From Acidimicrobiia bacterium (GTDB taxonomy: Bacteria; Actinomycetota; Acidimicrobiia; Acidimicrobiales; JBBSGY01), in the NCBI GenBank assembly GCA_039812705.1, contig JBDIBA010000003.1, forward strand, positions 10,566 through 74,565: a stretch of 64,000 bases of DNA, given 5' to 3'. The position numbers and the translations under genes were made by a program. How positions within the stretch are numbered: position 1 is the stretch's first letter; each line of letters starts with the position of its first letter. The notes under the pieces were generated by a model. The model worked only from the letters and a program-made list of their open reading frames with translations. It was not told where the DNA came from and ran no database searches. This document shows, piece after piece, positions 1-64,000 of this stretch.

Positions 1-345
1 ACTCCCAAAGCCTCGATTCTTGTTACGTCGGCCGGAAACATTTCCTATTTCCTTGACCATAAGCAACCGGTTGTCGATGGGCTGGGGAAGATGGACCCGG
101 TCATTGCCCACCACATTCCGCGGCGACCTGACTTCCCGCCTGGTCACCAGAAATGGGACTACTACAGGTCTATCGGTGAATTGCGCCCTGACGTCATTTC
201 GCAACTGTTCGCTGCAACCGATGATGACATCAGAATGATTCTCTCTGCAGGCTACGAACCCATTGGGGACGCTTTTGTACGCAGGGACAGTGAAGAGGTC
301 AACAGAGATGGACTACGGGAGTGGCTCGCTGCTCACCCGCACTGA
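1..345 (+). CDS. C-terminal fragment of a CDS that starts upstream of the window; function unknown
   Basis: Frame +1 is open from nt 1 to the stop at 343-345. The track shows only the Met-initiated tail (91..345). No diagnostic motif recognised. Confidence 0.4.
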   Translation, partial: TPKASILVTSAGNISYFLDHKQPVVDGLGKMDPVIAHHIPRRPDFPPGHQKWDYYRSIGELRPDVISQLFAATDDDIRMILSAGYEPIGDAFVRRDSEEVNRDGLREWLAAHPH

Positions 346-371
346 CAACCACTAACAAACACGCAGGCGCG

Positions 372-941
372 TTAGCCGGTCACGCCCTCAAAGATCAGTA
401 TCAAACCAAAAGCAACAAACAACACGGACGCAACAATCTTGATGATGCGTTCTGGCATCATCCGCGCAAGTTGAGAGCCCGCCAAGATTGCCAACGCATC
501 AGCTGCAACCATTCCGACAGTTGAGCCAATCCAAACCCCCCAAACGTTCCTGTCGGCAGCGAGCGTGATGGTCGCAAGCATTGTCTTGTCACCCAGTTCG
601 GCGAGGAAGAACGCCGAACCGACAGCAATAATCGCTGCGCCCTTGGTACGACGAGCCTTCTTGGACTCATCGTCATTGAGGGTGTCACCGCGCATTGTCC
701 AGATTGCAAACAGCAAGAACGCGACGCCGGCAACAATGTTGACAACCGATGTCGGAAGTGCGTTGCCCGCAACATGTCCAATGAGCACCGAGGCTGCGTG
801 AACAATCGCAGTAGCGACCGTGATCCCGATAAGGACATCGCGAGCACGAAAACGTGAAGCAAACGCCAATGCCATCAACTGGCTCTTGTCGCCAAGTTCA
901 GCAAGAAAGATGACACCGATACTCAGCCACAACGCGCTCAT
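372..941 (-). CDS. TMEM165/GDT1 (UPF0016) family cation transporter
   Basis: Two copies of the family signature E-x-G-D-K-[ST] (ELGDKSQL, ELGDKTML), each opening a hydrophobic half. 189 aa polytopic membrane protein. Confidence 0.8.
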   Translation of the reverse strand: MSALWLSIGVIFLAELGDKSQLMALAFASRFRARDVLIGITVATAIVHAASVLIGHVAGNALPTSVVNIVAGVAFLLFAIWTMRGDTLNDDESKKARRTKGAAIIAVGSAFFLAELGDKTMLATITLAADRNVWGVWIGSTVGMVAADALAILAGSQLARMMPERIIKIVASVLFVAFGLILIFEGVTG

Positions 942-979
942 TTGTAGTTACCTCAGAATTGTTTGCGCATTACGGAAGC

Positions 980-1798
980 TCAACTCCCGGCATGACTGCG
1001 ATAACGCTTTACACAGAACGGAATGAGTATAACCAACAACCCGACCATCCATAGGAGCGACAGCCACAAGTGATCACCCAACGGTTGATCTAACAGCAGC
1101 GCGCGAACGGCGTCGATGACGTGAGTCACAGGTTGGTTGTTCGCAAATGCCTGCAACCAACCAGGCATGGTCGAAGTCGGGACAAATGTGCTTGCCGCAA
1201 ACGTCAGCGGAAATACAGCGGTGAAGGCAATCTGTTGAACGGCTTCAACGGTACGCAGGGTCAAGCCAAACACCGCAGCCACCCACGAAATAACCCAGCC
1301 AAATGCAAGCAGCAAGGCTGCTGCAGCAAGCCAGCTAAGCGGATTGCCCTCTGGCCGAAAACCAACAAGTAAGCCGACAATGATCATGATGACAACGGTG
1401 AACGCATTACGAAGCAGGTCCGCGTTCATGCGGCCCAACAAGACCGCAAGGCTGGACATTGGCAACGAACGGAATCGGTCGATTACGCCCTTTTCCAGGT
1501 CTGAGGCAAGCCCGATTCCCGTTGTCAGCGAACCGAAAATGACGGTCTGAACAAAGATTCCGGCCATTAAGAAGTTGACGTAAGACTCGTTGCCAGTGTT
1601 GATTGCGCCGCCAAACACGTAGCGGAACAACAAGATGAACATGATCGGCTGAATGGTCGCGCCTGCCCACAAGTCTGGAATGCGCAACGTCTGCAACATG
1701 TGCCGTTTCGTCATCACGGCGGTGTCGCTAATCAGGTAACCAAGACTTGACTTTTTCTCGGGCTGAACTGCAGCGCTCGGCTGAACGATCACGCTCAC
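980..1798 (-). CDS. ABC-2 type transporter permease (DrrB-like exporter subunit)
   Basis: 272 aa with about 6 hydrophobic segments. Its start overlaps the stop of the upstream ATPase gene by 4 nt (1795-1798), the usual DrrAB-type pairing. Confidence 0.8.
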   Translation of the reverse strand: MSVIVQPSAAVQPEKKSSLGYLISDTAVMTKRHMLQTLRIPDLWAGATIQPIMFILLFRYVFGGAINTGNESYVNFLMAGIFVQTVIFGSLTTGIGLASDLEKGVIDRFRSLPMSSLAVLLGRMNADLLRNAFTVVIMIIVGLLVGFRPEGNPLSWLAAAALLLAFGWVISWVAAVFGLTLRTVEAVQQIAFTAVFPLTFAASTFVPTSTMPGWLQAFANNQPVTHVIDAVRALLLDQPLGDHLWLSLLWMVGLLVILIPFCVKRYRSHAGS

Positions 1799-2781
1799 TT
1801 GGAAACCTCTTCCTCTTCTTCGGTAGTGCGCCCAGTCAAGGACAAGAACACCTCGTCAAGCGTTGGGCGACGCAATCCAAAGTCATCAATGGTTACGCCC
1901 TGTTCGCCAAGTGCGGCAAGGATGCGCGGAGCCTTTGAGGCACCTTGCACAACGGGCATGACAATGTGTCGACGCTGCTTCTCGACGTGCAGCTCGCCTT
2001 CACCGAACTGTTCAATCGACTTGGCGGCCGCATCGACATCTGCTCCAGCGCCAAGCGTCACTTCAATTCGTTCGCCACCGACTTGAGTCTTGAGTTCATC
2101 GGCGGTTCCACGCGCAATAACGCGACCGTGGTCAATCACAACAATCTCGTCGGCTAATTGGTCTGCCTCTTCGAGATATTGCGTAGTCAACAACACGGTG
2201 GTGCCGGCCTCAACCAGCTCTTCAACAATCTTCCAAACCGCAAGGCGGCTGCGAGGGTCGAGACCCGTAGTCGGTTCATCAAGGAACAGGATCTTTGGCG
2301 AAGCCATCAGGCTTGCGGCAAGGTCTAGGCGACGCCTCATGCCACCCGAGTACGTCTTTACGGGACGTTTCGATGCATCGACAAGGTCAAACCGTTGCAA
2401 CAAGTCATCACTGCGTTCCTGTACGTACTGCTTGGGCAGGTGATACAAGCGCCCGACCATGTCTAGGTTCTCGCGTCCGCTCAAATACTCGTCTACCGCT
2501 GCGTATTGACCGGTTAGTCCGATTGTGCGACGCAACTCATTCTGCTGAGTCTTGATGTTGTAACCAGCAACCCAGGCATTACCCGCATCTGCAGTCAGCA
2601 ACGTGGACAACATGCGCACTGTTGTTGTCTTGCCCGCGCCGTTTGGACCGAGCAAACCAAGGACGGTTCCGCGCTTGACCTCTAACGACAGGTTGTCAAC
2701 CGCTTTGGTTTTGCCAAAGGATTTGGAAAGGCCCTGCGCCTTGATTACATAGTCATCGCTCACAGCGGCAGAGTTTGTCAT
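1795..2781 (-). CDS. ABC transporter ATP-binding protein (DrrA/daunorubicin-resistance-like)
   Basis: Walker A GPNGAGKTT, ABC signature YSGGMRRRL, Walker B ILFLDEPTTGLD. C-terminal extension typical of DrrA-like ATPases. Confidence 0.9.
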   Translation of the reverse strand: MTNSAAVSDDYVIKAQGLSKSFGKTKAVDNLSLEVKRGTVLGLLGPNGAGKTTTVRMLSTLLTADAGNAWVAGYNIKTQQNELRRTIGLTGQYAAVDEYLSGRENLDMVGRLYHLPKQYVQERSDDLLQRFDLVDASKRPVKTYSGGMRRRLDLAASLMASPKILFLDEPTTGLDPRSRLAVWKIVEELVEAGTTVLLTTQYLEEADQLADEIVVIDHGRVIARGTADELKTQVGGERIEVTLGAGADVDAAAKSIEQFGEGELHVEKQRRHIVMPVVQGASKAPRILAALGEQGVTIDDFGLRRPTLDEVFLSLTGRTTEEEEEVSK

Positions 2782-2834
2782 ATCGATCGCAAACGCAACG
2801 GATGTGTTTGCTGAACTTGAAGCAAACTAGGCGA

Positions 2835-3449
2835 TTAGCGATCTTGCAGTGCATCGAGTGCAATCGCAAACGCAATGGCAACACGGCGATCGATCCTGCG
2901 TTCGGTGTCACCTGTCAGATCCATGACGTAGCGGTCACGCCATGACCAGATGCGCCGATACTTTCCAACTTCACGTCCGTCGATCTTGATGGTGAAGTGA
3001 AACGGAAGCAGAAACGGGACCTCGCCAACGACGGGAATCCAACCCCATACGCGGCGCAAAATTGCAATAAACATGTCCGATTCTTCGGCTGTTGCAACGA
3101 TTCCACCCTGAGCATCGAGAATCTGCCAAGTCGAGCGCAACAAAGACGCGCCAAAGACTTTCTGCAAGGAGCCGATAGCGGTTCCATCCGGCAGTCGGAC
3201 GTCGCTGCGGCCACGAAACTCAAACACCTTGCGCGCCTTGATCTGCAAGAACGGCGTGTCGGTTTCACCTTCGGTGAAGTTCACCTGCTCGCGAATCTTC
3301 ATGCGCTTCTGACGTACTTTCGCCAGCACTCGTCCATCGCTGTTGTCGTCCGTGCCGACTTCGTGAACCGTGTAGGTGTTCACCATTGGTGCAAACCGCT
3401 GCTGCACAATGAACTTATCGAGAGTGGTGACTTCTTCGCTGAGCGCCAT
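2835..3449 (-). CDS. Scramblase / LURP-one-related family protein (putative)
   Basis: 204 aa. The pattern FIVQQRF...KVRQKRMKIREQ...KARKVFEFRG...STWQILD...G resembles the bacterial scramblase-like (tubby-fold) family. Called by eye only. Confidence 0.5.
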   Translation of the reverse strand: MALSEEVTTLDKFIVQQRFAPMVNTYTVHEVGTDDNSDGRVLAKVRQKRMKIREQVNFTEGETDTPFLQIKARKVFEFRGRSDVRLPDGTAIGSLQKVFGASLLRSTWQILDAQGGIVATAEESDMFIAILRRVWGWIPVVGEVPFLLPFHFTIKIDGREVGKYRRIWSWRDRYVMDLTGDTERRIDRRVAIAFAIALDALQDR

Positions 3450-3500
3450 CGCGCTAGCTAATCACCGAATCGAACGCGTGTCGCGCAAATTCTTGAACAA

Positions 3501-4610
3501 CTATTCCCAGGAGCGTTTCGCAAGCTGCGATTTCACGCGTTCGATGTAAGAGTTCGCGGCCGGGTCGTGCCATTGGCCCGAGTAGTGAACACCTACACAA
3601 CCCCAGGCGTCGCCACGGGTGCGAGCCCCCAACCAGCCAACCCCTTCGTAACACGCGCGCTTCATGGCAAGCGAATAGTCAAGGTTGTACGCCGTTGAAC
3701 GCGCGCTCATGGGATAAGTGCCAGGGTGATAGTCGCTGCGCACCTGAAGCAGGCCAAATGCAGTCGGACACTCAAAGAGTGGTGTGGTCGTCGTCGTTGT
3801 TGGCAATGCCGAACCAACAGTCGTTGACGGAGTTCCCTCAATGGGTGCAGTCGTTGTCGGTGTTGGAGGTGGTGTCGTTGCCGGACCAGGTTGAGTTGTT
3901 GTGGTTATCCCACCGACGACAACGCGTCGCAAGGACTTGTCTGCGCACTTGGCCGGGTTGGTTTCATACCCACCCAATGCGCCTTGGCGCCAGCCGCTTT
4001 CGACCATCACTTGCGCTCGCACGGGATCTGGGTCAAACCCCCACTTGCACGAAGCCCATTGAATCAACTCGTCTGTCGTGCCGGCGTAACCACCAGTGAC
4101 TCGCTTTGCCAAGTAGGCCGCTGCTGGCCCCCAGTTAGAAAGAGGCGCGCTGCCCTTTCCCTTGGTCTTGTTTGCCTTTGCGTTGGCAGGGCGATTCTCT
4201 CCTGCTCTTGTTACGCGGGCCGCGCATTCAGCATCGCTTGGAAGCGGCTGACCAGGTTGGACCGCGAACGCACCAACATTGTCGTCGGGTGAAGGAGCCT
4301 CAACAGCTAGCGGCGCAGCGGGCAGAGTCGTCGGCACTGCACCTGCCTGCGGCGTCATCAATGGTGTTGCAACACTCGCCAAAACGGTCTGGGGAACAAT
4401 CTGAGCATCCTGACGCGGTTCTTCGCTGCCTTGTGCGCGCATGACGGGTACCTGCGAAGGCACGAACGCCAACAAGACCAACCCACACAAGATGTATTCG
4501 CGCCATCTCTCAGACACGTGGGACAGCCTCGACCCGGCCGCACGAGCGGCGGTCACCGGGTTCATTAGTCGCGCACGCCTAGTCACCCTTACTAATCGGC
4601 AGAAGCTCAA
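3501..4610 (-). CDS. Secreted or membrane-anchored lytic transglycosylase (SLT-like) with an internal Thr/Pro-rich insertion
   Basis: Catalytic-type VMVESGW motif and FGLLQV...Y motif of SLT domains. N-terminal hydrophobic anchor ILCGLVLLAFVPS. About 50 aa of T/P low complexity lies between the two motifs. The true start may be the internal Met at 4565. Confidence 0.65.
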   Translation of the reverse strand: MSFCRLVRVTRRARLMNPVTAARAAGSRLSHVSERWREYILCGLVLLAFVPSQVPVMRAQGSEEPRQDAQIVPQTVLASVATPLMTPQAGAVPTTLPAAPLAVEAPSPDDNVGAFAVQPGQPLPSDAECAARVTRAGENRPANAKANKTKGKGSAPLSNWGPAAAYLAKRVTGGYAGTTDELIQWASCKWGFDPDPVRAQVMVESGWRQGALGGYETNPAKCADKSLRRVVVGGITTTTQPGPATTPPPTPTTTAPIEGTPSTTVGSALPTTTTTTPLFECPTAFGLLQVRSDYHPGTYPMSARSTAYNLDYSLAMKRACYEGVGWLGARTRGDAWGCVGVHYSGQWHDPAANSYIERVKSQLAKRSWE

Positions 4611-4771
4611 TCATGAGAACCGGTTCGGGCGAACTTTCGTCATGAAATTGACGCTCAAGCCAACTTGAAAAGCTGCCGATAATTACTTGTATATGCCCGT
4701 GGTCAGGCTTGTTGATCTGGGCTTTTTTGGGTGATATTCATGCGTGTCACCGGGCCGAAGTCCGCGGGCAA

Positions 4772-6142
4772 TCAGCAACGCCTTCTTTGGTTGAGTTCTC
4801 GCGCTAGCCCGTCATCACCATCGAACGCGGCCCGCCACGACGTGATCGCTTGGGAATCGCTGACCTTCCATATTTCCCGGTATGCAATATCTTCCGAAAA
4901 GGTCGGCAGATGATCTTGATTCCAACAGACCGAGCTACGAAAGAGTGCTCCGGGAGCGTTCATGAATCCTGAAACCAGCACCAAGCATGCAACGACACCA
5001 GCACTGAACCTGCGCCATATTTGATCTAGATCCGCGATCCATTGGAGAGCAGGGATAGCAAGAACCACCAGAATCGGCACGGCATCCGTAAGCAAACGTG
5101 GCCCATAGGAATGACCGCCCCACCAGCTATCGAATGTGACTACTGCGACCCACTGAATGATTGCGGCAAAAACCAACGCTATAAACAGTCCATCGAGTAC
5201 ACGCTTACGCACCAAGTACACGACGCCAACAATCGCCAAGGACAAAAACGGTGAAAAGACGAACAATCCGCGCGACGGACTGAACAGCGTGGAGATCGAC
5301 GATCGCGGAACCCACGGCGCAAAAGGGTTCAATCGACCCGCTGCGAAGTATTCGGGAACCGCTGTTCCATAAAGGCTGTTGTTAACAAGAAACCACGGAA
5401 TCAAGACGAAAGCGGCCCCAAGCATCGCAAGTGGAAACATGCGCCGGTGTTTGATCGCCAACCAAATCCCGATGGGTAAAGCGAGAGAAACAGCTGTTGG
5501 TCGCACTGTGTAGGCAGCCGCCAGGGGAATTCCAATCAATGCTGCGAATCGCGGATTTCGTTTCGATTTCAACGCAAGCCAGATTGCGCATAGATACAGC
5601 AACATCACTGGTCCATGTGTCCACAAAGACCGAGTAGCTGAAGACCAAGCACCCGTGCCTAATCCATACGCGAGGGTAACTCCTAGAGCAGTCCACTCCC
5701 GTTTTCCACGGCTCCACTTTGAAAGCAACTCCAATGCAATGTGGCGCATCAACAGTGCTGACAACGCCACCAGAATCGAGGACGTCACCACCTGATATTG
5801 AATGGTTGAGAATGGAGAACCAGGGTCCTCATCAGCAAGCGGCGGTTGGCCTATGCGATCACGAATTGCATCACCAACCCAAACCACTGGCGCCTCAAAT
5901 ATCGCCGGTGTCCAGGGAAAAAACGAGACAAGACGGCCGTTATGGTCGCGAAGTCCGTAGAGGTCTGGTTCTACATACTCTCGGTATCGATTGACATCGA
6001 GGGTTTGATGATGAACGAGCTCGCTGGCAATAAACGAGTACCTCATGGTGTCGGACATCACCCGCACTGGGCTCAGTAAGTAAATCGTCAGAAGAACTGC
6101 GAACAACCCAAGATTGATTGCGATACCTCGAGCGCCCTTCAT
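4772..6142 (-). CDS. Polytopic membrane protein, GT-C-fold glycosyltransferase-like (ArnT/PMT-like)
   Basis: 456 aa with more than 10 hydrophobic segments. Acidic first loop (YREYVEPDLYGLRD) and a late SWWGGHSYGPRLL motif, as in GT-C enzymes. 4-nt overlap with the upstream gene (6139-6142). Confidence 0.55.
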   Translation of the reverse strand: MKGARGIAINLGLFAVLLTIYLLSPVRVMSDTMRYSFIASELVHHQTLDVNRYREYVEPDLYGLRDHNGRLVSFFPWTPAIFEAPVVWVGDAIRDRIGQPPLADEDPGSPFSTIQYQVVTSSILVALSALLMRHIALELLSKWSRGKREWTALGVTLAYGLGTGAWSSATRSLWTHGPVMLLYLCAIWLALKSKRNPRFAALIGIPLAAAYTVRPTAVSLALPIGIWLAIKHRRMFPLAMLGAAFVLIPWFLVNNSLYGTAVPEYFAAGRLNPFAPWVPRSSISTLFSPSRGLFVFSPFLSLAIVGVVYLVRKRVLDGLFIALVFAAIIQWVAVVTFDSWWGGHSYGPRLLTDAVPILVVLAIPALQWIADLDQIWRRFSAGVVACLVLVSGFMNAPGALFRSSVCWNQDHLPTFSEDIAYREIWKVSDSQAITSWRAAFDGDDGLARELNQRRRC

Positions 6143-8436
6143 CTACTGGGTGCCACGGTCATATCAATTATTCGAAAGTTCATTTCTTGCGTGTCAGTTG
6201 GACTCTTTACCGAAGCGGCGTTCGAATCAATCTCGATCTGACTGAAACCCGGCTCGAGCGTCATCTCATGCGCAACCTCAATCGGTTCGTCAGCTGCCGT
6301 TACTTCTTGCTGCTTCCCATCTGGCCAATGCACAACGAAATTGGTTGGCAAACCAAAACCTTGAACAACTTGAAAGGTAATGCGCGTTGCTTGAGCGGAT
6401 CTGGAAACGTTGTTAAGTGGAAGCGTGACGTCTTTCGGAGCCCACACGAAACAGCTTGCCTCTTGACATTGAGGTCGATACGCGGGCGCGCTCACCTGAA
6501 CAGTGACAGGGAAGAACAAACTTTCACGCATTAGCTGCATGTAATTGGAATCCTGTGAATGACGCTTTTCTGAAAAGTCACGAAGGTCGAAGAACGACAT
6601 TCTTCCATTGCGGCTGACAAGTGGCTTTGCTCCAGTAATTGACGACACTTGCGTTTCAATATCGACAGCGCGGTCTTGATACGCGTAGCGATCGATGTAA
6701 AGGCCCGTGAACTCAGCCGCAACGATTTGGTCAAGCAGTGTTGGAACGTCAAAGAAATCCAACCTCGATTGCCAGTCAGCCTCGACACGTCCCTCAATAC
6801 CGCCGTAACTCCAACGCAAGTTCTTCGTATGCAAGTAAGGACGCAACGGATCGTACGCGTCCATCTGGTTGTACTGAAGCTTCATTGGCTCAGGAAACTG
6901 CGTGCGTGGCAGTTGGAACACACGGGAATTGGCAGGCATTGTTGCCTCGACTTTGGCAAAGAAGTCAGCGTCGTCCTGAAACACTTGGCGGTTTTGCGCA
7001 TAGGCAATTCCCTGCGTCATCCCGAACTGATCAAAGGCACCGAACGCCAGAAGAATTGCCAGCAATGCCGCAGCGACAACCGGCTTGCGCAAGGTCACAA
7101 ACTTTCGCGCCGCCTTATCAATCAACAGTCCAACCGCGACCAATGACATGAAGGCAATAACAATTGACATGCGGTTCCAACCGCGAATCTGCGAGGTAAT
7201 CAGCAGCGAAACCAGTGTTGCGAAACCGCCAACCGTTGCGCTTATCAGTGCGACCAAAGTCAGCAATGCAAGATGCGACTCTGTTTCATCTGCACTTGAT
7301 CGACCAACCAATCGGCGAGCAATCACGAACAACAAATACAGCAGTCCAATGGACGCGACCAGGCCCAATGCCGTTGATATGTATTCACCCGGCACTGGAA
7401 ACTTCGAGACGTACTCACCGCGCAACTGAGCTAACGCCTGAATGCGATAACCGTTGTTGGGCAACAACATCTGCGCAAGCTTGAGTCCATAGGTTTCAGT
7501 GTCGGACTCCAACCGCTTTGCACCAAGCACGTTCGCGCCATAGTCGTCGCGATAAGCAAAGGTAGGCGCCGCCAACATGACGAACGTCAGTGCCATGACT
7601 ACAAACACGACGCCGACTTGCACAACGTGTGACCAGCGCCGCTTAAACAACATCACAACCGCCGCCGTGATCAGCAAGATGGCAGTGAACGCCGCGTAGT
7701 AGATCGAGCTGGACACGAGCACTACAGCAAAAAGAACAGTCCGTAGGTTGTGCCAGTTGGCAAACCGTTTCAGATTCGTTACTGACTCGCGCGCGACAAA
7801 CAGAGTTCCGCCTGCCAACACAGTCATTGCCATCCAGACGCCAAGTGGCACAGCGAAATAGCCCGACAGGAAGTAGTGGCTTGGTCCGCGACCAAAGTGA
7901 TACGGAGCTATTGCATAAAGGATCGACAACGCCGTGGCCACCCACGGAGACACACCAAGCTTGCGCATTGCCCACCAGGCGGCAAGACCTATCGCTGGAA
8001 ACTCAATCAAGTAGATGATGTTTTGCAGCGCCGCCCAGTTGTCAGTGAACAGCGAGAACACTTTTGCCACATACAAAGGCAACAGGTCGGTCAGTGGCCA
8101 GTCTTGGTAATGCTGAGTAAAGGGAGCTGCAAGGTAGGGATTGCTCCAGATGGTTCCGTTTTCAATGACTGCCTTAAATGCCATTGAGTTAGTCAACCCG
8201 TCGCCTGAGTAGGCAAACGGAATGCCGAGGTCGGCGTTCCAAACTCGGTAACAAACGCACGCAACCAATAGCGAACCAATCACTGAAGCAATCCACGGAA
8301 GATGTCTGCTGCGCACAAGACTTGCAATCACCGGCGGATTGTACGTGTCCAGGTTGCGCCACACCGGTGTTTCATCGAAGAACGTTGGACCTAGATGTCT
8401 TTGCGCAACTGCAAATACGTACGGCCTTCTATCCAA
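6139..8436 (-). CDS. Large membrane protein: N-terminal polytopic (GT-C/YfhO-like) domain plus about 280 aa extracytoplasmic C-terminal domain
   Basis: 765 aa ORF with about 12 TM segments followed by a soluble C-terminal region. The annotated start overlaps the GNAT gene by 46 nt, so the real start may be an internal GTG (8364 or 8331). Confidence 0.55.
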   Translation of the reverse strand: MDRRPYVFAVAQRHLGPTFFDETPVWRNLDTYNPPVIASLVRSRHLPWIASVIGSLLVACVCYRVWNADLGIPFAYSGDGLTNSMAFKAVIENGTIWSNPYLAAPFTQHYQDWPLTDLLPLYVAKVFSLFTDNWAALQNIIYLIEFPAIGLAAWWAMRKLGVSPWVATALSILYAIAPYHFGRGPSHYFLSGYFAVPLGVWMAMTVLAGGTLFVARESVTNLKRFANWHNLRTVLFAVVLVSSSIYYAAFTAILLITAAVVMLFKRRWSHVVQVGVVFVVMALTFVMLAAPTFAYRDDYGANVLGAKRLESDTETYGLKLAQMLLPNNGYRIQALAQLRGEYVSKFPVPGEYISTALGLVASIGLLYLLFVIARRLVGRSSADETESHLALLTLVALISATVGGFATLVSLLITSQIRGWNRMSIVIAFMSLVAVGLLIDKAARKFVTLRKPVVAAALLAILLAFGAFDQFGMTQGIAYAQNRQVFQDDADFFAKVEATMPANSRVFQLPRTQFPEPMKLQYNQMDAYDPLRPYLHTKNLRWSYGGIEGRVEADWQSRLDFFDVPTLLDQIVAAEFTGLYIDRYAYQDRAVDIETQVSSITGAKPLVSRNGRMSFFDLRDFSEKRHSQDSNYMQLMRESLFFPVTVQVSAPAYRPQCQEASCFVWAPKDVTLPLNNVSRSAQATRITFQVVQGFGLPTNFVVHWPDGKQQEVTAADEPIEVAHEMTLEPGFSQIEIDSNAASVKSPTDTQEMNFRIIDMTVAPSR

Positions 8437-8810
8437 TCGTCAATCTCAAACTCGGGACTCCAGCCAAGACGTTCATAAAGGCGTTGTTCATCTGAATCTG
8501 CAAGAACATGCAGTGCCAAACGACGGGCGCTGTTCTTCAGACAAACTTCTTCGAACTTCGCAAGCATCTCGGTGCCGACTCCACGTCCTCGAAACTCTGG
8601 GCCGACCAGCAACTCGGAGGCGTAACCGACCCCTCCAGCAGCCCAACCCTTGAGGACAGCAATGATTGAACTTCCTTGGCGAGCCGCAATAACAATGTTT
8701 TTTGTGGACTTAATTGCTTGATTTGGACCCGGCACCAAAGCCCACCCGTTAAGCATGAACTCCTCAACGTCGTCATCGGGCTTCTCACCGACTTGAAAGT
8801 CAAGATCCAT
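8391..8810 (-). CDS. GNAT family N-acetyltransferase
   Basis: Acetyl-CoA binding motif A, VGPEFRGRGVGTEML, then the LYERLGW tail. 139 aa. Confidence 0.8.
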   Translation of the reverse strand: MDLDFQVGEKPDDDVEEFMLNGWALVPGPNQAIKSTKNIVIAARQGSSIIAVLKGWAAGGVGYASELLVGPEFRGRGVGTEMLAKFEEVCLKNSARRLALHVLADSDEQRLYERLGWSPEFEIDDWIEGRTYLQLRKDI

Positions 8811-8922
8811 GTTGAGACGCTACCCGCCTCGCTAGAAAAAGGCACCGTGAACTCATTCACCAGGTAGTCAGCACGCTGTCCAATAACCTGGCCCGATAGC
8901 TGATGAACGCAAGGAGCAACCA

Positions 8923-9489
8923 ATGCGACCGCTGAAATACTCAATCAACGTCTCTCTTGACGGTTGTTGCGATCATCACGCAGGCGTTCCCAGCGAAGGG
9001 TTGCACAATCATCACGCGGCAAACCTTGAGCAAGCTGATGCACTTGTCCTTGGCCGAGTGACCTATCAGATGATGGAAGATGCGTGGCGCAGTTCGCCTG
9101 ACGGTGGCTTTGCCGATTGGATCGACGAAAAAATGATTCCGTTCGCAAAGACGATGGATGGGGCCAAGAAGTACGTCGTGTCCTCCACTTTGAAATCCGT
9201 GGACTGGAACTCCGAGCTCTTGCGCGATGATTTGGAAACTGCCGTACGCCAACTCAAAGAGCAGCCCGGCAAGGGACTTTTGACCGGCGGTGTGACGCTG
9301 CCGCTCGCACTAGCTGGATTAGGACTAATCGACGAGTACGAATTCGTTGTTCAGCCTGTTATTGCAGGTCACGGTCCTCGCCTATTGGAAGGTTTGCGTG
9401 ATCGCGTCGACCTGAAACTCACGGATCGCCAAGAACTCGACTCAGGAGCGGTTGTCCTGCGTTATAAGCCTCAACCGACAGGATCTTGA
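8923..9489 (+). CDS. Dihydrofolate reductase family protein (RibD C-terminal domain-like)
   Basis: 188 aa. Has the N-terminal KYSINVSLDG, LVLGRVTY, and VSSTL...GGVTL layout typical of RibD_C/DHFR-like proteins. Confidence 0.7.
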   Translation: MRPLKYSINVSLDGCCDHHAGVPSEGLHNHHAANLEQADALVLGRVTYQMMEDAWRSSPDGGFADWIDEKMIPFAKTMDGAKKYVVSSTLKSVDWNSELLRDDLETAVRQLKEQPGKGLLTGGVTLPLALAGLGLIDEYEFVVQPVIAGHGPRLLEGLRDRVDLKLTDRQELDSGAVVLRYKPQPTGS

Positions 9490-9521
9490 GTCAAGCCAAT
9501 CGCATTGCCATCGAGCCGGGG

Positions 9522-9594
9522 TGGAGACGATGGGACTCGAACCCACAACCCTCTGCTTGCAAAGCAGATGCGCTACCAATTGCGCCACGTCCCC
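9522..9594 (-). tRNA. tRNA-Ala (anticodon TGC)
   Basis: The reverse complement folds as a 73-nt cloverleaf: GGGGACG acceptor with the G3:U70 Ala identity pair, anticodon loop TTTGCAA, T-loop GGTTCGAGTCC. CCA is not fully encoded (ACC follows). Confidence 0.95.
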
Positions 9595-9666
9595 GAGACG
9601 GCGAAACTTTAGCCTAGGACAGACATCAGCGGAGGCCGTTTGAGTAGAGAGCCACCTGAGGCTGCG

Positions 9667-10701
9667 TCAAAAGCCTATTCCACCGCTGTCCCAGCGATTT
9701 CCTGTCTCCAAGTCATCATTTGCGCTGCTCCGGTTCCACGAGTTACCCCGCCTGGACGGAGGAATTGACGGTCGAGTCGGAATCTCACTTTCATCGACTC
9801 TCTGATCGATTTCAGACGCATCTTGTGAACTGCCGTCCTCAACCACGCGGAAACCGCCGTCTTCACCGAGGTCGGCTTTGTCCACTGGAGCGTCCATCCC
9901 CGGTCCTCGCTCCGCCCCACTCTCTGGAACGGAATCCTGAGGCCCAAAGCCCATCGACTCGCGCAAGCTCTTGCCGTTAACGGTCAAGTTCTGAGTGCCG
10001 TGTGCGACGAGCCAGAAGTCACCCTCGACATCGACCTTGCCATTGTCTGAGGTCATTGTGCTCAACTTGGGTTTGACTGCCGTTTTCGAGCTCGGCGGCG
10101 CGGCCTTAACGCTCACTCTTGAACTACCAGATGAAATGATGATGGCCCCATCACGCACACCAGAGACGTTCGTTTCCCCGTGTTCTTGCTTAATCACCAC
10201 ATCGTCCGCATTGACGTCCAAGTGACTACACGCAATTCCCTCAAAACGGGCATCTCTTGGAAAGGTCACGTACACCAATGACCTGGACTGTGAATCCTGG
10301 GCAGCGCTTACCTCTTGCGAATGCCGCGTGACATCTTGGATGCCGTCACGAATCGGGGCGCCCGTGCCAGCGTCCAACCACCCTCGAATTTGCCAACCAA
10401 CCCCTTCGACCATTTCGGCGTCAAACTTCTGCTGGTTTCCGCCGACCAAACGCCGGACTACGACATGAGGATCGGAGTCGTCTCGCTGATGGACGCTGAC
10501 ATGATCGTCAAGACCGCTCAGGCTTAGCCTGAGCGGCTCGTGTGACTTGGTTCGCTCGGTTGACTTACGCCTAAACAGATCAGACAACGATGCTTTTGGT
10601 CGAGGGTTGCCCAGCTTTATGACCTCAACCCGGTGGTCCTCCGACCAATTCACTGGTCGTGCCGGTACATAGTCCTTTGGGCCTTCTGACATAAGGCCCA
10701 T
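9667..10701 (-). CDS. Hypothetical beta-rich protein, paralogue 1 of 3, with an acidic disordered C-terminus
   Basis: Shares VxVxFPRDAR..C..L..N.DDVVI.Q..G and G..NLTVNGKSL blocks with 10748..11431. No TM segment or signal peptide seen. Confidence 0.6.
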   Translation of the reverse strand: MGLMSEGPKDYVPARPVNWSEDHRVEVIKLGNPRPKASLSDLFRRKSTERTKSHEPLRLSLSGLDDHVSVHQRDDSDPHVVVRRLVGGNQQKFDAEMVEGVGWQIRGWLDAGTGAPIRDGIQDVTRHSQEVSAAQDSQSRSLVYVTFPRDARFEGIACSHLDVNADDVVIKQEHGETNVSGVRDGAIIISSGSSRVSVKAAPPSSKTAVKPKLSTMTSDNGKVDVEGDFWLVAHGTQNLTVNGKSLRESMGFGPQDSVPESGAERGPGMDAPVDKADLGEDGGFRVVEDGSSQDASEIDQRVDESEIPTRPSIPPSRRGNSWNRSSANDDLETGNRWDSGGIGF

Positions 10702-10747
10702 TGCACCACGGTCAACTGGCGCAATCCCACTTCAGCCGCCTTGGGCA

Positions 10748-11431
10748 TTAACGGCCAAAATCACCCGGAAGGTCTGGTCGGGCGTTGACTGGGCGGCCCG
10801 TAGACAAGGCACCCAAGTCCTTGCCATTGAAAGTGACGTTGCCGGTTCCCTCCAGTTGGATGACATCGGCAGTACCACTCACTGCAATCAGGCCGTCATC
10901 GAACGTTCTCAGTGTTGCAATACCGAGACCGACATTTTCAAGCGATGCCGTGGCCGCACGATCCGCTGTTACCTTCACGGGACCAGAAAGACCGTCAACT
11001 CGTAGCTTCGAGCCGCCACTCAGATTGATGTCCACATCGTTGGCGGGAAAGTCACGCTCACTCAGGATCTTCACTCCGGCACCCCCGGAAGCAAACACCT
11101 TGGCTTTCATCGGTCTATGGACCGTTACGTGGCCACCCTTTTGAAACACCGTGACGTCATCGACATCTGTCACCAATCCGCGACACCCAAAACTGAGCAA
11201 CTTTGCATCTCGGGGAACTGAAATCCTTACCATTGGAGGCTGATGATCAAAGTCCTCTTGCGACAACGTTGGGTACTGTGCCGCGTTTTGGTAGCGCCGA
11301 CTGGTTGCTTGAATACATTCAACCCAGATGCCCGTATCTGTTCGTCTCAGCTGTATATCGCTAGTAGATAGCCCCGACTCCCGACGGACGTCTACGCGAA
11401 CCCCGTCTTCTTCATGAACAACAACTTCCAC
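10748..11431 (-). CDS. Hypothetical beta-rich (solenoid / DUF4097-like by eye) protein, paralogue 2 of 3
   Basis: VRISVPRDAK...C...DVDDVTVFQKGGHVTVH, followed by periodic short G-x-V-x-V type strands and GNVTFNGKDL. 227 aa. Confidence 0.6.
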   Translation of the reverse strand: MEVVVHEEDGVRVDVRRESGLSTSDIQLRRTDTGIWVECIQATSRRYQNAAQYPTLSQEDFDHQPPMVRISVPRDAKLLSFGCRGLVTDVDDVTVFQKGGHVTVHRPMKAKVFASGGAGVKILSERDFPANDVDINLSGGSKLRVDGLSGPVKVTADRAATASLENVGLGIATLRTFDDGLIAVSGTADVIQLEGTGNVTFNGKDLGALSTGRPVNARPDLPGDFGR

Positions 11432-11553
11432 TTTTACGTCGAACCCCTGAACAGTCAGCGTTCTCTGTCACGAGCTTTGACTTTGTGATTGCGGGGACAT
11501 GGAATCAATTGCACCATGACGGCTCGATTAATCCCACTCATGGGCACATACGC

Positions 11554-12285
11554 CTACATGCTGAGGCCTCGGCCGAAATTGTCTCCGTTGTCAAGATCGA
11601 TTTGATCCTCAAAGAACCTCGGGCTCGTGTCCGGATCAAAGCCAAGTTTGAACTCGTCCAGGTTCGTACGAATCTCGGGGTCTACAAGGCGAAACGTTCC
11701 ATCGGGAAGCGTTCCTTCCACGCGACCAGGATGGTCAGCGACCACTTCAAAAGTCGGTTTAGTTTCCTGCCCAGACTGCGGGGCCTTCAACCGCAGCGTC
11801 GTCGGTGAATGAACAACGGTGAACCCGCCACTAGTTACGACCGTTACGTCATCGGCAGCAACTGAAGCGTTGTCGCAGTTGTCCACACGAACGGCCGCAC
11901 CGTCCGGAGTCATTACATGAAACCCACTCTCGCGATATTTCCGCAGCGCCTCAGAACCATCTACAGCCTCTATCTCGAGCTCTGGATCATCCAGGTCTCC
12001 ACCGCAACGACGGGGCCCAATGCCTACTCCTTCGGGCGGCCAAGAAACATGGTTGACGCTTGTAAACACATCCTGCGAGATTGGAGCCGTCACCTCAACC
12101 GCATCGGGTTCAGATTGAGGTCCGCCTTCAGTTACCTCAACTGGAACCGTTTGATCTCTAACGGTCACGACATTTAGCGGTCCGCGCTTGTCTACTGCAG
12201 GGTTCTGTAAAACAAACCTCTTGACGGGTGAAGATGAATCCGTGTCGGCTTGATCGTCGCTCATAGGCCGCTCACCGTCACACAA
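11554..12285 (-). CDS. Hypothetical protein, paralogue 3 of 3 (more diverged)
   Basis: Contains ADDVTVVTSGGFTVVH, matching the DDVTV..GGh.TVH core of the two downstream genes. Acidic N-terminus. Confidence 0.5.
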   Translation of the reverse strand: MCDGERPMSDDQADTDSSSPVKRFVLQNPAVDKRGPLNVVTVRDQTVPVEVTEGGPQSEPDAVEVTAPISQDVFTSVNHVSWPPEGVGIGPRRCGGDLDDPELEIEAVDGSEALRKYRESGFHVMTPDGAAVRVDNCDNASVAADDVTVVTSGGFTVVHSPTTLRLKAPQSGQETKPTFEVVADHPGRVEGTLPDGTFRLVDPEIRTNLDEFKLGFDPDTSPRFFEDQIDLDNGDNFGRGLSM

Positions 12286-12331
12286 ACAGTTAGTCAGTTG
12301 CTAATCGAGGCAGATGCGCGGATCGCGAGCA

Positions 12332-13117
12332 CTACTTACCTGTTTCGCGCGCCATGAACTCGTTGATGTCTTTCCATGAGTTGAGGAACTGGCTTGGAAA
12401 GACAATCGTGGAGTTCTTCTCGGCCGCAATCTCGCCAAGTACTTGAAGGTTTCGCAGCTGCAGCGCAATTGGGTGCTGGGCAATGATGTCTGCAGCGTTA
12501 CCCAACTTCTCGGCGCTCAACTGCTCACCCTCGGCCGCAATGACCTTGCCGCGCTTTTCGCGTTCAGCCTCTGCCTGCTTAGCCATGGCTCGCTGCATTG
12601 TCTCTGGCAACCGAATGTCCTTTAGCTCAACAACGGTTACCTGGGCGCCCCACTCTTCGGTTTGACGATCAAGGATGACCTTGACGCCGGCGTTGATCTG
12701 ATCCGTTTGACTCAAAACGTCGTCAAGCGGCGACTGACCAACGATGTTGCGCACGGTTGTCTGCGCGATCTGATTGATGGCCGCATTGATGTCTTCAATC
12801 GCCACCAATGAACGAATGGGATCAACAATGCGAAAGTACGCAACGGCGGCGACATCAATAGAAACGTTGTCCTGCGTAATGATCTGTTGACTTGGCACAG
12901 GCATGGTTCTGGTTTGCATGTTGACCTTCACCAGACGTCCAACAAATGGCATTACCCAACACGGCCCGGGACCGCGGACGCGCGAGTGAACTCGACCAAG
13001 TCGAAAGATTACGCCTCGTTCGTATTGTTGAATGACACGAAAACCCGACAGCGAAACGGCAGCCACTACGCAAAGCCCGACTGGCAGAAGAGCCAGAACA
13101 CCAACCAACAGTTCCAT
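12332..13117 (-). CDS. SPFH/band-7 (stomatin/slipin-like) membrane-scaffold protein
   Basis: N-terminal TM helix, then VIQQYERGVIFRLGR, a PSQQIITQDNV...VYFRI core and an Ala/Glu-rich coiled coil MAKQAEAEREKR. Confidence 0.9.
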   Translation of the reverse strand: MELLVGVLALLPVGLCVVAAVSLSGFRVIQQYERGVIFRLGRVHSRVRGPGPCWVMPFVGRLVKVNMQTRTMPVPSQQIITQDNVSIDVAAVAYFRIVDPIRSLVAIEDINAAINQIAQTTVRNIVGQSPLDDVLSQTDQINAGVKVILDRQTEEWGAQVTVVELKDIRLPETMQRAMAKQAEAEREKRGKVIAAEGEQLSAEKLGNAADIIAQHPIALQLRNLQVLGEIAAEKNSTIVFPSQFLNSWKDINEFMARETGK

Positions 13118-13150
13118 TTATCGACCTTGCCTCTCAAAGCTTCTACTTGG

Positions 13151-13195
13151 CCAAAAGAATAAGCCCGCCCACTTCAAACAAGTGGACGGGCTTAT
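13151..13195 (-). terminator. Rho-independent terminator downstream of the catalase gene
   Basis: 13159-13195 forms a GC-rich hairpin (AAGCCCG.CCACTT / AAGTGG.CGGGCTT, one mismatch). On the - strand it is followed by TTCTTTT. Confidence 0.6.
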
Positions 13196-13217
13196 CTTGC
13201 TACTTACCAAGCGGCGA

Positions 13218-14870
13218 TTAAGCGAGCTTGTTCCTTTGGTTGTCGACGCAGTGGGTCATTTGCTTGCCCTGAACGTCACGAGGACCGTTCTGGCCAAGGT
13301 TTGCAAGACGCTTCTCGTCTTCTTCGGTGAGGTTCTGGTTGCGAAGTGGCTGCATCCCCTGAATGTCATTCAGTGAAACACCAATGCCATCACCGACTCG
13401 CTGGCCGAGTTCGTCATCGACTAGGTAAAAGTGCCAAACCATGCGCTCTTGGACGTTGCGCGCGGCCTGACCAATCAGGTCGATGAAGTTTGCAACAAGA
13501 TCATCGCGTTCCCACTGCTGCATAAGGCGAAAACGCTCGCCTGCTTGCTTGTAGTCATTAGTGCGTGGCAAGCGCGCGCGGGTGAGACGGCCTTCAATGA
13601 CCGGACCCTGCTCATCGTGCGTTGGGTAGTCGGCCTCGCGCAATCCGCCGGTGATAGACGGTTCGTAATTGACGTGAGGGTTGTCGCCCATTGCATCAAC
13701 ATGCATTGCCATTTGACCATCACGCTGATTTGTTGCGACGCGCGCATTCTTTGGTTGGTTCACCGGCAACTGCAAATAGTTTGGTCCAACGCGGTAACGC
13801 TGCGTGTCGGAGTACGAAAACGTGCGACCAACAAGCATCTTGTCGTCAGAAAAGTCCAAACCATCAACAAGCACGCCGGTTCCAAACGCAATTTGCTCGG
13901 ACTCCGCAAAGAAATTGTCGGGAACCTTGTTCAGAACAATCTTTCCAATTGGCTTTGCCGGAAACTGGTCTTCGGGCCAGGTCTTGGTGTCATCGAGTGG
14001 ATCGAAATCAAGTTCCGGGTGTTCGTTGTCGTCCATCATCTGCACGCGCAATTCCCATTCAGGGAAGTCGCCGTTTTCAATGGAGTCGTAAAGGTCTTTC
14101 GTAGCGTGTCCAACGTCTTGGCCCTGCTGCACCGCGGCATCGGCTTCGGTCATTGAACTGACGCCGGCCTTTGGAACGAAGTGGTACTTCACAAGCTTTG
14201 TTTCACCTGACGCATTGACCCACTTGTAGGTGTTAACGCCGAAGCCTTCTTGCGTGCGGTAGTTAGCCGGAATGCCACGCGGGCTGAACAAGTTGACCAG
14301 CATGTGCATTGACTCTGGCGTTTGGCTCATGAAGTCAAAAATGCGTGCAGGGTCTTGCCTAAAGGTGATGGGGTCTGGCTTTAGAGAGTGAATGACATCT
14401 GGAAACTTGATGGCGTCGCGAATGAAAAACACGGCCAGGTTGTTTCCAACCAAGTCCCAGTTGCCGTCTTCTGTGTAGAACTTGACTGCAAACCCGCGAG
14501 GGTCACGAGCAGACTCGCTGGAGTCACGTCCACCAATCACGGTTGAAAAGCGAAGTGCAATGTCGCTCTTCTTTCCCTTGCTTTGGAAAAGCTTTGCGCG
14601 TGTGAAGTTGGCAATCGGCTCATCGCCCCACTGACCGGTGGCCTCGAAATAGCCCATGGCAGTAACGCCGCGAGCGTGAACTACGCGCTCTGGAATGCGC
14701 TCACGATCAAAGTGACTGATCTTCTCGAGGAACTGGTAGTTCTCAAGAGTTGCCGGGCCGCGCGCGCCAACGGTGCGCTGGTTTTGGTTGTCGTAGACAG
14801 CGTGACCTTGACGGTTGGTCAAAACCTCGCGATTGTCGTTTGACGGATTCTGACGCGCATTGCCTGCCAT
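13218..14870 (-). CDS. katA: Monofunctional haem catalase
   Basis: [15 protein letters not shown] (distal His), [14 protein letters not shown], and RxFSYxDTQRYR with the proximal Tyr. 550 aa. Confidence 0.95.
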
Positions 14871-14972
14871 GTTTCTCCCCTGTTGACTTGCTTTCGAGCA
14901 ACCAAGACCCTATGTGCTTTGAATCGCTAGGTCGACCCCTTTACTCATCAAAGTCATGGCAAAAAGGGGGTT

Positions 14973-15695
14973 CTAGTTGAACATTCCACCTGGATTCTCA
15001 TTGAGCAGCGGATCAATTGCTTCGTCAACATCAACAAACGGGCCATCTTGGGGCAGGGCGTCTGGCTGAATTGCCACAACCACGCCATATTCAACAGTTA
15101 CCGACGCAACCTGTGTCACAAATTCATTACTCATGCCCAAAACCGAGCCTGCTTCAAGAACGCCATCCGTTAATGCGTATTTGAGTCCACTTGTGGTGAT
15201 TCCCGTTGCATCACCACTAACAGCAAGCAGCGATACGAAAGAACCCGGTTCGCCGGTGAGTTGACGCTCTCCGCGCACAACGGTCATCACACAGGTTCCA
15301 CCGATGTAACGCAGTTCCACTCCTGCATACTTCCTTGACGTCATCAACATGACATTTCCGAGCCAGTGATCAAAGCGACCGCCTGCGCCTCCAATGACGG
15401 TGACTACGTCTGGGGTGAGCGCAACTGCCCGGTCCAACGCCAGCTCCAAGTCGGTCTCGTCCTTCTCGGACGGGAAGCGCTCGATCTTTGCACCGAGGCC
15501 CTCTGCTTCATGTATCTCAGCCGGTGACACCGAGTCCATGTCACCAACAACCAAATCGACACGCACATCGAGTACCAGTGCTTGATGCAACCCAGAGTCC
15601 GCGGCGATCGCAAAGTCGTGTCGCGGAACGTCCGCGGGCATCACTTCGCCAAGCTCTCCACCCGCAAAAACAACAATATGAAGTTTGTCAGTCAT
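14973..15695 (-). CDS. Thiamine pyrophosphokinase (thiamine diphosphokinase)
   Basis: Has VVFAGGE, AADSG and the catalytic VVGDMDS motif, plus a C-terminal thiamine-binding beta domain (SGLKYAL). Overlaps the upstream HAD gene by 4 nt and lies under a TPP riboswitch. Confidence 0.8.
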   Translation of the reverse strand: MTDKLHIVVFAGGELGEVMPADVPRHDFAIAADSGLHQALVLDVRVDLVVGDMDSVSPAEIHEAEGLGAKIERFPSEKDETDLELALDRAVALTPDVVTVIGGAGGRFDHWLGNVMLMTSRKYAGVELRYIGGTCVMTVVRGERQLTGEPGSFVSLLAVSGDATGITTSGLKYALTDGVLEAGSVLGMSNEFVTQVASVTVEYGVVVAIQPDALPQDGPFVDVDEAIDPLLNENPGGMFN

Positions 15696-16393
15696 AACCC
15701 GCTCAATACTGGCGCGATTTGACGGGTAGATCGAACAGATACTTGGTGAAGTTTGTCCAACGTCACCTCACTCATCGAGGAAAACATCGCAACCGCGTTG
15801 TCGACAAAACCCGGATCTGTTTGCGATGGAATCAAGACTGCTGGAATGCGCGCGTGCTTGAGCGCTTGCACGCCTCGGCGCGAATCTTCAATTCCGAGTG
15901 CTTCATGTGGATCAACCCCAACTGATTGCAAGGCAAGGTGATGAATGTCGGGTTTTGGTTTTCCGTTTCCGCGTCCAACGTCATCAATCGTCAGCACGTG
16001 ATCAAACATGGATCGATGGTGTGGCATTAATACATCGCTCACCCAAGCCCGCGAGCCATTTGTGGCGATCGCCAGTTGCAATCCTTCCTCTTTGCATTCA
16101 TTGAGCAAGTCATGAACGCCGGGCATCAAGCCCCGCTCTCGAATGTCAGCCATCACCTCGCTACGAACTCGCTCAACTAGAACGCGGTCCAAGAAAACTT
16201 GATGGTTGTCATGCAAGTGTTGCGCCGGATGCCGGTCATTGGTCATCAGATGGCGCCAGGTGTCATAACCAAGCTCAAAGCCATGCGTTGAATAGATTTC
16301 TCGCCACGCGTAGAACCACGGGGTTTCCGTCTCGACGCAGGTGTTGTCCAAGTCAAAGATCGCGACCTTCAGCCGCGACTTGTCGCTTTGCAT
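15692..16393 (-). CDS. HAD-superfamily hydrolase, candidate thiamine-monophosphate phosphatase
   Basis: HAD motif I, IFDLDNT, then motif II ATNG and motif IV EDSRRG. This is the first gene downstream of the TPP riboswitch. The substrate is inferred from context only. Confidence 0.75.
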   Translation of the reverse strand: MQSDKSRLKVAIFDLDNTCVETETPWFYAWREIYSTHGFELGYDTWRHLMTNDRHPAQHLHDNHQVFLDRVLVERVRSEVMADIRERGLMPGVHDLLNECKEEGLQLAIATNGSRAWVSDVLMPHHRSMFDHVLTIDDVGRGNGKPKPDIHHLALQSVGVDPHEALGIEDSRRGVQALKHARIPAVLIPSQTDPGFVDNAVAMFSSMSEVTLDKLHQVSVRSTRQIAPVLSGL

Positions 16394-16485
16394 TCTTCCT
16401 CCGCTGGCATTACCCAGATCAGGTAGCGGGTCGACGGTTTAGAACCGTCCTCTCAGCCTGATGAATCAAGCTCCCCGGTTGTCTT
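16394..16485 (-). promoter_or_regulatory. TPP (THI-box) riboswitch
   Basis: The - strand reads CCGGGGAGC..CAGGCUGAGAGG..ACCC..ACCUGAUCUGGGUAAUGCCAGCGGAGGAAGAAUG. All conserved THI-box cores are present, and the 3' end runs into the GGAGG Shine-Dalgarno of the ATG at 16393. Confidence 0.9.
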
Positions 16486-16516
16486 GTATGACTTGTGAAG
16501 TTAGTCCGCTCGCGGT

Positions 16517-17548
16517 CTAGCCGTGCGAGGAAGTGTGACCCTCGAACACCGCTGCACGAACACCACATGTCGAAAGGTCTTTAAGAAACGCTGCCGTATC
16601 GTCGACCAAGACGCCGAGTGATCCAGCACCCGAACGCGCATATGCCACGCGTACGGCCCAGATTCCGGCGACGGCTGCAACTGTTCCAGCCGCAACCGCT
16701 GGACGATCAAGCGCGCCATACACACGAGTTTCTGCGCGGCCTTCGTGAGTTCCTCGCAGTTCGACACGAACAGCACCGAGCAAGCCTTCTGGATGAGGTT
16801 TGCGCAACATTGGCAGCCACTTCGTCGAACGGTCTCGTCGTGTTGCAGCAAGCCGAGCTGTAATGCGAGAGGCCTGTGGGAAAGCGTCGTGCAGCAACAA
16901 GGGTTCAGGCAAAGAGGCTTGGTAACAGTCGAGTCCGCCAACGGGGTCGGGAAACCAAAACAATTCGCGACCCGAACCACCTCGCGCGGTTACCCATTCC
17001 CCATCGACGCGATTCAGTGCATCGTTTCGCAAGCTGCGGTGGTGTTGGCGCGCGCAACTTGGACCACCCGTACCCATTCGTGCCACATGAACCTCGTCAA
17101 CGCGGTCCATCTTGCGAACACCATGCTTTGCAAGAACGCAAGAAAAGCCGGGGGAAAACGCTGCCCCGACAATCATTGACTTGTTCATTTCATGTGCAAT
17201 CGAGTCAAGCGCAATCAGGTCTTCAACAACGTCAACGTCGTCTGAAGTCGAAACAACATGGGCGCCACTACGTAGTGCGGCTTCGGCGAATGCCTCATGG
17301 TCGTCTTCTGCACTCAGAATCACAAGATCACAGCCGTCAACTACATCGAAAAAGTTCGCCAACCGGGTCTCAGTGCGTTGACCGGGGATCTTCACAACGC
17401 GAGCAGGTGAGCCGTACGACAAAACGGCGTTGTCAGCCACGGTCTGATCGGTTTCAACAATGATCAGATCCTCAACTGCAGCATTGGAAAGCAATTGACG
17501 CCCTGCTCGTGCACCCGTAGCGCCGGCTCCGTAGAGAAGTACCTTCAT
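16517..17548 (-). CDS. Saccharopine dehydrogenase-like NAD(P)-binding protein
   Basis: Rossmann N-terminus MKVLLYGAGATGARAG. I place the start at the internal Met (17548) because an upstream small ORF stops with a TGATG overlap there. The track ORF extends to 17581. Confidence 0.65.
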   Translation of the reverse strand: MKVLLYGAGATGARAGRQLLSNAAVEDLIIVETDQTVADNAVLSYGSPARVVKIPGQRTETRLANFFDVVDGCDLVILSAEDDHEAFAEAALRSGAHVVSTSDDVDVVEDLIALDSIAHEMNKSMIVGAAFSPGFSCVLAKHGVRKMDRVDEVHVARMGTGGPSCARQHHRSLRNDALNRVDGEWVTARGGSGRELFWFPDPVGGLDCYQASLPEPLLLHDAFPQASRITARLAATRRDRSTKWLPMLRKPHPEGLLGAVRVELRGTHEGRAETRVYGALDRPAVAAGTVAAVAGIWAVRVAYARSGAGSLGVLVDDTAAFLKDLSTCGVRAAVFEGHTSSHG

Positions 17549-17694
17549 CAGTCGAAATCGGGCCCGGAAAGCTCGCGCCAACCGCCGTCACTCGTAGGCA
17601 CTTCAGACTCGGAGTTCACACGTAGGTAGGCGGCCACCACACTTGCAATTCCCAAGGCCACAACTGTGCGGCGAATTGCGGAGATCATTGACAT
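17548..17694 (-). CDS. Small (48 aa) single-TM protein, translationally coupled to the downstream dehydrogenase-like gene
   Basis: Translates as MSMISAIRRTVVALGIASVVAAYLRVNSESEVPTSDGGWRELSGPDFD*. Its TGA overlaps the ATG of the next gene by 1 nt. It is below the 60-aa cut-off of the track. Confidence 0.4.
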   Translation of the reverse strand: MSMISAIRRTVVALGIASVVAAYLRVNSESEVPTSDGGWRELSGPDFD

Positions 17695-17820
17695 GACTAC
17701 AAACTACGCCCAGTCGAACTCGACGTATTCGTTTTCACAACGTGCGGCTTCGAGGACCAGACCGCGGTTGAGCAAGCTCTATTCAATCTGCGCTTCGCTA
17801 GCGGCCGTAGCGCTCTACGT

Positions 17821-18072
17821 TTGCGGCCCATGGGCAATACGAACCAAGAGCTACTGACTGCTGAAGAACATGATCTCGTTGATGATGCAGGTCGTCTGTA
17901 CACAAGAATTACTGAATCCTTTGGTGATGGAAAACACAAAGAAATCGACCTGATCGAGATTCGATTGCACATCCATGCCATTCAGCACGCAATCATGGCC
18001 AACGCGGCAGCAAGGGCATATCCAGACCGATACCGTCTTCGTGGTCAGGCCGGAGCATACGAGGCGAAGTAG
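17821..18072 (+). CDS. Hypothetical small helical protein
   Basis: 83-codon ORF (an ATG alternative exists at 17830) in an otherwise unexplained 590-bp gap. No recognisable motif. Confidence 0.3.
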   Translation: MRPMGNTNQELLTAEEHDLVDDAGRLYTRITESFGDGKHKEIDLIEIRLHIHAIQHAIMANAAARAYPDRYRLRGQAGAYEAK

Positions 18073-18173
18073 TTCTGGAGTCTGCTGTGCTCAACAATGA
18101 CCGCCCGTTGGGCCGAGCTGGGCAACAAGAGCTCGGCGACCTGCACGCGGCGAACACGCCGACAACGAGTGGG

Positions 18174-18247
18174 TGGGGCTAGGAAGAATCGAACTTCCGA
18201 CCTCAGCATTATCAGTGCTGCGCTCTAACCGACTGAGCTATAGCCCC
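18174..18247 (-). tRNA. tRNA-Ile (anticodon GAT)
   Basis: Reverse complement is GGGGCTATAGCTCAGTCGGTTAGAGCGCAGCACTGATAATGCTGAGGTCGGAAGTTCGATTCTTCCTAGCCCCA. It is a 74-nt cloverleaf with anticodon loop CTGATAA. Confidence 0.95.
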
Positions 18248-18299
18248 AAGGACCGCCCGATGGTAACCGAACCTTGGAGGGTGCGCGACGCGACTTTCA

Positions 18300-18647
18300 T
18301 CAACTTTGCGGAACTTCGAGATGTTCGAGTCTGTTTCGCGCAGCGCGGGCGGATACGACGTGGCGACCAATGGAGGCCTGGACTGTTACGTCGAAGGAGC
18401 CATCGGAACGGATCTCAACCAAGTTTGCCCCGTTTGCGGCGGCAGCCTGCCTCGCTGCCGCTTCTCCCCCGCTTACGCCAGCCAACGCAGCCGCGTCGGC
18501 CGCAATCTGGGCGCGCGCCCTGCCGGACAAGTCGTTTGTCAACAGCGCCAAGCCCCAAAATGAGCCGACAAGCAACAACATGATCAGGCCGGTAATGGGC
18601 AGGATTGACCCAGATTCGGACCTCGCAAAAACGGACATTGAAAGCAC
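18300..18647 (-). CDS. TadE-like (Rv3654c/TIGR03816-like) pilus-assembly-associated small protein, orphan
   Basis: N-terminal SESGSILPITGLIMLLLVG hydrophobic segment, then RARAQIAADAAALAGV...AAAANGANLVEI...V.V, which matches that family's pattern. No other tad/flp genes are in the window. Confidence 0.55.
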   Translation of the reverse strand: MLSMSVFARSESGSILPITGLIMLLLVGSFWGLALLTNDLSGRARAQIAADAAALAGVSGGEAAARQAAAANGANLVEIRSDGSFDVTVQASIGRHVVSARAARNRLEHLEVPQS

Positions 18648-18717
18648 CCTTCTTGTGCAAATAAAGGCCGTTTCCAGCGAGACCGTTTTAGTAGTCGGTG
18701 GCTACTGACTCAGAGAA

Positions 18718-21176
18718 TCAAGAACTCACAATATCTGGCACTTCGACAGTGACAATCGGAGCAACAGAAGCAACCACCTGGCCATCATCAAGGTTCATGA
18801 CCCTGACGCCGGTGGCGTCTCGGCCCTGAGTCGAGATGTTGCCGGCCTGTTGGCGCATGGTGACTCCGCCCGAGGATGCAAGCACAATCTCGTCGTCATC
18901 ACCAACCATGAAGGCTGCAACCACGTTGCCTCGCTTCGCAGTGATCTTCATTCCGCGAACGCCTTGTCCACCGCGGGTCTGCGGGTTGAACTTATCCAAC
19001 TTGGTGCGCTTGCCGAAACCGGAGTTCGTCACGATCAAGATGGTCGCGTCGTCCCTTGCGACATCGCAGCTGACAACTTCGTCCTCGGCGTCTCGCAGCT
19101 TCATGCCGCGAACGCCTGCAGCGTCTCGACCCATTGAACGAACGTCAGACTCGTGGAAACGGATGGTCATTCCAGACTTGGCAACCATGAACACATGGTC
19201 GTTTCCGTGTGTCTGAATGACTCGCACCAGTTCGTCGTCGCTCTTTAGGCTGATTGCGATGAAGCCGTCGCGACGCGACTTGTCGTACTCAGAGAACGTC
19301 GTCTTTTTGACTTGGCCCTTCTTTGTCGCAAAGAACAAGAACTTGTCGTCTGGGTATTCACGAGTATCGACCACAGCCTGAATGAACTCATTTGGCCCAA
19401 GAGGAAGCAGGTTCACAATGGCGGTTCCGCGTGCGGTGCGGTCTTTCACTGGAATCTCGTGCGCCTTCAACCTGTAAACGCGTCCGCGATTCGAGAAGAA
19501 CAGCAAGTACGCGTGGGCTGTTGTGTAAGAGATGTGACTAATGAGGTCTTCTTCTTTGAGCTTTGCACCCTGAATGCCTCGACCACCACGACCCTGGGTC
19601 TTGAAAGTGTCAGCCGGCATTGCCTTGATGTAGCCAGCCTTGGACATGGTAATCACAAGAGGCTCGTCGTCAATCAGGTCTTCAACGCCGATGTCGCCTG
19701 GATCAAAAATGATCTGCGCCTTGCGCGGAGTTGCAAACTTCGTGCGGATCTCTCCGATTTCGGTCTTGATGACCTCACGCAAGACGCCTTCGTTACCAAG
19801 AATCTCTTCGAGTCCGGCAATCTTCTTGCGAAGTTCTTCCATTTCTTCTTCAAGGTTGGTTCGACCAAGACGAGTCAACTGACGCAGGGTCATTTGAAGA
19901 ATGTGGTCTGCTTGAACCTCGGTGAACTCAAACGGCTTAGCCATCAACTTGGTGCGAGCCTCGCTTGGGTCGGCTGACCCACGAATGGTCTCGATGATGG
20001 CGTCGAGCATGTCGATTGCGCGAAGCAAGCCTTCGACAATGTGTGCGCGCTCTTGCGCCTTGCGCAAGCGGAACTCTGAACGACGAGTGATGACTTCGAT
20101 TTGGTGCTTTACATAAGCGTCAAGTGCGTCGCGCAGGTTGAGCGTGCGCGGAATGCCGTGATCGAGCGCGACCATGTTGATACCAAAGCTGGTTTGCAAC
20201 GGTGTGTGCTTGTACAAGTTGTTGAGAACAACATTTGCATTTGCATCGCGCTTAAGGGTGATGACCATCTTGGTTTGCGAACCTGCCGAAAGGTCTTCAA
20301 GTTCGCGAATGCCTTCGATGTCACGGTTGTCGACAAGCTCTTTGATCTTGATTGCAATCTGACCAACCGAGGTTTGGTAAGGCAACTGCGTAACGACGAT
20401 CTGCGTGCCGCGTTTTCCTTCGACGATCTCTGCAACCGCACGCTGACGAACCGAGCCACGACCCGTTCGATAGGCGTCCATGATTCCCTGACGGCCCAGA
20501 ATCTGCGCTCCAGTTGGAAAGTCTGGTCCTTGCACGAACTTCATAAGGTCATCGCAAGTTGCGTCTGGGTTGTCGATCATGTGAACAGTCGCGTCAATGA
20601 CTTCGCCCAAGTTGTGCGGCGGAATGTTCGACGCCATACCAACGGCAATGCCTTGTCCACCGTTTACCAACAGATTGGGGAAACGAGATGGCAGAACAAT
20701 TGGTTGTTTGCGGTCACCCGAGTAGTTATCGACTTCATCAACAGTCTCTTCGTTGATGTCGCGAAGCATTTCGTTCGCCAACAATGCAAGGCGGCACTCG
20801 GTGTATCGCGCTGCAGCTGGAGGGTCGTCAGGAGAACCAAAGTTTCCGTGCTTGTCAATCAGTACGTGACGCAGGGAAAAGTCTTGACCCATGCGTACCA
20901 AAGCCTCGTAAATGGAGCTGTCGCCGTGCGGGTGATAGTTACCCATCACTTCACCAGTGACCTTCGCGCACTTCACGTATGGGCGGTCGCTGCGGACACC
21001 CATCTCGAACATGCCCCACAAAATGCGGCGGTGTACGGGCTTCAAGCCATCGCGTGCATCTGGGATGGCTCGCGACGTGATGACAGACATTGCATAGTCA
21101 ATGAAGCTGCGCTCCATCTCGTCTTGCAGTTGGACAGGTTCGATTCCTGCAAGCGGTTCCTGTGGGGTGTCTGACA

Positions 21177-21177
<1 letters not shown>
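18718..21177 (-). CDS. gyrA: DNA gyrase subunit A
   Basis: [18 protein letters not shown], the active-site region AAARYTECR, and C-terminal beta-pinwheel repeats. 819 aa with no intein. Confidence 0.98.
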
Positions 21178-23102
<1,925 letters not shown>

Positions 23103-23206
23103 TCAACACCTGCCACAAACGTGGCCCTTTCGCGGATTTCAAAGGCTCCAATGAGCCTGATAGAGGTCGCCCACGTTACCCTCACCCGTGAGACAACCGT
23201 GGACAT

Positions 23207-23533
23207 CTAGGCGTCTTTAGCTGCCCGAATTGAGGTTATTTCGAGGCTCGGAATCTCTCGATTGATTGCTTCAATCATTTTTGGCGCAATCCATTTCAGA
23301 GTCGCGCGCCAGCTGTGCTCCTCGATTGTCACAAACAGAACGTTGTTCTCGATTCTGGCTGGTTCGATGTGACCTTCCAGTTCCGAACCAACAATCGACG
23401 ACCACTGTTGGCAAAGCTGATCAAAGACCGTCAGATCCCCCACCCCAAGCCTCTTGGCGATCTGACTTATGGCTGAACCAACACGCACGGTGTCCGTTTC
23501 AACCGACGGTGCTCGATATGGCACCCAGTTCAT
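23207..23533 (-). CDS. dciA: DUF721 / DciA-like protein (candidate replicative-helicase operator)
   Basis: 108 aa. Sits in the conserved recF-DUF721-gyrB position, as Rv0004 does. Overlaps the recF stop by 4 nt. Confidence 0.7.
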   Translation of the reverse strand: MNWVPYRAPSVETDTVRVGSAISQIAKRLGVGDLTVFDQLCQQWSSIVGSELEGHIEPARIENNVLFVTIEEHSWRATLKWIAPKMIEAINREIPSLEITSIRAAKDA

Positions 23534-24636
23534 AGGACTTTCTCCGTCAGGGTTCCACGGGAAACAGAAAACGCCTTACTGATGTCGACGTTGTCGGGCA
23601 CATTTGCAGCGGTTGTCAAAAACACTTGACTGACAGGCAATTCGTTCAACAACAACTGACTGCGTCGACCATCAAGCTCGCTCAACACATCATCGAGCAA
23701 CAAAAGTGGCGGGGCGCCAGCAACTTCTGTCAGCAACTCGTGCCCGGCAAAGCGCAAAGCAAGCGCCAACGACCGCTGCTCCCCTTGCGACGAATGAGTT
23801 CGCGCGGATTGATTGTTGATTGACAGCAAAAGCTCGTCTCTGTGTGGCCCAACAGTTGTTACCGAGCGCGCCAGGTCAGCTTTTCGCGCCTCCTCCAGAC
23901 TTTTAGCCAATCCAGGGCCGCCATCTGCGCTGCTCCAATCGTCCTGCAACTTCAAATCGACGATCTGATTGCCATGTTTTTCATCAACAACCCTGCGGTA
24001 CGCATCTGTAACCAGTGGCATCAAGCGTTGAACTAGTTCACGCCTGGCTTTCCCCAACTGTTCCCCAGCCTGTGAAAACTTTGCATCCCAAACATCAAGC
24101 GTTGCAACGATTTCTGGCGTCGCGCGCCCTCCAGCTTGACGCAAAAGGGTGTTTCGCTGACGAATAATCCTGTCGATGTCTCGCTGCAACGCCTGCAAAC
24201 GCGGGTCCATGTCTGCAAGAAGCTGATCTAAATAGTCACGCCTGATTGCAGGCCCACCCTTGATTAGATCAAGGTCGTCTGGTCCAAAAACCGTTACCAA
24301 TAGGCGTGAGTCAGCATTGGTGGAGCGAATGTTCTGCTTGTTAACAAGCGTTCGGTTGCGCCCAGTTGCACTGATCTCGCTTTCAATCAACAACTGTCGG
24401 CCGGCTCGGTCAGCATCTGCACGCACAATTGCCGAATCGGCACCGCTGCGAATCAGTGCGTCAAAGTGGGCCACACGAAACGACCTTTGTGAAGCGGCAT
24501 AACTAATCGCTTCTAGAACATTGGTTTTTCCTTGACCATTTGGACCTTCAATAACTGTGAGTCCACGCGAAGGAAAGTCAATCTCTTCGGATTCGTAGTT
24601 GCGAAAGTTGCTCAACCAAAGGCGATTGATGTGCAC
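23530..24636 (-). CDS. recF: DNA replication and repair protein RecF
   Basis: Walker A GPNGQGKTN, SMC-like signature SQGEQRSLALAL, Walker B LLLLDDVLSELD. Confidence 0.97.
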   Translation of the reverse strand: MHINRLWLSNFRNYESEEIDFPSRGLTVIEGPNGQGKTNVLEAISYAASQRSFRVAHFDALIRSGADSAIVRADADRAGRQLLIESEISATGRNRTLVNKQNIRSTNADSRLLVTVFGPDDLDLIKGGPAIRRDYLDQLLADMDPRLQALQRDIDRIIRQRNTLLRQAGGRATPEIVATLDVWDAKFSQAGEQLGKARRELVQRLMPLVTDAYRRVVDEKHGNQIVDLKLQDDWSSADGGPGLAKSLEEARKADLARSVTTVGPHRDELLLSINNQSARTHSSQGEQRSLALALRFAGHELLTEVAGAPPLLLLDDVLSELDGRRSQLLLNELPVSQVFLTTAANVPDNVDISKAFSVSRGTLTEKVL

Positions 24637-24654
24637 AGAAAATCAACCGCTCGC

Positions 24655-25752
24655 TCAGGAAACGCGCACAGGCATGATCAGGTACAAGAATGAACCCTGT
24701 TCGTCATCTTTGACCGTTGCCGGCTTCAATGCGTCGAGCGTTTCAATAACAACGTCGCCCGGCGCTACAGATTCCAAACCGTCAATCAGGTATGTCGGGT
24801 TGAATGCAACGGTTATTTCTTCGCCTTCATACTTAGCTTCGATGTCTTCAGTTGCTTGACCGACTTCTTGACTAACAACTCGGAGCTCTACGCCGTCGGC
24901 GCGCATGGTCATGCGCACCGGTGTTGTGGAATCACGAACCATCAACTTGACGCGCCGAACAGACTCCAGCAGAACATCGCGATCGATACGAAGTCGGTTC
25001 GGATAATCCTTCGGGATGAGTGGGCGATAGTCGGGGAACTTGCCTTCAATCAGTCGGCTTGTCATGTGAATATGCCCAAGGGAGAACGTAATTTCACGTT
25101 CATCAAGAGCAACATTGAGGTCTTGAACATCACCCATGACTCGCAACAATTCGCCAAGGGTGCGCGAAGGAACCAAGACCTGCTGGTGATCCGCCGGCAA
25201 GATGTTTGCACCATCAATGTCGCGAACAGCCAAGCGGTAGGAGTCGGTAGCAACCAAGCGAAGTCCGTTGTCCTGAGTGCTCAGTAAGACACCGGTGATA
25301 ACTGGGCGGGCATCGTCTGAACTTGCTGCGCGAATTACTTGTCGCAGCGCGTCTGCAAACTCTGTAGCGGTCAAAGTTGCCGAATAGTTCTCGCTAAAGG
25401 AAATGCGTGGAAACTCTTCGTTGTCAAGAACTCGAACAGCAAACTGCGACCTACCCGAGCTAATTCGTGCTTCGTGGTCGTCGGTGTCGATTGTGACCAT
25501 GCCAGCCGGAAGAGATTTGACGATTTCCGTCATCAAGCGTGCAGGGATGACTGCGCTTCCCTCATCAACAACCTTCGCGTCGATGCGAATACGGATTGAT
25601 AGTTCCCTATCTGTTCCAGTGATGACGATCTGCTCTTCCTTGGCAACTAGCTGCAGGCCGGTGAGGACAGCGATATTCGATTTTCCGGTTACTGCTCTTC
25701 CTGCGGCGCTCAGTGCGTCTACAAGAGAGTCCTTTTCGCATCTGAATTTCAT
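24655..25752 (-). CDS. dnaN: DNA polymerase III beta sliding clamp
   Basis: The homologous region starts at MKFRCEKDSL (ATG 25752). 365 aa with a three-domain clamp pattern. The track ORF (to 26295) is an artefactual extension through oriC. Confidence 0.95.
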   Translation of the reverse strand: MKFRCEKDSLVDALSAAGRAVTGKSNIAVLTGLQLVAKEEQIVITGTDRELSIRIRIDAKVVDEGSAVIPARLMTEIVKSLPAGMVTIDTDDHEARISSGRSQFAVRVLDNEEFPRISFSENYSATLTATEFADALRQVIRAASSDDARPVITGVLLSTQDNGLRLVATDSYRLAVRDIDGANILPADHQQVLVPSRTLGELLRVMGDVQDLNVALDEREITFSLGHIHMTSRLIEGKFPDYRPLIPKDYPNRLRIDRDVLLESVRRVKLMVRDSTTPVRMTMRADGVELRVVSQEVGQATEDIEAKYEGEEITVAFNPTYLIDGLESVAPGDVVIETLDALKPATVKDDEQGSFLYLIMPVRVS

Positions 25753-26066
25753 CGACGACGCTCCTAGGGGATTTTTTATAAAGAAATAAGTAGAGGTAGT
25801 AGGTGCTGTGGATTGTGGACAAGGGGTTGAAATCCCTGGACGACAGCAGTTTTTGGCTGCGCACTTTCTCCACAGCGTTCCACAGACATGTGACACCGTG
25901 CTGAGCGAGCCGTTTTCCGCAGTGGTTATCCACATATATCCACAGGGATTTCCACTGGAAAACTCACCGGCTTTTCCACTGGTTTCACCCAGCTTGTAGC
26001 CACGCTTTGTGGTGAATTGCTTGTATTTGGTTGTTTGAGTGCTGTTTCTGAGCGGTCGAGCGGTTG
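25753..26066. other. oriC: the dnaA-dnaN intergenic DnaA-box cluster plus an AT-rich candidate unwinding element
   Basis: Boxes: TGTGGATTG 25807-15, TGTGGACAA 25814-22, TTCTCCACA 25866-74, CGTTCCACA 25876-84, perfect TTATCCACA 25926-34, ATATCCACA 25936-44, TGTGGTGAA 26008-16. The AT-rich ATTTTTTATAAAGAAATAAGTAGAGGTAG lies at 25771-25799. Confidence 0.85.
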
Positions 26067-27584
26067 TTAGCTGCCGGACTTCACGCGGTGCATCAACGCC
26101 GTCACTTGGTTGAAGATGTGGCCGCGCTCGAACATCATGGCCGTGATCTTTTCGACGGCATGGATGACCGTTGTGTGGTCTCGGCCCCCGAATTCGCGCG
26201 CGATGGCCGGGTATGAAAAGTCTGTTACCTCTCGGAAGACGTACATGCCTATTTGACGCGCAGTCACCAACGGCCTTCGGCGACTTGCGCCACATAGTTC
26301 TTCGACCGTGAACCCAAACATGTCCGCCGTGGCTTTCAGGATGTCTTGAGGAGTGATGGTTTTCGGCTTATCGCCAGCGCCGACAAGGTCAGAGAGGACA
26401 ACTTGGGCCGTTTCTACGGTGAGTTCTTCGCCGTGGAGGTTTGAGTATGCCGAGACGCGGATGAGGGCGCCTTCTAGCTCCCTGATGTTGTCTGTTACAC
26501 CTGATGCAATGAACTCCATGACGTTGTCCGGAACCCTGGTTCGCAGGCCATCGCCCTTCTTGCGGAGAATTGCGATTCGAGTCTCCAAATCGGGCGGCTG
26601 GACATCTGTGGTGAGACCAGAAAGGAACCGGCTGCGGATTCGTTCTTCGAGGGTCACCAGCGATTTGGGGTGACGGTCTGACGAAATGACGATCTGCTTC
26701 GATGCGCCATAGAGGTGGTTGAAGGTGTGGAAGAACTCCTCCTGGAGGCCTTCCTTTTGCTTCATGAATTGAATGTCGTCAATCAACAACACGTCGCATT
26801 CGCGGTATCGCTGTCTGAAAGCGGCTCCGGTGTTGGTGCGAATGGACTCAACGAACTCGTTCAGCATGCGCTCGGTACTCACGTAGTGAACGTGACGGTG
26901 GGGAAAGTTTTCGCGGACGTAGTTGCCAATGGCGTGAAGGAGGTGTGTTTTTCCTAGACCCGCATCGCCGTGGATGAACAAGGGGTTGTAGGACTTTGCC
27001 GGCGATTCAGCGACCGACAGCGCAGCGGCGTGTGCAAAGCGATTGGAAGCACCGATGACGAAGTTCTCGAAGGTGTAATCCCAGTTCAGTGGGGAATCTT
27101 GCGACGGACGAGGCGGCGCTGGGATTGTTCGGCCTGAAAGGTGATCTGGCCTTTGTGGAACCTTTGGCTGAAACGAGTTCCCAACCTGCGGCGCCGCGTG
27201 GGGGTTCATTTGTGGGGTCATTGATGGTGCCAAATGTGGCGCCATTTGGGGGTTCTGAACTGCTCCTTGTTGAGCAAAGTCAACGTAGGGCGCGGAGTCG
27301 GTGACTTCATCAAGCAGTTGACCCTGTTGTACTGCTGCGTAAAGCGAAATGGACATCTGCTTGTTGGCGACGTCTGTGACTACGTCGTTGACGAGGTCGA
27401 TGTACTTCGCCTCGATGCGGTCTTTGATGAGAGAGCTTGGAACGGTAATGACTAATTCGTCATCCTCAAGGGAGCGCGCCTCGGCTTGACCAAAAAGCAT
27501 GTTCCAGGTGGCTCCTGACACGCGTTCATGAAGAGCCTCTGAACAGCTTTTCCACAATGTCTCGGCCTCTGTTACCAGCGCCAT
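26067..27584 (-). CDS. dnaA: Chromosomal replication initiator DnaA
   Basis: AAA+ Walker A GDAGLGKTHLL, Walker B LLIDDIQF, and the C-terminal DNA-binding helix DHTTVIHA. Has a Gln/Pro-rich domain II linker. Confidence 0.98.
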   Translation of the reverse strand: MALVTEAETLWKSCSEALHERVSGATWNMLFGQAEARSLEDDELVITVPSSLIKDRIEAKYIDLVNDVVTDVANKQMSISLYAAVQQGQLLDEVTDSAPYVDFAQQGAVQNPQMAPHLAPSMTPQMNPHAAPQVGNSFQPKVPQRPDHLSGRTIPAPPRPSQDSPLNWDYTFENFVIGASNRFAHAAALSVAESPAKSYNPLFIHGDAGLGKTHLLHAIGNYVRENFPHRHVHYVSTERMLNEFVESIRTNTGAAFRQRYRECDVLLIDDIQFMKQKEGLQEEFFHTFNHLYGASKQIVISSDRHPKSLVTLEERIRSRFLSGLTTDVQPPDLETRIAILRKKGDGLRTRVPDNVMEFIASGVTDNIRELEGALIRVSAYSNLHGEELTVETAQVVLSDLVGAGDKPKTITPQDILKATADMFGFTVEELCGASRRRPLVTARQIGMYVFREVTDFSYPAIAREFGGRDHTTVIHAVEKITAMMFERGHIFNQVTALMHRVKSGS

Positions 27585-27818
27585 CCCCTCCCCTTAAGAC
27601 ACGAGATCCACAACCTCGTCCACATGTGTGGAAAAACATACAAACCAAACGAGAGCCATAGGTGTAACCCCAGCTCACAGCCGTGGATAGCTGTGGAAAT
27701 TCCGATGCCCCGAAAGAAGTTCACGAAAGTAGCACCGTAGGTTTGCCAGTGAAACAGGCGATTTAGGGTTGTGCGCTTGGTTCTTAGGGCCGCTGCTGTT
27801 TGCTAGTATTCGCGCCTT
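27585..27818. promoter_or_regulatory. Divergent dnaA/rpmH promoter region with a second DnaA-box cluster
   Basis: Boxes: AGATCCACA 27604-12, TCGTCCACA 27616-24, TGTGGAAAA 27627-35, CGTGGATAG 27682-90, TGTGGAAAT 27692-700. A TAGTAT -10-like hexamer lies 9 nt upstream of the rpmH ATG. Confidence 0.7.
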
Positions 27819-27953
27819 ATGAAGCGCACCTTCCAGCCAAACGTTCGTAAGCGTGCAAAGAAGCACGGCTTCAGGCACCGTATGTCCACGCGGGCTGGAC
27901 AAGCGATTATCAAGGCACGCCGCCGCCGCAACCGCGCGCGCTTGTCGGCCTAA
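27819..27953 (+). CDS. rpmH: 50S ribosomal protein L34
   Basis: Translates as [44 protein letters not shown]. At 44 aa it is absent from the track. Confidence 0.97.
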
Positions 27954-27962
27954 CTATTTCGT

Positions 27963-28310
27963 GTGAGCTCTGTTCTCGGTCGCATTAAGGACAGAGACAC
28001 CTTTACTCATTTACAGGCTTCGCGAACCCGGGCTTCGGCCGGCTGTTTGCGCCTTGTTTACGCCCCTCCGACCAGTAGTGAAGATGTTGAGATCCGCATC
28101 GGGTTCTCCATTAGTCGCAAGGTTGGAAATGCTGTTGAGCGCAACCGGTTACGTCGACGGCTTCGCGAGATATCTCGTCAGTCTCACTCGATCCTCAGGC
28201 CGGGCGCTTATTTGGTCATTGTTCGTCCGCCGGCGACCAACAAGACTTTCTCTGAATTGTCGGGCGAGTTTTCCCGTGTGAGTAACAAACTTGCCGGATC
28301 GTTGCCGTGA
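27963..28310 (+). CDS. rnpA: Ribonuclease P protein component
   Basis: GTG start. Contains [20 protein letters not shown] (the RNR motif). Sits immediately after rpmH. Confidence 0.9.
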
Positions 28311-28549
28311 ATCGCTCAGTTAGGGTGCTCCGTTGGCTAATTTTTGCCTATCAAGGGCTGCGTCACGGGAGACCGTCTCCGTGTCGCTTTCAGCCGAGCT
28401 GTTCTAATTACGCGCTTGAAGCGCTGGATCAACACGGTGCCGTGAAGGGTGTTTGGATGGCGTGCAAGCGAATTGTCCGGTGTCGTCCGGGCGCTCGCTG
28501 GGGATTTGACCCTGTGCCTCCTAGACCTAAACAAGATTTCAATGAATAA
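28307..28549 (+). CDS. yidD: Membrane protein insertion efficiency factor YidD
   Basis: [15 protein letters not shown]...GAVKG...KRIVRCRP. 4-nt overlap with rnpA. Confidence 0.92.
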
Positions 28550-28557
28550 GGAATAAA

Positions 28558-29439
28558 GTGGACATCTTTTCTCGCTTTTTTGCAGGGCTTCTTTCGACGT
28601 ATTACTCGTTTACTCATAACCACGCATTAGCAATTTTGTTGCTGACGTTGACAGTGATGCTGATTGTTGCGCCGCTGACGCTCAAGTCCGTGCGCTCCAT
28701 GATGGTCATGCAAAAAGTGGCCCCTGAACTGCAAAAACTAAACGAGAAGTACAAGAACGACCGGGAAAAGCTGAGCGCCGAAACGATGGCGTTTTATCGC
28801 GAGAACAAAATCAACCCACTTAGTGGTTGCTTTCCCCTGCTTCTCCAAATGCCAATCTTTTTGGTCCTTTATCACGCACTCAGCGGCATCCTTTATAAAG
28901 AAAATGGCGTTTCAGCACCGAAGTATTTAGACCACGGATCAGATCTTTATAAGAACTTGATCTCAAATGACGGACGTATGGAGAGCTTTGGCGTCAATCT
29001 TTCCTCGAGCGCTTTAGGGACCCATTCATCTTTCTGGGCCATGCTCCCCTACATCGCGTTGATCCTGGCCATGGTGTTTTTCCAGTTCTGGCAGCAGCGC
29101 CAAGTCAACGCCAGGGCAACGAACACTTCTGACAACCCGCAAGCAGAAATGATGCGGAAATTCACAAAGATCATGCCTCCGTTTTTTGGGGTAATTTCTT
29201 TGACGTTTCCTGCTGCGCTAGTCCTCTATTGGACCTATCAAAGCATTATTCGTGTCGTTCAGCAGTGGGCGATGTACAAGTTCGACCCCGTCCTGAAGGA
29301 CGAGATTCAATTCGCGCAAAAAGATGTCGAGGCTCATCTAAAAGGCGGGCCAAAGCCAGTGAATGCGCCGAAGAAGAAATCATCCGAACTGTCCGCCCCT
29401 GCAAAGAAGACCAACAAGTCAAAGGGTAAGGGCCGGTAA
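28558..29439 (+). CDS. yidC: Membrane protein insertase YidC (short actinobacterial type)
   Basis: MQKVAPELQKLNEKYKNDREKL, YRENKINPLSGCFPLLLQMPIF, and a basic C-terminal tail. Confidence 0.93.
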   Translation: MDIFSRFFAGLLSTYYSFTHNHALAILLLTLTVMLIVAPLTLKSVRSMMVMQKVAPELQKLNEKYKNDREKLSAETMAFYRENKINPLSGCFPLLLQMPIFLVLYHALSGILYKENGVSAPKYLDHGSDLYKNLISNDGRMESFGVNLSSSALGTHSSFWAMLPYIALILAMVFFQFWQQRQVNARATNTSDNPQAEMMRKFTKIMPPFFGVISLTFPAALVLYWTYQSIIRVVQQWAMYKFDPVLKDEIQFAQKDVEAHLKGGPKPVNAPKKKSSELSAPAKKTNKSKGKGR

Positions 29440-29445
29440 AGGCAT

Positions 29446-30369
29446 ATGGAATGGGTTGAAACCACGGGTTCATCGGTTGAGGCTGCAAAAAGCCAGGCCT
29501 TAGAGCAGCTAGGCGTCGATGAAGCCGATGCTGAGTTCGATGTTGTAGCTGAACCAAAGGCGGGGCTGTTCGGATTTCGTAAGGTCGAAGCACGGGTACG
29601 AGCCCGTGTGAAGCCCAGTGTTCCTCGTTCAAAGGAAACGGGTCGCCGCAAGAGTCGTCGTAATGATCGCGGTAGGCCGTCAGAGCGTTCTGCGCAGCGT
29701 GCCTCCACACCGCGCGAAGAATCCGCGGAAGACGCCTCGTTTGGTTCCGATTCACATGCGGGTCACGGCGACGGCGTTGACAGGCGCTCATCTGATGACC
29801 GCCGCAAGCCTCGCAACAGACGTCAGCGACCAAACAAGCCAGGCGGAGACGCTCGCAATTCCGGAGCCAAACAAGGAGACAATGAGTTGGAAACCGTAGC
29901 CCTAGAAGACCAGGTCAAGACCCTTGAAGAGTTCCTCAACGGCTTGTTTGCTGAGATGAACACACCTGCAAGTGTGAAGTCCGAGATTGACTCCGAAGAG
30001 GAGCTGATCAAGGTTTCAATCGAAGGCGACAACCTTGGGCACCTCATTGGTTTGAGGGGTAACGCACTTCACGCGTTGCAAGAAGTGACTCGAACTGTTG
30101 TTCAGCGTCAGACCGGTGCACGTAACGGCAAGATCATTCTCGATGTGGCTAAGTACCGCGAGAAGCGCAAGGCCGCGCTAGAGCGCTTCACGAAGGACCT
30201 TGCTCGCGAGGTTGTCGAGAAGCAGGTTGAGCGCAACCTTGAACCAATGCACCCGGCTGATCGCAAGATTGTTCACGACACCATCAACGAAATCGAAGGT
30301 GTTGAAACCAGTTCAGCAGGCGAAGAGCCACGTCGTTACGTGGTGATCAGGCCTGTGCGGAGTGCATGA
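29446..30369 (+). CDS. jag: Jag/KhpB RNA-binding protein (Jag_N-KH-R3H) with a long Arg/Ser-rich insertion
   Basis: N-terminal Jag_N (VETTGSSVEAAKSQALEQLGV), C-terminal KH (GHLIGLRGNAL) and R3H (RKIVHDTI...EGEEPRRYVV). About 130 aa of basic low complexity lies between them. Confidence 0.88.
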   Translation: MEWVETTGSSVEAAKSQALEQLGVDEADAEFDVVAEPKAGLFGFRKVEARVRARVKPSVPRSKETGRRKSRRNDRGRPSERSAQRASTPREESAEDASFGSDSHAGHGDGVDRRSSDDRRKPRNRRQRPNKPGGDARNSGAKQGDNELETVALEDQVKTLEEFLNGLFAEMNTPASVKSEIDSEEELIKVSIEGDNLGHLIGLRGNALHALQEVTRTVVQRQTGARNGKIILDVAKYREKRKAALERFTKDLAREVVEKQVERNLEPMHPADRKIVHDTINEIEGVETSSAGEEPRRYVVIRPVRSA

Positions 30370-30997
30370 ACTGGTTGACCCGAGCCTGCATCGCCGATTG
30401 GTGCGGGTTCTCGAAATCAGCAAGGACCGTGGCTTTCTTGGGCCCGGTCCTGTTGAAGACCACGTCGCACATGCCGCGGCGTTCCTTGAAGTACTGGGCG
30501 ACCTGAATCCCAAATCGGTTGCCGATCTCGGTAGCGGCGGAGGCATCCCCGGCCTCGTCCTGGCTGCCGCGCTCCCCTCTGTTCGCTTCGCATTGATCGA
30601 CGGCATGGAGAAAAGAACGACCTTCCTCAACGAAGCTGTCGATCTGCTTGGTCTGACGAATACAGAAATTGTTTGTGCCCGTGCCGAGGAGCTTGGTCAC
30701 AATGCTGCCTACCGGGAGACTTATCAGATGGTGGTTGCCCGCTCATTTGGGCCTCCCGCCGTGCTTGCGGAGTGCGCTTCTCCCCTGTTGTTACCCGGCG
30801 GAACCCTGATTGTGTCGGAACCCCCACACTCTGAGGCCGATCGTTGGCCTGCGAGTGGCCTGGCCAAGTTAGGTCTCCGCAAGGTGGAAACTGTGCGCGT
30901 AACGGGAGTACGCCTGGCCATCTTGGAAAAGACTGCTCCCCTCGATTCGCGCTGGCCTCGCCGCGTTGGAATCCCCGCGAAGCGCCCAGTCTTCTAA
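30362..30997 (+). CDS. rsmG: 16S rRNA (guanine527-N7)-methyltransferase RsmG
   Basis: SAM motif DLGSGGGIPGLVLA, ARAEE and VVARSF motifs. Canonical position before parA. Confidence 0.93.
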   Translation: MHELVDPSLHRRLVRVLEISKDRGFLGPGPVEDHVAHAAAFLEVLGDLNPKSVADLGSGGGIPGLVLAAALPSVRFALIDGMEKRTTFLNEAVDLLGLTNTEIVCARAEELGHNAAYRETYQMVVARSFGPPAVLAECASPLLLPGGTLIVSEPPHSEADRWPASGLAKLGLRKVETVRVTGVRLAILEKTAPLDSRWPRRVGIPAKRPVF

Positions 30998-31049
30998 GAC
31001 TTCTCTTGCGGCGTGGGTGCTGCGGGCGCTGCTACCTGGACAATGGGAA

Positions 31050-31065
31050 TGTTTCACGTGAAACA
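31050..31065. promoter_or_regulatory. parS site 1 (TGTTTCACGTGAAACA)
   Basis: Exact match to the canonical 16-bp parS consensus. Confidence 0.95.
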
Positions 31066-31100
31066 TTCCCATTGGAACTCGGACTGGTTGAGCAATCAGA

Positions 31101-31116
31101 TGTTTCACGTGAAACA
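31101..31116. promoter_or_regulatory. parS site 2
   Basis: Exact match to the canonical 16-bp parS consensus. Confidence 0.95.
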
Positions 31117-31152
31117 TCTGGCTTCCCTCGTTACCTAGAAAGGACGTGCGAA

Positions 31153-31168
31153 TGTTTCACGTGAAACA
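31153..31168. promoter_or_regulatory. parS site 3
   Basis: Exact match to the canonical 16-bp parS consensus. Confidence 0.95.
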
Positions 31169-31216
31169 TTCGCACTGTCGTAACTACCGGGCTTCAGGTG
31201 GGATATTGGCCCGAGA

Positions 31217-31232
31217 TGTTTCACGTGAAACA
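31217..31232. promoter_or_regulatory. parS site 4
   Basis: Exact match to the canonical 16-bp parS consensus. Confidence 0.95.
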
Positions 31233-31278
31233 TCTCGGGCCTGAAACTGGCTGTGCGCCTTCACCCGAACCAGAGGAA

Positions 31279-31294
31279 TGTTTCACGTGAAACA
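31279..31294. promoter_or_regulatory. parS site 5
   Basis: Exact match to the canonical 16-bp parS consensus. Confidence 0.95.
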
Positions 31295-31340
31295 TTCCTC
31301 TGGTTTCCGGATGGCTCGATGCGTGAAAACTTGCTCAAGA

Positions 31341-31356
31341 TGTTTCACGTGAAACA
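31341..31356. promoter_or_regulatory. parS site 6
   Basis: Exact match to the canonical 16-bp parS consensus. Confidence 0.95.
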
Positions 31357-31405
31357 TCCCAATGTCTCACTCAGCCTGTAGCGTGCAGCGCATGAGGATT
31401 CTCCG

Positions 31406-32170
31406 ATGACGCGGATACTTACCGTCGCGAACCAGAAAGGCGGGGTGGGTAAAACCACAACCGCGGTCAATCTTTCTTCGGCGCTTGGCGAGGAGGGAAA
31501 GCGAGTGCTTCTCGTTGACCTGGACCCCCAGGCAAACGCCACCACGGGTGTGGGGGTGGACTCCGAAAAGATCGATAACTCCACATACGACCTGCTTCTA
31601 GGGGACTCAGAGCCTGCTGAGTGTGTCGTAGAGACGATCTATCCGAATCTCTGGCTCGCTCCGGCAACTATTGATTTGGCTGGCGCAGAGGTAGAGCTCG
31701 TTTCCGAGCTTGCCCGCGAGAATCGCCTCAAGAATTCCCTCGCCAAGGTCTCAGACCAGTATGACTTCGTCATTATTGATTGCCCTCCGTCATTGGGACT
31801 GCTGACAATCAATGGCTTCATTGCAGCTAGGGAAGTCTTGTTGCCCATCCAGTGCGAGTACTACGCGTTGGAGGGTGTCGGGCAGCTGGTCCAGAATGTC
31901 GACCGTATTCGCAGCGCTTTGAACCCTGAGCTGCACATCAGCCACGTCTTGCTGACCATGTACGACGCACGTACGAAGTTGTCATCGCAGGTCTCGCGAG
32001 ACGTCAAGCAATTCTTTGGTGATCGTCTCTGTAAGACCGTCATCCCAAGAAGCGTCAGGCTCTCTGAGGCGCCGTCATACGGACAGCCAATTTCAGTGTT
32101 CGATCCGCTTTCACGCGGTGCCGGCGCGTACCGCGACTTGGCTAAGGAGGTCATCGATGGCGAGGCGTAG
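31406..32170 (+). CDS. parA: Chromosome partitioning ATPase ParA (Soj)
   Basis: Deviant Walker A, VANQKGGVGKTTT, then DLDPQANAT and IIDCPPSLG. Confidence 0.96.
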   Translation: MTRILTVANQKGGVGKTTTAVNLSSALGEEGKRVLLVDLDPQANATTGVGVDSEKIDNSTYDLLLGDSEPAECVVETIYPNLWLAPATIDLAGAEVELVSELARENRLKNSLAKVSDQYDFVIIDCPPSLGLLTINGFIAAREVLLPIQCEYYALEGVGQLVQNVDRIRSALNPELHISHVLLTMYDARTKLSSQVSRDVKQFFGDRLCKTVIPRSVRLSEAPSYGQPISVFDPLSRGAGAYRDLAKEVIDGEA

Positions 32171-33047
32171 TGGTCTTGGTAAGGGTCTGGGCGCCCTGAT
32201 TCCCGCAGGGGAGCCCGTGGCAGACGGATCGGCCACCTTTAAGACGGTCCCGATCAAGTCGATTGTGCCGAACACATTTCAGCCTCGGCGACACCTTGAC
32301 GAGAAAGATCTTGCGTCCTTGGCCGCATCGATCAAGGAAGTCGGAGTTCTCCAACCTCTGCTTGTGCGTCCACAGGCCGGGGGAGAAGGCTACGAACTGA
32401 TCGCAGGTGAGCGGCGTTGGAGAGCTTCTAAGCAAGCTGGGCTTGATCAGGTGCCCGTAATTGTCCGCACCAGCCAGGACAACGCATCGCTTGAAGAGGC
32501 GCTGGTCGAGAACCTTCACCGACGAGACCTCAATGCCATTGACGAGGCCGCTGCTTACCAGCAGTTGATTGATGATTTTTCAATGACACACGAGTCTGTT
32601 GGCAAGCGTGTCGGAAAGAGCCGCACTGCGGTGAGTAACTTGCTGCGCTTGTTGAGTCTGCAGCCAAAAGTTCAGCGCTTGTTGATTGAAGGTCACATCA
32701 CAGAGGGTCACGCTCGCGCCTTGCTAGGCACTACCGACAAGGCGTTCCAGGGACAACTTGCCGAGCGAGCTGCTCGCGATCAATGGTCCGTGCGCGCCGT
32801 GGAAGAGGCCGTCAAGGACCGACATGGGGCAGTGGTCGATGTCACGGAACGGACCAAGTCAGCTCCGACAAAACAAGACGCTCCCGCCTTAGAATGGCAA
32901 GAGCGTCTTGTTGACTATTTGGACACCAAGGTGACCGTATCGGGCGGGGCGAAGAAGGGGAGAGTCACGATTGACTTTGCCGGCCCAGAGGATCTGGAGC
33001 GCATAGCGGACCTAATTCTCAAGGCTCCTAAGCGCGCGAAAGCCTAA
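32157..33047 (+). CDS. parB: Chromosome partitioning protein ParB (Spo0J)
   Basis: Start taken at MARRSGLGKGLGALI (ATG 32157, 14-nt overlap with parA). Has the CTPase/ParB box LIAGERRWRAS and an HTH region. The track ORF start (32016) lies inside parA. Confidence 0.93.
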   Translation: MARRSGLGKGLGALIPAGEPVADGSATFKTVPIKSIVPNTFQPRRHLDEKDLASLAASIKEVGVLQPLLVRPQAGGEGYELIAGERRWRASKQAGLDQVPVIVRTSQDNASLEEALVENLHRRDLNAIDEAAAYQQLIDDFSMTHESVGKRVGKSRTAVSNLLRLLSLQPKVQRLLIEGHITEGHARALLGTTDKAFQGQLAERAARDQWSVRAVEEAVKDRHGAVVDVTERTKSAPTKQDAPALEWQERLVDYLDTKVTVSGGAKKGRVTIDFAGPEDLERIADLILKAPKRAKA

Positions 33048-33079
33048 ATGTGAATCCCATTGTTGTAAGCCTCGACTCT

Positions 33080-33112
33080 CAATCCACACCCTGGGGAAGA
33101 CTTTGTGGATAA
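33080..33112. promoter_or_regulatory. Convergent DnaA-box pair between parB and trxA
   Basis: CAATCCACA at 33080-88 and a perfect TGTGGATAA at 33104-12, which is the reverse complement of TTATCCACA. Confidence 0.45.
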
Positions 33113-33115
33113 CTC

Positions 33116-33442
33116 TCAGACGTGTGAACCGAGCTGGCTTAGCAGTTGGTCCTTGCCATAAGCACCGACGATTCGCACGTCTGTTGCTTGTCCATCCTTG
33201 AAGAGGATCATCGTTGGAATGCTCATCACTTCGAACTGCTGGGCAATTGCGGGGTTTTCGTCCACGTTCAGCTTGCCAATACGCAGTGATCCGCTCTTCT
33301 CATCTGCGATTTCGTCGAGGATTGGGCCAACGCGCTTGCACGGACCACACCATTCGGCCCAGAAATCCACAAGGATCGGGGCGGAAGAGTCGCCGATCTC
33401 CGATTCAAAGTTGTCGTTGTTAAGGGTTACTGGCGCAGCCAT
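33116..33442 (-). CDS. trxA: Thioredoxin
   Basis: WCGPC active site. 108 aa from MAAPVTLNNDNF (ATG 33442). The track ORF extends a further 21 codons upstream. Confidence 0.93.
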   Translation of the reverse strand: MAAPVTLNNDNFESEIGDSSAPILVDFWAEWCGPCKRVGPILDEIADEKSGSLRIGKLNVDENPAIAQQFEVMSIPTMILFKDGQATDVRIVGAYGKDQLLSQLGSHV

Positions 33443-33623
33443 TTGACCTCCAATAGGTAGTTGATTGGTTAAAACCTTTTGCGGCTTGTGCATATTCCTG
33501 TGCACAAGCCGGCGTCAAAGAATAAGTGCGAGAGGGCGCGAATTGCCTTGGAACGATGACTTATCCATAGGCGTCTTGATTGCTGGATCGGGCCCCGGTT
33601 AAGGGTGGGAAATCTGGAGCCGG

Positions 33624-34580
33624 TCAGTGGTGAGAGATCTCGTTGGCTTCCAGCCAGCGTTCCACTTCGATCGCTGCCATGCAGCCAGACCCAGCAGCGG
33701 TGATCGCCTGGCGGTAGGTCGAGTCCTGAACATCGCCGGCGGCGAACACCCCTTCAACGTTGGTCTGGGTGGTGCCCGGAACCGTCTTGATGTAACCGGA
33801 GTCAAACATCTCAACCTGGTCGGTAAAGAGCGTGGTGTTGGGGATGTGACCAATAGCGACAAAAAGGCCGTCCACTGAGAGTGAGCGAATATCGCCTGTT
33901 TCCGTGTCGGTCAGTTCCAGGGATTCCACTTTCGATTCGCCGACGATGTCCGAAACAACCGAGTTCCAGACAAACTCCAACTTGGGATTCTTGAAAGCCC
34001 GGTCTTGCATGATCTTGGAGGCGCGGAGAGAGTCTCGTCTGTGGATTAGTAGCACCTTGTCGGCAAACTTGGTCAAGAAGGTGGCTTCCTCGATTGCCGA
34101 GTCACCGCCACCGACCACCGCGACCGTTTTCCCACGGAAGAAGAATCCGTCGCAGGTTGCGCAGGTGGAAAGGCCGCGCCCAATCAAGCGATCTTCTGCC
34201 TCGAGGCCAAGCATTCGCGAGCGAGCACCCGTTGAGATGATGATGGACTCGCTCGTGATTTCCCGGTCGCCAACCCACACCTTGAACGGACGCTGTGAGA
34301 AGTCGACGCGTGTGGCTTTCTCGGTAATGAACTCGGTTCCGAAGCGTTCTGCTTGGCCTCGGAAACGACTCATCAGCTCGGGGCCTTCAATGCCCTCGAC
34401 AAAGCCGGGATAGTTCTCGATGTCGGTTGTCAACATCAACTGACCACCGGGTTGATCGGCGGTGGAAGAGGGTTCGCCTTCAATAACCAGCGGCTTGAGG
34501 TTGGCGCGAGCCGTGTAGATGGCGGCGGTCAGGCCCGATGGACCTGAGCCGATGATGACAACCGAACGTACTTCTGACAC
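33624..34580 (-). CDS. trxB: Thioredoxin-disulfide reductase
   Basis: FAD motif GSGPSG, redox CATCDG, NADPH motif GGGDSAIEEA, and the GVFAAGD tail. Confidence 0.96.
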   Translation of the reverse strand: MSEVRSVVIIGSGPSGLTAAIYTARANLKPLVIEGEPSSTADQPGGQLMLTTDIENYPGFVEGIEGPELMSRFRGQAERFGTEFITEKATRVDFSQRPFKVWVGDREITSESIIISTGARSRMLGLEAEDRLIGRGLSTCATCDGFFFRGKTVAVVGGGDSAIEEATFLTKFADKVLLIHRRDSLRASKIMQDRAFKNPKLEFVWNSVVSDIVGESKVESLELTDTETGDIRSLSVDGLFVAIGHIPNTTLFTDQVEMFDSGYIKTVPGTTQTNVEGVFAAGDVQDSTYRQAITAAGSGCMAAIEVERWLEANEISHH

Positions 34581-34586
34581 TGGCTT

Positions 34587-34952
34587 TTAGCTTTCTTGGG
34601 TGCTGACCTTTGGCTTGCGCTTCGACCAGAGCAACAGCCCGGCGATCACGAAAATTGCACCAGCGATTGCGTAGGCGAACCAAACGCTTTCGGGAACCCC
34701 AGGAATGTTGTCGAGGTAGATGTCAAGCAGGCGGACTCCGGCAACACTGAGAATGATCAGCGCGACAACGCCCAAAACACCAGCTAGAAGACCATAAACG
34801 ATGGCCCTTGCGATGGTTGTGAGAGGCACAACAGCCTTGTCCCTGACGACATCGACGCAGGTTTCAATGAATTCGGACGCTTCAGAAACCCAGTCGTTAC
34901 CTGACGAAGGCTTTTTCCCAAGAGAGAACATGGGCCTCACAATACCCATCAC
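34587..34952 (-). CDS. Small two-TM membrane protein (actinobacterial holin-X / DUF1469-like)
   Basis: 121 aa with two long hydrophobic helices separated by a short loop, and a basic C-terminus. Confidence 0.5.
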   Translation of the reverse strand: MMGIVRPMFSLGKKPSSGNDWVSEASEFIETCVDVVRDKAVVPLTTIARAIVYGLLAGVLGVVALIILSVAGVRLLDIYLDNIPGVPESVWFAYAIAGAIFVIAGLLLWSKRKPKVSTQES

Positions 34953-34989
34953 ATCGCGGTATCTGCCCGGATAGGTGACGCGATGTTGG

Positions 34990-36765
34990 CTATCCGTTGT
35001 TGAGCTTTGCCTCTACGACCGACAAACGGTTGGAATCGCCAAGGTTCGTGAACCAAATGAGAACTGCTGAACCTTGCGCATTGTGCAGATCGAACTGGGC
35101 GTTTTGACCAAGTCCACTTTGAGTGTCGACCGGGTTTCCCCACTCCGTCAGGCGCGAGCCGGGGGAGTTGGCCACATAGATCTGGGCACTCCATCCCTGG
35201 TTGCGAGCATCGACTTCCAGTGTCTTCATCTCGGCTGGACGGCTGGTTCGAAGCACCAGGCCAATTCCTCGCTTGAGGTTGCCGAAACGTGGTGACGAGT
35301 AGGTCTGGGTGGACCAAAAAGTTTGAGGGTTGTCGTCAATGGCGTTGTTTGCTTGAGCGCTGTTCTCGTCACCGTCGCCAGGCGGTGGGTCAAACGCGGA
35401 GGCCCTGGAAAAGCTGACGGCGGACTCGGTTTCGACCGGAGCTGCAGCGTTCTCGGTGTTGTCGCCGGCGCTTCCGATCACACGGCCAAGAATGACGGCC
35501 AGCAGGATTGCGGCAAGTACGGCAGCACTGGCCATGTATCGCCGGTTGACCTTCTTCTCGTGCGCGCGATGAATGGTTTCCTCACGCATGAGCTCGGGAG
35601 AAAGACGAGCGTGTTTGGGCTGCTCATTAAACGGTTCGTCTTCGACGGCGTCGAAGTGATGGGCTTGGGTGGCGTGAGCGTTCAGGTCGTTGGATTGCGT
35701 GTTGACGACCGGAGTCTCGGCCGTCGGCCATTCTCCGGCGGGATTCGTGTTGTCCGAAGTGGGCCTGAACTGGCCCGTGTCGTGGGCACTGTCATTGCGA
35801 ATGAAACCCACGGCTGAGGTGGTGGGGTCGTTTTGTGGTGCAACCGGAGCCGGCAGCATGACTCGGCGATTTGCCACGGTCGGGTCGGAAACAGAATTGA
35901 AGTGGTCGACCTTCTGGTTAGGCCAGTTGTCGTCGAGATATCGGCTGGTGCTGGGCCTTTCGATGGATCGCAATTGTCGTGCGATATCGCCTGCGGAGTC
36001 GAAGCGGTCCTCTGGGTTCTCGGCCGTCGCGCGCTCAATGGTGGTGTTGAGTTGCTGCGAAGCGGCTTCGTTCTCGCCATTGCCATGAGTCAGTTCATTG
36101 AGAAGAGTCCCGATGGCCCAGATATCACTCGCTGAAGTTGGTTGTTCGCCCTTGCACTGCTCTGGCGCCGTGTAGCGATTGCGAAGCTTGGCGTCTTGAG
36201 AGCCACCAAGTGCGTCTTCGGGCGTTTCGGCCACGGCCTTGGCAATGCCAAAGTCTGAAACAACTACCCGGTGGTCTCCGCCAACAATGACGATGTTGTC
36301 CGGAGTGATGTCACCGTGGACGACGCCGCTGTTGTGCGCGTAGTCGAGAGCTTCGGCAACTTGCTTGACCATTGTTACGGCGGCACGCGGGTCAAGAGGA
36401 CCGCTGGCCATGATTTCGGTAAGTGTGCGGCCATCGAGGTGACCAGCGACGATGAATGTGGTGTCGTCTTCTTGGCCCGTGTCGTAAGTGGGCGCGACAT
36501 GCGGGTGGGTCAGGCGTGCAGCTGCGATGGCGGCATCGTGGAGCCGTGTTGCAAATGTCTCGTCGCGGGCCAGGTCTGGGTGAAGCAGCTTGATGCGTAC
36601 CGGACGCTGAAGCACCAGGTCAACGCCCAGCCATAGCTCCGGCGTGGAGCCAATGATTAGTGGTGTCTCTAGCCGGTAACGGCGGCGCAACACACGACCA
36701 GAAGTAAAGGAAGAAGTAGATAGCGTTGACACGATGGCTCCGAGGGTATCGCGTTGGGTCAACAA
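34990..36765 (-). CDS. Ser/Thr protein-kinase-like protein (degenerate motifs), single TM segment, extracellular F5/8-type-C/discoidin-like domain
   Basis: Kinase fold has HGD in place of HRD (VVHGDITPDNIV), DFG is present (SDFGIAKA), and there is no canonical GxGxxG loop. TM segment AAVLAAILLAVILG. The C-terminus NNAIDDNPQTFWSTQ is typical of discoidin-like domains. Confidence 0.8.
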   Translation of the reverse strand: MLTQRDTLGAIVSTLSTSSFTSGRVLRRRYRLETPLIIGSTPELWLGVDLVLQRPVRIKLLHPDLARDETFATRLHDAAIAAARLTHPHVAPTYDTGQEDDTTFIVAGHLDGRTLTEIMASGPLDPRAAVTMVKQVAEALDYAHNSGVVHGDITPDNIVIVGGDHRVVVSDFGIAKAVAETPEDALGGSQDAKLRNRYTAPEQCKGEQPTSASDIWAIGTLLNELTHGNGENEAASQQLNTTIERATAENPEDRFDSAGDIARQLRSIERPSTSRYLDDNWPNQKVDHFNSVSDPTVANRRVMLPAPVAPQNDPTTSAVGFIRNDSAHDTGQFRPTSDNTNPAGEWPTAETPVVNTQSNDLNAHATQAHHFDAVEDEPFNEQPKHARLSPELMREETIHRAHEKKVNRRYMASAAVLAAILLAVILGRVIGSAGDNTENAAAPVETESAVSFSRASAFDPPPGDGDENSAQANNAIDDNPQTFWSTQTYSSPRFGNLKRGIGLVLRTSRPAEMKTLEVDARNQGWSAQIYVANSPGSRLTEWGNPVDTQSGLGQNAQFDLHNAQGSAVLIWFTNLGDSNRLSVVEAKLNNG

Positions 36766-36815
36766 AACCTGATTCGAGTACTCGGGTTTCAGAACATTCT
36801 TGAAATTGTTTTTCG

Positions 36816-37673
36816 TCAGTCGTGCGTTACGGGAGCGAAAGTCACGGCAATCAAACCCTTGCCGCCGTGGACTCCAATAGTTGGGCCCATCTCGCAGCGA
36901 AGGACGTCTTTGGCTGCGACCGCGGGCTTGAGCATCTCGATGAACTCGTCGACATCGTCAGCGCCGGAATCACAAACGCCGACTTTTTCGACAGGAGCGT
37001 TTTCCAACACGATGTTTGCCAGTTGCCTGAGCGATTTGGAGCGGGTGCGTTGCTTGGAAACCGGCTTCACAACGCCTTCTTCAATGGTGATGAGCGGCTT
37101 TACCGACAAGAGAGTCGCAAAGAATGCACCGGCGGCACCGATGCGGCCGCCTTTGCGGAGATTTTCCAGCGTGTTGAGTGCGCCAAAGAGTTTCTGGTTT
37201 GCGGCGCATTGTTTGGCAGTTGCTTCTACGGAATTGAGGTCGCTGCCCGATTGTGCGGCGAGCGCCGCGGCTTCGACAATCCGCGCTTGGCCAACGGTGC
37301 ACGTCTTGGAATCAACGACTCGCACGTCAATGTCGTCCTTGACGATTTGCGCCGCGCCCATTGCCGACTGAAATGTTGCAGATAGCTCGGCCGACAAAGT
37401 CACACAAACCACACCTTGTGCGCCTTGGCTCTTTGCTTTGGTGAACGCTTCGGCAAAAGCACCAGGTGAAGGGGCTGCCGTCCCGGGAAGTTCTTCGCTG
37501 GTGTCCGCGCGGCGCCAAAACTCTTCGCGAGATAGTTCGATTTTGTCGACGAACTCCTCGTCACCGAATCGGACGGACAGGGGTACGACATCGACGCCCA
37601 GTTCTTGGAGGCGGGCGTCGTCAAGATCGCTCGCGCTGTCAGTAATTACTGCGATTTGCTTCGGTGTAGTCAT
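36816..37673 (-). CDS. DegV family fatty-acid-binding protein
   Basis: N-terminal IAVITDSASDL and the conserved TAAPSPG motif. 285 aa. Confidence 0.88.
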   Translation of the reverse strand: MTTPKQIAVITDSASDLDDARLQELGVDVVPLSVRFGDEEFVDKIELSREEFWRRADTSEELPGTAAPSPGAFAEAFTKAKSQGAQGVVCVTLSAELSATFQSAMGAAQIVKDDIDVRVVDSKTCTVGQARIVEAAALAAQSGSDLNSVEATAKQCAANQKLFGALNTLENLRKGGRIGAAGAFFATLLSVKPLITIEEGVVKPVSKQRTRSKSLRQLANIVLENAPVEKVGVCDSGADDVDEFIEMLKPAVAAKDVLRCEMGPTIGVHGGKGLIAVTFAPVTHD

Positions 37674-39266
37674 TTATCTGATCTTCCAGACGTTGGAAAA
37701 CCGCTTGGTGAACTGTCGGAACTCCGGAATCCGGCAAAGCCACGCGGCCACTGCATATGTCAATGCGCCCAACACTACGGCGATTACCAGCGTGAACGCG
37801 GGAGCCAGGTTGACGTAAGCCTTTGTGAAGTAAACAACTGCCGCCATTGGGATGGTTGCGGCGACGATCCGCGCCGTGCCGTCTAAGAGGTTGCGTAGTT
37901 GCAGACCCTGGCTGCGATTGCGAACCACGCCGATTGCTGCAGCTGCGCCGATCAAATAGGCAATTGATTGAGCCAGCGCCAGGCCCTGCACACCTAGTGA
38001 TTGATAAAGGACAACGGCAAGCGCGATGTTCACCGCGTTCTCTAAAACGTAAAGCCAGAAAACGGCTTTTGCATCGGTGATTGCTTGCAGCGCGCGACTG
38101 CAATAGATGAACAGACTGAAACCGGGAAGACCGATGACCATGAGGGCCAATACGTCTGTGGTGCGACTTGCCGCCGCCGCGTCAAAGCTTCCGCGCAGAA
38201 GAACCGCTTGGACGATTTCGCTAGTCAGCAAGACATACCCAACAGCAGCGGGCACGATGGCAAACAGAATCAGGCGAACGCCTTCGACAAAACGCTTGCG
38301 ATACAGAGCAATGTTGGAGTCAGCCCACGCCTCTGCCAATGCAGGCTGCAACGCGCTCATTACAGAAACTGCATAGATGCCGTGCGGAAGAATGAAGAAC
38401 GTGTAGGACGTCAGCATTGCTGTTGTGTCGCCAACGTGACTGCCGGCAAGAACGAGGTTCACGGCCAGACAGATCTGGTTTGCCACCACGAAACCGGCAG
38501 TCCAACCCGACAGCTTGATGACTGCGCGCACCGCGCTGTGCTTTGGTTCCCAATGCAGGCGCAATCGGCCCTTGGATTCGGTCCGAACAAATGGAACAAG
38601 CACGAGCGCCATTGCTGCCACACCGGCGGTTGTTCCAATGCCGAGAATTGTCAGCAGTACGCGATCGTCGGTGACGTTGACTTCATGGAGATTGTTAAAG
38701 AAGCGGGGGAGTGCAACAAACAGGCAGATGAGTACCAAGTTGTTGAAAATTGGCGCGAACATCGGCGGTCCAAAGCGTCGACGCACGTTCAAAAGTGCCG
38801 TTGCAACGCTTATGAATCCGTACAGCGCGACTTGTGCAGCAAACAGGCGCAAAAGGAATGTGGCAACTGCTTTCTGGTCGGCGGCTAACGCACCGTGTCG
38901 CTTAGCCAAATAGAAGTCAATGATGTTGCCCGCACCAAGTGCGACTAAGACCGAAAGCAGACCAACGGCCGCAAGGACGATTGTCAGAACAGCAGAGACT
39001 GCCTTCCAACCTTCGTCTTCATCTGTTCTGAACTGTCTGACGAAAACGGGAATCAGCGTGGCTGACAAGATGCCGCCGACTACCAACTCGTACAACATGG
39101 TGGGGGTTTGGTTGGCTTGGTTGTAAGCGTCGGCCAGCGGGAACAATCCCAGCGCATATGCAAGGGCGATTGTTCTGCCGACACCGGTTATTCGAGACAG
39201 CAGCGTTCCAAGTGTCATCACTGCTGTGCTTCGAAAAAGACTTGTTTGACGGGCTGTTTGGCTCAT
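37674..39266 (-). CDS. murJ: Lipid II flippase MurJ (MviN)
   Basis: 14-TM MOP-superfamily pattern (SRITGVGR, NQTPTMLYELVVGGILSATLIPVF). Start set at MSQTARQ (ATG 39266), which forms an ATGA overlap with the upstream stop. The track ORF runs to 39326. Confidence 0.9.
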   Translation of the reverse strand: MSQTARQTSLFRSTAVMTLGTLLSRITGVGRTIALAYALGLFPLADAYNQANQTPTMLYELVVGGILSATLIPVFVRQFRTDEDEGWKAVSAVLTIVLAAVGLLSVLVALGAGNIIDFYLAKRHGALAADQKAVATFLLRLFAAQVALYGFISVATALLNVRRRFGPPMFAPIFNNLVLICLFVALPRFFNNLHEVNVTDDRVLLTILGIGTTAGVAAMALVLVPFVRTESKGRLRLHWEPKHSAVRAVIKLSGWTAGFVVANQICLAVNLVLAGSHVGDTTAMLTSYTFFILPHGIYAVSVMSALQPALAEAWADSNIALYRKRFVEGVRLILFAIVPAAVGYVLLTSEIVQAVLLRGSFDAAAASRTTDVLALMVIGLPGFSLFIYCSRALQAITDAKAVFWLYVLENAVNIALAVVLYQSLGVQGLALAQSIAYLIGAAAAIGVVRNRSQGLQLRNLLDGTARIVAATIPMAAVVYFTKAYVNLAPAFTLVIAVVLGALTYAVAAWLCRIPEFRQFTKRFSNVWKIR

Positions 39267-41248
39267 GAAACCGCGTGCTTTCCGGCGTGCTTCTTCTTGT
39301 GGCCCTGGACCAAAGAGACGATCCACCAGACGATGAGGAACGAGAGCGACCCAAACGTGAGGATCATTCCAACGGCCGATGTGGACGTCGAAATGATGTT
39401 CACTTTCTCAGCGGTCAGCTGCAACGAGCCATCCGGTGATACAAGGCTGACTTGAACGGGGAACCGACCTGAAGTGCGCGATTCAATGAGCACTCGCTTG
39501 GTTAGTTGCTGGCGTTCGACATCAACAATTGCTTCGTGTCCCCCGGGAAACGACACCTGGTCGCTCGAGAAGCGCACCTTGACTCTGACTGGAAAGCCGG
39601 TGTCGTTCTGAATTGAGACAGGGACTTCACCTTGGTTTGCCGTCAATCGGATGGATCGTTCGGTTGGCAAACGGATCATCTTGATGGTTGATGAAAAGGA
39701 CTGCTCATGTTCGCTGATCACCTGATCTCTGTTGCGGCCAAGCAACCGAGAAGATTCTGCGTAGAGGAGTTGTCGAGTGACCTTCTCGTACAACGGGTTT
39801 TGCGCATCAACCATTGATGCAAAGCCGTCCAGACGCTTGCGTGCATTTTCAACCCGTGTCTTTGAGACATTGCTGTCTTTGTCTGTTGCAAGGTCGCGGG
39901 TTAGGCCGTTGTTTTCGTATGGAAGCGAGAACAACTTGTCGAAGGAAGCACCTTGCAATTCCGGTGAATTACTCAGCGCACCAAAGAACTCATTCAACAA
40001 AGCCGGGTCAAAGCGCCAATCGGCAGGTGCCATTGCTACAACTCCGCGCTCTTGGCCGGGGAAGTCGTTCTGGAGGACGGTGAGGTCGGCAAGTAAACGG
40101 TGAGCGCCCAGAACGCCACCCGTACGAAAGTGTTCGGTAAGTGCGGAGTCGCCTTGAAGGGCGTCGACGGTTGTTTTCTTGGAGCTACGAATCTTTATTG
40201 GACGAGTGATTGACGTCGCACGTCCAACCGGCGTCAGGTTTGATTCCTGAATAACCATCTGTTTGGTTCCGCGCTTTTGAAGCTCGGTCGCTGACTCTTG
40301 TGAAAGTGGGCTCAGGCCCAGCCAAGTGCCTGATTGCGGCTTCTGATTGAAGGTCTCCGTAAGTGAGTTCGAGCCTTGTTCAAGTTGTTGGTCGAACTCT
40401 CGTGGAAGCTCTTTTGCCAGCGACTGAACGGCCGGTGCCCAGGGTTGGGCGTAGTTCGGTTGACGAGCCAGCGCCGCGGTTAGTGATTGGATTGATGTTT
40501 GTGCAGCGGGGTTTTCCAGTTCTCTGACGCGATCCAAACCTTCTGGTGAAACGGCAATTGACATTGGTAGTGCTGCAAACGTGGTGGTGATTGCGGCAAG
40601 TTCGTTGTATTCGCTTCCATTGGATGGCGCGGCAAAGGGATCGTTGTCATCGGAGGCGACGTTGACCGGAAAAGCGGTAGCAACGTTGAGCTTGCGGGGC
40701 TCTTCAGTCGCGCTCTTGATGATGTGAGAGTTGATTTGAGCAAGCGAGTCGTCTGTTCCTTGTTCGCGGAGTTCGACGTGAATTGGATATACGCCCGATG
40801 CCGCGAGGTAAGTGGCGCGCTGTGCTGCGTCATTGATGGGGAGCGAAACTGTTACGCGTCTGTCTGGGTCAAGCACTTCAGAAAGTGGAAACCGTTGAAG
40901 AATCTGTGTGGAACCGGTTGTGGTTCCGTTGAGGCTTTGATTGAACGCGCTGCGGTTTCGCACGGAGCCAAGGACCGTTACGACGAGGTCAAGCGTTGCC
41001 GGGTCTCTGTCGGTGGTGATCTGGGCGACGAGATTGAATGCATTGCCAGCTGTGACGAAGCCGGTTTGCGACACCATGTCGAGTCGGGTTGCGTTGTTCG
41101 TTGAGGGTGAGTCGGCGTTGGTCTGGTCCTGGGCAGACACAGCCGAGGGAGCCAATACGGCTGACGGCGAGATGACAAGCAACGACAAGGTTGCCACTGC
41201 AACAAGGCGCTTGACGTGAAGGCCGAGTGCAACAGCGCTGGGTTTCAT
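39263..41248 (-). CDS. Large secreted, C-terminally anchored protein (DUF6049 / Rv3909-like)
   Basis: N-terminal signal-like segment, a 600-aa soluble region and a C-terminal TM helix (VGMILTFGSLSFLIVWWIV). The position between cca and murJ matches mycobacterial Rv3909. Confidence 0.65.
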   Translation of the reverse strand: MKPSAVALGLHVKRLVAVATLSLLVISPSAVLAPSAVSAQDQTNADSPSTNNATRLDMVSQTGFVTAGNAFNLVAQITTDRDPATLDLVVTVLGSVRNRSAFNQSLNGTTTGSTQILQRFPLSEVLDPDRRVTVSLPINDAAQRATYLAASGVYPIHVELREQGTDDSLAQINSHIIKSATEEPRKLNVATAFPVNVASDDNDPFAAPSNGSEYNELAAITTTFAALPMSIAVSPEGLDRVRELENPAAQTSIQSLTAALARQPNYAQPWAPAVQSLAKELPREFDQQLEQGSNSLTETFNQKPQSGTWLGLSPLSQESATELQKRGTKQMVIQESNLTPVGRATSITRPIKIRSSKKTTVDALQGDSALTEHFRTGGVLGAHRLLADLTVLQNDFPGQERGVVAMAPADWRFDPALLNEFFGALSNSPELQGASFDKLFSLPYENNGLTRDLATDKDSNVSKTRVENARKRLDGFASMVDAQNPLYEKVTRQLLYAESSRLLGRNRDQVISEHEQSFSSTIKMIRLPTERSIRLTANQGEVPVSIQNDTGFPVRVKVRFSSDQVSFPGGHEAIVDVERQQLTKRVLIESRTSGRFPVQVSLVSPDGSLQLTAEKVNIISTSTSAVGMILTFGSLSFLIVWWIVSLVQGHKKKHAGKHAVS

Positions 41249-41342
41249 GATCGGCCGCGCGCTGGTTGAGTCACCCCGTCAAATTAGTTGGCTGAAGTCC
41301 CTTGCGGTGGGTGGCATTAACCTGCGCCCCGTGTTTCCCCCG

Positions 41343-42710
41343 ATGTTGCAATCTTTGATCAAGGAGTGTGCTGGTCTTCCCGAGGCTTTCAGCGACGCCG
41401 GCTATCACCTTTATCTAGTTGGTGGTGTCGTTAGAGACGCGGTGATCAATCGCTTGCGCGAAGACACAGACCTTGATTTCACGACCGATGCCCTGCCTGA
41501 CGAGATTGAGAAGATCGTTGGTCCGTGGGCTGACGACATGTGGCTTCAAGGGAAACGATTCGGAACGGTCGCTGCTCGCAAGAACGGACGCCTGATTGAA
41601 ATCACAACCCACCGCGGAGAGGCATACAACGAGGATTCCCGTAAGCCCGAGGTTGTTTTCTCGGACTCCATCGAAACCGACCTCTCGCGTCGCGATTTCA
41701 CGGTTAATGCAATGGCTCTCCGCCTGCCAGACCTGACCCTTGTCGACCCGTTTGACGGGATTGTCGATCTGGCTCGTCAATCTCTCAAGACACCGTCGTC
41801 ACCGACCATTTCTTTCAGCGATGACCCTCTGCGCATGTTGCGCGCCGCCCGCTTCATCGCGCAGCTTTCACTTGCGCCCACGGACGACCTAAGTCAAGCG
41901 GTTCGCGAGATGAGCGAGCGGCTAGAGATTGTGTCGGCTGAGCGAATCCGCGACGAATTGGTGAAGTTGTTGCTTGTCGAAAAGCCCGGACCCGGGTTGT
42001 GGTTCATTACCGAAACCGGTCTTGCTGAACGATTCTTGCCCGAACTGCCGGCGCTGGCACTCGAGCAGGACCCCATTCACCGTCACAAAGATGTGTTGGC
42101 GCACTCCATTGCCGTTGTCGAAAAGGCATCGCCGCGTGCAGTGCTTCGACTGGCCGCGCTCTTTCACGACATTGGCAAGCCAAGAACCCGCAGTTATGGG
42201 CCAAAGGGCGTTTCGTTCCACCACCACGATGTAGTTGGTGCGCGTATGACGCGTGACCGCATGCGCAAGTTGAAGTTTCCAACAGAGACCATCTCTGATG
42301 TCTCGAAACTTGTTGAGCTTCATCTGCGTTTTCACACCTACTCGATGGGCTGGACCGATTCTGCAATTCGCAGGTATGTGCGCGACGCCGGGCCGTTATT
42401 GGCCGACTTGAACGAGCTAACGCGTTGCGACTGCACAACTCGCAACAAGGCCAAGGCGGAACGACTTTCGCGACGCATGGATGAGCTTGAAACAAAAATC
42501 AGCGAACTGCGCGAGAAGGAAGAACTCGACGCCTTGCGGCCCGAGGTTGATGGGGTAGCCGTCATGCAGCACCTTGATTTGAAGCCAGGAAAAGACATCG
42601 GGCGTGCGCTGGATTACTTGTTGAACCTGCGTTTAGAAGAGGGTCTGCTTGGCCAAGAGGAAGTGTTCAAGCGTCTGGACGCTTGGTGGGCTGAACAACG
42701 AACTAGCTAA
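41343..42710 (+). CDS. cca: CCA tRNA nucleotidyltransferase / poly(A) polymerase family with HD domain
   Basis: LYLVGGVVRD and DLDFTT nucleotidyltransferase motifs, RRDFTVNA, and an HD domain (HRHKDVLAHS...FHDIGKP). Start placed at MLQSLIKE. The track ORF begins at 41247 and would overlap the divergent gene. Confidence 0.88.
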   Translation: MLQSLIKECAGLPEAFSDAGYHLYLVGGVVRDAVINRLREDTDLDFTTDALPDEIEKIVGPWADDMWLQGKRFGTVAARKNGRLIEITTHRGEAYNEDSRKPEVVFSDSIETDLSRRDFTVNAMALRLPDLTLVDPFDGIVDLARQSLKTPSSPTISFSDDPLRMLRAARFIAQLSLAPTDDLSQAVREMSERLEIVSAERIRDELVKLLLVEKPGPGLWFITETGLAERFLPELPALALEQDPIHRHKDVLAHSIAVVEKASPRAVLRLAALFHDIGKPRTRSYGPKGVSFHHHDVVGARMTRDRMRKLKFPTETISDVSKLVELHLRFHTYSMGWTDSAIRRYVRDAGPLLADLNELTRCDCTTRNKAKAERLSRRMDELETKISELREKEELDALRPEVDGVAVMQHLDLKPGKDIGRALDYLLNLRLEEGLLGQEEVFKRLDAWWAEQRTS

Positions 42711-43456
42711 GCGCGTTTGCGCGCGCGGACGACTAATGCGCGTGGCAGTTCATTGTTGTCATCACCCATTGGTTCAAGAACTGTGTCGACTTCAAAACCG
42801 CTGCGCAAAAGCCCCATCACGACATCGGACACCGTGTGTGGATGTTCAACAAAGAAGGCATCTTTTGCTTGGCTGCGGATTGGTGACTTGTCGTCGTAAG
42901 ACCGCTGCACCTTCTGCGGATCGAGGTTGACTTGTGGTTCGAGTGTTGTTCGCGTGCTGGAGTCGCCCACCACGTAGCGAACTGGGTGAGGAACCGAGAA
43001 CACAAACAATCCGTTTGCCTTCAGCACTCGATGAACTTGGCGAAACACTCGGTTGATGTCAGGGACGTATTGAAACGCGAATGTACTGAATACGACATCG
43101 ACGGTGTCGGCGCGTTGAAAGGCCAATTCAGCCAAGTCTCCGTGGCGAAACTCAACCTTGACCGCTTCTTGTTCAAGAAGCCTCTTCGCAAATGCCAACT
43201 GCTGCACTGAGATGTCGACACCTATGGAAATTGCACCCTCGCGTGCGAAAACAATGGCGTTTTGGCCGCCACCGCAACCAAGATCTAAGACGCGCTTGCC
43301 CTGTACTTGGCCCAGCAGTTTGAAATCAGCCTCACTGCCGACGCCGGGTCCGTAGGTTGCTACGTTCAGCGGCAAGCGGGCCGCGTTCTGGTACGAGACC
43401 GCCACGCGGTCCCATGACGAACCAACATTTGAGGTACTTGTTTCAGTGAACGACAT
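42707..43456 (-). CDS. Class I SAM-dependent methyltransferase
   Basis: Motif I, VLDLGCGGGQN, then DVVFSTFAFQYV. Start placed at MSFTETS (43456). The track ORF extends to 43576. Confidence 0.8.
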   Translation of the reverse strand: MSFTETSTSNVGSSWDRVAVSYQNAARLPLNVATYGPGVGSEADFKLLGQVQGKRVLDLGCGGGQNAIVFAREGAISIGVDISVQQLAFAKRLLEQEAVKVEFRHGDLAELAFQRADTVDVVFSTFAFQYVPDINRVFRQVHRVLKANGLFVFSVPHPVRYVVGDSSTRTTLEPQVNLDPQKVQRSYDDKSPIRSQAKDAFFVEHPHTVSDVVMGLLRSGFEVDTVLEPMGDDNNELPRALVVRARKRA

Positions 43457-44222
43457 TTCCGACTCCAGTTGCTCCGCTCCGGCGAGCGATGAAGTTAGTT
43501 CATCAACAGACGCCGCGATTCTTCGCGTAGCAACTTTCAACACACTTAACGGACAGGTGCATCGAGGTAAACACAAGCACTATTTCAAGGGGCCAATTCG
43601 TGTGAATGACTTGGTTGAAAGTGTTTGTCAGTTTGATGCCGACATTGTTGGACTGCAGGAAGTTGACAGGCGTACCGTGCGCACGCGCTTTGCGAATGCA
43701 GTCAAACGCGTGGCGCGTCGAACTGGACACTTCGCAACGTTTCGTCCGTCGCGTCGACACTGGTTGATTGGGCTGTTTGGCAATTCGCTTGTGACTCGCC
43801 AACGTCACCACAACGTGCAAGTTGTGAAGCTGCGACGCTTGCATTGGCGTGAACAGAAGCGGACTGCCTTGTTCGCAACTGTTGAACACAATGGTGTGCC
43901 TGTGCGTGTAGCGACAACGCACTTGTCTTCGCGCAGGGACGAAAGCGCAATTCAGTTGCCGCAGATATTTGACGAGATGACACGTCATCGCGGGCCCGCA
44001 CTCATCTTTGGTGACATGAATCTGCGCCCTCATGAGGCGCTTCCGGTGTTTGAGTCTGCCGGGTGGACTGTTGTTGAAACTGGTCCGACGTGGCCCTCTT
44101 GGGACCCGTCATTGCGAATTGACTATATCGCCGTGCGTGAAATGCAGCCCGTCACTGCGCGCGTTCAGAAATGCAAGGTCAGTGACCACTGCGCGATCGT
44201 TGCCGAGCTCGTTGTGAAATAG
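43446..44222 (+). CDS. Endonuclease/exonuclease/phosphatase (EEP) family protein
   Basis: RVATFNTLNG, IVGLQEV, and the C-terminal SDHCAIV catalytic His motif. The exact start is uncertain. Confidence 0.8.
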   Translation: MNDISDSSCSAPASDEVSSSTDAAILRVATFNTLNGQVHRGKHKHYFKGPIRVNDLVESVCQFDADIVGLQEVDRRTVRTRFANAVKRVARRTGHFATFRPSRRHWLIGLFGNSLVTRQRHHNVQVVKLRRLHWREQKRTALFATVEHNGVPVRVATTHLSSRRDESAIQLPQIFDEMTRHRGPALIFGDMNLRPHEALPVFESAGWTVVETGPTWPSWDPSLRIDYIAVREMQPVTARVQKCKVSDHCAIVAELVVK

Positions 44223-44249
44223 AAAAGGCCCCGCAATGCGGGGCCTTTT
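44223..44249. terminator. Bidirectional rho-independent terminator between convergent EEP and ino1 genes
   Basis: AAAAGGCCCCGC-AAT-GCGGGGCCTTTT: a perfect 8-bp GC stem flanked by an A-tract and a T-tract. Confidence 0.85.
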
Positions 44250-44259
44250 CTGCATACTG

Positions 44260-44329
44260 CAACCAACTAATGGGTTAGGAGCAAAACTCCTCAACCAACT
44301 AATGGGTTAGGAGCAAAACTCCTCAACCA
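44260..44329. repeat. Perfect 32-bp tandem duplication (2.2 copies) spanning the ino1 stop codon
   Basis: AACCAACTAATGGGTTAGGAGCAAAACTCCTC occurs at 44261-92 and 44293-324, followed by the partial copy AACCA. It contains the last 7 codons and the stop of ino1. Confidence 0.95.
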
Positions 44330-45374
44330 TGCGCGCAGCGTCTTGGTCGCGGTGTTGAACAGGAGGGCTCTTCATAAAGTAAGCCGAAGGGCCTTCGAGA
44401 GGTCCGCCGATGCCCTTGTCCTTGGCAACCTTTGCGCAACGAAGCGCGTCGATGATGACACCAGCCGAGTTTGGCGAGTCCCAAACTTCCAGCTTCAGTT
44501 CTGCATTGAGAGGTACGTCACCGAAGTTGCGACCCTCAAGGCGGATGTATGCCCACTTGCGGTCCTCAAGCCACGGCACGTGGTCCGATGGGCCGATGTG
44601 CACGTTGTCGGCTTCGAGCTTTGCCTCAAGCTGTGATGTAACGGCTTGTGTCTTTGAAACCTTCTTCGATTCCAAACGCTCGCGCTCCAACATGTTCTTG
44701 AAGTCCATGTTTCCACCGACGTTGAGTTGGTAGGTGCGGTCAACGGTAAGGCCGCGGTCTTCAAAGAGGCGCGCAAGGATGCGGTGAACAATGGTTGCAC
44801 CGACTTGGCTCTTGATGTCGTCGCCAACAATTGCAACGCCTGCGTCTGCGAACTTCTTGGCCCACTCTGGGTCAGAAGCAATGAAGACGGGGATGGCGTT
44901 AACGAAAGCAACGCCGGCGTCGATGCAGGCTTGCGCGTAATAGCGCTGCGCTTCTTCGGAACCAACCGGTAGGTAGGAAACAAGTACGTCGGCATTGCTG
45001 TCGCGCAAAGCCTGTGCAACGTCTACTGGCTCTGCAGGAGACTCTTCGATTGTTTCGCGGTAGTACTTGCCAAGGCCGTCAAGCGTTGGTCCACGTTGAA
45101 CCTGGACGCCCAGTTCTGCAACGTCAGCAAACTTGATGGTGTTGTTCTGGCTTGCGCCGATTGCCTTTCCGAGGTCGAGGCCGACCTTCATTGCATCGAC
45201 ATCAAATGCTGCAACGAACTCAACATCGCCGACGTGGTACCCACCAAGACGAACGTGCATGAGACCTGGCACTTCCGCCGAGTCATCAGCGTCGCGGTAG
45301 TACTCCACGCCTTGAACGAGTGAGCTAGCGCAGTTTCCGACACCGGCAATCGCCACGCGTACGGTCTTTTTCAC
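44307..45374 (-). CDS. ino1: myo-Inositol-1-phosphate synthase
   Basis: [23 protein letters not shown]-terminus and [10 protein letters not shown]. 355 aa, bacterial/actinobacterial Ino1 type. Confidence 0.93.
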
Positions 45375-45382
45375 ATTCCCTC

Positions 45383-45940
45383 CTAGGGTTTACTTGCCCG
45401 TGATGGGCGATTTACTTGTTGTTCTTGCGAAATCATCGAATCGAGCCAATCAATATCCTTGGCGCGCATTTCGTTTCCGTGTTCGATCAGCGAGCGCCGA
45501 TAGGAATCGAGTTCGGTGACGTTGTTCGCAAAACTTTGTTGAGCTTCGACGAGCTGAGCGTGGAGCTGCTCGCGGCGCCTTACGAGGAACCGCAAACGTG
45601 CGTCCTTTGGGAGATAGCGCGCGAAGGCCATGCGAATTGCAAAGGCCTTGTCGTCGGTAGCTGCGGTAGAGCCGGCTTCTAGTAGCTCCTCAAAAATCTC
45701 TTTGCCGATGTCGGTGAGTGTGTAGACCTTGCGGCCGCGTTCGGTAGTCAGGCGAGTCCGGCTCTTTGTGACGTTTACAACGCGAACGGCACCTTCGGTT
45801 TCCAGGCGGTTCAGCGCGGGGTAGAGGGTTCCAAAAGAAAGGCGAGCAATGGGTCCAAGGATTTCGCCCAGGCGCCTGCGGATTTCGTAGCCGTGGAGAT
45901 CCGATTCCCTCAATAGGCCAAGAATCGCCAAATCCAACAC
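45383..45940 (-). CDS. PadR family transcriptional regulator
   Basis: [23 protein letters not shown]...[11 protein letters not shown] winged-helix core. Start provisionally set at GTG 45940. The track ORF extends to 46087 with no homology-like sequence there. Confidence 0.8.
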
Positions 45941-46086
45941 GGCTGATCCGCTGGTGCTGTTCTTCTTGGAACGACGAGGTTGATATATCGAATCGATACG
46001 TCGAATCGTAGCATCGTGGTGACACTGAGTTGGGGTTTCGTGGGTCGGGATGGATTTGTCTCCCCTCGGCGTTACCCTTCTGCGCA

Positions 46087-46512
46087 ATGCATTTCGATCG
46101 AACCATGCTCAAGGGCGCGCGGCTCGACTCCGGTCGCGGCGGACAGGTTGACTATCGCCTTGTCCGTGATTCGGTCATTCGCAATTACCGCAACGGCAGG
46201 CTGTCGGTGCTCGATGTATGCGATGCCCATCCCGAGCTCTTGCGGGCCGCCAAGGGGGTCGGTGACGCGACTAGCGAGCTTTGCCCGATCTGCGAAGACG
46301 CCAAAGTCGTACTTGTTACTTATGTCTTCGGAAATGGCTTGGGCCCTTCTGGCCACAATGTCACTTCGCGAATTGAGGTTGAAAAGCTGGCAAAGCGCAG
46401 CCCGGAATTGACCTGTTATGTGGTCGAGGTTTGTCCGGCTTGCAAGTGGAATCACCTGGCCAAGAGCATTCAAATGGCAGGTCATAGGCGAAGAAGTGTG
46501 CCTGCTTCATAG
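46087..46512 (+). CDS. DUF5318-like protein (Rv0049-like) with a CxxC...CxxC zinc-ribbon signature
   Basis: VDYRLVRDSVIRNYRNGRL, CPICED...CPACKWNH. Divergent from the PadR gene as in mycobacteria. The start is uncertain (46030, 46087 or 46105). Confidence 0.7.
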   Translation: MHFDRTMLKGARLDSGRGGQVDYRLVRDSVIRNYRNGRLSVLDVCDAHPELLRAAKGVGDATSELCPICEDAKVVLVTYVFGNGLGPSGHNVTSRIEVEKLAKRSPELTCYVVEVCPACKWNHLAKSIQMAGHRRRSVPAS

Positions 46513-46595
46513 ATTTAGCTTGGCAAGTGGCTTTGGACGTTTTACCCTCGACTAAGAGGGTCAATTTGTCCTAATTGTTGATTTGGTGTTTCTCG

Positions 46596-48860
46596 ATGAA
46601 CTCTTCGCCACCACGTGCGCGCGCTGCGTACCCACAGAACTCAAGAGGTCCGCGTAGCGCGCAGGCTTACGGGCGTCGTCCTGCGCCAGCTCGCAAGCCC
46701 AAGAAGGGCTCGCGAGCACGCGTTTGGCTGCGCCGCATCCTTGTCAGCACAATCCTTTTGACGTTGGTCCTGGCGGTCATTGTCGTGGCCATGGTTGCCT
46801 GGGCGTGGAACACCATGTCGCTTCCTCCAGAGAAGCCATTGCTACAGACCTCTTTCTTGTCCGACGCGGGTGGCAACCGGTTGGCGACGCTTGGCGGTGG
46901 CGAAGACCGGGTTGCTGTTCGTCTCGATCAGGTCAGTCCGAACCTGCGCAACGCTGTATTGGCTGTTGAGGACAACGACTTTTACCACCACCGCGGCCTT
47001 GACCCAAGAGGCATTGCCCGCGCCCTTTGGTACGACGTACGCAGCGGTGGCGCCAACTTGCAAGGTGGGTCCACGCTAACTCAGCAGTATGTGAAGAATC
47101 AGTACGCCGGAACCGACCGAACTGTTGAGCGCAAGTTCCGCGAAGCCATTCTCTCGGTCAAGCTGGAACAGAAGCTTTCCAAGGACGAGATTTTTGAGCG
47201 TTACCTAAACGCCATTTACCTTGGTCGTGGAACCTACGGCGTGCAGGCAGCGTCAAAGGCGTACTTCAACAAAGACGCGAAAGACCTAACTATCAACGAG
47301 GCCGCCTACCTGGCAGGCGCAATTCGGGGTCCGGAGATTAGCGATCCGTACTCCTCTCCAGAAACCGCATTGCGAAGCCGCAACCTTGCCCTCGAGAACA
47401 TGGAGAGGTTCGGTTACATCACCGCAGCTGACCGTCAGGCCAGCGAGGCCGTTGCGCTGAATTCAATCGTCATTCCGCGTGCAGCCAAGGAACCCAGCAC
47501 GGTTTTGGCGGAAAAGGGCACGCAGTACTTCGTGGACTACGTGCGCAGCCTGCTGGTCCAGCGTTACGGAGAACGAACCGTGGTTTCTGGTGGGCTCCGC
47601 GTCAAGACAACAATCGACTTGGGCCTGCAATCGCGCGCCTATGACTCCATTTACAACACGCTTCAGGCGAACGACCCCGCAGGTGCGTTGGTCAGTGTGG
47701 ACAACAACGGCTACATCAAGGCAATGGTTGGCGGCCGCGATTACAAGGTTTCTCAGGTGAACCTTGCTGCAGGAAAAGCCGGCGGTGGAAGCGGTCGCCA
47801 GGCTGGTTCAACAATGAAACCGATTGGACTTGCTGCAGCAATCGACCAAGGCAGCGTCACGTTGAACAGCAAGTTTCCCGGCCCTGCAAAGGCGGAGATT
47901 TCTGGCTGGGGCAGCAACAACTTGGTGTCGAACTTCGAGAACGAAAACTTCGGTGACATCACGCTAAAGGAAGCCACCATCCACTCGGTCAACACCGTGT
48001 ACGCACAGTTGATTGTTAAGGAAGGCGCCAACTCGGTTGCACGCATGGCAAAGACAATGGGTGTTGCTGAAACCATCCCAAACAACAACTCGATCATTCT
48101 TGGAGCTGTTGAAACATCGCCTGTTCAAATGGCCGAGGCGTACATGACGTTTGGTCAACGCGGTCTGCACATTCGTTCCACCCCCATCCTCTCTGTGCAA
48201 ACGGCTGATGGAAAAGACCTCAGCTGGGGCGCACCTCAGCGTGCGCAGGTAATGAGTCAAAAAACGGCAGATGCCGTAAACGATGCACTGCAAGGCGTTG
48301 TCGAGCGCGGAACCGGACGCAACGCCGCGGTTGGCAACAAGCCAATTGCGGGCAAAACCGGAACAACCGATGACAACGGCGACGCATGGTTTGTGGGTTA
48401 CACACCAAACCTCACGACGGCGGTCTGGATGGGTTACCCGGAAGGTAGTCAACGTAAGATGACCAATGTGCGCGGTATTGCTGTGACGGGTGGTTCGCTC
48501 CCGGCACGAATGTTTGGCACATACATGTCTCAGGCGCTTCGCAACGTTGACGTGCCGAACTTCGCAACGACTTCTACGTCAACCACGACCACCGAACCTG
48601 AACTACGCGAGCTTGACGAGGACAGCTCTGGCAATGGAGACGAAGAGAAGTCGAAGAAGGACAGGCGCAGAAACGACAACGGCAACGGTGATGACGGTGG
48701 CGACCTCGGTAACTTCCTTCGAGACCTCGGTCTTGGTGGTGGGACAACGCAGCCATCCGACGGCCCTTCCGCTGCCGGTTCGAAGCCGACGACCACTACC
48801 ACTCCAACAACTACGACTTCAGAGCCGAGGAGACGAAACCCTCAGGCTGCTAACGACTGA
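46596..48860 (+). CDS. ponA: Class A penicillin-binding protein (bifunctional glycosyltransferase/transpeptidase)
   Basis: GT51 motifs EDNDFYHHRG, GGSTLTQQ and RKFRE. Transpeptidase motifs STMKP, SVN and KTGT. C-terminal acidic and Thr/Pro-rich tail. An alternative start exists at 46575. Confidence 0.93.
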   Translation: MNSSPPRARAAYPQNSRGPRSAQAYGRRPAPARKPKKGSRARVWLRRILVSTILLTLVLAVIVVAMVAWAWNTMSLPPEKPLLQTSFLSDAGGNRLATLGGGEDRVAVRLDQVSPNLRNAVLAVEDNDFYHHRGLDPRGIARALWYDVRSGGANLQGGSTLTQQYVKNQYAGTDRTVERKFREAILSVKLEQKLSKDEIFERYLNAIYLGRGTYGVQAASKAYFNKDAKDLTINEAAYLAGAIRGPEISDPYSSPETALRSRNLALENMERFGYITAADRQASEAVALNSIVIPRAAKEPSTVLAEKGTQYFVDYVRSLLVQRYGERTVVSGGLRVKTTIDLGLQSRAYDSIYNTLQANDPAGALVSVDNNGYIKAMVGGRDYKVSQVNLAAGKAGGGSGRQAGSTMKPIGLAAAIDQGSVTLNSKFPGPAKAEISGWGSNNLVSNFENENFGDITLKEATIHSVNTVYAQLIVKEGANSVARMAKTMGVAETIPNNNSIILGAVETSPVQMAEAYMTFGQRGLHIRSTPILSVQTADGKDLSWGAPQRAQVMSQKTADAVNDALQGVVERGTGRNAAVGNKPIAGKTGTTDDNGDAWFVGYTPNLTTAVWMGYPEGSQRKMTNVRGIAVTGGSLPARMFGTYMSQALRNVDVPNFATTSTSTTTTEPELRELDEDSSGNGDEEKSKKDRRRNDNGNGDDGGDLGNFLRDLGLGGGTTQPSDGPSAAGSKPTTTTTPTTTTSEPRRRNPQAAND

Positions 48861-48922
48861 TTTAATAGCCCGGAGGTTGGCTGACCAGCGCCCGGCGGTA
48901 TCAATTACCTAGTGTCTGGCCC

Positions 48923-49483
48923 ATGGGCGTTCCTGAACTTGTGCGAGGTAGCAGGGCTGTAGCCGTGTTAGCGGCGTTGGCTGGCTTGGTGGGCGCAATA
49001 GCAATGGTTGGATTTGTGCGTGCCGATGGCTTGGCTAGTCGGACTATTGCCACGACTACGTCTGTGGTGCAGTCCGGCACAGGTGACTATGCGGCTGTTG
49101 CCATGAGGGTGGTGGATCGCAACGGTGCAGAGAAAAAGTCATGCGCGTTGCTTGCCGACACCGACGAAAAGCGGGCGAGGGGCATGATGGGCCGCCAAGA
49201 CCTTGGCGGCTATGACGCTTTGATTTTCTCTTTCCCCGAGGACGTCAATGTGCAGTTCTACATGCTGAATGTTCCTGTGGCGTTGTCGATTGCATGGTTC
49301 AACTCCGCTGGTCAGGTTGTTTCGTTGGCCGACATGGAGCCCTGCACGGTTGAAGCCGCACAATGCCAGCGTTTCAGCGCCGGAGTCCCATTCAGGGGTG
49401 CCGTGGAAGTCCTCAAGGGCGGGCTGAGTGCGACTGGTATCGGTGAGGGGTCGACCATTGTTTTCGGCGGTCCTTGCGGCTGA
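48923..49483 (+). CDS. DUF192 domain-containing secreted protein
   Basis: N-terminal hydrophobic segment plus ADTDEKRARGMMGR...ALIFSF...FYMLNVPVALSIAWF, typical of DUF192. Confidence 0.7.
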   Translation: MGVPELVRGSRAVAVLAALAGLVGAIAMVGFVRADGLASRTIATTTSVVQSGTGDYAAVAMRVVDRNGAEKKSCALLADTDEKRARGMMGRQDLGGYDALIFSFPEDVNVQFYMLNVPVALSIAWFNSAGQVVSLADMEPCTVEAAQCQRFSAGVPFRGAVEVLKGGLSATGIGEGSTIVFGGPCG

Positions 49484-49744
49484 CGCGGTGATGACTGTCA
49501 CAGGGTGGTGACACGATGTCTGACATGAATCGTGAATCTTTCTTGACCACCGGGAAACACTTTGGCCCAAGCAAAACCGCTTCATTCGACCCAAGTTCGT
49601 TTGCTGGCTATTCCAGTTGGCTTGTTCTTGGTTCGTTCTTCCCGTCCAGCACGTCTCAAGCAAGTAAGGTTTGCGCGTTCACTTTTGAGAACCTGCCCCA
49701 CTGTGGGGCTCCCGGTCTTGCATCGGGATCCGAAGGAGGTGGCC

Positions 49745-50110
49745 ATGCGGCCGTATGAAGTCATGATCATTCTCGAAGCCAACGTTGAAGATTCAACGGT
49801 GGACGAGGTGACCAAGAAGACGCAAGACATCGTCAAAGCAGCCAAGGGCGAAGCTGGCGTTGTTGATCGTTGGGGAAAGCGACGTTTCGCTTACGAGTTG
49901 AAGAAGCGATGGGAGGGCTACTACCTGCGTATTGAATTCAAGCTCGACCCAGCCGGCGTTAAAGAGCTGGACCGCCAGCTTTCTCTGGACGACAACGTCC
50001 TTCGTCACAAGGTTGTACGCCTTCCAGACCACATCGCAGGAAAGCAACCTGCCTACAAAGACAGCGAGTCCGAGACTCGTGAAGTCGCAAACACTGGAGC
50101 ATCAGAATGA
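49745..50110 (+). CDS. rpsF: 30S ribosomal protein S6
   Basis: MRPYEVMIIL, preceded by GAAGGAGG. The track ORF start (49562) is an upstream extension. Confidence 0.95.
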   Translation: MRPYEVMIILEANVEDSTVDEVTKKTQDIVKAAKGEAGVVDRWGKRRFAYELKKRWEGYYLRIEFKLDPAGVKELDRQLSLDDNVLRHKVVRLPDHIAGKQPAYKDSESETREVANTGASE

Positions 50111-50589
50111 GTGGAAACAGCGTTTTTCTAGTTGGAAACATCACCAGAGACCCCGAGCTTCGCTACACGCCAAGCGGACAAGCAAACGCAAGCTTTGGTC
50201 TTGCCGTAAACCGTCGCTGGCAAAACCGCCAAACCCAAGAGTGGGAAGAAGCAACATCGTTCTTCGACATTGTTTGTTGGCGAGAAATGGCAGAACACGC
50301 AAGCGAGTCGCTTTCGCGCGGTTCTCGGGTCATGGTCTCTGGGCGTCTCGAGCAGCGTTCTTGGGAAACCCAAGACGGTGACAAGCGTTCCAAAGTTGAG
50401 GTCGTTGCTGACGAAGTAGGCCCAAGCCTTCGCTGGGCTACTGCAGAGGTTCGCAAGACCGAGCGTTCCGGTGGAAGCTTCGGCGGTTCGTCGGGCGGCG
50501 GTAACACTTTCAATAACTCCCAAGACAACAGCAGCAACAATCAGGCCATGGCAAATGCAGGCTGGGGCACAGACGAGGAACCGTTCTAA
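50107..50589 (+). CDS. ssb: Single-stranded DNA-binding protein
   Basis: OB-fold ([18 protein letters not shown]), a Gly/Ser-rich linker and the acidic tip DEEPF. Confidence 0.96.
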
Positions 50590-50999
50590 TGGCTAGAAGT
50601 TCAAACAATTCCAGCACTTCCACTTCACGCCGCATCCCTAAAGATGCTCAGCGCATGCGTGGAAAGCGCCCAAGTCCATTCGGTAAAGACGAATGGATTG
50701 ACTACAAGGACATCAACTTGCTGCGTCGCTTCATGAGCGATCGCGGCAAGATCCGTGCTCGTCGCGTTACGGGTGCCGACTCGCAGAAGCAGCGTGAACT
50801 GGCCCGTGCAATCAAGACAGCCCGCGAACTGGCATTGCTGCCTTACTCACAGCGCACCACCACCGAGCGCGCAGGCCGCGGAAACCGCAATGACCGCGAC
50901 CGTCGCAACGACGAGTCTTCTAACGACTCGCCAAACAACGAAGCAACCGGTAGCGAGAACGTGTCAGAGGCGGTAAGCGAAGAGGAGCAGGGCGAATGA
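50589..50999 (+). CDS. rpsR: 30S ribosomal protein S18 with a ~50 aa acidic/Asn-rich C-terminal extension
   Basis: Core [26 protein letters not shown]...[19 protein letters not shown]. The 136 aa total compares with about 80 aa normally. Confidence 0.93.
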
Positions 51000-51445
51000 A
51001 AGTAGTACTTCGTCAAGACCTTGAAAAGGTTGGCAAGCGCGGCGACATCGTCGAGGTGGCCAACGGTTTTGCACGCAACTTCTTGCTGCCTCGCGGTCAA
51101 GCAATTGCTGCAAGCAAGGGCATCACTTCACAGGCAAATGCCATGCGTGCTGCACGCGACAAGGCAGATGCAAAGAATCGTGAAGCCGCTGAGCAGATTG
51201 CCAAGCAGATTGTTGGCGCGACAGTGAAGATTTCCGCTCGCGCAGGTGCCGAAGGCAAGCTGTTTGGCTCGGTGACAAACGCCGAAATTGTCGAGGCTGC
51301 AAAGGACCAGCTCAAGATCGACCTTGACCGTCGTCAGATCGAAGGTCACGAGCACCTTCGCACTGTTGGCGAGCACCAGGTTCCCGTGAAGCTTCACCCA
51401 GATGTTCGTGTTTCACTCAACGTTGAAATTGTTGAGACTTCATAA
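50996..51445 (+). CDS. rplI: 50S ribosomal protein L9
   Basis: [38 protein letters not shown] overlap with rpsR. Confidence 0.96.
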
Positions 51446-51512
51446 CAAGCGTCACTAGGTGTAATCCCCGGCGCGGCGCTCTGCCTCGCTGGGTGATTCA
51501 GAACTACCGGAG

Positions 51513-51556
51513 AAGCCGGGCATCACCTTTCAAGGGAAGGTGGGTCCGGCTTTTTC
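51513..51556 (+). terminator. Probable rho-independent terminator after rplI
   Basis: AGCCGG...CACC / GGTG...CCGGCT imperfect hairpin followed by TTTTT (51551-55). Confidence 0.5.
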
Positions 51557-51603
51557 GTTCCAGTCGACCTGGTCAAATGTCCGTTTTCCACCTTTTGCCC
51601 AAG

Positions 51604-51687
51604 TTATTCCACAGGCCGTGGGTTGTTTCTCACACCCCTGACCAGGCAGTACCCAAGTAATCCCCAACCCTGTGAAAGAAATCCACA
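51604..51687. promoter_or_regulatory. DnaA-box-like motifs upstream of dnaB
   Basis: TTATTCCACA at 51604-13 and GAAATCCACA at 51678-87, both in the same orientation, 50-130 nt upstream of the dnaB GTG. Confidence 0.35.
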
Positions 51688-51736
51688 GGTTTCACCCCTA
51701 GCGATTCACAACCGCCCAGAACAAGAGTGAGCAGCC

Positions 51737-53137
51737 GTGTCACAAGAGAGCGAAGCGCGGTCAATCGACCTAAGAACCAACAACCAGCATTCCGGAAAAA
51801 GGTCGAAAAGCACCGCTGTCGACCGGTTGCCTCCTCACAACCTTTCAGCCGAGGAGTCCTTGCTGGGCGCCATGTTGTTGTCCCGCGACGCAATTGGTCC
51901 GGCCGTTGAAATCTGTTCGGCGCAGGACTTCTACAAGCCCGCCCACGCTCACATCTACGAAGCAATCGTGTCGCTGTGGGGAAGAGGCGAACCAGCCGAC
52001 GCCGTCACGGTTGCAGACGAACTTGGCCGAGCGGAATTGCTCGAATCGGTTGGTGGTGTTTCCACGCTTATCTCGATGCAAGCCAGTACTCCCGCAACAA
52101 CCAATGCACCCCGTTACGCGACGATTATCGAAGAACACTCGCTGTTGCGCCGACTCATCTCGGTCGCTGGTGATATTGCGGAAATGGGTTACCAAGTCCC
52201 AGACAACGTGGCCGACACCATCGACACGGCGGAATCATTGGTGTTCAAGATCGCAGAGCGCCGCGTGGCCAACACCACGGCGTCCATTCGCGAGCTGCTG
52301 GTCAAGTCGCTTGACGAGCTGGAAGCCCTTTACGAGCGTGGCGAATCAATTACCGGTGTGCCAACGGGTTTTGTTGATCTTGACGAACAGCTGTCCGGAC
52401 TGCAGAACCAGGCGCTGTTGATTGTCGGTGCGCGTCCCGCAATGGGAAAGACTTCGTTTGCGTTGAACATTGTCAGCAACGCGGCGCTGCACAACGTGCC
52501 GGTTCTTTACTTTTCGCTCGAAATGGGCCACTCCGAGATCACACAGCGCTTGTTGTGCGGTGAAGCGCGCGTCGATGCGTCGCGCATGCGCAATGGACGC
52601 CTGCATGAAACCGACTGGCCAAAGATCAACCAAGCAATCAGCAGGCTTGGTGAAGCCCCCATTTTCATCGACGACAATCCGCAGTGTTCAATCATGGACA
52701 TTCGCGCAAAGGCCCGTCGTTTAAAGGCTTCTGCAGGTGGTCTTGGTTTGGTGGTTGTGGACTACATCCAGCTGATGTCTGGTCGCGGTGGGTCCGAAAG
52801 TCGTCAGCTCGAAGTGTCAGAAATCAGTCGCGGTCTCAAGATCCTTGCTCGCGAGCTCGACGTTCCAGTTATTGGCTTGTCGCAGCTGTCCAGAAACCTG
52901 GAACAACGCACAGACAAGCGTCCGGTTCTTGCCGACTTGCGTGAATCCGGTTCGTTGGAACAAGACGCCGACGTCGTCATGTTCTTGTATCGCGATGAGG
53001 TGTACAACCAGGAATCACCAGAACGTGGAGTTGCGGAGATCATTGTCGCGAAGCACCGCAACGGCCCCGTTGGCACAACCAAGCTTGCATTTATTGACCG
53101 TTACACGCGTTTTGCCAACATGGCCCGCGGCAATTAG
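51737..53137 (+). CDS. dnaB: Replicative DNA helicase DnaB
   Basis: PPHNLSAEESLLGAML N-terminal domain, Walker A GARPAMGKTSF, Walker B VVDYIQLM. 466 aa with no intein. Confidence 0.97.
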   Translation: MSQESEARSIDLRTNNQHSGKRSKSTAVDRLPPHNLSAEESLLGAMLLSRDAIGPAVEICSAQDFYKPAHAHIYEAIVSLWGRGEPADAVTVADELGRAELLESVGGVSTLISMQASTPATTNAPRYATIIEEHSLLRRLISVAGDIAEMGYQVPDNVADTIDTAESLVFKIAERRVANTTASIRELLVKSLDELEALYERGESITGVPTGFVDLDEQLSGLQNQALLIVGARPAMGKTSFALNIVSNAALHNVPVLYFSLEMGHSEITQRLLCGEARVDASRMRNGRLHETDWPKINQAISRLGEAPIFIDDNPQCSIMDIRAKARRLKASAGGLGLVVVDYIQLMSGRGGSESRQLEVSEISRGLKILARELDVPVIGLSQLSRNLEQRTDKRPVLADLRESGSLEQDADVVMFLYRDEVYNQESPERGVAEIIVAKHRNGPVGTTKLAFIDRYTRFANMARGN

Positions 53138-53188
53138 GCGCAAGACGATTGGTGTCTTCACTAGGTTGCCACGCATGACTGATTCTGG

Positions 53189-53956
53189 GTGCCGACGTTC
53201 GTGAGCCACGCGTCATGGATGCGCAAGCCCGTTGGTGGGGCCTTTTTTGGCTTCATGGTCGGCGTCGCGTTGGTCGGATTGTTGATCGCGATTGGCGTTC
53301 CGCCAACAGATCGGCGTTCGTCAGCATTCAGTGAGGTTCTCAAGAGCAAGGGTCGACCAGCCGTAGAGGAGAACGCATCCGAACAGCTTGTTAATGCTTG
53401 GAGAAACAAGCTCACCGGCAATTACATGGTGACAAGTGATTTCAAAAGGACCGCTTCGGATGGTCGTGAAATCTCGCAAACGTCAATCTCGGCAAAGAGT
53501 GGCAACGACGAAGTCTTGGTCAGCGGTGGGGATGTGACCTCAACGTTTGATCAAAAGCGATTGGTTTGCACAGCGCCAAACGAAACCGCTGCCTCGGCAG
53601 CTCGCTCATCATGTCGCGGACCCGTCCCGGTTGATCCGGCGAAAGAAGACGAGCAGGAACTGGCGAACGTCTCCAACCTGGTGCTGGGAAGAGGCGCGCG
53701 CTATCTGGTCACTCAGCGGCCCGACTCCTGTTTTGAGGTGCGAGCACGCCAAGTCGCAAACTCTCCCGCTGTCGCGCTTACGGCCTTGCAGTGGGGGAAC
53801 AGCGCCGTTTTCTGTTTTGACGAGCAGTCGGGCGCTGTCACCAGCAGTCGCATCTTCAAAGATGCGGCAATCGATGTGTCCACGTCGAAGTCAATCCAAA
53901 ACAACATCACGCGCAACGATCTTGAAGCCTTGGTTGCGCGGTTCACGCCTCGTTGA
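53189..53956 (+). CDS. Hypothetical membrane-anchored protein
   Basis: One N-terminal TM helix (FFGFMVGVALVGLLIAIGV) and a soluble beta-rich remainder with paired Cys residues. No family recognised. Confidence 0.6.
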   Translation: MPTFVSHASWMRKPVGGAFFGFMVGVALVGLLIAIGVPPTDRRSSAFSEVLKSKGRPAVEENASEQLVNAWRNKLTGNYMVTSDFKRTASDGREISQTSISAKSGNDEVLVSGGDVTSTFDQKRLVCTAPNETAASAARSSCRGPVPVDPAKEDEQELANVSNLVLGRGARYLVTQRPDSCFEVRARQVANSPAVALTALQWGNSAVFCFDEQSGAVTSSRIFKDAAIDVSTSKSIQNNITRNDLEALVARFTPR

Positions 53957-54020
53957 ATCCGGTGTTTCGCCCTGCTTGACGGTCACGGATTTTGACCTGG
54001 GCACACTAAGGTTTCCCGCC

Positions 54021-55067
54021 GTGAGCGCAACTGTCGAACAGATCCTCGAAGAATTGAAGCGCGTTCGCGAAAGCGACCTGCCAAAGGCTGCCGCTGCGCA
54101 AACCGAGGATGAAGTTAAAGCAATCGAACGAGAGTTGCTGGGCAAGAAATCGGCTTGGAAGTCGGCCTCAGAGTCCATCAAGTCACTGGACCCAGCCGAT
54201 CGCCCTGCAATGGGACAGGCTCTTTCGCAGCACAGGGCCGAAGTGACCGCGGTAATTGCAGATCGCTTGGAGGCCATTGCGGCAGAACAACAGCAATCCG
54301 GGGCGAGTCGTATTGACCTAACAGTTGTTGCGCCTGGTTCAAAACGCGGTCACGTCCACCCGGTCACTCAGGTTGCAAACGAGTTGATGGACATCTTCTT
54401 GGGCATGGGTTACTCGATTGCCGAGGGGCCAGAAATCGAAACCGACTGGTACAACTTTGAGGCCCTGAACGTTCCTAAGAGCCACCCGGCGCGCGACATG
54501 CAAGACACCATGTACGTAGACCGCGGTGCGCCTAAGAGCTCGGTAATGCGCACGCAAACATCGAATGTGCAGATCCGCACCATGTTGAGCGGTCCGCCGC
54601 CTGTTTATGTTGTGGCCCCTGGTCGCGTGTTTCGTCAGGAAGCAACCGACGCAAGGCACTCACCCGTGTTCCACCAGATTGAAGGCTTGGCGGTTGATGA
54701 AGGCATCACGCTCGGCGACATGTTTGGCGTCATCAAAACCTTCGTCGGTGCGTTGTTCGGCGATGGCATTCAGACGCGCTTTCAGCCTTCCTACTTCCCG
54801 TTCACTGAACCGTCGGCGGAGTTTGCTGCGCAATGCGTATTTTGCGCAGGCGATGGCTGTCGTGTGTGCTCCAAGACCGGATGGATCGAGCTTGGCGGTT
54901 GCGGAATGGTTGACCCGAATGTGTTTGAAGCCGTTGGCTACGACCCCGAGCAGGTGAGTGGTTTTGCGTTCGGGTTTGGCCTGGAGCGCATTGCCATGTT
55001 GCGCCACGACATCGACACCATTGGTTCATTGTTCACAAACGACGTCCGTTTTCTCGGTCAGTTCTAG
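54021..55067 (+). CDS. pheS: Phenylalanine--tRNA ligase alpha subunit
   Basis: GTG start at 54021 (MSATVEQILEEL). Class II motifs HPARDMQDT, FRQEATDARHSPVFHQIEG and GFAFGFGLERIAM. The track ORF is artificially extended to 53547. Confidence 0.95.
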   Translation: MSATVEQILEELKRVRESDLPKAAAAQTEDEVKAIERELLGKKSAWKSASESIKSLDPADRPAMGQALSQHRAEVTAVIADRLEAIAAEQQQSGASRIDLTVVAPGSKRGHVHPVTQVANELMDIFLGMGYSIAEGPEIETDWYNFEALNVPKSHPARDMQDTMYVDRGAPKSSVMRTQTSNVQIRTMLSGPPPVYVVAPGRVFRQEATDARHSPVFHQIEGLAVDEGITLGDMFGVIKTFVGALFGDGIQTRFQPSYFPFTEPSAEFAAQCVFCAGDGCRVCSKTGWIELGGCGMVDPNVFEAVGYDPEQVSGFAFGFGLERIAMLRHDIDTIGSLFTNDVRFLGQF

Positions 55068-55076
55068 GAAGCGCTC

Positions 55077-57464
55077 ATGCAGATTCCCCTTTCATGGATT
55101 CAAGAGTTCGTTGAGCTCGACAAGACGCCGCAAGAGATTGAAGCGGCTTTCAACCAACTAGGCATTGAGGTTGAAGGTGTGACGACTCCAGGCGCTGACG
55201 TCGTGGGCGTGCGCGCTGTCAAGATCATTGACGTCAACCCGCACCCCGATGCAGACAGATTGCGTCTCGCCGACATCGATCTTGGTGACGAGCAACGCAG
55301 AATCGTGTGTGGTGCTCCCAAGCTCGAAGTCGGAATGATGGTTCCATACGCGGCATCTGGCGTCACCCTTCCAAACGGCATGACGCTCGATAAGCGCAAG
55401 ATCCGTGGTGTTGTCTCAGACGGCATGCTTTGTTCGCCTGCAGAACTAGGCGTCAGTGAAGATCACGCGTCGGGATTGCTTGAGTTGCCAGCCGAGGCCG
55501 AAGTGGGCCAAGACGTTGGCGAACTCTTGGGCAAGGGCGAGGTTGTCTTCGAGTTCTCGATCACGCCAAACAGGCCAGATGCAATGTGCGTAACTGGCTT
55601 GGCGCGCGATTTGGCGGCCTATTTCAAGCTCGATCTAAAGAAGCAGTCACACATTGCTGCGCCAATCGAAACCTCAAACGAGGGCAGCTTGGCGGAAATT
55701 ACCGTGTCAAACGCGGAGCGTTGTCCGCGTTACATCGGATGGCTTGCAGATGTGAAGGTCGGACCATCGCCGAAATGGATGGCGGAACGGTTGACTCTGG
55801 CTGGCTTGCGTCCGGTCAATAACGTGGTTGATGTCACGAACTATGTGCTGCTTGAGTACAACCAGCCGTTGCACGCGTTCGATTTTGATGTGGTTGGCGG
55901 TATCCATGTTCGTAACGCAACAAGCGGAGAATCCGTTGTAACCCTTGACGGCAAGTCTCGAACCTTGACTGACGAAGACTTGTTGATTTGCGACGCGCAA
56001 GATCGCCCGCAAGCAATTGCCGGCGTGATGGGCGCGCAGCACTCCGAAATCACAGAGAAGACAACGCGCATCCTTCTTGAGGCGGCTTACTTTGAGCCCG
56101 TTGGCATTGGCTTTACGTCACGTCGACTGGGTCTGCGTACCGACGCTTCGTCACGTTTCGATAGAGGCATTGACCCCAACGGTGTAGCTGGTGCGGCGGC
56201 TCGAGCAATGGAGCTGTTGATCCAAGTTGCCGATGCCAAGGTTCAGTCGCATTTTGCAGACACGAACCCTGAACCAGTTGCGCGCAAAGTTCTCGATGTT
56301 CGCATCAACCGGGTTAACCGCCTTATCGGAATCGACATAACAGGTGACGAAATGTCGCAGCTGCTGACCCCGATTGGGTTTGAAGTAGAAGTCGCTGACG
56401 CAGACATGAAGGTTGCTGTGCCAACGTTTCGTCCCGACGTCACTCGCGAGATCGACGTCGTCGAAGAAGTCGCTCGTATGTACGGCTATTCGAATGTGAC
56501 TGCAACTCTTACCAACAGGTCATTCCATCGTGGTGCATTGACACGAGAACAGCAGAACCGACGCGCCATTGGACAGGTGATGATCGGGCTTGGTTTCGAT
56601 GAAGCCAAGTGCTTCCCACTTGTTGCTCCAAGCGAAGCCGAGTTGTTCGGCACTCTGCAAAAAGACCGTATTGCTGTTGCTAATCCGCTTCGCGAAGACG
56701 AGTCCATCGTTACTTCAACGCTGCTTCCAGGTTTGTTGAAATCGGTCCGATTGAACTTGTCGCGTGGTGCCAAAGACGTTGCGCTTTTCGAGACCGACCG
56801 TGTGTTTGAAGAGTCAAACGAGGAACTTCCAAAGGAAAGTGTTTCGTTTGCCGCAGTTGCTTGCGGAGCGCGCGACGAGCGCCCATTAGGTGACGAGAAA
56901 GCTTATGACGCGTTCACAATGACATCAGCGCTCAATCAACTGGTTGCCGAACTAAAGCTGACCGATGTTCAACTCAAACCGGCAATGGTTATTGGTTTCG
57001 ATGCTGATACTTCGCACGCTGTGCTTGTTGATGGAAAAGAAGCAGGTGCGGTGGGCTTGATTGACAAGCGTGTTGCTTCGTACTTCGGCATCACCGAGCC
57101 GGTTGCTGCAATGGAGCTTGCAACCGAGGTGCTTGCGAACGCGTCGCGTAAGCCGAGACTGCATAAGGCGCCAAGTGTGCAGCCTCCGTCGTTCTTCGAC
57201 CTTGCATTTCTTGTCGACAAGTCCGTCACGGCAGCCGACCTAACCAGCACGGTTTACAAGGCAGGTGGCGAGCGGGTCGAGAGCGCGAGGGTGTTCGACC
57301 TTTACGAAGGCTCTCATGTTCCAAAGGGAAAGAAGAGCATTGCCATTGCAATAACGGTTCGTGATGCCACCGACACTTTGACTGACAAGGACATTCATCA
57401 GGTCCGCGACGCGTGCATCGCTGCTGCATCAAAGCGTCTGGGCGCGGAACTGCGCGGCGAATAG
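55077..57464 (+). CDS. pheT: Phenylalanine--tRNA ligase beta subunit
   Basis: MQIPLSWIQEFV, an N-terminal tRNA-binding OB domain, B3/4 and B5 domains and a C-terminal FDX-ACB domain. 795 aa. Confidence 0.96.
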   Translation: MQIPLSWIQEFVELDKTPQEIEAAFNQLGIEVEGVTTPGADVVGVRAVKIIDVNPHPDADRLRLADIDLGDEQRRIVCGAPKLEVGMMVPYAASGVTLPNGMTLDKRKIRGVVSDGMLCSPAELGVSEDHASGLLELPAEAEVGQDVGELLGKGEVVFEFSITPNRPDAMCVTGLARDLAAYFKLDLKKQSHIAAPIETSNEGSLAEITVSNAERCPRYIGWLADVKVGPSPKWMAERLTLAGLRPVNNVVDVTNYVLLEYNQPLHAFDFDVVGGIHVRNATSGESVVTLDGKSRTLTDEDLLICDAQDRPQAIAGVMGAQHSEITEKTTRILLEAAYFEPVGIGFTSRRLGLRTDASSRFDRGIDPNGVAGAAARAMELLIQVADAKVQSHFADTNPEPVARKVLDVRINRVNRLIGIDITGDEMSQLLTPIGFEVEVADADMKVAVPTFRPDVTREIDVVEEVARMYGYSNVTATLTNRSFHRGALTREQQNRRAIGQVMIGLGFDEAKCFPLVAPSEAELFGTLQKDRIAVANPLREDESIVTSTLLPGLLKSVRLNLSRGAKDVALFETDRVFEESNEELPKESVSFAAVACGARDERPLGDEKAYDAFTMTSALNQLVAELKLTDVQLKPAMVIGFDADTSHAVLVDGKEAGAVGLIDKRVASYFGITEPVAAMELATEVLANASRKPRLHKAPSVQPPSFFDLAFLVDKSVTAADLTSTVYKAGGERVESARVFDLYEGSHVPKGKKSIAIAITVRDATDTLTDKDIHQVRDACIAAASKRLGAELRGE

Positions 57465-57468
57465 TTCT

Positions 57469-57786
57469 TTACGAAGCGTGCGGGGCTAGCAATTCAAGCC
57501 CCGGAATGTTCCGTAACACCCCGAAGGCCACTAGTGCCAGGGCAAGAACTGCAACAACCCGTTCGACCTGTGTGGATCGAAACGGGTTGGTCGCAAGGTT
57601 GATAAGTGAAAGCGATTTCCAGCCAATGAGCCCTACGAGAACTGCAAGTGTCGGAAACAGCAACCAGTTAAACGACAGTGCGCTTGAGATGTCGCCGTTT
57701 AGTAAGGCTGTTACCGCACGTGTTGCACCGCAACCCGGGCAATGAAGCCCGGTAATTGCGTAGAAGTAACAGGGCGGCAAGGCCAT
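57469..57786 (-). CDS. DUF2752 domain-containing membrane protein
   Basis: N-terminal CPGCGATRA motif followed by three hydrophobic helices. 105 aa. Confidence 0.75.
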   Translation of the reverse strand: MALPPCYFYAITGLHCPGCGATRAVTALLNGDISSALSFNWLLFPTLAVLVGLIGWKSLSLINLATNPFRSTQVERVVAVLALALVAFGVLRNIPGLELLAPHAS

Positions 57787-57805
57787 GACTCAGGATTGGT
57801 GACGC

Positions 57806-58144
57806 TTAGAAGTCGAGGTTCGGGTAAGCGGTTGAGGCCGTAGTCGAAAGTGCGTCGCTTGCCGAGACGGCAATCACGACTATGTACACAATGGCGAACA
57901 GAATGGCAAGCACGAAGCCGATGATGAGACAGATCTTGGCAATCTTGAACTTGCTGTCGCCGTCTGCCTTGTCGCCCCGGTCATACGAGTTGTTTCCAAG
58001 CACGGCCATGACAATGGTGATCGCACCCAGAGGCGTGCAGCAGAAGCAGGCGAGTACGCCCAGCACCAAGTAGATCGTGAAGTTTTTTCGCTCGGTCGGT
58101 GGAACTGGAGTCGGGGTGGGAGTGCTGTCAGGGAAGTTGGACAT
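57806..58144 (-). CDS. CD225/dispanin (IFITM-like) family protein, paralogue A
   Basis: 112 aa from MSNFPDS (ATG 58144). Pro-rich N-terminus, first hydrophobic segment with CFCCTPLG, conserved loop NSYDRGDKADGDSKFKIAKI, then a second TM helix. Confidence 0.75.
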   Translation of the reverse strand: MSNFPDSTPTPTPVPPTERKNFTIYLVLGVLACFCCTPLGAITIVMAVLGNNSYDRGDKADGDSKFKIAKICLIIGFVLAILFAIVYIVVIAVSASDALSTTASTAYPNLDF

Positions 58145-58301
58145 GACGGTCCTTTGGTGAGATGTGGGCTTGTCGGCTAGTCGCCAGCGGCCATTGTGCC
58201 GCATTTCATGGCCAGGCATCGGTTTTGCGCTTCGCAGATACTGCAGCCTGCCAACGTCTGTGGTCAAGCGGTCCGCGGCAGCGGTCTGAACCGGTCAGAA
58301 T

Positions 58302-59390
58302 GTGGACATGAGTAGCGTTCCCAATGCGTCCTACGAGTCCGCCCTGGCCAGAAGTGCCGAGATCGAGCAGCGGCTTCAGGTCAAGCCAACCGATTTCCGG
58401 GTTTTGACGGGCGACAGACCCACCGGCCGCCTCCACGTGGGTCACTACTTTGGCTCGCTGCAAAACCGCGTCCGCCTTCAGAACAAGGCTGTGCCGATCA
58501 TCGTTCTGATTGCCGATTACCAGGTGATTACCGACCGTGAGGGAAGTAAGGGGACTAATCAATTCATCCCCGAGATGCTTCTTGACTACATGGCGGTTGG
58601 TATTGACCCTGCTCGGGCAACCATCTTCGCCCACTCGGCGGTCCCCGAAGAGAACCAGTTGCTGCTGCCGTTTTTGAGCCTTGTTTCGATGGGCGAACTA
58701 GAGCGGAACCCAACCGTCAAAGACGAGATCCGCGCGGCGAACCGTCCTGCGGTGAGTGGGTTGATGTTCACATACCCGGTCCACCAGGCCGTCGACATCT
58801 TGTTCTGCAAGGCCAACCTTGTGCCGGTTGGCAAGGATCAACTGCCGCACCTTGAGCTGACCCGCACAATTGCCAAGCGGTTCAACGATGTTTATTGCGG
58901 CGGGGAAGAGTTCTTCCCGATGCCGGAGGCATTGTTGAGCAATGCACCGGCGCTGCTTGGAACCGACGGCCGAAAAATGAGCAAGAGCTTTGGTAACGCA
59001 ATTCAGATCGGCATGAGCGCTGACGAAACGGCGGCGCTGTTGAAGAAGGCAAAGACGGATTCTGAGCGGCAGATCACTTTTGACCCAGAGGCTCGTCCCG
59101 AGGTTTCAAGTTTGCTGACCCTTGCTGGTTTGTGCGTGGACAGAGATCCTCGATCAATTGCCGACGAGTTAGGTGATGGTGGTGGTGCCGCACTGAAGGC
59201 ATTCGTTACCGATGCCGTGAACACGTACTTTGAGCCCATTCGCGCCCGCCGCGCGGAGCTTGCGAAGGACATGACCACAGTTCATGAGGCATTGGTGGAA
59301 GGTAACGAGCGCGCGCGAACGTTTGCGCGTCAGACGTTGCAAGAAGTGCGCGACGCCATGGACATGAATTACAACGACATGCGTTTCTAA
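58302..59390 (+). CDS. trpS: Tryptophan--tRNA ligase
   Basis: HIGH-type motif GRLHVGHYFG, plus KMSKS. About 360 aa. Confidence 0.93.
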   Translation: MDMSSVPNASYESALARSAEIEQRLQVKPTDFRVLTGDRPTGRLHVGHYFGSLQNRVRLQNKAVPIIVLIADYQVITDREGSKGTNQFIPEMLLDYMAVGIDPARATIFAHSAVPEENQLLLPFLSLVSMGELERNPTVKDEIRAANRPAVSGLMFTYPVHQAVDILFCKANLVPVGKDQLPHLELTRTIAKRFNDVYCGGEEFFPMPEALLSNAPALLGTDGRKMSKSFGNAIQIGMSADETAALLKKAKTDSERQITFDPEARPEVSSLLTLAGLCVDRDPRSIADELGDGGGAALKAFVTDAVNTYFEPIRARRAELAKDMTTVHEALVEGNERARTFARQTLQEVRDAMDMNYNDMRF

Positions 59391-59417
59391 CGAACCGCGA
59401 AAAGTCAGCAAACAAAA

Positions 59418-59446
59418 ACCCGCTGCCCAAGTTGTAGGCAGCGGGT
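59418..59446. terminator. Bidirectional terminator between convergent trpS and a CD225 gene
   Basis: ACCCGCTGCC-(9 nt loop)-GGCAGCGGGT, preceded by AAAAA on the + strand. Confidence 0.7.
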
Positions 59447-59459
59447 CTATTAACTTGTG

Positions 59460-59822
59460 TTAGTTGTTTTCGTACATCAGCGTTGTGGTCGTAAGCGTGG
59501 TGTTGATGACTGTGTCATTTGCCGCGCTAACGAACGCCATCCACGCAGGGACACTCAAGACCGTCAAGATGAACCCAACAATCAAGAGGATCTTGGCGAT
59601 CCTGAGCTTTGATTCGCCTTCTGCCGGATCGTTGTTTTCGAAAGCCTTTCTGCTCAACGTCGTGAACACGAGGCTGAGAACACCGAACAAGACGTTGCAA
59701 AGCGGCACGATCAAGAGGATTGAAAGCACCAAATAAAGCGTCGTGTTCGGTGCCGGCTTCGGGGCGCTCGCGTGGGGGAGCGAGCCGGGAAGCGGGTTGT
59801 CTGGACCTTGCCCGTATGTCAT
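59460..59822 (-). CDS. CD225/dispanin family protein, paralogue B
   Basis: Pro-rich N-terminus, first hydrophobic segment with PLCNVLFG, loop FENNDPAEGESKLRIAKI, then a second TM helix. 120 aa. Confidence 0.75.
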   Translation of the reverse strand: MTYGQGPDNPLPGSLPHASAPKPAPNTTLYLVLSILLIVPLCNVLFGVLSLVFTTLSRKAFENNDPAEGESKLRIAKILLIVGFILTVLSVPAWMAFVSAANDTVINTTLTTTTLMYENN

Positions 59823-59906
59823 GCGATGAGCCCTCCTGGATGATTGAAGGCCGACGCTACAGGTTTGTTTCTGGGCTCATGGGGAATGTCCGATTTCGAT
59901 GGGCAT

Positions 59907-59944
59907 GAAAAGACCCCCTTGCGTAACCGCAAGGGGGTCTTTTT
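59907..59944 (-). terminator. Rho-independent terminator downstream of CD225 paralogue C
   Basis: AAAAGACCCCCTTGCG-TAAC-CGCAAGGGGGTCTTTT: a 12-bp GC-rich stem with U-tracts on both strands. Confidence 0.85.
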
Positions 59945-59993
59945 GCGTTATCAGTGATGGGCACCGGCGGTCCCAGCGTGGCTTCGCGCCGAA

Positions 59994-60335
59994 CTATTGC
60001 GCGGTGGTGATGGTGTCGTCTAACTGGTCGGGGCTGAAGGCTCCGGCGATGGCAGCAATAGCCACGGCGACCAGGGTCAGTGCGATACCGATAGCCAGCA
60101 TGATCTTGGCCAGCTTCAGTTTTGACTGTGCCTGAGCGATGTTCCCTTGGTCAGCAGCGGACTTGCCTTGGAGGCTGAATACCAGTCCGAGGATTCCGAA
60201 TAGAAGGTTGCAGCAGAGCAGTTCAATGACTGAAAAGACAATCCACGGAGTGGCGTTTGGGCGATCAGCGGCGATGCCTGGCTGGGGGTTTACGGGGTTT
60301 GGTTGGGACTCGTTTGGGCCCGGGTAATCAGTCAT
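59994..60335 (-). CDS. CD225/dispanin family protein, paralogue C
   Basis: Pro-rich N-terminus, first hydrophobic segment with LLCCNLLFG, loop SAADQGNIAQAQSKLKLAKI, then a second TM helix. 113 aa. Confidence 0.75.
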   Translation of the reverse strand: MTDYPGPNESQPNPVNPQPGIAADRPNATPWIVFSVIELLCCNLLFGILGLVFSLQGKSAADQGNIAQAQSKLKLAKIMLAIGIALTLVAVAIAAIAGAFSPDQLDDTITTAQ

Positions 60336-60433
60336 TTATTGTCCTCCCTGTTGGATCTGGGAGACGCTAGTCAGGCTGCCCACGCGTTTCAGGGAGTTTC
60401 CAGGTTGCTTGGAGCTTTGACCGATCTCAGCTC

Positions 60434-61138
60434 TTGATCCGACTCTTCGTCTTGGCTGTTGGCAGACTGAAGTCGATGGCAGGACTGGACCCCGCGCAGT
60501 TTTCCGAACGGCTGAAACAGGTGCACTCGCGCATTGGAGAATTGCGTGGCCGTGCAGATGCTGTTGAGGTTATTGCTGTTACGAAAGGCTTTGGAACTGA
60601 CGCCTTGCAACTCGCGGCCGACCACGGTCTTGCGATTGGCGAGAACTACGCCCAAGAACTCCTTTCGAAGCTTGCCTCGTTTGATAACCGCGCGAATGTG
60701 CCGGTGCATTTCATTGGTCAGTTGCAAACAAACAAGGTGCGCAGCTTGGTTGATGTTGTCGATGTCTGGCAGTCGGTTGATCGCACGTCGTTGATTGACG
60801 AACTTGCAAAGCGCGCGCCGGGAGCGCGCATGTTTGTTCAAGTAAACGTAAGTGACGATGCCCGTCGCGGCGGATGCGCATGGGGCGATGTTGAAACTCT
60901 TGTGCACCGTGGTCGCGATTGCGGTCTCGATGTCTGTGGGCTGATGACTGTTGGCTTAATGGGTCAGCAGTCTCAAACGCGCAGCGCCTTCAGGCGCTTG
61001 GTTGCATGCGCACAAGAGCTTGATCTTGTTGAGCTTTCGATTGGTATGAGCGACGACTGGGAAATGGCGGTTGAAGAAGGTGCAACTGTCATTCGTCTTG
61101 GGCGCGCGCTTTTTGGAGACCGGAAGCTGTCCGTTTAG
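60434..61138 (+). CDS. yggS: YggS family pyridoxal-phosphate homeostasis protein
   Basis: VIAVTKGF (PLP lysine), HFIGQLQTNKV and MGMSDD-type LSIGMSDDWE motifs. The start may be the internal Met at 60476. Confidence 0.88.
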   Translation: MIRLFVLAVGRLKSMAGLDPAQFSERLKQVHSRIGELRGRADAVEVIAVTKGFGTDALQLAADHGLAIGENYAQELLSKLASFDNRANVPVHFIGQLQTNKVRSLVDVVDVWQSVDRTSLIDELAKRAPGARMFVQVNVSDDARRGGCAWGDVETLVHRGRDCGLDVCGLMTVGLMGQQSQTRSAFRRLVACAQELDLVELSIGMSDDWEMAVEEGATVIRLGRALFGDRKLSV

Positions 61139-61704
61139 CGGTCGACGGCGACTGCGAAAAGCGCGGTTGCATAGCGGTCGCCGAACTCTAGAAAGGTGAT
61201 GTCTTCTAGAACCCACGATCGCAGGTCGTTCATCCAGATTCCATCGGAGTCTAGAACGCGCACCGTTACCGAGTCGCTGTCGATGTGCTCGATCGAACCA
61301 ACGAAGTAGTCGTTTGGGTATTCGTACTCCATGTAAATGGTTGCGACTCTCCAGTGATTGGCAGCAGTTCTGATGAGCTGGTCTAGAGAAGTCGTGTCGA
61401 GCGGGGGCATGTCGAGTCTTGACTCCGATGGCCACAATGCCGTTGCTCTGGAAAAGACGCAGTTGCTGTCGCGCACGCGAAGGTTTTTGATCTCGCCGAT
61501 CGGCAGTGCGCAGAATCCGTCAGGGCTTAGAGACGTTATTTGGCGAAGCACCAGCCACGTGTCGCCAATCTGTTCCACAAAACCCACAACCCTGTCGGAC
61601 GAGTCCGCTTCGCGGTCAAAGGTGACCGGGCGGCTCTCAGCCTTGGCTTGTTCAAGCAATCGCAAGTAAAGGCTGCGCTTCGGTTCAGGAAGGTCGTCGG
61701 GCAT
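61135..61704 (-). CDS. Hypothetical protein with an apparent internal duplication
   Basis: Two similar halves: VGFVEQIGDTWLVLRQ...ATAL and VGSIEHIDSDSVTVRV...ATAL. 20-nt overlap with the upstream NUDIX gene. Confidence 0.55.
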   Translation of the reverse strand: MPDDLPEPKRSLYLRLLEQAKAESRPVTFDREADSSDRVVGFVEQIGDTWLVLRQITSLSPDGFCALPIGEIKNLRVRDSNCVFSRATALWPSESRLDMPPLDTTSLDQLIRTAANHWRVATIYMEYEYPNDYFVGSIEHIDSDSVTVRVLDSDGIWMNDLRSWVLEDITFLEFGDRYATALFAVAVDR

Positions 61705-62272
61705 CTGACCAGTTTGGTCGAACTGCCTTCTTGAAGTCCCATCGATCGCCCGTCTCGGCCCGTGCGAGCAGTCTCACCAGGGCTTCGTCAAAGGTCGAAT
61801 CTGAGAGATGACGAACATCGTCGAAATGCACCCAGGCCACGTCCTGGCTTTCCTCTGGAGGCGGGTTTGGCCGGCTTTTCGTGGCGGTCATCAGGTAGCG
61901 AATGTCGAGGTGGTGATGGTTTTCGCTGACCGTGTGAATGTCGATGTGAACCGGCTCTGAGGTAACGGGGGCGGGCGTAATGCCGGTTTCTTCAATGCAT
62001 TCACGAATTGCAGCCTGAAGCGGATATTCACCGTCTTCGATGTGACCACCTGGCTGAACCCATTTGCCGATCTTCAAGTGCTTCATCAAAAGGATGTGGT
62101 TCTCGGCAACGACAAACGCGCTAGCCGTGAAGTGCTCAGGGTTGTCCCGAGAGTTGTAGATGCCTGCGTTCAGGGACTCGATCATTTCAGACTTGTCGAA
62201 AGCCTCTTTCTCACTGCCGCACTGATAGTTCGCCAGTTCCTTGGCCAGTTGTTCGGCAGGTCCCATCGGCAC
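61685..62272 (-). CDS. NUDIX hydrolase
   Basis: Nudix box GGHIEDGEYPLQAAIRECIEETGI. Confidence 0.88.
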   Translation of the reverse strand: MPMGPAEQLAKELANYQCGSEKEAFDKSEMIESLNAGIYNSRDNPEHFTASAFVVAENHILLMKHLKIGKWVQPGGHIEDGEYPLQAAIRECIEETGITPAPVTSEPVHIDIHTVSENHHHLDIRYLMTATKSRPNPPPEESQDVAWVHFDDVRHLSDSTFDEALVRLLARAETGDRWDFKKAVRPNWSDARRPS

Positions 62273-62310
62273 TTTCTAGTGCAGTGGTTGCAGGCGGTTT
62301 TGCCTAGTCT

Positions 62311-63369
62311 TTGACCGTGCTGGTTAAAGACATCCCTCTCGCGCGCCTTGTTTCGCAACGGCTTGTAGGAGATCAGTTCGACCACGCTGCCGACGTTGTT
62401 AGGTGGATGACGTGCATGCAGGGCCAAGACATTCCCGGCGCTCGCGTGTCGGTTGCTCTCCGGCTGCAATCGCGCAAGTTGTCAGATGTCGACAAGGCTT
62501 TCAACAAAGGCGACATTGTGCGGAGTTGGCCAATGCGCGGAACCGCGCACTTCGTGCCGGCCAAAGACCTTGGGTGGATGCTGTCTTTAACCGCCGAAAG
62601 GACTCTCAAGGCAGTGCTAAAGCGTCACGCAAAAGGCGGACGAGAAATTGCACTGTACGACAAGGTTGAAAAAGTCACCCGAGAGTTGCTTCAGGGCAAC
62701 AAACAAGTGTCGCGCGAAGCACTTGGAGACCACTGGCGTTCGGCGGGCGTCGTTGAAGAACCGCACGACATTTATCAGAACATATTTGTTATGAGTCAGC
62801 GCCTCGTCTTGGTGCAAGGCCCTGGCGAAGGCGCGAAACAGAACTTTGTTCTTTACGACGAGTGGGTGAAAAAGCCGCACAAACTAGAACGTGATGAAGC
62901 GCTTGCAGAGTGGGCACTGCGCTACTTCGACAGCCACGGTCCAGCGCCGCTGAAAGACTTTGCATGGTGGACAAAACTTCCGGCCGCGGATGTGAAGTCA
63001 GCGGTCGCCAGCGTGCGCGACCAATTGGCTGTGATTGATGTCGACGACGTGGAGTATTTCATGGCGCCAGACTTGCCGGATCGCTTGAAGGCCCATAAGA
63101 AGGCCGCGGGTGAACCACTTTTGCTGCCTGGCTTTGATGAGTTTGTTCTTGGTTATGGAAACCGTGACCCGTTTGTCGACCCCGTTCACGCCGGCAAACT
63201 TGTTCCTGGCAACAACGGAATGTTCAAAGCCTCAATTGTTCATAAGGGCCAGGTTGTTGGAACGTGGAAGCACAAGGGCACGGGCGCTAAACGCATTCTC
63301 GATCATTCGATGTGGGAAATCGAAGCGCCCAAAGCATTGTCAAAGACGTACGAGTTGCTTCCCCGGTGA
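62311..63369 (+). CDS. Winged-helix DNA-binding domain protein (YcaQ/AlkZ-like, possible interstrand-crosslink DNA glycosylase)
   Basis: RLVSQRL...VVRWMTCMQGQD...WPMRGTAHFVP N-terminal pattern, and the length (352 aa) typical of the HTH_42/AlkZ-like family. Confidence 0.65.
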   Translation: MTVLVKDIPLARLVSQRLVGDQFDHAADVVRWMTCMQGQDIPGARVSVALRLQSRKLSDVDKAFNKGDIVRSWPMRGTAHFVPAKDLGWMLSLTAERTLKAVLKRHAKGGREIALYDKVEKVTRELLQGNKQVSREALGDHWRSAGVVEEPHDIYQNIFVMSQRLVLVQGPGEGAKQNFVLYDEWVKKPHKLERDEALAEWALRYFDSHGPAPLKDFAWWTKLPAADVKSAVASVRDQLAVIDVDDVEYFMAPDLPDRLKAHKKAAGEPLLLPGFDEFVLGYGNRDPFVDPVHAGKLVPGNNGMFKASIVHKGQVVGTWKHKGTGAKRILDHSMWEIEAPKALSKTYELLPR

Positions 63370-64000
63370 CGCAGGACGCATTGCAATCAACCCCACTTCG
63401 AATCGGCAACCTTGAACTTGCATCGCCTGTGGTTCTGGCGCCGATGGCAGGAATCACGAACTCTGCGTTTCGTCGACTGTGTCGCGAACATGGCGGCGGG
63501 CTGTTTGTAAGTGAAATGACGACATCGCGAGCCTTGGTTGAGCGAACCGAAGAGTCACTTCGCCTTGTCACTTTCGATGCAGACGAGACGCCGCGAAGCG
63601 TGCAGCTTTACGGGGTTGATCCCGCAACTGTTGCGGCAGCGGTTCGCATGATTGTTGAGGAAGACCTTGCCGATCATGTTGATCTCAACTTTGGTTGCCC
63701 CGTTGCGAAAGTAACGCGCAAGGGCGGAGGCGCGGCCCTGCCTTGGAAGCGCGAGTTGTTCACGCAAATCGTTTCCGGTGCGGTTCGTGAAGCAACCGCG
63801 GGTGACATTCCGCTGACAATCAAGATGCGAAAGGGAATCGACGACGATCACTTGACGTTTCTGGAAGCTGGACAGATCGCCGAAGACTGCGGAGTTTCTG
63901 CCGTTGCGTTGCACGGACGAACGGCGGCTCAGCACTATTCGGGCCAAGCCGATTGGTCCGCAATTGCCGCGCTAAAGCAAGCGGTTACGTCCATTCCGGT
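63366..64000 (+). CDS. dus: tRNA-dihydrouridine synthase (5' part; runs off the window)
   Basis: The GTG at 63366 overlaps the previous stop (GTGA). Translates as VVLAPMAGITNSAFRRL...QLYG...DLNFGCPVAKV...ALHGRT. The frame is open to nt 64000, so it is absent from the track. Confidence 0.88.
   Translation, partial: MTQDALQSTPLRIGNLELASPVVLAPMAGITNSAFRRLCREHGGGLFVSEMTTSRALVERTEESLRLVTFDADETPRSVQLYGVDPATVAAAVRMIVEEDLADHVDLNFGCPVAKVTRKGGGAALPWKRELFTQIVSGAVREATAGDIPLTIKMRKGIDDDHLTFLEAGQIAEDCGVSAVALHGRTAAQHYSGQADWSAIAALKQAVTSIP

Follow-up and report, generated by a model that had tools for sequence, protein, structure and literature searches.

The question raised by this locus is whether three genes of no recognizable family that follow a stomatin-type SPFH gene work with it or merely lie beside it. 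To our knowledge, few clients besides NfeD are known for bacterial stomatin-type SPFH proteins, and a link between SPFH and beta-solenoid proteins has so far been proposed only indirectly, via Psp systems. If the three proteins, here called P1, P2 and P3, truly work with the SPFH protein, this type would gain a new kind of partner, and the locus would be a case, concrete and open to testing, in which an SPFH scaffold organizes soluble beta-solenoid proteins; at present the locus is one among many lineage-specific clusters of hypothetical proteins in a poorly sampled, uncultured actinobacterium, which synteny around oriC assigns to that phylum. The reading put forward here, tentatively but as a real possibility, is that a stomatin-type SPFH protein without NfeD is accompanied by three old, strongly diverged paralogues, soluble, acidic and all-beta, which may be its membrane-docked adaptors or clients. 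Below, the window is the whole 64-kb stretch of DNA analyzed.

Gene arrangement and boundaries

An ORF scan of the window finds four minus-strand ORFs in succession, SPFH (261 aa, 12332–13117), P1 (11554–12264), P2 (227 aa, GTG start, 10748–11431) and P3 (344 aa, 9667–10701), and then a tRNA gene. The layout of four same-strand genes in the first-pass annotation was reproduced throughout, in its coordinates and in its gaps of 46, 122 and 46 nt. P1 has 243 aa if read from a TTG at 12285 and 236 aa from the ATG at 12264, the form called by gene callers on independent contigs; with the ATG start the gap between SPFH and P1 is 67 nt, not 46 nt.

The 5′ boundary of the block is an intrinsic terminator (13159–13195, minus strand) that belongs to the catalase gene upstream and was identified from an inverted repeat (94% complementary, 5-nt loop) and from RNA folding as a G+C-rich hairpin of 16–17 bp followed by UUCUUUU. 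The fold of 13118–13217 reaches −44.1 kcal/mol (z=−5.6), and none of 200 shuffles was equally stable. The 3′ boundary is a co-directional tRNA-Ala(TGC) (9520–9594, minus strand; found by ARAGORN, 72.4 bits with the Rfam tRNA model), 72 nt past the P3 stop, at the end where it had already been placed. Between these limits no terminator pattern was found on the coding strand, and the three internal spacers and the P3–tRNA spacer have no significant RNA structure (z from −0.8 to 0.0).

The shared strand, the gaps of 46–122 nt and the strong terminator upstream, with none inside, favor an operon-like reading, and on this sequence evidence co-transcription of SPFH, P1, P2 and P3 is plausible. The same features speak against a rival explanation, somewhat doubtful but credible, in which the adjacency is incidental and P1–P3 are a lineage-specific, fast-evolving orphan islet by tRNA-Ala, functionally untied to SPFH. 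Other parts of the layout suit incidental adjacency better: the 122-nt spacer between P1 and P2 could house a promoter of its own, and the block lies in an 8.6-kb stretch from tRNA-Ile to tRNA-Ala, which it shares with unrelated genes (for catalase, thiamin pyrophosphokinase and a 354-aa orphan). The marks of a mobile islet at tRNA-Ala are missing, however: the end of the tRNA has no att-like direct repeat, G+C content does not shift clearly, and no integrase was noticed among the ORFs and Pfam results inspected. The proposal of membrane-docked partners is itself weakened by the scant space left for a promoter, some 35 nt (read from the sequence) between the U-tract of the catalase terminator and the SPFH ATG, and by a pattern scan that found no sigma-70-like site.

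The SPFH protein and the absence of NfeD

That the first gene encodes an SPFH protein, as initially called, is confirmed by a match to Pfam Band_7 (PF01145) of 132.1 bits (cut-off 23.6, E=2.8e-38) over profile positions 2–175 of 176. Among PDB sequences it matches a stomatin (5e-56), the PH1511 stomatin (9e-52), QmcA (1e-32) and HflK (2e-11), while its scores with the NCBIfam HflK and HflC models are well under their cut-offs. Judged by these comparisons, it is of stomatin type, with the HflK/C and flotillin branches farther off than stomatin. Residues 3–21 (LLVGVLALLPVGLCVVAAV) form its single predicted N-terminal membrane anchor, with a 19-residue Kyte-Doolittle mean of 2.82; since arginines cluster after the anchor, the positive-inside rule predicts a cytoplasmic SPFH domain.

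The window contains no NfeD gene, in agreement with the first-pass annotation. A profile for NfeD, made from 49 loci related to this one, matched none of the 512 window ORFs (best E=0.44), and its E-value of 4.9 on P3 is noise, which disposes of P3 as a disguised NfeD. Among the matches listed in SPFH searches, 49 of 160 related loci have NfeD, and where its position was checked it lies directly upstream. It is missing from the 85 closest relatives among these matches (L007–L054 and L090–L126; 56–68% identity), which are mostly Saccharibacteria and other Patescibacteria, and accompanies only more distant ones. Stomatin-NfeD operons (Pyrococcus PH1511/PH1510; E. coli QmcA-YbbJ) resemble the present locus in that a stomatin-type SPFH gene comes first, encodes an N-terminal anchor and leads a short same-strand run of genes. 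The locus differs from them in having no NfeD and in having companions that are downstream, predicted soluble and unrelated to NfeD.

None of the 160 loci, again among the matches listed, carries P1–P3-like genes; the genes downstream of SPFH there are unrelated to them, as would be expected if the adjacency is incidental. The loci compared are distant (at most 68% identity to the query), so that 0 of 160 amounts to absence of support, not refutation, for a conserved linkage of SPFH and these paralogues. Synteny was no route to orthologues either, as the SPFH scans gave, among the matches listed, distant loci with no neighbors in common; closer relatives may lie outside that listing.

P1, P2 and P3 as a family

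P1–P3 are acidic (pI 4.3–5.6, with P1 at 4.3) and by prediction soluble. The earlier view that they have neither transmembrane segments nor signal peptides holds up: no 19-residue stretch of theirs exceeds a Kyte-Doolittle mean of 1.15, where the SPFH anchor reaches 2.82, and their N-termini, read by eye, are unlike signal peptides. The claim that all three are paralogues stands firmly for just one pair. P2 and P3 are clear paralogues by sequence comparison (BLASTP E=3e-7; Smith-Waterman z=9.2, p~4e-6, with 0 of 1000 shuffles as high; phmmer E~1e-6 among the 512 window ORFs). P1 is marginally placed as a third, most divergent member, with Smith-Waterman z-scores of 3.9 against P2 (p=0.004) and 3.6 against P3 (p=0.006); a P2+P3 profile ranks it first among the 510 other window ORFs (E=0.0012, next ORF 0.15). 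Taken together, P1–P3 count as one paralogous family, alike beyond chance and in the same order along a common core, with P1 the least secure member.

The shared core motif first described is present in full in P2 (ISVPRDAK...C...DDVTV..GG..TVH), but P3 (FPRDAR...C...DDVVI) lacks the GG..TVH part and P1 has TPDGAA where the motif has VPRDA, leaving P, A, C, DDV, G and V invariant across the three. The C-terminal block attributed to two of the proteins is there in P2 and P3, as GTGNVTFNGKDL and GTQNLTVNGKSL. In P3, the part paralogous to P2 is a core of about residues 60–250, preceded by an N-terminal extension and followed by an acidic tail of ~90 aa that is taken as disordered from its composition.

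Searches for relatives

No homologue of P1–P3 beyond their own species was detectable in ~15 billion public protein sequences; word-indexed searches, like a complete HMMER run of a profile against 1.84 billion representatives, returned same-species sequences only. Comparisons with Pfam, NCBIfam, PADLOC, PHROGs, PDB sequences and viral contigs gave no family match, so the description of the three as proteins of unknown function survives profile-HMM searching, which places them in no characterized family. As there is no homologue outside the species, a conserved linkage with SPFH cannot be demonstrated, and this too fits incidental adjacency.

An alternative of a different kind is a conflict module (phage defense, anti-defense, or toxin/immunity-like) in which SPFH is the membrane part and the paralogues are fast-diversifying sensors or effectors. 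The orphan status of P1–P3 is compatible with arms-race evolution, but such a module is unlikely. P1–P3 have no significant match in PADLOC, PHROGs, BFVD or IMG/VR, and no viral relatives; PADLOC-DB 2.0 gave no family at E≤1 for any of the four proteins, SPFH included; no nuclease, NTPase, protease or pore domain is recognizable in P1–P3 with Pfam or NCBIfam; and no other defense genes occur among the eight flanking genes scanned (GNAT, RibD_C, catalase, TPK, HAD and three without a Pfam match). SPFH itself has the catalase gene as its upstream and P1 as its downstream neighbor.

Two sets of weak matches were set aside. Residues 93–203 of P2 align by tblastn (49 bits, E=2e-4) to the alpha subunit of a Rieske oxygenase encoded on a Paraburkholderia plasmid. 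This is considered chance: the Fe-S ligands are missing, P3 has no such match and P1 no comparable family match, and the alignment spans what is presumably the border between the Rieske and catalytic domains, which was counted against it. The same stretch of P2 aligns weakly, at 21.6 bits, with NCBIfam TIGR03228 (cut-off 671.9), and Rieske oxygenases appear neither among PDB matches to P2 at E≤10 nor in the large protein searches. Matches of a three-paralogue profile to designer “Pizza” propellers in the PDB (E=0.015) are repeat-driven and below threshold.

Predicted fold and comparison with Toastrack proteins

The periodic short strands noticed at first in P2 are not a sequence repeat (segment-against-segment z≤0.5, weak hydrophobic autocorrelation) and are seen nowhere but in an AlphaFold model, which predicts about 20 of them. 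This single-sequence model is all-beta and of medium confidence (pLDDT 65.6, pTM 0.65), and the five models disagree (mean pLDDT 34–66, with the four others at 34–57). The model of the P3 core from a three-paralogue alignment (pLDDT 48.9) is unusable, and the SH2 matches that Foldseek returned for it are meaningless. With the P2 model Foldseek found no significant match (E≥0.2, TM<0.5); the best full-length ones, 3lyc, 3jx8, 3ljy, 3pet and 4ygu (TM 0.36–0.44, E 0.3–5), are also non-significant. We take these five “putative adhesin” entries to be DUF2807/DUF4097-type structures. At the sequence level the toast-rack likeness proposed earlier found no echo, as Pfam DUF4097, DUF2807 and DUF2154 are silent on P1–P3 even at E≤1 and the three-paralogue profile matched no Toastrack chain among PDB sequences. 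As a suggestion from the model, the toast-rack idea is weak.

The comparison is of interest for the role it would imply. PMC11237479 brings Pfam DUF2807 and DUF4097 together under the name Toastrack and proposes that they serve inside the cell as assembly platforms beneath the membrane; a docking plate of this sort would be an apt partner for an SPFH scaffold. P1–P3 would resemble Toastrack proteins (DUF4097, DUF2807, DUF2154; LiaG, YvlB and the LiaF C-terminal domain) in being soluble and intracellular and, if the P2 model is right, all-beta with many short strands. Apart from the silent HMMs and non-significant structural matches, they differ in having no TM segment or extra fused domain, unlike Toastrack fusions, and in being confined to one species, whereas Toastrack is widespread in bacteria. 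The typical Toastrack context (PspC, LiaI-LiaF-TM, SHOCT, PspA, two-component genes) is absent from the eight flanking genes scanned, in which no Psp- or Lia-type domain bears out the envelope-stress setting first suggested. Passages of PMC11237479, the paper that defines Toastrack, tie Band-7 and Toastrack each to PspA, not to each other. A parallel is offered by the B. subtilis ydjFGHI-type operon, in which, according to a passage of PMC8581546, an SPFH protein connects PspA, encoded alongside it, with the membrane; the operon appears in PMC11237479 as ydjFGHL, with pspA coupled to a Band-7 gene. There, as would be the case here, an SPFH protein is encoded with a soluble partner tied to the membrane (PMC8581546, same passage), but the present locus has no PspA/ESCRT-III-like gene, and its companions are predicted beta-rich orphans, not helical polymers.

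If P1–P3 are membrane-docked partners, the four genes would be transcribed together and the SPFH domain would face the cytoplasm; P1–P3 would be beta-solenoid, Toastrack-like plates with broad binding surfaces, which may dock at the SPFH oligomer, or be organized by it, at the membrane's inner face, and would serve as adaptors or clients and not as enzymes. The proposal is weakened by the lack of a family model match, the non-significant Foldseek results, the discordant models and the lack of a repeat in P2. Overall, a functional link is only weakly favored; P1–P3 are hypervariable orphans, a family restricted to a single species, and their tie to SPFH is putative.

Variation among strains

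P1–P3 are a hot spot of within-species polymorphism, ~7x more variable than their flanks. In two strains SPFH has no differences in 786 nt while P1–P3 have 23 in 2430 and 26 in 2309 (Fisher p~1e-7 in both). That the hot spot ends at the SPFH boundary favors incidental adjacency; that it is patchy among strains and centered on P1–P3 is what a conflict module would lead one to expect. So are the breaks within P1 or P3 seen in metagenome contigs from at least three samples, with flanks that assemble over 9–18 kb, and the nine non-synonymous differences to one synonymous in P1 against strain L001. Amino-acid polymorphism is highest in P1, with pN/pS at or above parity, compared with ~0.25–0.46 for P2 and P3. 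Pooled over the three genes there are 30 non-synonymous and 17 synonymous differences, an estimated pN/pS below 1, and the counts are too low to demonstrate positive selection, which again argues against a conflict module. With the high polymorphism, the 30:17 ratio suggests weak constraint, unusual for a fixed structural partner.

Weak constraint, together with the lack of homologues or a known domain and the low-confidence prediction for P3, might also suggest decaying or functionless frames left open by chance after an old duplication. This is very improbable: three frames of 227–344 codons are still open despite divergence to ~25% identity, P2 and P3 keep their low pN/pS, and Shine-Dalgarno-like, purine-rich stretches precede the starts (read from the sequence). 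All 18 strain variants have intact frames, with indels in multiples of three. Paralogy, reading frames that stay intact from strain to strain and indels that keep the frame identify P1–P3 as real coding genes, and a three-gene family with no relative in public protein collections can thus still be demonstrated as real.

A combination of the membrane-docked and conflict readings, quite improbable as it stands, would make P1–P3 a new class of fast-diversifying beta-solenoid proteins that partner, in the cytoplasm, a stomatin cage lacking NfeD, in a membrane-surveillance or conflict module where SPFH reports membrane perturbation and the paralogues are strain-specific sensors or effectors; it would account for the close packing of the genes as well as for the concentration of allelic diversity in P1–P3. 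The contig breaks and patchy polymorphism mark the locus as strain-variable, which is relevant to binning and comparing genomes of this lineage. Length also varies, P3 occurring in forms of 340–344 aa with in-frame changes between strains in its tail, and strain L172 has an 18-nt in-frame insertion at 9697.

Organization of the SPFH Gene Cluster

The gene for the stomatin-like SPFH protein (12332–13117, minus strand, 261 aa) is followed on the same strand by three ORFs: P1 (11554–12264, minus, 236 aa from the ATG used by gene callers or 243 aa from a TTG at 12285), P2 (10748–11431, minus, 227 aa, with a GTG start), and P3 (9667–10701, minus, 344 aa). The last element is tRNA-Ala(TGC) (9520–9594, minus). 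The spacers between the four genes are 46 nt (67 if P1 begins at its ATG), 122, and 46 nt, as the first-pass annotation had them, and 72 nt separate the P3 stop codon from tRNA-Ala. A fitting description would be a novel form of SPFH gene cluster, with orphan proteins as the companions.

SPFH is adjoined upstream by a catalase gene ending in a strong terminator (13159–13195), whose hairpin has an energy of -44 kcal/mol (z = -5.6; minus strand, 13118–13217). No significant structure was found in the spacers within the block or before the tRNA, and a single SPFH-P1-P2-P3 transcript is plausible on sequence grounds. As read from the sequence, the terminator leaves only about 35 nt ahead of the SPFH start codon, and a search for a sigma-70-like promoter found none; SPFH expression may therefore depend on either read-through from catalase or a non-canonical promoter.

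The SPFH Protein and Its Relatives

The first gene does encode a genuine SPFH protein of the stomatin branch, with a Pfam Band_7 score of 132 bits against a cut-off of 23.6. Its matches to PDB sequences (stomatin, 5e-56; PH1511, 9e-52; QmcA, 1e-32; HflK, only 2e-11) are those of an ordinary stomatin-type member. There is a single hydrophobic anchor at the N-terminus with an arginine cluster after it, which under the positive-inside rule predicts a cytoplasmic SPFH domain.

SPFH loci were compared in other genomes and metagenomes. Linkage to similar paralogues did not recur: none of the 160 loci among the matches listed (48–68% identity; closer relatives are possible) has a P1–P3-like ORF. With this on one side and the plausible common transcript on the other, it is quite possible, if on the whole doubtful, that the adjacency is incidental and P1–P3 are an unrelated, fast-evolving orphan islet beside tRNA-Ala. 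The reading that we tentatively prefer, at somewhat less than an even chance, is that P1–P3 are soluble partners of an SPFH assembly. That the genes are real, paralogous, orphan, and variable is established, as is the terminator layout; the shared transcript, the fold, and the physical link to SPFH we infer. P1–P3 would be soluble beta-solenoid, Toastrack-like proteins, expressed together with the SPFH gene and acting at the cytoplasmic face of the assembly. Both their function and their link to SPFH are putative.

NfeD, the usual SPFH partner, is missing from the window, as had been noticed at first pass. Among the matches listed, it accompanies SPFH in 49 of 160 loci, every one of them among the more distant relatives (no more than 57% identity), and its absence is common to the nearest retrieved relatives. 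The closest of these in GTDB genomes (loci L007–L054 and L090–L126, 56–68% identity) are, among the matches listed, mostly from Saccharibacteria and other Patescibacteria MAGs, with just one from an Actinomycetota MAG (L042, 62%), in contrast to the window itself, which is actinobacterial by synteny. Transfer of the SPFH gene between episymbionts (Saccharibacteria/Patescibacteria) and actinobacterial hosts could be suggested, though weakly.

P1–P3 Are Paralogous Orphans

All three proteins are acidic (pI 4.3–5.6) and soluble, and none has a transmembrane segment, in agreement with the first-pass annotation. In 18 of 18 strain variants, drawn from independent metagenome assemblies, the frames are intact. 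Length is constant for P1 (236 aa) and P2 (227 aa) and ranges from 340 to 344 aa for P3; the indels, 3 and 18 nt long, preserve the frame. One same-species contig (L172) has an 18-nt in-frame insertion at 9697, within the acidic C-terminal tail of P3.

The proposed paralogy is clear for P2 and P3 (BLASTP E = 3e-7 across 140 residues; Smith-Waterman z = 9.2, a score reached by none of 1000 shuffles). P1 is marginal in pairwise comparisons with P2 and P3 (p about 0.004 and 0.006, respectively), but heads the non-self matches when a P2+P3 profile is run against 512 window ORFs (E = 0.0012; next ORF, 0.15), aligning at the common core C...DDVTV..GG..VH. The longer motif originally described is complete in P2, but P1 and P3 do not fit it fully, and no sequence repeat corresponding to the claimed periodicity of P2 could be detected.

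No meaningful matches to P1–P3 were found in Pfam or NCBIfam, and none in PADLOC, PHROGs, PDB sequences, or viral contigs. Word-indexed searches with each protein against 5.8 billion protein clusters gave nothing beyond same-species proteins, 98–99% identical, and a full HMMER search of 1.84 billion representatives with a three-paralogue profile recovered only P1–P3 themselves. As far as public data go, they are thus an orphan family restricted to one species. Judging by the large ORFs nearby that lack Pfam matches, uncharacterised proteins seem to abound in this lineage, and this status is the less special for it.

Residues 93–203 of P2 (10823–11155) align with a Rieske-type oxygenase alpha subunit from a Paraburkholderia hospita megaplasmid (locus L089, 3001–3321; 49 bits, 32% identity), outscoring the genuine P2–P3 paralogue match. 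The metal ligands are missing; P2 has no match to PDB Rieske oxygenases, P3 does not show the similarity, and P1 has no comparable family match. The alignment was set aside as a probable chance match.

AlphaFold predicts P2 alone as all-beta, with about 20 short strands (best model pLDDT 65.6, pTM 0.65; the other four, pLDDT 34–57); the P3 model, with a pLDDT of only 48.9, is unusable. Foldseek found no significant match to the P2 model in PDB or BFVD. The non-significant BFVD matches are generic beta-helix proteins, and the top full-length PDB neighbours, also non-significant (TM 0.36–0.44), are the “putative adhesin” structures 3lyc, 3jx8, 3ljy, 3pet, and 4ygu, which we take to be DUF2807/DUF4097 members. 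PMC11237479 unites Pfam DUF2807 and DUF4097 as Toastrack. The toast-rack likeness proposed earlier for P2 is compatible with these data but not demonstrated. Neither sequence nor gene context places P1–P3 with Toastrack proteins. P1–P3 may function as Toastrack plates do, although they are not assignable as members.

Variation within the Species

P1–P3 are a polymorphism hot spot. Relative to the window, same-species contig L001 has 23 differences in 2430 nt of P1–P3 and eight in 6236 nt of flanking genes (Fisher p = 1e-7); for L006 the figures are 26 in 2309 nt and none in 1800 nt (p = 5e-7). The differences are patchy (10165–10184, 10563–10595, 10754–10787, 11667–11673, and 12039–12062). In at least three samples (ERZ27299004, SRR8929703, and ERR12726375) contigs from both sides stop inside P1 or P3, at 9969, 10020, and 10660 in P3 and at 11784, 11791, 11853, and 12261 inside or at P1, while the flanks assemble to 9–18 kb, which hints at co-existing alleles interrupting assembly.

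Pooled differences comprise 30 non-synonymous and 17 synonymous changes. The pN/pS ratio is about 0.25–0.46 for P2 and P3 and near or above 1 for P1 (0.80 and 2.86 in two full-length comparisons, with small counts). Such a pattern would be expected if constraint is weak, or if alleles recombine under diversifying selection, and it helps to account for the failure to detect distant homologues. It is very improbable that P1–P3 are functionless reading frames. A conflict or defence-type module is unlikely. Hypervariability together with a total lack of relatives is curious, but lineages with sparse sampling commonly contain orphan clusters.

The oriC Region

By gene order, the window is the oriC region. 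One flank carries dnaA, dnaN, recF, gyrB, gyrA, and tRNA-Ile (the first three named by position and ORF size, gyrB and gyrA by Pfam and PDB matches), and the other yidC, jag, rsmG, and parAB, then trxB, a pseudokinase, MurJ, DUF6049, and the CCA-adding enzyme. Large ORFs nearby without Pfam matches encode 765 aa (6139–8436; the sequence looks hydrophobic, like that of a membrane protein), 456 aa (4772–6142), 369 aa (3501–4610), and 354 aa (16517–17581).

tRNA-Ile(GAT) and tRNA-Ala(TGC) are 8.6 kb apart (9520–18248), with the 354-aa orphan, a riboswitch operon, catalase, SPFH, and P1–P3 between them. In Mycobacterium tuberculosis the two are adjacent after gyrA, and the interval may therefore be a lineage-specific insertion space. 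Its TPP riboswitch (Rfam RF00059; 16378–16487, minus; 58.3 bits, with the gathering score at 54.3) is directly upstream of genes for a HAD-family hydrolase (15692–16393) and thiamin pyrophosphokinase (14973–15695), in what looks like a riboswitch-controlled thiamin salvage operon.

Follow-up and report, generated by a model that had tools for sequence, protein, structure and literature searches.

Introduction

The sopC locus of F consists of tandem 43-bp repeats, each of which contains an inverted-repeat SopB site. In the actinobacteria, clusters of intergenic parS sites are established on the chromosome, and Corynebacterium glutamicum carries ten oriC-proximal parS sites (PMC7083940). A separate line of work concerns palindromes as targets of mutation. 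Quasipalindrome template switching is stimulated by replication-stalling agents that form DNA-protein crosslinks (PMC7202029), template switching can create or repair a perfect stem in a single event (PMC8794818), and in yeast the same process expands inverted repeats at sites bound by dimeric transcription factors (PMC13100816). Our search for extended palindromes, cruciforms, stem-loops or template switching at parS returned nothing relevant in the searchable literature.

Here we describe six parS sites from an Acidimicrobiia bacterium, packed into the spacer between rsmG and parA, each of them lying at the centre of a perfect palindrome whose arms are shared with none of the others. The DNA analysed, referred to below as the window, is a stretch of 64,000 nucleotides of contig JBDIBA010000003.1, and all positions are counted from its first letter.

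Results

Genomic setting

The minus strand of the window carries the origin genes gyrA, gyrB, recF, dnaN and dnaA, and the plus strand carries rnpA, yidD, yidC, jag and rsmG, followed by the spacer, parA and parB. Past parB lie trxA, trxB and a Ser/Thr kinase gene, all convergent (Table 1). The array is situated approximately 3.5 kb from dnaA, and DnaA-box-like 9-mers on either side of this gene put the likely oriC at a distance of 3.4-5.2 kb. The parB product contains the Pfam domains ParB_N, HTH_ParB and ParB_C, with the CTP-binding motif GERRWR at residue 131 of the long open reading frame, and the 16-bp parS consensus TGTTNCACGTGAAACA is matched exactly by all six sites of the array. The locus thereby combines consensus parS sites, genes for both ParA and ParB, and an origin-proximal position, as a ParABS centromere does. 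As judged from these features of the sequence, the array very probably serves an Acidimicrobiia-like actinobacterium as its chromosomal centromere and as the place at which ParB is loaded. The six sites would nucleate CTP-dependent ParB clamps, and ParA would then segregate the resulting partition complex. The distance from site 6 to the start of parA is just 47 bp, and ParB occupancy therefore probably influences parAB transcription as well. We found no sigma-70 consensus promoter in the spacer.

The closest ParA among GTDB species representatives is from the Acidimicrobiia and shares 62% identity, this being the best match in a search of genome contigs that was swamped by a generic P-loop pattern. 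The closest RsmG among 5.8 billion proteins, its own species aside, shares 58% identity, with nothing between 99% and 58%. From these two values it follows that the searched collections contain no sequenced close relative of the lineage, protein identities to other species staying at about 60% or below. In the distant Acidimicrobiia that were retrieved, parA is preceded by a single plain parS site or by two.

Table 1. Features of the array and of its surroundings (positions in the window).
Feature	Position	Strand	Description
dnaA	26067..27584	-	DnaA-box-like 9-mers on either side (25814-25934 and 27548-27635)
rsmG (gidB)	30362..30997	+	Pfam GidB, 1.2e-26; closes the rnpA-yidD-yidC-jag-rsmG string
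rsmG-parA spacer	30998..31405	+	408 bp; contains the whole array; GAGGA 7 nt before ATG
parS site 1	31041..31074		34-bp palindrome CAATGGGAATGTTTCACGTGAAACATTCCCATTG; 18-bp core at 31049-31066
parS site 2	31097..31120		24-bp perfect palindrome CAGATGTTTCACGTGAAACATCTG
parS site 3	31146..31175		30-bp perfect palindrome; extends to a quasi-palindrome (1-nt bulge) at 31143-31179
parS site 4	31208..31241		34-bp perfect palindrome GGCCCGAGATGTTTCACGTGAAACATCTCGGGCC
parS site 5	31268..31305		38-bp perfect palindrome AACCAGAGGAATGTTTCACGTGAAACATTCCTCTGGTT
parS site 6	31339..31358		20-bp perfect palindrome; shortest extension of the six
parA, Walker-type partition ATPase	31406..32170	+	Pfam AAA_31, 2.8e-65; also CbiA and ParA families
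parB	32157..33047	+	296 aa; ATG at 32157 behind AAGGAGG; overlaps parA

Six identical cores in six different palindromes

The 16-mer TGTTTCACGTGAAACA occurs in six exact copies in the 64-kb window (starts at 31050, 31101, 31153, 31217, 31279 and 31341), and no further copies with up to two mismatches are present elsewhere in it. The only near-matches to the parS 16-mer in the window are two sequences with three mismatches each, both outside the array. An earlier note on this DNA, made from the sequence alone, had reported an identical 18-bp core at six perfect parS sites in the rsmG-parA spacer. The 18-mer ATGTTTCACGTGAAACAT is indeed common to all six without any variation, and the reported palindrome lengths (34, 24, 30, 34, 38 and 20 bp for sites 1-6, all perfect and with zero spacer) and centre-to-centre distances (51, 52, 64, 62 and 62 bp) were re-derived exactly from the sequence. 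Together the six sites take up 318 bp of a single spacer. The left flanks alternate between GAATG and AGATG along the array, as had also been claimed, and the right flank of site 6 reads CATCC instead of CATCT, for which reason its symmetry ends at 20 bp.

Outside the 18-mer that they have in common, the six sites together possess 36 consecutive complementary pairs, all of which are Watson-Crick pairs with no wobble, mismatch or bulge among them. Just outside the palindrome boundaries pairing is at background (8/36 positions, 22%), with site 3 as the sole exception to a sharp boundary, since there GAC/GTC pairing resumes past a 1-nt bulge. When left and right flanks of different sites were paired as a control for chance, approximately 0.28 matches per position were obtained, and at that rate the probability that the arm symmetry arose by chance is about 1e-20. 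The arms reach 1 to 10 nucleotides beyond the 18-mer, with no size favoured. With the six sites treated as paralogues, 21 cells had changed on both sides versus 10.6 +/- 2.8 in shuffled data, a value reached in none of 500 shuffles, and in the slid-partner controls of this covariation test pairing fell to approximately 40%. The arms differ between sites, and the earlier conclusion that their symmetry does not reflect sequence-specific recognition by ParB therefore stands.

Symmetry of this kind could in principle have been inherited, either from an ancestral palindromic unit or from a REP- or MITE-type repeat that was duplicated six times, or it could have been produced in assembly. The alternation of GA and AG hints at some history of duplication, and there are weak traces of likeness between flanks (9/14 positions for the left flanks of sites 1 and 5, and 8/14 for the left flank of site 1 and the right flank of site 3). 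However, a copied unit cannot yield six different perfect palindromes, and the arms differ at each site. Local alignment against shuffled sequences revealed no significant direct homology between the inter-core segments; the only similarity consists of inverted matches, which are the arms themselves, in agreement with the claim that the arms are unrelated between sites. The earlier note had allowed that the whole units might be copies of a dispersed MITE or REP element. No copies of arms, cores or half-sites were detected elsewhere in the 64-kb window, no plasmid matched the array, and no Rfam family covered the spacer at gathering score, where only sub-threshold generic hairpin matches appeared. 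Judged within the window, the array therefore does not behave as a REP or MITE unit, which is one and the same at many unrelated loci, nor, with spacings of 51-64 bp, as sopC-like iterons, which are uniform direct repeats inclusive of the spacer. The narrower proposal that the alternation reflects an array grown by copying a two-site unit found little support, because such alternation is expected by chance in 2 of 20 cases (0.1), direct homology between the inter-core segments is lacking and the spacing does not follow an a-b-a-b-a pattern. A MAFFT alignment of three such units was suggestive by eye, but no direct homology between the inter-core segments emerged when local alignments were scored against shuffled sequences.

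Helical phasing of the array

The centres of the six sites share a common helical phase: at 10.4 bp per turn the resultant length R is 0.94 (P about 0.002, approximately 0.2% of random spacings being as good), and adjacent sites lie 5 or 6 turns apart. By geometry this would place the bound ParB dimers on the same face of the DNA, and such a common placement may well have an effect. The phasing, which is absent from the earlier note, is also seen in two other dense metagenome arrays: L123, which has 15 sites, gives R = 0.66 at 10.4 bp, and for L149 R is 0.95 at 10.6 bp.

Palindromes of 30-38 bp, such as the four long ones of the array, are in the size range that is able to extrude as cruciforms. 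It could thus be proposed that the arms are under selection at the level of DNA, whereby cruciforms or single-stranded hairpins extruded in a supercoiled origin region modulate the loading or sliding of ParB, absorb supercoils or recruit structure-specific proteins. Zero-spacer, Watson-Crick-only symmetry would suit a structure formed in DNA rather than in RNA, and the helical phasing of the sites is in line with this proposal. Against it, the 24 and 20 bp of sites 2 and 6 do not suffice for extrusion, the arm lengths show no preferred size, and a link between ParB and cruciforms is absent from the searchable literature. We regard selection on DNA structure as improbable, and the population data and the survey below count further against it.

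Predicted hairpins and transcription termination

Site 1 begins 44 nt past the stop codon of rsmG, and the operon has no other hairpin at which it could end. The predicted RNA hairpins of sites 1-6 have energies of -23.2, -13.7, -23.7, -29.3, -29.9 and -8.9 kcal/mol; most of them thus fall between -14 and -30 kcal/mol, as compared with -5 kcal/mol for the core alone. These observations favor selection at the level of RNA, according to which six stable hairpins in the rnpA-rsmG read-through transcript would terminate, pause or insulate it ahead of the ParB-loading zone and of the parAB promoter, or else shield mRNA ends, with the parS core serving as a handy seed. Such selection is compatible with a mutational origin of the arms.

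A scan of 30300-32300 found no plus-strand U-tract after any of the six hairpins, and a weak terminator-like tail was seen at site 3 only, on the minus strand. The clear terminators of the window (44221-44251, 59416-59448 and 59908-59943), in contrast, combine stems of 14-16 bp with A/T-tracts. The six hairpins differ from them in lacking a plus-strand U-tract, and a canonical terminator role is therefore unsupported; six hairpins in tandem also far exceed what termination needs. The freedom of all 36 extension pairs from wobble, mismatch and bulge counts against RNA-level selection too, with the reservation that canonical terminators here also have perfect stems of 15-16 bp, so that perfection alone cannot exclude selection. 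The hairpins may still act more weakly in the RNA, by pausing or insulating transcription or by protecting RNA ends.

Conspecific contigs and polymorphism

Exact-protein look-ups with ParA or RsmG retrieved only conspecific contigs from other samples, 99.7-100% identical to the window. Among these, L091 matches the window without a difference, and L081 and L086 span the full array with point differences only. Since independent contigs reproduce the array, it is real sequence and not an artefact of assembly, and with this result the inherited or artefactual explanation of the symmetry is largely refuted, leaving it a very small residual probability. Three short-read contigs (L092, L094 and L096) end within the site 1 palindrome, and at the site 5 palindrome eight short-read contigs start and one ends. 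Perfect palindromes longer than the assembler k-mer break short-read assemblies exactly at the putative centromere.

Within the species, polymorphism is at least 7 times denser in the spacer than in the flanking genes. The arms have 1 SNP in 72 nt and the DNA between the palindromes 4 in 228 nt, so the arms are not better protected than neighbouring spacer DNA, which speaks against RNA-level selection. Two variants affect the symmetry directly. In two conspecific contigs a C>T change at 31118 breaks the symmetry of site 2; it retains a G-U pair in the plus-strand RNA, as selection on an RNA hairpin would lead one to expect. Site 6 is affected by a dinucleotide variant, TG>CT at 31341-31342, which is carried by three conspecific contigs; it degrades the core and switches the site between perfect and imperfect symmetry. 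At all three polymorphic palindrome positions (3/3) the symmetric allele is that of the window. Alleles that break the symmetry thus segregate in the population, which argues against selection on cruciforms. The dinucleotide TG/CT difference, which may have run in either direction, would be the type of event expected of a template-switch "correction".

Extended arms at parS in other bacteria

Private extended arms were present at 6-11% of the approximately 370 perfect parS sites surveyed in diverse bacteria, versus less than 2% expected. In the first set, 63 perfect sites in 80 diverse parA loci, 6 of the 63 had at least 7 extra pairs per arm as against approximately 0 expected from flank-swapping. 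The second set comprised 322 perfect sites from 120 metagenome loci that were picked solely for having two nearby parS sites, and here 19 sites had at least 7 extra pairs where 0.8 were expected. When mismatches were allowed, at least 7 of 10 flank positions were paired at 42 of 372 distinct sites, compared with 7 expected. About 10 of these 42 extended stems are imperfect. For this reason, and because averaging had diluted the signal, the argument that nothing pairs beyond the first mismatch was discarded as proof of discrete events. Non-parS palindromes were left unused as a control since they are confounded, the long ones being selected hairpins and de-duplication having distorted the parS counts.

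The arms of extended sites differ at every site surveyed. Strongly extended sites do not exceed two per locus in the other loci of the survey, and large arrays such as L123, with its 15 sites, are mostly unextended, which is a further point against a need for cruciforms. In the present array 4 of the 6 sites are strongly extended, with a binomial probability of approximately 2e-3 at a base rate of about 11%. Arm extension at parS is accordingly a general but weak tendency across phyla, one that the earlier note does not mention and of which this array is an extreme case.

The survey also bears on the role of RNA hairpins. Extended parS sites with a T-run lie directly past a gene end in L027, L061, L105 and L151. 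In three of these loci (L027, L105 and L151) the extended sites are clear terminators, and selection for RNA hairpins therefore acts at least sometimes. A comparison of L114 with L151 revealed a compensatory T-A to C-G change in the stem that bears the T-run, again as RNA-level selection would predict. Against this, a T-tract follows the extended sites only in a minority: 3 of 11 in the high-GC class, with no enrichment in the other GC classes and most sites without one. An intrinsic terminator was thus rejected as the general explanation, given both the lack of U-tracts at the array and the restriction of T-tract enrichment to a minority of the surveyed sites. Taking both sides together, we consider RNA-level selection an unlikely, though by no means negligible, explanation of the arms as a whole, and the principal alternative to the one favored below.

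Comparisons between closely related loci revealed arm changes that are abrupt or complex, in favor of a mutational origin. Locus L145 has a 32-bp perfect palindrome where six orthologues are unextended, and its flanks are hypervariable within a region of 92-99% identity. Between L107 on the one hand and L126 and L215 on the other, against a background of 95% identity, two clustered differences separate a bulged quasi-palindrome from a perfect arm complement, a change that may likewise have run either way. At one site L209 and L216 both have perfect arms, but of wholly different sequence, together with an insertion that begins at the edge of the core.

Discussion

We consider intramolecular fold-back template switching during replication to be the most likely origin of the private perfect arms, a reading in which we place about even confidence. 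At the perfect 18-bp core the nascent strand would be able to fold back on itself and use its own opposite arm as a template, and the flank would then be overwritten by its exact reverse complement up to an arbitrary switch-back point. Repeated events of this kind would lengthen and re-perfect each palindrome independently of the others, and the expected outcome would be arms that are sharply bounded, paired by Watson-Crick pairs only and unrelated between sites. Tightly bound ParB could stall replication forks and thereby raise the number of switching events. The resulting RNA hairpins may simply be tolerated, or may be secondarily useful in the rsmG read-through transcript.

Template switching should leave two kinds of trace. 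The first, arms that are exact reverse complements with discrete ends, is observed here. The second, clustered changes between relatives that are confined to one arm and create the complement, may be represented in this species by the dinucleotide polymorphism of site 6, and analogous cases come from other lineages. A mutational origin is further supported by the dense polymorphism of the spacer, from which the arms are not spared, and by the independent recurrence of private arms in many phyla, mostly without T-tracts. The earlier note had offered selection for hairpin or cruciform potential and a palindrome-homogenising mechanism side by side. Our results favor the latter, in the form of a mutational process that homogenises and extends the arms, whereas a hairpin of the terminator type fits poorly with perfect, sharply bounded arms that have no U-tracts. 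A purely neutral process, however, leaves the extremeness of this lineage unexplained, since four of its six sites are extended against a base rate of approximately 6-11%.

A broader and more tentative proposal is that parS sites are self-extending palindromes. The core occupied by ParB would be a hotspot of folding back, at which arms are grown, lost and regrown across phyla, and new sites might arise even from half-sites. In the present lineage nearly every site would have undergone such extension, and the hairpin- or cruciform-forming DNA was perhaps co-opted to shape ParB loading or to shield parAB from transcription that enters from upstream.

The two classes of explanation have different consequences. 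Arms of mutational origin would make parS a natural genome-wide reporter of template switching at a protein-bound palindrome, and perfect covariation in a stem would then by itself be no proof of selection, a point that bears on analyses of both RNA and operator sites. Functional arms would mean that non-B DNA or RNA hairpins constitute a previously unconsidered layer in the loading of ParB or the regulation of parAB. The dense, phased array also offers a compact natural substrate for comparing core-only with extended sites, and for the effect of phasing on the loading of ParB-CTP clamps.

Several known systems resemble the array in part. Like intrinsic terminators, it forms stable stem-loops just past an operon, and in L027, L105 and L151 a parS site sits at the tip of a terminator; unlike them, it has six such structures in a row and no U-tracts. 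The products of quasipalindrome template switching, known from E. coli QP hotspots, RNA stems and yeast sites (PMC7202029, PMC8794818, PMC13100816), share with it reverse-complement arms with discrete ends around the palindrome of a dimeric protein, and symmetry that is restored by multi-nucleotide changes. In contrast to those systems, bacterial centromeres have not been described as subject to the process in the searchable literature, and for this array it is a proposed one.

With sopC of F the array has in common tandem palindromic sites for a ParB-family protein at approximately whole helical turns. The direct repeats of sopC include the spacers, whereas here arms and spacers are unrelated, the sites lie 5 or 6 turns apart, and the locus is chromosomal with canonical parS. 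In sequence and position the array also resembles the parS cluster of C. glutamicum and the pairs of parS sites that precede parA in Streptomyces and Mycobacterium, which have the same 16-bp consensus and, like the array, consist of several identical intergenic, origin-proximal sites near parAB. In C. glutamicum, however, the sites are spread over 35 kb, as opposed to six phased sites within 318 bp of one spacer, and the Streptomyces loci of our survey (L016-L026) have two parS sites upstream of parA with unextended arms, whereas every site of the present array has a perfect palindrome of its own, the longest measuring 38 bp.

Helical phasing and variation of the parS array

Taking 10.4 bp per turn, the centres of the six parS sites of the rsmG-parA spacer (31057-31349) lie in helical phase with a resultant length R of 0.94; compared with random spacings, P is about 0.002. 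Phasing is also found in a 15-site metagenomic array (L123:1044-2027; R = 0.66 at 10.4 bp per turn) and in a four-site array (L149:13459-13622; R = 0.95 at 10.6), and it is absent from some short parS arrays with spacings of 22-29 or 39 bp.

Variation among conspecific contigs is concentrated in the same spacer, whose 408 bp hold seven variable positions; the flanking DNA has about 18 over about 7.4 kb. Three conspecific contigs have a degraded core at site 6, owing to a dinucleotide variant (TG/CT) at 31341-31342. Orthologous three-site parS arrays with 39-bp spacing, located upstream of a gene with a GTG start (L100, L119, L133, L136, L145, L154, L171 and L182), are hypervariable in both spacers around the middle site, against surroundings that are 92-99% identical. 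L145 is the one member of this family whose middle site is enclosed by a 32-bp perfect palindrome. Lone half-sites (ATGTTTCACGC and ATGTTTCACAC) stand beside full parS sites in another pair of orthologous arrays (L209:12640-12920 and L216:7350-7630), and the window's spacer holds a degenerate half-site, GCGTGAAAAC, at 31322-31331. Such half-sites could be remnants of full parS sites, or they could be precursors that fold-back copying completes.

Palindromes and short-read assembly

Eight conspecific short-read contigs begin, and one ends, inside the 38-bp palindrome of site 5 (31268-31305), and three end inside the 34-bp palindrome of site 1 (31041-31074). A de Bruijn graph is expected to break in this way at a perfect palindrome whose length exceeds the k-mer, so short-read assemblies tend to interrupt the window's centromere. 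At a separate comparison locus, a 68-bp perfect palindrome with parS at its centre (L155:1152-1219) lies 56 nt from a contig end, its left arm starting exactly at the edge of the adjacent parS; this palindrome may be a genuine inverted duplication, or a hairpin artefact of assembly.

Neighboring elements and parS-tipped hairpins

Clusters of DnaA-box-like 9-mers, defined as TTGTCCACA with at most one mismatch, lie in the dnaA-dnaN and rpmH-dnaA spacers and form the candidate oriC. Three further elements of the window, with perfect G+C-rich stems of 14-16 bp between A- and T-tracts, show that U-tract terminators are in use by this organism.

Coordinates of features in the window and at comparison loci (L-numbers)
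Feature	Position	Strand
Small clusters of DnaA-box-like 9-mers, both sides of dnaA	25814-25934; 27548-27635	
Variable spacer positions	31013; 31118; 31197; 31319; 31328; 31341-31342	
Canonical bidirectional intrinsic terminator	44221-44251	
Canonical bidirectional intrinsic terminator	59416-59448	minus
Canonical bidirectional intrinsic terminator	59908-59943	
parS at tip of G+C-rich perfect palindrome	L024:3205-3244; L029:6083-6114; L032:6513-6542; L061:7503-7534	

Four palindromes of 30-40 bp from high-GC actinomycetes, Streptosporangiales among them, carry parS at their tip and are placed downstream of parB or directly past the stop codon of a gene. These look like terminator-like hairpins that lack the T-tract.
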